A DNA stretch of 5,678 bases from a virus. The number at the start of each line of letters is the position of its first letter. Positions within the stretch are counted from its first letter, which is position 1. Under the pieces are notes generated by a model, which was not told the DNA's origin, searched no databases, and was given only the letters and a program-made list of their open reading frames with translations. The stretch lies in the IMG/VR virus record IMGVR_UViG_3300045988_006698. One strand, written 5' to 3'. Positions 1-5,678 of the stretch are shown piece by piece. The translations under genes and the position numbers were made by a program.

Positions 1-55
1 GAGCGGGTCAAGGCGACCAGAAACGTTTTACCCAGACTGCAAAGCGGGTAAAAAA
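1..55. repeat. Terminal direct repeat copy 1, identical to 5624-5678 (circular-contig overlap)
   Basis: I compared gagcgggtcaaggcgaccagaaacgttttacccagactgcaaagcgggtaaaaaa base by base at both ends and found 55/55 identity. Confidence 0.95.
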
Positions 56-101
56 CATCAACGTTCGACCGAAGGTATCAAGAGGCGGGATCAGATTATA
101 A
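1..101 (+). CDS. 3' part of the same junction-spanning basic ORF8/VP8-like protein (codon phase starts at position 3, stop TAA at 99-101)
   Basis: The frame continues from 5608 across the overlap. Joined length is 16 + 101 nt = 117 nt = 38 codons plus stop. The ORF track misses it because it is shorter than 60 aa and is split by the junction. Confidence 0.65.
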   Translation, partial: AGQGDQKRFTQTAKRVKNINVRPKVSRGGIRL

Positions 102-130
102 ACCATACAAACAAAGAAAGGGGGCGTAAA

Positions 131-247
131 ATGGCATTAATCAAGGTCAAGGACGTTAAGGAAGCAATTGCGCTGATGATGAGCATCCTTGAAAAGCTCG
201 ATGAAATCTACCACGCACTGAAGGACGCGGGCAAAGACAAAGAGTAA
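131..247 (+). CDS. Small hypothetical protein, 38 aa, predicted helical, no recognisable family
   Basis: ATG at 131 lies 6 nt after the G-rich SD AAAGGGGG (117-124). Translation is MALIKVKDVKEAIALMMSILEKLDEIYHALKDAGKDKE. Its stop TAA (245-247) abuts the SD of the next gene, the same packing seen for the other genes. Confidence 0.45.
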   Translation: MALIKVKDVKEAIALMMSILEKLDEIYHALKDAGKDKE

Positions 248-258
248 AGGAGAAAAAA

Positions 259-513
259 ATGAAACTGAAATTCTACTCATTCCATGATGCACTAACCAAC
301 GGCTACAGTCAGCCGTTCTTGCAGAACAACAGGGCACAGGCAGTGCGAACGGCACGATGGAAAGCCAACGAAAGCAAGCCGAGCGAAATCGAAGACATCA
401 GTCTCGTAGAACTGGGCGAGTTTGACACCGAGACCGGCTACATGAGCGAAGCAATGCCCGAGCACATCGCACGGCTCATCGACCTGAAGGAGACGGCCAA
501 TGTTAAATCCTGA
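259..513 (+). CDS. VP5: VP5-like small nonstructural protein of gokushovirus-type Microviridae (84 aa)
   Basis: SD AAGGAG (247-252) lies 6 nt before the ATG at 259. The pattern MK..FYS..D......QPF...N...A.R..........P.....L.ELGEFD.ETG matches the conserved layout I recall for ORF5/VP5 proteins. It sits directly upstream of the scaffold and capsid genes. Confidence 0.6.
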   Translation: MKLKFYSFHDALTNGYSQPFLQNNRAQAVRTARWKANESKPSEIEDISLVELGEFDTETGYMSEAMPEHIARLIDLKETANVKS

Positions 514-946
514 TAAACAGGTGCGGTACTACGGAGTACCAACCGAGAGAGTGGCAAACAATCCGGGCAGCGTGACAGCACCAACGTGGAAAGCAATCAA
601 ACGACCGAACGGCACTACAGACTACATCCAGCAGCCGGAAGAAAACACATACGAAAAAATCCAGCGAGCGGGCGAAGGCTACGACCTTGCAAGCGCAATC
701 GCACGCTTGGAAGCGGGAGACACCAGCATCAAGGCAAAAAGCATGGTATACACCGAAGGAACAGACCTCGAAAATCTGCCGAAGGATATCATGACAATGC
801 ACGAAAAGGCCGAGGCAGCAGCCGAACAGCTGGAACAGCTGAAACAGATGCAGCAGACCGAACAGCCGAAGCCGAAAGACGAACAGCCGAAGCCGAAAGA
901 GGAAGAAAAAAAAGAGGAGGTGAAGGAAAACGAACCGAAACAGTGA
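500..946 (+). CDS. VP3: Internal scaffolding protein VP3-like (148 aa) with a Lys/Glu/Pro-rich repeat tail
   Basis: SD AAGGAG (487-492) lies 7 nt before the ATG at 500, which overlaps the VP5 stop by 14 nt. Size and position immediately 5' of VP1 fit VP3. The central TYEKIQ...DLENLP...helical segment loosely resembles Chlamydia-phage-type scaffolds. Similarity was judged by eye only. Confidence 0.5.
   Translation: MLNPDKQVRYYGVPTERVANNPGSVTAPTWKAIKRPNGTTDYIQQPEENTYEKIQRAGEGYDLASAIARLEAGDTSIKAKSMVYTEGTDLENLPKDIMTMHEKAEAAAEQLEQLKQMQQTEQPKPKDEQPKPKEEEKKEEVKENEPKQ
860..901 (+). repeat. In-frame 21-nt tandem duplication (2 copies, 20/21 identical) encoding EQPKPKD/EQPKPKE in the VP3 tail
   Basis: gaacagccgaagccgaaagac (860-880) is followed by gaacagccgaagccgaaagag (881-901). 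Confidence 0.9.
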
Positions 947-971
947 AAACCATTTCGCGCAAGTGCCGCGG

Positions 972-2654
972 ATGGAACGACCGCGAAGCAAATTTGACAG
1001 AAGTCACCAGCTGTTGACGACCATCAACGAAGGTGACCTTGTACCCATCTACTGTGATGAAGTGCTTCCAGGCGATACCGCACAAGTACGACTGAACGGA
1101 CTCATTCGCATGAGCACTCCCATCTATCCTATCATGGATAACTGCTACATGGACACCTATTTCTTCTTTGTTCCGTGCCGTCTGCTGTGGGAACACTGGG
1201 AGAACATGTTCGGCGAAAACGATACAGACTACTGGGCAGAAAAAACCGAATATTCCACACCGAAAGCCGAAATCAAAAAACAAGGCATTCAAAACGGAAC
1301 AATCGGGGATTACTTCGGAATTCCAACAAAAGTACCGCTGAAAGTAAACGCGCTACCGGCACGCGCCTACGCGATGATTTACAACGAGTGGTTTAGAGAT
1401 GAAAACCTTGAAGCGCCTATAATGATAGGATACAAAAAAACTGACAAAGCAGGAAGCTCTGAAGACCCAGAAGTCGACGGGGAAAAATACGCCAATCAAC
1501 CAGAATATACTGCAACCGTATCAGAAGGTGCACTATACGCAACAAAACCCGCAAAAGCGAGTAAGTTCCACGACTACTTCACATCCTGTCTGCCCTCGCC
1601 GTTGAAAGATGACCCTATAGAAATCAGCCTGACAGGTGATGCACCAGTAGTTATGGGCAACTACAACAGCGAAACAGGCAAGGTTGACGCGTATACCATG
1701 GACACGAATATCTGGTTCAACGGAACCGGCGCGGGTGCAGGACGGGCATTCAACCGAACTTACTTGACTCCGACAAAGGGATTTCCAGCGATAGAACTGA
1801 CGGGTGTAGAAACCAACGGCGCAGAAACTGAACCAAACGGAAACAACATCACAATGGGCAATCTGTACGCCAACCTGAACAACGTGACCGCAATCAGTAT
1901 CCAGGACTTGCGAATGGCAATCGCACTGCAGCACATCTTTGAAGCAGATGCACGCAACGGCACGCGCTACCGCGAGTTCCTTTCCGGCACATGGGGCGTG
2001 ACAAGTCCGGACAGCCGGCTTCAGATTCCGGAATACATCGGCGGTCAGCGCATCGCTATCAATGTGAATCAGGTCGTACAGACGAGCCAGACGGACACGA
2101 AAACTGGACAGGCACTAGGCAATACGGCGGCATACAGCCTGACAACGTGCAGCAAGCAGATGGTGGACTATGCAGCAACTGAATACGGCTACATCATCGG
2201 TCTGGCAGTAGTACGAGTAGAGCACAGCTACCAACAGGGGCTGGCAACCAAGTGGACACGTGGCGGACGATTCACCTACTACGACCCGCGACTAGCAGCA
2301 CTGGGCGAACAGCCGGTGTATAACCGCGAAATCTATGCACAGGGCACACCTGAAGACGAAGAAATCTTCGGCTATCAGGAGGCTTGGGCGGACTACCGCT
2401 ACAAGCCTTCCTACGTAACCGGAGAAATGCGGTCTAACTTCCAAACGTCATTGGACGCATGGCACTATGCAGACGATTACAAAGAACTTCCGCGCCTCTC
2501 GGCGAAATGGATTCAAGAAGGACAACAGAACATTGACCGAACAATTGCAGTAACAAGCAACGTATCGCATCAGTTCTTGTGTGACTTCTATTTCACAGAA
2601 GACTGGTACCGCGAGATGCCTATTTACAGCATTCCCGGCATCGAAAGAATTTAA
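972..2654 (+). CDS. VP1: Major capsid protein VP1 (phiX174 F-type jelly-roll capsid, gokushovirus-like)
   Basis: This is the longest ORF. Conserved blocks are SKFDRSHQLLTTINEGDLVPIYCDEVLPGDT, FHDYFTSCLPSP, DLRMAIALQHIFEADARNGTRYREFL, RLQIPEYIGGQ and VVQTSQT. The start is uncertain: ATG at 972 is preferred, the ORF track uses GTG at 963, and neither has an SD. Confidence 0.9.
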   Translation: MERPRSKFDRSHQLLTTINEGDLVPIYCDEVLPGDTAQVRLNGLIRMSTPIYPIMDNCYMDTYFFFVPCRLLWEHWENMFGENDTDYWAEKTEYSTPKAEIKKQGIQNGTIGDYFGIPTKVPLKVNALPARAYAMIYNEWFRDENLEAPIMIGYKKTDKAGSSEDPEVDGEKYANQPEYTATVSEGALYATKPAKASKFHDYFTSCLPSPLKDDPIEISLTGDAPVVMGNYNSETGKVDAYTMDTNIWFNGTGAGAGRAFNRTYLTPTKGFPAIELTGVETNGAETEPNGNNITMGNLYANLNNVTAISIQDLRMAIALQHIFEADARNGTRYREFLSGTWGVTSPDSRLQIPEYIGGQRIAINVNQVVQTSQTDTKTGQALGNTAAYSLTTCSKQMVDYAATEYGYIIGLAVVRVEHSYQQGLATKWTRGGRFTYYDPRLAALGEQPVYNREIYAQGTPEDEEIFGYQEAWADYRYKPSYVTGEMRSNFQTSLDAWHYADDYKELPRLSAKWIQEGQQNIDRTIAVTSNVSHQFLCDFYFTEDWYREMPIYSIPGIERI

Positions 2655-2663
2655 GGAAGGAGG
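2655..2663 (+). promoter_or_regulatory. Strong Shine-Dalgarno-like element GGAAGGAGG, separated from the VP2 ATG by the hairpin
   Basis: GGAAGGAGG immediately follows the VP1 stop. It is 29 nt from the ATG at 2693 in linear sequence and about 9 nt if the 2665-2684 hairpin folds. Confidence 0.45.
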
Positions 2664-2664
2664 A

Positions 2665-2690
2665 AGCCCCGCAAAAGCGGGGCTATTTTT
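2665..2690 (+). terminator. Intrinsic terminator or attenuator hairpin between VP1 and VP2
   Basis: An 8-bp GC-rich stem agccccgc (2665-2672) pairs with gcggggct (2677-2684) around the loop aaaa, followed by attttt (2685-2690). It begins 11 nt after the VP1 stop. Confidence 0.65.
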
Positions 2691-2692
2691 GA

Positions 2693-3550
2693 ATGGAGAC
2701 GTTATTAAAGCTTTTGCCATCCCTCATGCAAGGGCTGGGCATGCTAACGAGCATCATAACGAGCAACAACCAAAGCAGCGCCAAGAACAGCCAAGGCTCA
2801 GGCAGCGAGACCACAACAGGCAGTGAGACCACAACAGGCAGCGTAACGGCACCACAGCAAATAGGTGCAACACAAATCAGCACGCCAACAGGTATTGCCA
2901 CATTCGGCAACCAGAGCAGCGTAAACACTGCAAACGCACTGCAAATGATGAGCGGACTGCTAAGCAACCTCGCGAATGCTGGAAGCCAAGCAAGCGCCAA
3001 GAAGTACAACAGCGCAGAGGCAGCAGCAGAACGAGCATTTCAAAAGGAAATGCGCGGAACGGCCTATCAAGATACCGTAAAGGACATGATCGCAGCGGGA
3101 ATCAATCCTATTCTGGCAGCGACCAACGGAGCAACAAGCGCACCATCGGGAGCATCTGCAAGCATTGGAAGCCAACGCTATAACCAGCAGAGCGCGCAAG
3201 CCGCAAGCGTATCCGCAATGTACGAATACGGCAACAACACGGCAGAGCTGGCGGACAAATACTTACAGCTAGCAAAACAGGCCACCAGCGCGAAACAGTT
3301 TAAGAATGCGAAAAGCTGGGAACAGGCAGCAAGCGAGCTGGCAACCTCAAGCGCAAAACAGGCACAACAGTACAGCTACGCAGCTAACAAGTTAGGTGCA
3401 GGCCTTGCGGGAGCAGGCAAAGCAGCCAAAGACGCAGTAGAAAAGGCTGGTAAAGCAGCCAAAGACGCAGTAGGAAACTTCAAAAAGTACAACCAAAGAG
3501 TGCCAATCATGCCAAACATGGACACATTCAACGCATACAGAGGAAACTAA
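2693..3550 (+). CDS. VP2: Minor capsid / DNA pilot protein VP2 (285 aa)
   Basis: It lies directly after VP1. The block AERAFQKEMRGTAYQDTVKDMIAAGINPILA matches the conserved core I recall for gokushovirus VP2. The remainder is Ala/Gln/Ser-rich low complexity with internal repeats, which is typical of pilot proteins. Confidence 0.85.
   Translation: METLLKLLPSLMQGLGMLTSIITSNNQSSAKNSQGSGSETTTGSETTTGSVTAPQQIGATQISTPTGIATFGNQSSVNTANALQMMSGLLSNLANAGSQASAKKYNSAEAAAERAFQKEMRGTAYQDTVKDMIAAGINPILAATNGATSAPSGASASIGSQRYNQQSAQAASVSAMYEYGNNTAELADKYLQLAKQATSAKQFKNAKSWEQAASELATSSAKQAQQYSYAANKLGAGLAGAGKAAKDAVEKAGKAAKDAVGNFKKYNQRVPIMPNMDTFNAYRGN
2801..2836 (+). repeat. In-frame 18-nt tandem repeat (2 copies, 17/18 identical) encoding GSETTT GSETTT
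   Basis: ggcagcgagaccacaaca (2801-2818) is followed by ggcagtgagaccacaaca (2819-2836), then ggcagc. Confidence 0.9.
3419..3473 (+). repeat. Perfect 22-nt direct repeat with 33-nt period, encoding a duplicated (A)GKAAKDAV unit near the VP2 C-terminus
   Basis: aaagcagccaaagacgcagtag occurs at 3419-3440 and again at 3452-3473. Confidence 0.9.
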
Positions 3551-3558
3551 AAAAGGAA

Positions 3559-3586
3559 GGGGGATGGCAAAACATCCCCCTTTTTT
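3559..3586 (+). terminator. Rho-independent terminator after VP2
   Basis: Stem gggggatg (3559-3566) pairs with catccccc (3573-3580) around the loop gcaaaa, followed by T6 (3581-3586). An upstream A-tract (3549-3554) is also present. Confidence 0.85.
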
Positions 3587-3612
3587 GCAACAACAATCCA
3601 AAAAATAAAGAA

Positions 3613-3793
3613 TGTGGAAAACTTGAGTTTTCAACACTTTCAACAGGTTTTCAACAACAAGTTGCACAAAGAAATTCGTCATAATGACGAACATTCAACA
3701 ATTCAACAAGTTTTCAACAAAGTTTTCAACAGGCAAAAAGACAATAAATAAACGTAGTAACGTTAAAAAAACGAGTTTTCAACACTTTCAACA
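3613..3793 (+). repeat. Iteron-like repeat array with core TTCAACA: 9 direct copies (5 as GTTTTCAACA) plus 1 inverted 9/10 copy
   Basis: GTTTTCAACA occurs at 3627, 3647, 3710, 3722 and 3775. CTTTCAACA occurs at 3637 and 3785. ATTCAACA occurs at 3693 and 3701. The inverted copy TGTGGAAAAC lies at 3613-3622. The 21-mer GAGTTTTCAACACTTTCAACA is duplicated exactly at 3625-3645 and 3773-3793. Confidence 0.9.
3675..3691. repeat. Perfect 17-nt palindrome TTCGTCAT-A-ATGACGAA inside the iteron region
   Basis: ttcgtcat (3675-3682) is the reverse complement of atgacgaa (3684-3691). This suggests a dimeric protein site or a small cruciform. Confidence 0.8.
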
Positions 3794-3812
3794 CTACTAC
3801 TACTACTACTAC
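3793..3812. repeat. Trinucleotide microsatellite (ACT/TAC) x6
   Basis: actactactactactactac begins immediately after the last iteron copy. Confidence 0.9.
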
Positions 3813-3845
3813 AACAAGTTAATATAAAAAGAAAGCGAGGTGTCA

Positions 3846-3880
3846 ACCGGCACAAGATAGACAAGGAAGCTTGTGCCGGT
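3846..3880 (+). promoter_or_regulatory. Perfect 11-bp stem-loop directly upstream of the rep (VP4) start; candidate origin hairpin or translational control element
   Basis: accggcacaag (3846-3856) pairs with cttgtgccggt (3870-3880). The 13-nt loop atagacaaggaag contains the SD-like AAGGAAG. The stem ends 7 nt before the ATG at 3888. Confidence 0.7.
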
Positions 3881-3887
3881 AACAAAA

Positions 3888-4877
3888 ATGCCATGTACAA
3901 AACCATTAGTATTTCAGATGGACACGAAAAAACCAAAACTGTGGGGAAGTCTGGAAAACCTATCAAAGCAAGGACTGCAAACGGACATCATGGACGGAAT
4001 CAAAAAAGGAAAATTCGCACTATTACCTTGTGGTAAGTGCGAGTATTGCCGCAAACAGATGGCAGACCAATGGGCAACAAGAATAGAGCTAGAAGCCAAA
4101 GAATGGGACGATGTGATTTTTCTAACACTAACGTACGATGATGACCATATTCCATACGGCGAGATAATCAAAGGCTACAGAAGCATTCAAAGCCAGACAG
4201 TGAGTAAGCGAGACGTACAGCTGTTTTTAAAACGGCTACGGAAAGCATACAAGAAGCCGATAAAATATTTCCTAGCAGCCGAATACGGCGACAGAACAAA
4301 AAGACCGCACTATCATGCAATAGTATTCGGACTAAAGCCACCGGATGCACAATGGTATAAGAACCAAAAAGGAAATAGCTATTTTAAAAGCGAATGGTTG
4401 CAAAAAATCTGGGGCAAAGGCATGATAGACTTTTCGCCAGCACAACCGGGAAGTTTTGCATACGTGGCGCAATACGTCAACAAGAAAGCCATAGGTGCAG
4501 AACAAGCGGCAAAATACTGGATGGAAGGTAGAGAACCTGAGTTTAGAATCATGTCGAAAGGCATCGGCGAAAAGTATCTAAAAGAACACAAAGATGAAAT
4601 CTTGAAAACGGATAGCATCATATGCGCGGGAGGACGCGAGAAAAGGCCTCCACGCTATTTTGATAAGATTCTAGATAAGGATACCAGCCAAGACACGGAA
4701 AGCTATTTTAGGGCACATTCTGACGAGCTGAGAGAGGTTAGGGCCAGACGCAGACGCAGCGCAATACAAAGTTTAGTCAATCTCGAACAGAACACAAGCG
4801 TAGATTACAAAACCTATCTAAACATTCAGAAAGAAAAAGACAAGCTAAAGCAAAAATGGCGTGAACCAAAAGCATGA
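3888..4877 (+). CDS. VP4: Replication initiation protein VP4 (HUH rolling-circle endonuclease, phiX174 gpA superfamily)
   Basis: Motif 1 is FLTLTY (4119-4136). The HUH motif is RPHYHAIVF (HYH at 4308-4316). The di-tyrosine motif 3 is YVAQYVNKK (4461-4487). An N-terminal CGKCEYC cysteine cluster lies at 4029-4049. I prefer ATG at 3888 over the track's GTG at 3873, which lies inside the stem. Confidence 0.9.
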   Translation: MPCTKPLVFQMDTKKPKLWGSLENLSKQGLQTDIMDGIKKGKFALLPCGKCEYCRKQMADQWATRIELEAKEWDDVIFLTLTYDDDHIPYGEIIKGYRSIQSQTVSKRDVQLFLKRLRKAYKKPIKYFLAAEYGDRTKRPHYHAIVFGLKPPDAQWYKNQKGNSYFKSEWLQKIWGKGMIDFSPAQPGSFAYVAQYVNKKAIGAEQAAKYWMEGREPEFRIMSKGIGEKYLKEHKDEILKTDSIICAGGREKRPPRYFDKILDKDTSQDTESYFRAHSDELREVRARRRRSAIQSLVNLEQNTSVDYKTYLNIQKEKDKLKQKWREPKA

Positions 4878-4934
4878 CGCGCACAGCGCTAAAAAGGAAT
4901 GGATTTAGCCGAATTCCGCTGCGCTCCATACGGC

Positions 4935-4953
4935 AAAGCGCTAAAGCGCTTTT
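4935..4953 (+). terminator. Weak terminator-like hairpin after VP4
   Basis: aaagcgc (4935-4941) pairs with gcgcttt (4946-4952) around the loop taaa, and a T-run extends to 4953. Only 4 GC pairs form, so this is marginal. Confidence 0.3.
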
Positions 4954-5008
4954 CAAACCAGAGGAGCAAAACCGACTGCTAATATATCAATTAAAATTTC
5001 AAAAAAGA

Positions 5009-5038
5009 TTGACTTTTTTCTAAAAAAAATGATAAAAT
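5009..5038 (+). promoter_or_regulatory. Sigma70-type promoter with extended -10, driving the peptidase and probably the downstream late genes
   Basis: The -35 is TTGACT (5009-5014), followed by an 18-nt spacer, then TG (5030-5031), one nt, and the -10 TAAAAT (5033-5038). An A/T-rich UP-like tract lies at 4981-5008. SD AAGGAG follows at 5051-5056. Confidence 0.7.
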
Positions 5039-5066
5039 ATAATTACAGAAAAGGAGCTTGATAAAA

Positions 5067-5459
5067 ATGCTTAAAAGCTATATCATGAACACAGATGGAA
5101 ACGTACAACTTGCAAGACACTTTAAGGTAAGGGAATTTGCCTGTAAAGACGGCAGTCCAGTAGTATTCATAGACGACTACCTATACAACGTTCTGGATAT
5201 CTTACGACATAAGCTAGGAAAGCCGGTAATCATCACCAGCGGATACAGAACACCAGAATGGAATAAAAAATGCAACGGAGCAAAATACAGCTACCACATG
5301 CGCGGTATGGCAGCAGATATCCGAGTCGATGGCATGAGCGCAAAAGAACTTGCCAAAAAACTGGATGAAATCGTCCCGGATGGATGCGGCATTATCGTAT
5401 ACAACACTTGGGTGCACTTTGATGTACGAAGTGGGAAAAAATACAGAAAGGGGATGTAA
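5067..5459 (+). CDS. Zinc D,D- or L,D-peptidase of the M15 family (Peptidase_M15_3/M15A-like, VanY/endolysin fold); putative peptidoglycan hydrolase
   Basis: The pattern FKVREFACKDG...LR..LGKPVIITSGYRTPEWNKK..GAKYSYHMRGMAADI...GCGIIVY..WVHFDVR matches the family layout. Putative Zn ligands are His (5295-5297), Asp (5316-5318) and His (5415-5417). ATG at 5067 lies 10 nt after the SD. The track's TTG at 5058 is only 1 nt from the SD and is unlikely. Confidence 0.85.
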   Translation: MLKSYIMNTDGNVQLARHFKVREFACKDGSPVVFIDDYLYNVLDILRHKLGKPVIITSGYRTPEWNKKCNGAKYSYHMRGMAADIRVDGMSAKELAKKLDEIVPDGCGIIVYNTWVHFDVRSGKKYRKGM

Positions 5460-5607
5460 AAAATGGAGCTTACCAGCATCAACTAACAATCGAATGACAA
5501 CATAACCTGGAAAAGAGAATCAGCAATGAAAACATGGAATGTGCGCGACCAGACCAAAAAAACAAATTGTGGACAAAACAGAAAAAACACATGAAGGAGT
5601 AAAACTA

Positions 5608-5678
5608 ATGGCACACAGAAGCGGAGCGGGTCAAGGCGACCAGAAACGTTTTACCCAGACTGCAAAGCGGGTAAAAAA
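5608..5678 (+). CDS. 5' part of a junction-spanning 38-aa highly basic protein (ORF8/VP8-like, analogue of the phiX174 J DNA-binding protein). The full gene is 5608-5623 joined to 1-101.
   Basis: ATG at 5608 lies 8 nt after the SD AAGGAG (5594-5599). The circular translation is MAHRSGAGQGDQKRFTQTAKRVKNINVRPKVSRGGIRL, with 10 Arg/Lys and 1 Asp. The F-x-x-TA...N...RGGIRL tail resembles the RGG-x-R-F/L C-terminus I recall for gokushovirus ORF8 proteins. Confidence 0.65.
   Translation, partial: MAHRSGAGQGDQKRFTQTAKRVK
5624..5678. repeat. Terminal direct repeat copy 2, identical to 1-55
   Basis: Same 55-mer as at the window start. Its length equals a common assembler k-mer (55), which suggests an artefact of linearising a circle. 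Confidence 0.95.

Follow-up and report, generated by a model that had tools for sequence, protein, structure and literature searches.

The closest described counterpart of the locus analysed here, a compact module in the genome of a gut microvirus, is the bacterial origin unwinding core (BUS), for which the reference is the B. subtilis incC arrangement of DnaA-box#6/#7 and DnaA-trios, together with its homologues (Richardson 2016/2019; Pelliciari 2021, PMC8287927; PMC6669920). The published rules call for a DnaA box with ≤2 mismatches, a spacer of 0-16 bp, with a mode of 12-13 bp from first box to first trio, and ≥3 NAN trios of consensus 3'-GAT-5'; a second tandem box with ≤4 mismatches, located between the first box and the trios, is optional (PMC8287927; PMC6669920). 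Examples of such tandem boxes are TTATCCACA+AATCCACA in B. subtilis and TTATTAACA+TATCAACA in C. botulinum (PMC8287927; PMC6669920). Because the published examples are written 3'->5', the corresponding polarity on the box strand is 5'-box-box-gap-(CTA)n.

Other replication and DnaA-binding systems resemble the viral module in single respects. oriC minichromosomes replicate with host DnaA alone but are laboratory constructs, whereas the viral module is natural and widespread. Microviridae replicate by textbook rolling-circle chemistry driven by the viral Rep, and the phiX174 origin is a 30-bp gpA recognition and nick site inside gene A. This origin and the complementary-strand origins of phiX174 and G4 are the replication signals described for the same family, but they are strand-specific, are recognised by viral Rep, PriA or primase, and lack DnaA boxes, trios and a repeat array. 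CRESS-DNA viruses and rolling-circle plasmids share short same-orientation repeats adjoining a rep gene; their origins have a stem-loop nick site and iterons that co-vary with Rep in fixed polarity, and the module shows neither property. DnaA-titrating loci such as E. coli datA and the B. subtilis DnaA-box clusters are likewise clusters of DnaA-binding boxes outside an origin, but have no adjacent trio run or unwinding element. Lastly, iteron origins with auxiliary DnaA boxes occur in pSC101, P1 oriR, F, RK2 oriV and R6K (reviewed in PMC4980987). Iteron plasmids and phage-plasmids are similar in being mobile replicons that borrow host DnaA through DnaA boxes in their origins. Their own Rep, however, binds the iterons and drives opening, with DnaA boxes few and accessory, whereas in the viral module the repeats themselves appear to be DnaA boxes, trios accompany them, and nothing points to an iteron binder encoded by the element. 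A literature search found no prior report of a DnaA box or oriC in Microviridae, or of a DnaA-trio in a bacteriophage.

The window, that is, the whole 5,678-nt stretch analysed (IMG/VR record IMGVR_UViG_3300045988_006698), encodes VP4, the Rep protein (PF23343), and VP1 (PF02305), as identified by a Pfam search of the genome's ORFs; an M15 peptidase gene lies 3' of VP4. We verified the positions of the rep ATG (3888) and of the VP2 terminator hairpin with its T-run (3557..3588, hairpin 3557-3582, + strand), which is the left neighbour of the module and lies outside it. A sequence-only reading had described an array of repeats in this gap, and its counts were reproduced in full: TTCAACA occurs nine times, always on the + strand (3630, 3639, 3650, 3694, 3702, 3713, 3725, 3778 and 3787), with no further copy on either strand of the genome; shuffled genomes hold 1.04 copies on average and 5 at most (0/200 shuffles with ≥9). 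The full decamer GTTTTCAACA is present exactly five times (3627, 3647, 3710, 3722 and 3775), an inverted 9/10 copy, TGTGGAAAAC, lies at 3613-3622, 4 nt ahead of the first direct copy, and the 21-mer GAGTTTTCAACACTTTCAACA occurs twice (3625-3645 and 3773-3793, offset 148 nt). A further decamer match with one mismatch, on the - strand within the VP4 gene (4600-4609), is taken as chance. Directly 3' of the last repeat is an (ACT)6.7 run (3793-3812), on which the earlier reading made no comment; this run is an integral component of the element. Two small ORFs (3614-3751 and 3684-3827) were rejected as coding, having no Pfam matches and spacer sequences that differ among relatives, and an Rfam scan of 3500-3950 reached no family (best match 25.6 bits, compared to a gathering score of 58.7).

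The repeats form part of an origin-like cassette of ~225 nt (3607..3830, + strand), which has been deleted, moved or inverted as one piece in relatives. Modules of this kind were found in at least 149 distinct microvirus contigs belonging to two clades whose VP4 proteins are 33-40% identical. In an alignment of 61 modules similarity drops abruptly at both ends; on the left flank, the side of the VP2 terminator, between-clade identity is 0.18 and similarity to the other clade stops. We consider it very likely that the repeats are DnaA boxes accompanied by DnaA-trios, and name them accordingly. The first box in the module is inverted, TTTTCCACA (3613..3621, - strand), a perfect match to the relaxed consensus TTWTNCACA that is specific to the window's clade and missing from the distant one. 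Box cluster 1 (3628..3656, + strand) consists of TTTTCAACA (3628-3636), CTTTCAACA (3637-3645) and TTTTCAACA (3648-3656). It is followed by a spacer palindrome, ATTCGTCATAATGACGAAC (3674..3692; hairpin of -6.7 kcal/mol, z = -4.05), whose CGTCA...TGACG arms are kept in both clades, and by box cluster 2 (3692..3731, + strand), made up of CATTCAACA (3692-3700), AATTCAACA (3700-3708) and two further copies of TTTTCAACA (3711-3719 and 3723-3731). The second spacer holds a small palindrome, AACGTAGTAACGTT, and then an A-run (3751..3764; weak hairpin, z = -1.5).

The BUS-like part of the module follows. Tandem DnaA boxes TTTTCAACA and CTTTCAACA, with starts 9 nt apart (3776..3793, + strand), directly precede the DnaA-trio run (3794..3811), which is (CTA)6 when read along the + strand and six 3'-GAT-5' repeats along the - strand. 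Beyond it lie the tail CAACAAGT and an AT-rich patch, TAATATAAAAAGAAAG (3812..3835), a candidate unwinding region; the patch itself (3820-3835) is 14/16 nt A/T and comes after the 8-nt CAACAAGT. The box-box-trio pattern is found once in the genome and in 0 of 200 shuffles, and all six genome-wide matches to TTWTNMACA fall within the module.

Measured against the published rules, the first box (TTTTCAACA, 3776-3784) has two mismatches to TTATCCACA and none to the word used by the putative hosts (see below), the second (CTTTCAACA, 3785-3793) abuts it as in the Firmicute examples, and (CTA)6 on the box strand supplies six 3'-GAT-5' trios. The first box is 9 bp from the trios, or 12 bp if the initial CTA, which sits at the 3-4-nt gap position known from hosts and relatives, is counted as gap. 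The order 5'-TTTTCAACA-CTTTCAACA-(CTA)6-AT-rich agrees with the published polarity. Module and BUS have in common two tandem boxes with a 9-nt offset between their starts, a gap of 0-4 nt, a run of five or six 3'-GAT-5' trios located opposite boxes of the 5'-TTATCCACA-3' type, extra co-oriented box clusters upstream, and a box word that is that of Oscillospirales origins; the AT-rich patch past the trios is a candidate counterpart of the AT-rich region of the BUS. They differ in that the viral module is compressed to ~225 nt, has a short AT-rich patch and a virus-specific CAACAAGT tail after the trios, behaves as a mobile, invertible cassette, and resides on a 5.7-kb ssDNA phage with its own rolling-circle initiator rather than between dnaA and dnaN. 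The Pfam search found neither of these genes in the viral genome: the module appears to resemble an oriC core in function but is not a chromosomal oriC.

We scanned a generalised box-box-trio pattern across 185,579 species genomes and obtained at least 120 matches, compared to ~6 expected by our own estimate. The 120 matches listed were mainly from Oscillospiraceae, Ruminococcus, Acutalibacteraceae and other Clostridia, and included one microvirus. In 86 of them the pattern was directly flanked by dnaA upstream and dnaN downstream, both oriented as expected; 25 more had one of the two genes, the other side being mostly lost to the end of the contig or locus. In all, the pattern lay at a dnaA-dnaN origin in 111 of the 120 matches listed, with DnaA and DnaN identities verified by Pfam. 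The top 9-mer of the 86 dnaA-dnaN spacers was TTTTCAACA (245 forward and 65 reverse copies; TTATCCACA, 6 and 9), and this is the DnaA-box word of gut Oscillospirales. The host origins also follow a grammar like that of the module: tandem boxes, GTTTTCAACA(N)TTTCAACA, an occasional inverted box, and a similar palindrome with an A-run just ahead of the BUS. The origin of Ruminococcus albus 7 contains two TTTTCAACA copies with GG/GGT between them (Pelliciari Table S1, PMC8287927), an arrangement that resembles cluster 1. Recent wholesale capture of a host origin was rejected: blastn of the module against the 120 host loci returned only 31-54-nt matches, confined to the box clusters and BUS, so grammar is common to both and long homology absent. 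The hosts of these gut microviruses are probably Oscillospirales, that is, Ruminococcaceae/Oscillospiraceae-like Clostridia. An independent hint comes from the M15 peptidases of human-gut gokushoviruses, which are nearest to Faecalibacterium (PMC3394797). When VP4 and VP2 were looked up as exact proteins in public assemblies to gain host context, no record was returned.

Within the microviruses, the module was present in every complete close-clade genome among 54 close relatives selected by VP4, and in ~67 of 78 distant-clade members selected by capsid. Between-clade identity reaches 0.83 in both boxes and trios and 0.81 in the tail, compared to 0.53 in spacers and ~0.2 in flanks; position 6 of the box alternates only between A and C, C being the canonical base. 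Distances are fixed among relatives, at 55 nt from cluster 1 to cluster 2, then 118-119 nt, and 18-19 nt for gap plus trios, and BUS-type elements (proximal boxes, gap plus trios, AT patch) occur in ~95% of complete genomes. The parts of the module are equivalent to those of host origins in sequence, order, polarity and spacing, and their conservation is selective. Two apparently complete genomes, L410 and L422, keep eight boxes and have lost the BUS, trios and tail, so the unwinding core is not strictly indispensable, unless these two genomes are defective. Most of the distant-clade genomes scored as without trios or array proved to be artefacts of the regular expression, with variant fourth triplets or degenerate boxes (e.g., L465); one 7.2-kb contig, L451, has neither the array nor a VP4 match.

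Several points define the scope of these counts. One large dataset (3300045988) supplied most of the viral contigs, and the samples are accordingly not fully independent; part of the distant-clade sample was chosen by patterns that included the trio run, which the protein-selected samples mitigate. The module is not a universal gokushovirus feature: a related clade with VP1 50-55% identical has neither box cluster nor trio run. A 16-mer scan of IMG/VR matched many larger contigs, all without boxes, and these were set aside as chance matches; a locus with four TTCAACA copies (L030) was rejected as a coding Ser/Thr-rich repeat.

Each genome carries one copy of the module, which is free in position and orientation. 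In the window's clade the array is upstream of VP4 with all copies on the gene strand, whereas in the distant clade it is downstream of VP4 and mostly on the opposite strand (45 opposite and 2 same-strand in a first scan, 51 and 2 among the new loci of a second, and 3 same-strand modules in the capsid-selected sample). Between L001 and L002 the module is inverted within the same flanks. L254, whose VP4 is 97% identical to that of the window, has had its own array deleted (junction ...caatcaaaaaaaa|gaaagcgaggtg) and carries the other clade's array elsewhere, inverted. The module is independent of VP4, of position and of strand.

Our preferred reading, which we consider reasonably probable, is that the array constitutes a small origin module of host type, dependent on DnaA, which mimics the oriC BUS and travels as a movable cassette among viruses of hosts that are probably Oscillospirales. 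Most likely, the role of the module is to bring in host DnaA for opening of the double-stranded replicative form. On that form, host DnaA-ATP would bind the nine co-oriented boxes (consensus nTTTC[A/C]ACA) in their three phased clusters; the two boxes adjoining (CTA)6 would nucleate a DnaA filament on the 3'-GAT-5' trio strand; the filament would melt the adjoining AT-rich patch; and host helicase and primosome could then be loaded at this site, so that initiation or priming on viral DNA would not depend on VP4. An unavoidable side effect would be that DnaA is pulled from the host origin. We infer these steps of DnaA binding, unwinding and helicase loading, and the gain to the virus, from sequence. 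We rate the chance that unwinding or initiation really takes place at the module as slightly better than even. Counting against the preferred reading are the VP4 rolling-circle system, already complete in microviruses; an AT-rich patch of ~16 nt, compared to 25-35 nt in hosts; a gap of 0 between second box and trios in the window, unless the first CTA is taken as the gap; and the BUS-less L410 and L422 as well as the VP1 50-55% clade without the element. A more far-reaching form of the DnaA-dependent origin, which we regard as possible but doubtful, is that these abundant viruses of human and animal guts would replicate in Oscillospirales as oriC-type minichromosomes, in theta mode, driven by DnaA and coupled to the host cell cycle, alongside VP4 rolling-circle virion production. 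The device would then be shared by at least one tailed phage that infects these hosts.

The boxes might instead serve as a sponge or sensor, titrating or sensing host DnaA with no initiation on viral DNA, and so stop host chromosome initiation or couple viral expression to host DnaA-ATP status. Nine boxes on each of many replicative-form copies would tie up DnaA, and B. subtilis origin box regions placed on plasmids are incompatible with the chromosome. The eight boxes kept in L410 and L422 without a BUS, and the location of the array just 5' of VP4 in the window's clade, fit as well. However, the parts that serve only unwinding (tandem proximal boxes, the 18-19-nt gap plus trios, and the AT patch) are conserved like the boxes and occur in ~95% of complete genomes, and the cluster spacing is constant within 1 nt, which a sponge does not need. 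We consider this explanation unlikely.

A complementary-strand origin, in which a hairpin with a duplex DnaA box would recruit DnaA and the primosome for conversion of ssDNA to dsDNA, is improbable. The model for such a DnaA-box hairpin is the 'ABC primosome' of the R6K A-site, and in the window's clade the inverted box (3613-3621) can indeed pair with the first direct box across 4 nt. A site of this type would call for a stable hairpin on the packaged strand, conserved among relatives; the hairpin seen here is weak (-5.4 kcal/mol, z = -1.7) and clade-specific, the inverted box being absent from the distant clade, and the packaged strand differs between clades. Modules are found in both orientations with respect to the packaged coding strand, so that a strand-specific ssDNA signal is not a conserved feature.

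Promoter or activator sites for rep, which the sequence-only reading had offered as an alternative, and neutral host-derived passenger DNA are both highly improbable. The gap must hold some signal for VP4 expression and there are TATAAA-like words within the AT-rich patch, but a simple sigma-70 scan found no promoter-like site in the gap, as that reading had also reported, and the distant-clade element faces the 3' end and terminator of VP4, upstream of no gene in that direction. Neutrality is excluded by the conservation of boxes and trios far above spacers, and L254 acquired a new copy after loss of its own.

The idea that VP4 (Rep) itself uses the repeats, as iterons, operator or nick origin, draws on their common orientation directly 5' of rep in this genome, and we give it almost no credence: core, spacing and order are the same despite VP4 identities of 33-40%, with between-clade box identity at 0.83 and no co-variation with VP4; the module lies on either strand and upstream or downstream of VP4, where Rep-iteron origins have fixed polarity and position; L254 exchanged modules while its VP4 stayed 97% identical; and the same words build the chromosomal origins of bacteria without VP4. 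A rolling-circle Rep nick origin must lie on the packaged strand, and free inversion of the module therefore argues against a VP4 nick site as well as against VP4 iterons. From the original proposal, an origin-like array of protein-binding repeats stands, while VP4 as the binder and the iteron analogy find no support.

A better candidate than the array for a VP4-related signal is a separate 11-bp hairpin just 5' of the VP4 start (3846..3880, + strand; -14 kcal/mol, z = -5.7), outside the cassette. Its loop, GATAGACAAG, is near-invariant (one variant has GTTAGACAAG), compensatory changes are seen across 28 variants, and it remains in place in L254, where the module is deleted.

Repeats beside rep in ssDNA viruses need a co-variation test before they are called Rep iterons. 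The flavour of the box offers a host prediction for uncultured gut gokushoviruses that requires no more than the viral genome, pointing to Oscillospirales/Ruminococcaceae-like Clostridia and fitting the Faecalibacterium peptidase hint. The module may also represent a naturally minimised origin of ~225 nt for genetically difficult bacteria, with possible use in the study of the BUS and in vectors.

For the viruses themselves, a host-chromosome-type DnaA origin core in >100 gut microvirus genomes would imply that a further step or lifestyle depends on the host initiator. Hijacking of DnaA, or maintenance as an episome, would provide a testable mechanism for a long-standing puzzle, the years-long persistence of nominally lytic microviruses in individual guts. 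If the minichromosome reading is true, the module would be a natural example of viral capture of the core of a host's chromosomal origin, and would offer phages without an integrase a new way to persist, in a plasmid-like carrier state that involves no integration.

The window holds a complete-looking microvirus genome of gokushovirus type: ORF5/VP5 (259-513) comes first in gene order, followed by the scaffold VP3 (500-946), the capsid VP1 (963-2654; PF02305) and VP2 (2693-3550), which a gap separates from Rep VP4 (3888-4877; PF23343), and then an M15 peptidase (5058-5459). The repeats that a sequence-only reading had reported in this gap were recovered in full. In a whole-genome count, TTCAACA occurs nine times, always on the + strand and within 3630-3793, with zero copies elsewhere on either strand; shuffled genomes averaged 1.04, and none of 200 reached nine. 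Five of the nine copies are the decamer GTTTTCAACA, an inverted copy (9/10 match) lies at 3613-3622, and the 21-mer GAGTTTTCAACACTTTCAACA is present twice, 148 nt apart. The VP2 terminator hairpin (3557-3582) was also as described, and a scan of the VP2-VP4 gap again yielded no sigma-70-like site. Previously unremarked was a perfect trinucleotide run, (ACT)6.7, at 3793-3812, directly 3' of the last repeat and followed by an AT-rich patch.

Read as 9-mers, the repeats comprise five copies of TTTTCAACA plus the variants CTTTCAACA, CATTCAACA and AATTCAACA, and the inverted copy becomes TTTTCCACA. The relaxed DnaA-box pattern TTWTNMACA has six matches genome-wide (0.77 expected), all six in the array region. 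In the register that begins right after the last box, the trinucleotide run is (CTA)6, whose opposite strand, 3'-GAT-5' six times over, matches the DnaA-trio consensus; DnaA-trios are the elements that DnaA binds as single strands in the basal unwinding system (BUS) of bacterial origins (PMC8287927, PMC6669920). Published BUS search rules take a box with at most two mismatches, an optional second box, a 0-16 bp spacer and at least three NAN trios, and Table S2 of Pelliciari runs 3'->5', which fixes the strand convention (PMC8287927). The B. subtilis BUS reads 5'-TTATCCACA AATCCACA GGCC CTACTATTACTTCTACTA and that of C. botulinum 5'-TTATTAACA TATCAACA AGCC (CTA)6 (PMC8287927); the BUS-like core of the window, 5'-TTTTCAACA CTTTCAACA (CTA)6 CAACAAGT TAATATAAAAAGAAAG, is identical to them in order, polarity and 9-nt box-to-box step. 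Its "extra" first CTA takes the place of a 3-4-nt gap found in relatives and hosts. The composite box-box-trio pattern occurs once in the window and in none of 200 shuffles. The inventory thus read from sequence consists of nine co-oriented, host-type putative DnaA boxes in three phased clusters (3628-3656, 3692-3731 and 3776-3793) and, at the unwinding end, a BUS-type terminal box pair, six 3'-GAT-5' trios (3794-3811) and an AT-rich patch (within 3812-3835). The array and its trinucleotide run are very probably DnaA boxes plus trios of host type.

A search of a 185,579-species genome collection with TTCAAC-N1-3-TTTMMAC-N0-6-CTACTACTA returned at least 120 loci, against about six expected by chance on a back-of-envelope estimate. 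Among the matches listed, a sample from these loci, most belonged to Oscillospiraceae, Ruminococcus, Acutalibacteraceae, Ruthenibacterium and other Clostridia MAGs, with Selenomonas and a few lactobacilli also present; only one microvirus (L212) was among them. In 86 of the loci listed, the site is flanked directly by dnaA on its upstream side and by dnaN on its downstream side, and both genes run in the box-to-trio direction; 25 more listed loci retain one of the two genes, the other side being mostly lost at the contig or locus end. Pfam confirmed the DnaA and DnaN identities, and the matched dnaA-dnaN site is the classical Firmicute origin-unwinding site.

Among the matches listed, a typical host site reads GTTTTCAACA(N)TTTCAACA GCCC CTACTACTACTACTA, then 25-35 nt of AT-rich DNA. 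The commonest 9-mer in the 86 listed dnaA-dnaN spacers is TTTTCAACA (245 forward, 65 reverse, of which the search pattern itself accounts for no more than one or two per locus), and canonical TTATCCACA appears there only 6 and 9 times. Host origins carry tandem boxes 0-3 nt apart (gagTTTTCAACActttcaacaggTTTTCAACA; aagTTTTCAACAaagTTTTCAACA) and occasional inverted boxes, and a small palindrome and A-run precede the BUS; in several (L136, L193, L207) GCGCGCGC lies just past the AT-rich region. The Ruminococcus albus 7 origin contains TTTTCAACA-GGT-TTTTCAACA, and the DoriC species-specific DnaA-box standard for some taxa is TTTTCAACA, both according to Pelliciari Table S1 (PMC8287927). The putative viral origin and those of hosts share one common grammar. 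Blastn of the viral module against host loci gave short matches only, at the box clusters and the BUS, which rules out recent wholesale copying of a host origin and marks the viral element as a compact origin of host design.

Box flavor and BUS grammar point to a host in the Oscillospirales (Ruminococcaceae, Oscillospiraceae, Acutalibacteraceae). Exact TTTTCAACACTTTCAACA BUS boxes occur among the listed matches in Ruminococcus, Acutalibacteraceae and Clostridia MAG origins (e.g., L181, L202, L168). Two hints agree with such a host: M15 peptidases of human-gut gokushoviruses are closest to Faecalibacterium (Roux et al. 2012, PMC3394797), and in relatives the M15 gene is preceded by Firmicute-style promoters and ribosome-binding sites. 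The closest GenBank relatives are human-gut gokushoviruses (~89% identity).

In a megablast against GenBank phages, otherwise unalignable microviruses matched the window at 3629-3832 only. IMG/VR pattern scans and protein-selected samples, in which many viral contigs come from one large dataset, identified the module on at least 149 distinct microvirus contigs that sort into two clades. In the window's clade (VP4 80-98% identical), it is present in all complete genomes among 54 VP4-selected relatives; of 78 genomes picked by capsid from a distant clade (VP4 33-40%, VP1 about 40-47% identical), about 67 have it in full. None of an intermediate clade (VP1 50-55% identical; L303-L334) contains the module or a DnaA-box cluster, so distribution among gokushoviruses is patchy. 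Many of these intermediate genomes have long T-runs, with up to 16 copies of TTTTTTTT per genome.

When 61 modules were aligned, similarity ended abruptly at both edges. Box and trio columns each showed a between-clade identity of 0.83 and the CAACAAGTTAATAT tail one of 0.81, compared with 0.53 in spacers and ~0.2 in flanks. Within a box, position 1 is unconstrained, positions 2-5 and 7-9 do not vary, and position 6 is only A or C, C being the canonical DnaA-box base. Spacing is kept to ~1 nt: clusters 1 and 2 are 55 nt apart, the tail follows cluster 2 at 118-119 nt, and gap and trios together span 18-19 nt. This pattern indicates purifying selection on exactly the putative boxes, terminal pair, trios and AT-rich patch. 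Between clusters 1 and 2, a spacer palindrome, CGTCA-N3-TGACG (3674-3692; ssDNA fold z = -4.05), is kept in both clades while neighboring spacer drifts, and may be bound by a second, dimeric factor. Long GC/CA alternating purine-pyrimidine repeats of the cgcgcgtgcgcgcgtgcgcgc type, often in inverted copies and with Z-DNA or cruciform potential, adjoin the AT-rich module end in the distant clade and some close relatives (L001 1120-1170; L002 2290-2335; L003 2980-3012; L465 1218-1260); the window has none.

The module's placement differs between clades. Members of the window's clade have it in the VP2-VP4 gap, on the coding strand; those of the distant clade have it past the end of VP4 and ahead of the M15 gene, mostly on the opposite strand (among the matches listed, 45 opposite vs. 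2 same in a first scan and 51 vs. 2 among new loci in a second; three capsid-selected genomes have it on the same strand). L001 and L002 share flanks and carry it in opposite orientations. In L254, whose VP4 is 97% identical to the window's, the module alone has been cleanly deleted from the VP2-VP4 gap, and a distant-clade module has been gained, inverted, right after VP4, accompanied by the flanks, promoter and M15 gene of that clade. Module and lysis gene moved together there and thus form a recombining block; M15 genes (window 5058-5459) have been exchanged between the clades, with up to 91% amino acid identity where VP4 shares only 37%. Since nearly every locus listed gives a single match, one copy is kept per genome; rare exceptions are L099 and L276 (close clade), in which the terminal boxes and trios are duplicated. 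The 10.7-kb L273 joins close-clade-type and distant-clade-type segments with modules in opposite orientation, and may be a concatemer, chimera or co-assembly.

The expected co-variation of the repeat core with VP4 did not hold, as the module is shared at 33-40% VP4 identity and swapped at 97%. A signal that functions regardless of its orientation to the packaged strand has to act on double-stranded DNA. By the established BUS mechanism, host DnaA-ATP would bind the boxes on the supercoiled replicative form; the proximal pair would nucleate a DnaA filament that extends onto the trio strand, melting the AT-rich patch and opening an entry for host helicase loader and primase. The virus would gain initiation or priming without VP4, for replicative-form amplification or episomal maintenance, and DnaA titration would be a side effect. 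We narrowly favor the module firing as an unwinding or initiation site.

The main competing explanation is that the array serves purely as a DnaA sponge or sensor. In its favor, two apparently complete distant-clade genomes (L410, L422) keep the eight boxes of clusters 1 and 2 with palindrome, BUS boxes, trios and tail deleted; against it, conservation extends to the trios, the AT patch, the length of the gap and the phasing between clusters. These two genomes are natural tests of sponge versus origin. A strand-specific complementary-strand origin is argued against by the module's free orientation relative to the packaged strand, and only one hairpin could offer a duplex DnaA box on ssDNA, a weak one restricted to one clade. 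Of the original proposal of an iteron origin or Rep operator, the origin-like array stands and VP4 as its binder falls, the module being independent of VP4, position and strand; this freedom of orientation rules out both a VP4 nick origin and iterons specific to VP4.

A separate, perfect 11-bp hairpin (3846-3880; -14 kcal/mol as ssDNA, z = -5.7) immediately precedes the VP4 start. Of 28 distinct variants, 27 have the same loop, GATAGACAAG; the upstream GAGGTGTCAA (3833-3845) is nearly invariant, and substitutions in the stem are fully compensated (A-T/G-C/C-G at one pair, C-G/T-A at a second). It remains in place in L254, from which the box module was deleted. The hairpin may be a VP4 nick site, its loop ...AAG|ATAG... 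being reminiscent of phiX174 ...TTG|ATAT..., or it may serve translation as a bridge from the SD-like GAGGTG to the ATG.

The viral module fits all sequence-level features of a chromosomal BUS save AT-rich region length, and is not a chromosomal oriC because dnaA and dnaN are absent. It also differs from the iteron plasmid origins of P1, pSC101 and RK2, where DnaA boxes merely assist an element-encoded Rep, and from the phiX174 origin, where Rep nicks within gene A. A literature search of incomplete coverage turned up no description of DnaA boxes, DnaA-trios or oriC-like elements for Microviridae; we rate the element a known origin core in an unprecedented carrier, organized as a mobile cassette. 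A dense array of nine forward TTTTCAACA boxes plus BUS also occurs on a Mesoaciditoga MAG contig (L125 2400-2800), with neither dnaA nor dnaN found across the 8-kb locus; this may be an origin away from dnaA or a mobile element. Compact box arrays with a BUS, of the same flavor as in the window, were seen in two larger viral contigs: in L357 (~1750-2000, - strand; IMGVR_UViG_3300045988_134603, 39 kb), a tailed phage judging from its neighboring tape-measure, Dit and minor tail proteins, and in L366 (1-300 after reverse-complementing; IMGVR_UViG_3300013947_000130, 23.6 kb). Neither contig shows dnaA or dnaN within the stretch examined. Host-origin mimicry may be a wider habit among phages of these Clostridia.

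Follow-up and report, generated by a model that had tools for sequence, protein, structure and literature searches.

M15_3 peptidases were described in human-gut gokushoviruses by Roux et al., 2012 (PMC3394797), who regarded them as horizontally acquired and as probable endolysins, placed their closest cellular and phage relatives in Faecalibacterium, and recorded unknown ORFs beside 5 of 11 peptidase genes, one of them on the complementary strand. Kirchberger et al., 2022 (PMC9239249) described swapping of the peptidase gene between microvirus families and classed the peptidases as lysis-associated accessory genes. Family, horizontal origin and probable role have thus been published since 2012, and the gene is routinely annotated, including in GenBank relatives of the genome studied here ('peptidase M15' in KX513876, KX513877 and KX513868; 'similar to peptidase' in MG945xxx records). 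The gene that we analyzed lies on a 5,678-nt stretch of viral DNA (the window) and resembles the Gokushovirinae and Alpavirinae genes of Roux et al. in Pfam family, in its slot after VP4, in gut origin and in the endolysin proposal; nothing essential sets it apart, and it is another member of that set. An earlier sequence-only reading of the window had called M15 genes sporadic in Microviridae, a description that does not fit these two studies or our profile search, which returned more than 7,500 protein clusters, with the 120 best nearly all on microvirus-sized contigs. As a finding the gene therefore adds little, and its remaining value lies in the missing membrane partner and in its slot, which behaves as an exchange hotspot.

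In the same virus family, phiX174 achieves lysis through protein E, a small overprinted membrane protein that is non-enzymatic and inhibits MraY, and the coding strand of the window holds no E-like ORF. The Rhodobacter microvirus Ebor carries, like the window, an accessory gene for a murein hydrolase, Gp7, which was active against peptidoglycan in zymograms and is present in trace amounts in virions (PMC11980548, 2025); no other microvirus murein hydrolase is known to have zymogram evidence. Gp7 was rejected as a functional precedent, being no M15 protein, without a Pfam match and with a BLASTP E of 0.27 against the window protein. A further Ebor gene codes for Gp1, a transmembrane (TM) protein of 45 aa, to which the clade of the window has no counterpart. 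In view of the Gp7 zymograms, the earlier statement that no functional study is known has to be qualified; it appears to hold for M15-type microvirus enzymes, for which we found no activity report in the searchable literature.

The nearest non-microviral homologues, at about 45–50% identity, are endolysins of the Faecalibacterium phages FP_oengus and Aster and of gut prophages, encoded beside TM proteins or SPP1-type holins. The FP_oengus endolysin (AUV56575) and its prophage homologues are single-domain M15_3 proteins of 137–138 aa, 48% identical to the window protein and with the same invariant motifs, and downstream of their genes come those for a protein with an N-terminal TM segment and for a holin, which in the prophages is Holin_SPP1, whereas the microvirus has neither; counterparts of these partners were not found in microviruses (best tblastn E 0.24). 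Two contigs of 5.1–5.5 kb with FP_oengus-like peptidases (P0282 and P0288), considered as a recent microvirus capture, proved to be tailed-phage fragments with tail genes, an SPP1 holin and an integrase.

The window represents a complete gut gokushovirus of 5.6 kb. Its ends carry a 55-nt terminal direct repeat (5624–5678 equals 1–55), so the circular genome measures 5,623 nt and not 5,678. We took as gokushovirus-type a circle of about 4.5–6 kb with VP1, the VP4 replication initiator, the VP2 pilot, the VP3 scaffold and VP5 on one strand, and all five proteins, including the Phage_F capsid VP1, were identified by Pfam and PHROG matches (VP2 by PHROG 18604/8742). Nucleotide identity to Gokushovirinae sp. 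MT121961 is 88.7% with 95% of the window covered, and KX513876 covers 82% at 88.6%. As the sequence-only reading had it, the peptidase gene sits between the replication gene VP4 (3873–4877) and the structural block, which begins with ORF8 (from 5608) and continues through o38, VP5, VP3, VP1 and VP2. ORF8, which is kept in relatives, has an AGGAG Shine-Dalgarno (SD) sequence 8 nt upstream. The suggestion that the peptidase helps to explain the large genome held roughly: the cassette adds about 0.4–0.6 kb, but peptidase-less relatives already reach 5.2–5.4 kb. Feature coordinates are collected in Table 1.

Table 1. Features of the peptidase locus and of the surrounding genome, in window coordinates.
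Feature	Position	Strand	Basis or remark
o38, conserved 38-codon ORF, mostly unannotated	131..247	+	Intact with strong SD in 31/31 genomes
Terminator-like hairpin 3' of VP1	2665..2684	+	Terminator scan
Hydrophobic VP2 N-terminal segment, residues 4–22, LLKLLPSLMQGLGMLTSII	2702..2758	+	Sole coding-strand TM-like segment
Palindromic GC-rich hairpin after VP2	3557..3582	.	Scan (called on - strand) and inverted repeat I15
Conserved GC-rich element directly after VP4 stop	4877..4960	.	5' end of segment common to two microvirus lineages
Sigma70/sigmaA-type promoter TTGACT, 18 nt, TG-a-TAAAAT (extended TG)	5009..5038	+	Consensus scan 10/12
Shine-Dalgarno AGGAG	5052..5056	+	10 nt before peptidase ATG
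Peptidase_M15_3 gene (MEROPS M15A-type, LAS fold predicted)	5067..5459	+	Pfam, PHROG, dN/dS, AF2, Foldseek
First zinc-ligand motif codons, H77-x6-D84 (SYHMRGMAAD)	5295..5318	+	Invariant in A1, A3; 1LBU alignment
H117-F-D119 codons (WVHFD), presumed third zinc ligand and acidic residue	5415..5423	+	Invariant in A1, A3
ORF8 start, 38-aa basic J/VP8-like DNA-binding protein	5608..5678, then window 56–101	+	Circularized ORF map

The peptidase gene is real, intact and under purifying selection (dN/dS 0.17 over 462 pairs). It encodes a basic protein of 130 aa (pI 9.4) with a cationic C-terminus, KKYRKGM, and starts at an ATG with which all homologues begin; an alternative TTG at 5058 lies just 1 nt from the SD. 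The reading as an intact M15 zinc peptidase with H/D/H ligands was borne out by profile comparison, with a match to PF08291 (Peptidase_M15_3) at E 2.8e-22 and 79.3 bits against a gathering cut-off of 23.2 bits, spanning positions 2–108 of 108, and further matches to the related PF05951 (35.5 bits, cut-off 27) and to PHROG 894 'endolysin' (E 1.8e-43). By this coverage the protein is essentially the catalytic domain alone. Residues H77, D84 and H117, together with D119 and R61, the arginine of the conserved SG(Y/F)R motif, are invariant both in 8 divergent sequences and in 62 sequences (alignments A1 and A3), and H77, D84 and R61 line up with H154, D161 and R138 of the Streptomyces albus G Zn DD-peptidase 1LBU; H117 is presumably the remaining zinc ligand, as in the family. 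The protein is not a member of the MepK equivalog (NF053624), to which it matches partially (positions 75–170 of 176) at 48 bits against a cut-off of 185.

The predicted fold is of the LAS, or hedgehog/DD-peptidase, type. The AF2 model that we used has a pLDDT of 71 overall and 84–93 over residues 81–120, with low confidence in the N-terminal 30 residues (a single-sequence AlphaFold model, pLDDT 45, was left unused). Its Foldseek top matches were 1LBU, Shh-N, VanY, VanXYc, Ply500 and EndoT5 (probability 0.75–1.0, E only 1.6e-3 and weaker); LysECD7 and ChiX also matched, and a BFVD search returned phage and microvirus M15A proteins with E down to 1.5e-12. Among solved structures 1LBU is the closest (Foldseek E 1.6e-3, profile E 7.8e-10); unlike the window peptidase, both it and E. 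coli MepK (M15A) are cellular enzymes that are secreted or periplasmic and carry a signal peptide and additional domains. The L-alanoyl-D-glutamate peptidases of T5 and RB49 (2MXZ, 23RI), the Ply500 catalytic domain (2VO9) and LysECD7 (8Q2G) share its fold class, its H...D...H zinc site and its small, globular build, but belong to other M15 subfamilies (M15C, M15B/VanY), match with a Foldseek E of only 0.05–0.15 at 15–20% identity, and come from phages that have holins. Judged from these comparisons, the protein is most plausibly muralytic and would cut a peptide bond in peptidoglycan.

Upstream of the gene, a promoter scan found three sites scoring 10/12, and the one at the peptidase is alone in having an extended TG and alone in being intergenic. 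In 11 relatives the promoter scores 11–12/12 at the same distance, 20–28 nt upstream of the peptidase start, and the strong SD that had been reported is likewise present, with GGAG or GAGG kept in the upstream alignment of relatives. The description of the locus as a self-contained cassette was not supported. A peptidase-less relative (L067) carries the -35 block TTGACTTTTTT and AATATAAT unchanged at the corresponding position, indicating that the promoter is probably a backbone element and not dedicated to the peptidase, and a terminator scan of the window found no terminator-like site between 5459 and ORF8, so the structural operon probably begins with the peptidase gene. The promoter probably heads the ORF8-o38-VP5-VP3-VP1-VP2 block, and the peptidase probably shares a transcript with ORF8, o38 and the structural genes, in which case it would be made together with the capsids. 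The hairpin after VP2, whose T-run is on the + strand as read directly from the sequence, is likely the end of the transcription unit that starts at this promoter.

We then compared the locus between lineages. Window positions 4877–5466 are 75–92% identical at the nucleotide level to lineage B genomes, although amino-acid identity to these genomes is only 37–46% in VP1, VP4 and VP2, and the peptidase shows 80–95% identity between lineages that share about 40% in VP1. The converse also occurs: in one genome (L070) the backbone is 91–98% identical to the window and the peptidase only 46%, and KX513876 has a peptidase allele 66% identical to that of the window on backbones 93–97% identical. These comparisons indicate that the peptidase moved between microvirus lineages as a segment of about 590 nt. 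Position 4981, given as the start of the cassette in the sequence-only reading, has no special meaning, and the lineage-shared segment begins at 4877. The same VP4-to-VP5 slot holds a peptidase in divergent gokushoviruses and behaves as an exchange hotspot behind a conserved promoter. The GC-rich element at the 5' end of the segment, also visible when the upstream regions of relatives are aligned, is overlapped by an ORF of 49 codons (4874–5023) that may or may not be coding; structured DNA or RNA in the element found no support, since its folding as ssDNA does not exceed that of shuffled sequences (z = -0.03).

Of a canonical holin–endolysin cassette, the locus has the muralytic enzyme, recognized by homology only, and no recognizable holin. 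The sequence-only reading had listed neither signal peptide nor holin, E-like gene or small TM ORF on the + strand and had left the export route open, and our scans agree on each point. The peptidase belongs to neither the SAR nor the signal-peptide class of endolysins, as its N-terminus (MLKSYIMNTDGNVQLARHF) has no signal peptide or SAR segment and hydropathy over the protein peaks at a KD19 of 0.87. Using hydropathy (KD19, threshold 1.5) rather than a trained TM predictor, we found no coding-strand ORF or stop-to-stop segment of the window that reaches 1.5, and the highest value, 1.44, belongs to the VP2 N-terminus (1.55–1.57 in two relatives). This segment excepted, a TM ORF was absent from 31 peptidase-bearing genomes (the window and 30 circular relatives) and from 3 peptidase-less genomes. 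Ebor Gp1 and the FP_oengus, Aster and prophage holins were detected as controls, the SPP1-type holins with a KD19 of only 1.25–1.86, and no conserved candidate emerged from a second metric whose calibration lets every holin control pass.

Individual candidates were also examined. The one overprinted hydrophobic stretch (1142–1201, within VP1), with its basic tail (to 1396), was rejected as an E-like gene because it begins after a stop and has its first ATG, GTG or TTG at codon 12; the candidate ranges from 26 to 104 codons and is missing from lineage B and from four lineage A genomes. A hydrophobic minus-strand ORF of 43 codons (5614–5483) was rejected as a holin, with stops and frame switches in relatives and with the spacer missing in three genomes (L001, L006 and L057). 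The T-rich antisense strand yields many hydrophobic ORFs by composition. The small ORF o38 occurs in 31 phage records and has no family match; its hydropathy ranks second on the coding strand, and it is charged throughout save 9 residues. In lineage B genomes 2 nt separate its start from the stop codon of the peptidase, or the two overlap, and its SD falls within the final codons of the peptidase gene. As a dedicated partner of the peptidase it was rejected because three genomes without an M15 domain in any frame also have it. In some relatives an additional small ORF precedes the peptidase gene.

We think it fairly probable that the gene encodes a small, single-domain, cytoplasmic LAS-type M15_3 peptidase that was captured without a holin and serves, as infection ends, as an endolysin-type effector, needing a membrane breach made by something else. 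An ancestor of the microvirus clade would have taken the gene from a lysis cassette of gut-Firmicutes tailed phages and left the holin behind; the gene would then have spread among microvirus lineages as the 590-nt segment, with divergent alleles also exchanged at this one site behind the replication gene, and would be expressed as the first gene behind the strong backbone promoter. With no export signal and no holin-like gene, the enzyme would act only after the membrane has been breached. The lesion would most likely come from a backbone route common to peptidase-less gokushoviruses, or from the hydrophobic VP2 N-terminus. It speaks against this reading that we know of no established way to the wall for an endolysin that lacks a holin, a SAR segment and a signal sequence. 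Peptidase-less relatives presumably lyse their hosts without the enzyme, and the gene may thus be dispensable.

The peptidase might instead be the sole lysis effector, reaching the wall by host-dependent signal-less export, or by slow leakage with activation when the membrane is de-energized. Signal-less lysin export independent of a holin is known in some Gram-positive systems, and the strong purifying selection, the basic protein with its cationic C-terminus and the empty coding-strand frames of all 31 genomes would suit such a role. We nevertheless judge it unlikely: the scan of the peptidase revealed no type of export signal, the tailed-phage homologues keep holins adjacent, and TM lysis genes are missing from the peptidase-less relatives too, a sign of some other lysis route in the backbone. 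A membrane partner that our scans missed (an ORF of fewer than 20 codons or with a non-canonical start, a peptide that is amphipathic and not TM, such as o38, or a gene on the minus strand) is rather improbable as well. The hydropathy scan is crude, as the low values of the SPP1-type controls indicate; o38 is conserved, comparatively hydrophobic and abuts the peptidase in lineage B; some relatives have the extra upstream ORF; and Roux et al., 2012 recorded unknown neighbors at 5 of 11 genes. Against this stand the presence of o38 without an M15 gene and its charged sequence, the minus-strand frame that is not kept, the VP1-overprinted stretch with no start codon ahead of it, and the holin-calibrated metric. 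Least probable, and in our view very doubtful, is a role in entry or inter-phage competition, in which a virion-associated or released murein peptidase would open the wall for DNA delivery. M15A domains do occur within tail-hub/Gp5-like, virion-associated lysin proteins of tailed phages, and the peptidase is probably co-expressed with the structural genes, but its nearest homologues are free-standing lysis-cassette endolysins and not tail fusions, it has no capsid-binding extension, and related gokushoviruses enter without it. Gp7 of Ebor, found in virions, is unrelated and present only in trace.

The endolysin-type reading has a wider form that we hold to be a long shot, namely that a very large clade of gut gokushoviruses releases its progeny by means of an endolysin and no holin and makes its lesion with a structural or backbone protein. 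If true, this reading, taken with a lysis enzyme of Firmicutes type, strong SDs and an extended -10 promoter, would also imply that these viruses infect Gram-positive-type Oscillospiraceae; to our knowledge, no microvirus isolate exists for Oscillospiraceae. Under that reading the first lesion candidate is the VP2 N-terminus, made in excess late, and the second is o38. The matter is of interest because 34 related genomes have no recognizable membrane partner, while the tailed-phage homologues all keep one.

Scans of reference genomes found no relative of the peptidase, and for VP1 returned only a free 5.7-kb microvirus contig binned into the MAG 'Bacteroides sp. CAG:545', a weak clue. A Bacteroides host agrees poorly with genes that use strong SDs. 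The relatives of the peptidase themselves hint at Faecalibacterium-like Firmicutes as hosts of an abundant group of uncultured gut viruses.

The protein that the sequence-only reading had taken for an M15 zinc peptidase matches Pfam Peptidase_M15_3 at 79.3 bits against a cut-off of 23.2, with the whole profile covered, and PHROG 894 'endolysin' (E 1.8e-43). Its H/D/H positions are intact as described: H77, D84 and H117, and likewise D119 and R61, are invariant both in eight divergent sequences and in 62 sequences, and profile alignment equates H77 and D84 with H154 and D161 of the Streptomyces albus zinc DD-peptidase 1LBU. An AlphaFold model from the single sequence was useless (pLDDT 45), and a model with a 62-row alignment reached pLDDT 71 overall and 84-93 over residues 81-120. 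The top PDB matches of the latter, all with modest E-values, are 1LBU, the structurally related Sonic hedgehog N-domain, VanY, VanXYc, Ply500, LysECD7, the T5 and RB49 L-Ala-D-Glu endolysins and ChiX, and thus include the VanY-like and T5-type enzymes proposed earlier for comparison. All 42 matches at E <= 1e-3 in a viral structure library are M15A-type phage proteins, other microviruses included. Median dN/dS of the peptidase across the 31 circular genomes of its clade is 0.17. The ORF is real and biologically sensible, and the first reading of it was correct.

All recognisable genes in the window lie on the + strand. An exact 55-nt direct repeat at the two window ends (1-55 and 5624-5678), the usual signature of an assembled circle, is the assembly overlap of a circular genome, whose true length is therefore 5,623 nt. 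The nearest records are Gokushovirinae sp. MT121961 (88.7% nucleotide identity over 95% of the window) and human gut gokushovirus KX513876 (88.6% over 82%), the second of which carries the annotation 'peptidase M15'.

Genes and conserved ORFs of the window
Feature	Position	Strand	Remark
ORF8	5608-5678, then 56-101 (spans junction)	+	38 aa, basic
o38	131-247	+	conserved 38-codon ORF, MALIKVKDVKEAIALMMSILEKLDEIYHALKDAGKDKE
VP5	259-513	+	gene assignment
VP3	500-946	+	gene assignment
VP1 / Phage_F	963-2654	+	gene assignment
VP2 pilot	2693-3550	+	gene assignment
VP4 replication initiator	3873-4877	+	gene assignment
Peptidase	5067-5459	+	Peptidase_M15_3

The feature is already known. Roux et al. (2012; PMC3394797) described M15_3 peptidases in five gut Gokushovirinae and six Alpavirinae, with their closest homologues in Faecalibacterium and in the lysis cassettes of prophages; they concluded that the gene had been acquired horizontally and suggested that it acts as an endolysin. 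Kirchberger et al. (2022; PMC9239249) identified peptidases as the main lysis-associated accessory genes and documented that a peptidase has recombined between microvirus families. Such genes are routinely annotated in later isolates (Roseobacter, Bacteroides, Rhizobium), and the protein collection holds 1,379 clusters by single-sequence search and more than 7,565 by profile search, with microvirus-sized contigs carrying most of the best 120 clusters in either search; the gene is not sporadic, as the first reading had it. The accompanying statement on functional studies needs qualifying: Gp7 of the Rhodobacter microvirus Ebor, a hydrolase, has zymogram activity (2025; PMC11980548), and for the M15 type no activity test of a microvirus enzyme was found in the literature searched. 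Gp7 itself was ruled out as an M15 enzyme (no Pfam match, BLASTP E 0.27).

Outside the microviruses, the nearest homologues (45-50% identical) are stand-alone endolysins encoded by the Faecalibacterium phages FP_oengus and Aster and by gut prophages, where the endolysin gene is followed by genes for a protein with an N-terminal TM segment and for a holin (Holin_SPP1 in the prophages). Counterparts of these partners were sought in the microviruses and none was found (best tblastn E 0.24); the enzyme was captured by the microvirus without them. These relatives of the enzyme would point to a Faecalibacterium-like Firmicutes host. AGGAG SDs precede five of eight genes and the promoter has an extended -10, features more in keeping with Firmicutes or Proteobacteria than with Bacteroidota. 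The only genome-collection match is a free microvirus contig (CAVKUS010000079.1, hereafter L070) binned in a 'Bacteroides sp. CAG:545' MAG, a weak indication of a Bacteroides host, and the binning may be wrong.

We compared 31 circular genomes whose peptidases are 66-95% identical to the window's and which fall on two backbones. Lineage A comprises 18 genomes, one of them the window, with identities to the window's proteins of 74-85% for VP1 and 93-98% for VP4, whereas in the 13 genomes of lineage B identity is just 37-46% for VP1, VP4 and VP2 and 80-93% for the peptidase. The nucleotide segment common to both begins at 4877, directly after the VP4 stop, and ends at about 5466; it takes in the promoter and the peptidase gene as well as a conserved GC-rich element. 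Conversely, L070 has VP2, VP4 and VP5 91-98% identical to the window's but a same-slot peptidase at just 46%, which is an allele replacement. The peptidase slot is therefore an exchange hotspot, in agreement with Kirchberger et al. (2022; PMC9239249). L070 is a 5.7-kb contig with a divergent o38-like ORF. A candidate 49-codon ORF (4874-5023, +) overlaps the GC-rich element after VP4, with tblastn similarity of 47-94% in relatives and single-base indels in the nucleotide alignment; as ssDNA, the GC-rich element folds no better than shuffles. A seven-codon mini-ORF (MELTSIN-stop; 5463-5486, +), 3 nt past the peptidase stop and near the o38 start in lineage B, may be a remnant of a rearrangement that would have placed ORF8 between peptidase and o38.

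A scan recovered the promoter (TTGACT, 18 nt, TG-a-TAAAAT) at 5009-5038. It had been called the best in the genome; three sites score 10/12, and of these it alone has an extended TG. In eleven relatives a match of 11-12/12 stands equally far from the start codon, and the strong SD is present (AGGAG, 10 nt ahead of the peptidase ATG). The description of a self-contained cassette is doubtful: the window scan found no terminator-like site from the peptidase stop up to ORF8, and downstream such sites first come after VP1 and after VP2; in MG945157 (L067), a peptidase-less relative, an identical -35 block (TTGACTTTTTT) and an identical AATATAAT follow VP4, ahead of two unrelated small ORFs (L067 1470-1820). 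Other cargo thus follows the same promoter there, and the cassette is probably not transcriptionally self-contained. Because no terminator intervenes and the L067 blocks are identical, we regard the promoter as part of the backbone, followed by a first-gene slot whose content varies. One L067 slot ORF is Cys-rich (…CDRQCDKCPNKDISYYCSY…). GC-rich terminator-like hairpins lie at 2665-2684 (after VP1) and 3557-3582 (after VP2), the latter palindromic with a + strand T-run; taken with the promoter at 5009, the two hairpins point to a single long transcription unit that contains an internal attenuator. In about a dozen relatives (L009, L017, L023, L025, L028, L030, L033, L057, L001 and others), a further small hydrophilic ORF (MKHTYELR...), some 160 nt upstream of the start of the peptidase, follows the conserved element and overlaps the peptidase start; in these genomes no good promoter lies closer than 160 nt to the peptidase. 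This ORF is absent from the window.

The peptidase N-terminus is, as had been noted, not hydrophobic (maximum KD19, a hydropathy score used as a TM-like measure, 0.87 in the peptidase), nor is there a small TM ORF on the + strand, where no ORF or stop-to-stop segment reaches KD19 1.5 and the highest value is 1.44, at the VP2 N-terminus. Our search for a membrane partner covered four candidates and one control group. o38 adjoins the peptidase in lineage B, with its SD within the last peptidase codons, and is intact with a strong SD in 31 of 31 genomes, although nearly every GenBank record leaves it unannotated. Three genomes in which no frame encodes an M15 domain have o38 too, and it is not TM. 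A family match for o38 was sought and none found. Its between-lineage amino acid identity is 68-78%, above that of VP1, VP2 and VP4 (37-46%). In the spacer that follows the peptidase, the minus strand has a hydrophobic ORF of 43 codons; it was rejected because relatives do not keep its frame. A second hydrophobicity metric, calibrated to pass Ebor Gp1 (a 45-aa TM protein) and every holin control, picked out a stretch overprinted on VP1 that is hydrophobic and has a basic tail. This stretch was also rejected: it begins right after a stop codon with no start codon ahead, spans 26 to 104 codons and is not in lineage B. This leaves the VP2 (pilot protein) N-terminus. Peptidase-less relatives likewise yielded no TM ORFs, and the peptidase may supplement whatever lysis route the group uses.

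We consider it most likely, with somewhat better than even confidence, that the predicted endolysin-type zinc peptidase would be made in the cytoplasm alongside the structural proteins and would attack the wall after the membrane is breached through some non-holin factor. That the peptidase is the sole effector, exported without a holin, seems improbable, and that a non-canonical membrane partner escaped the search slightly more so. Action at entry appears the least probable of these, although we keep it open because M15A domains are present in tail-hub proteins and Ebor Gp7 occurs in virions in trace amounts (PMC11980548).

The non-coding VP2-VP4 region (3593-3830), with at least five iteron-like copies of GTTTTCAACA and a (CTA)6 run, may be an origin or regulatory region; similar GTTGAAA repeats occur in L067. 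Within it, block 3629-3825 is 75-78% conserved at the nucleotide level in lineage B, there inverted and directly adjoining the peptidase cassette. A perfect 11-nt inverted repeat at 3846-3880 (ACCGGCACAAG / CTTGTGCCGGT) encloses an SD-like AAGGAAG and the VP4 GTG start, and could exert translational control of the replication initiator.
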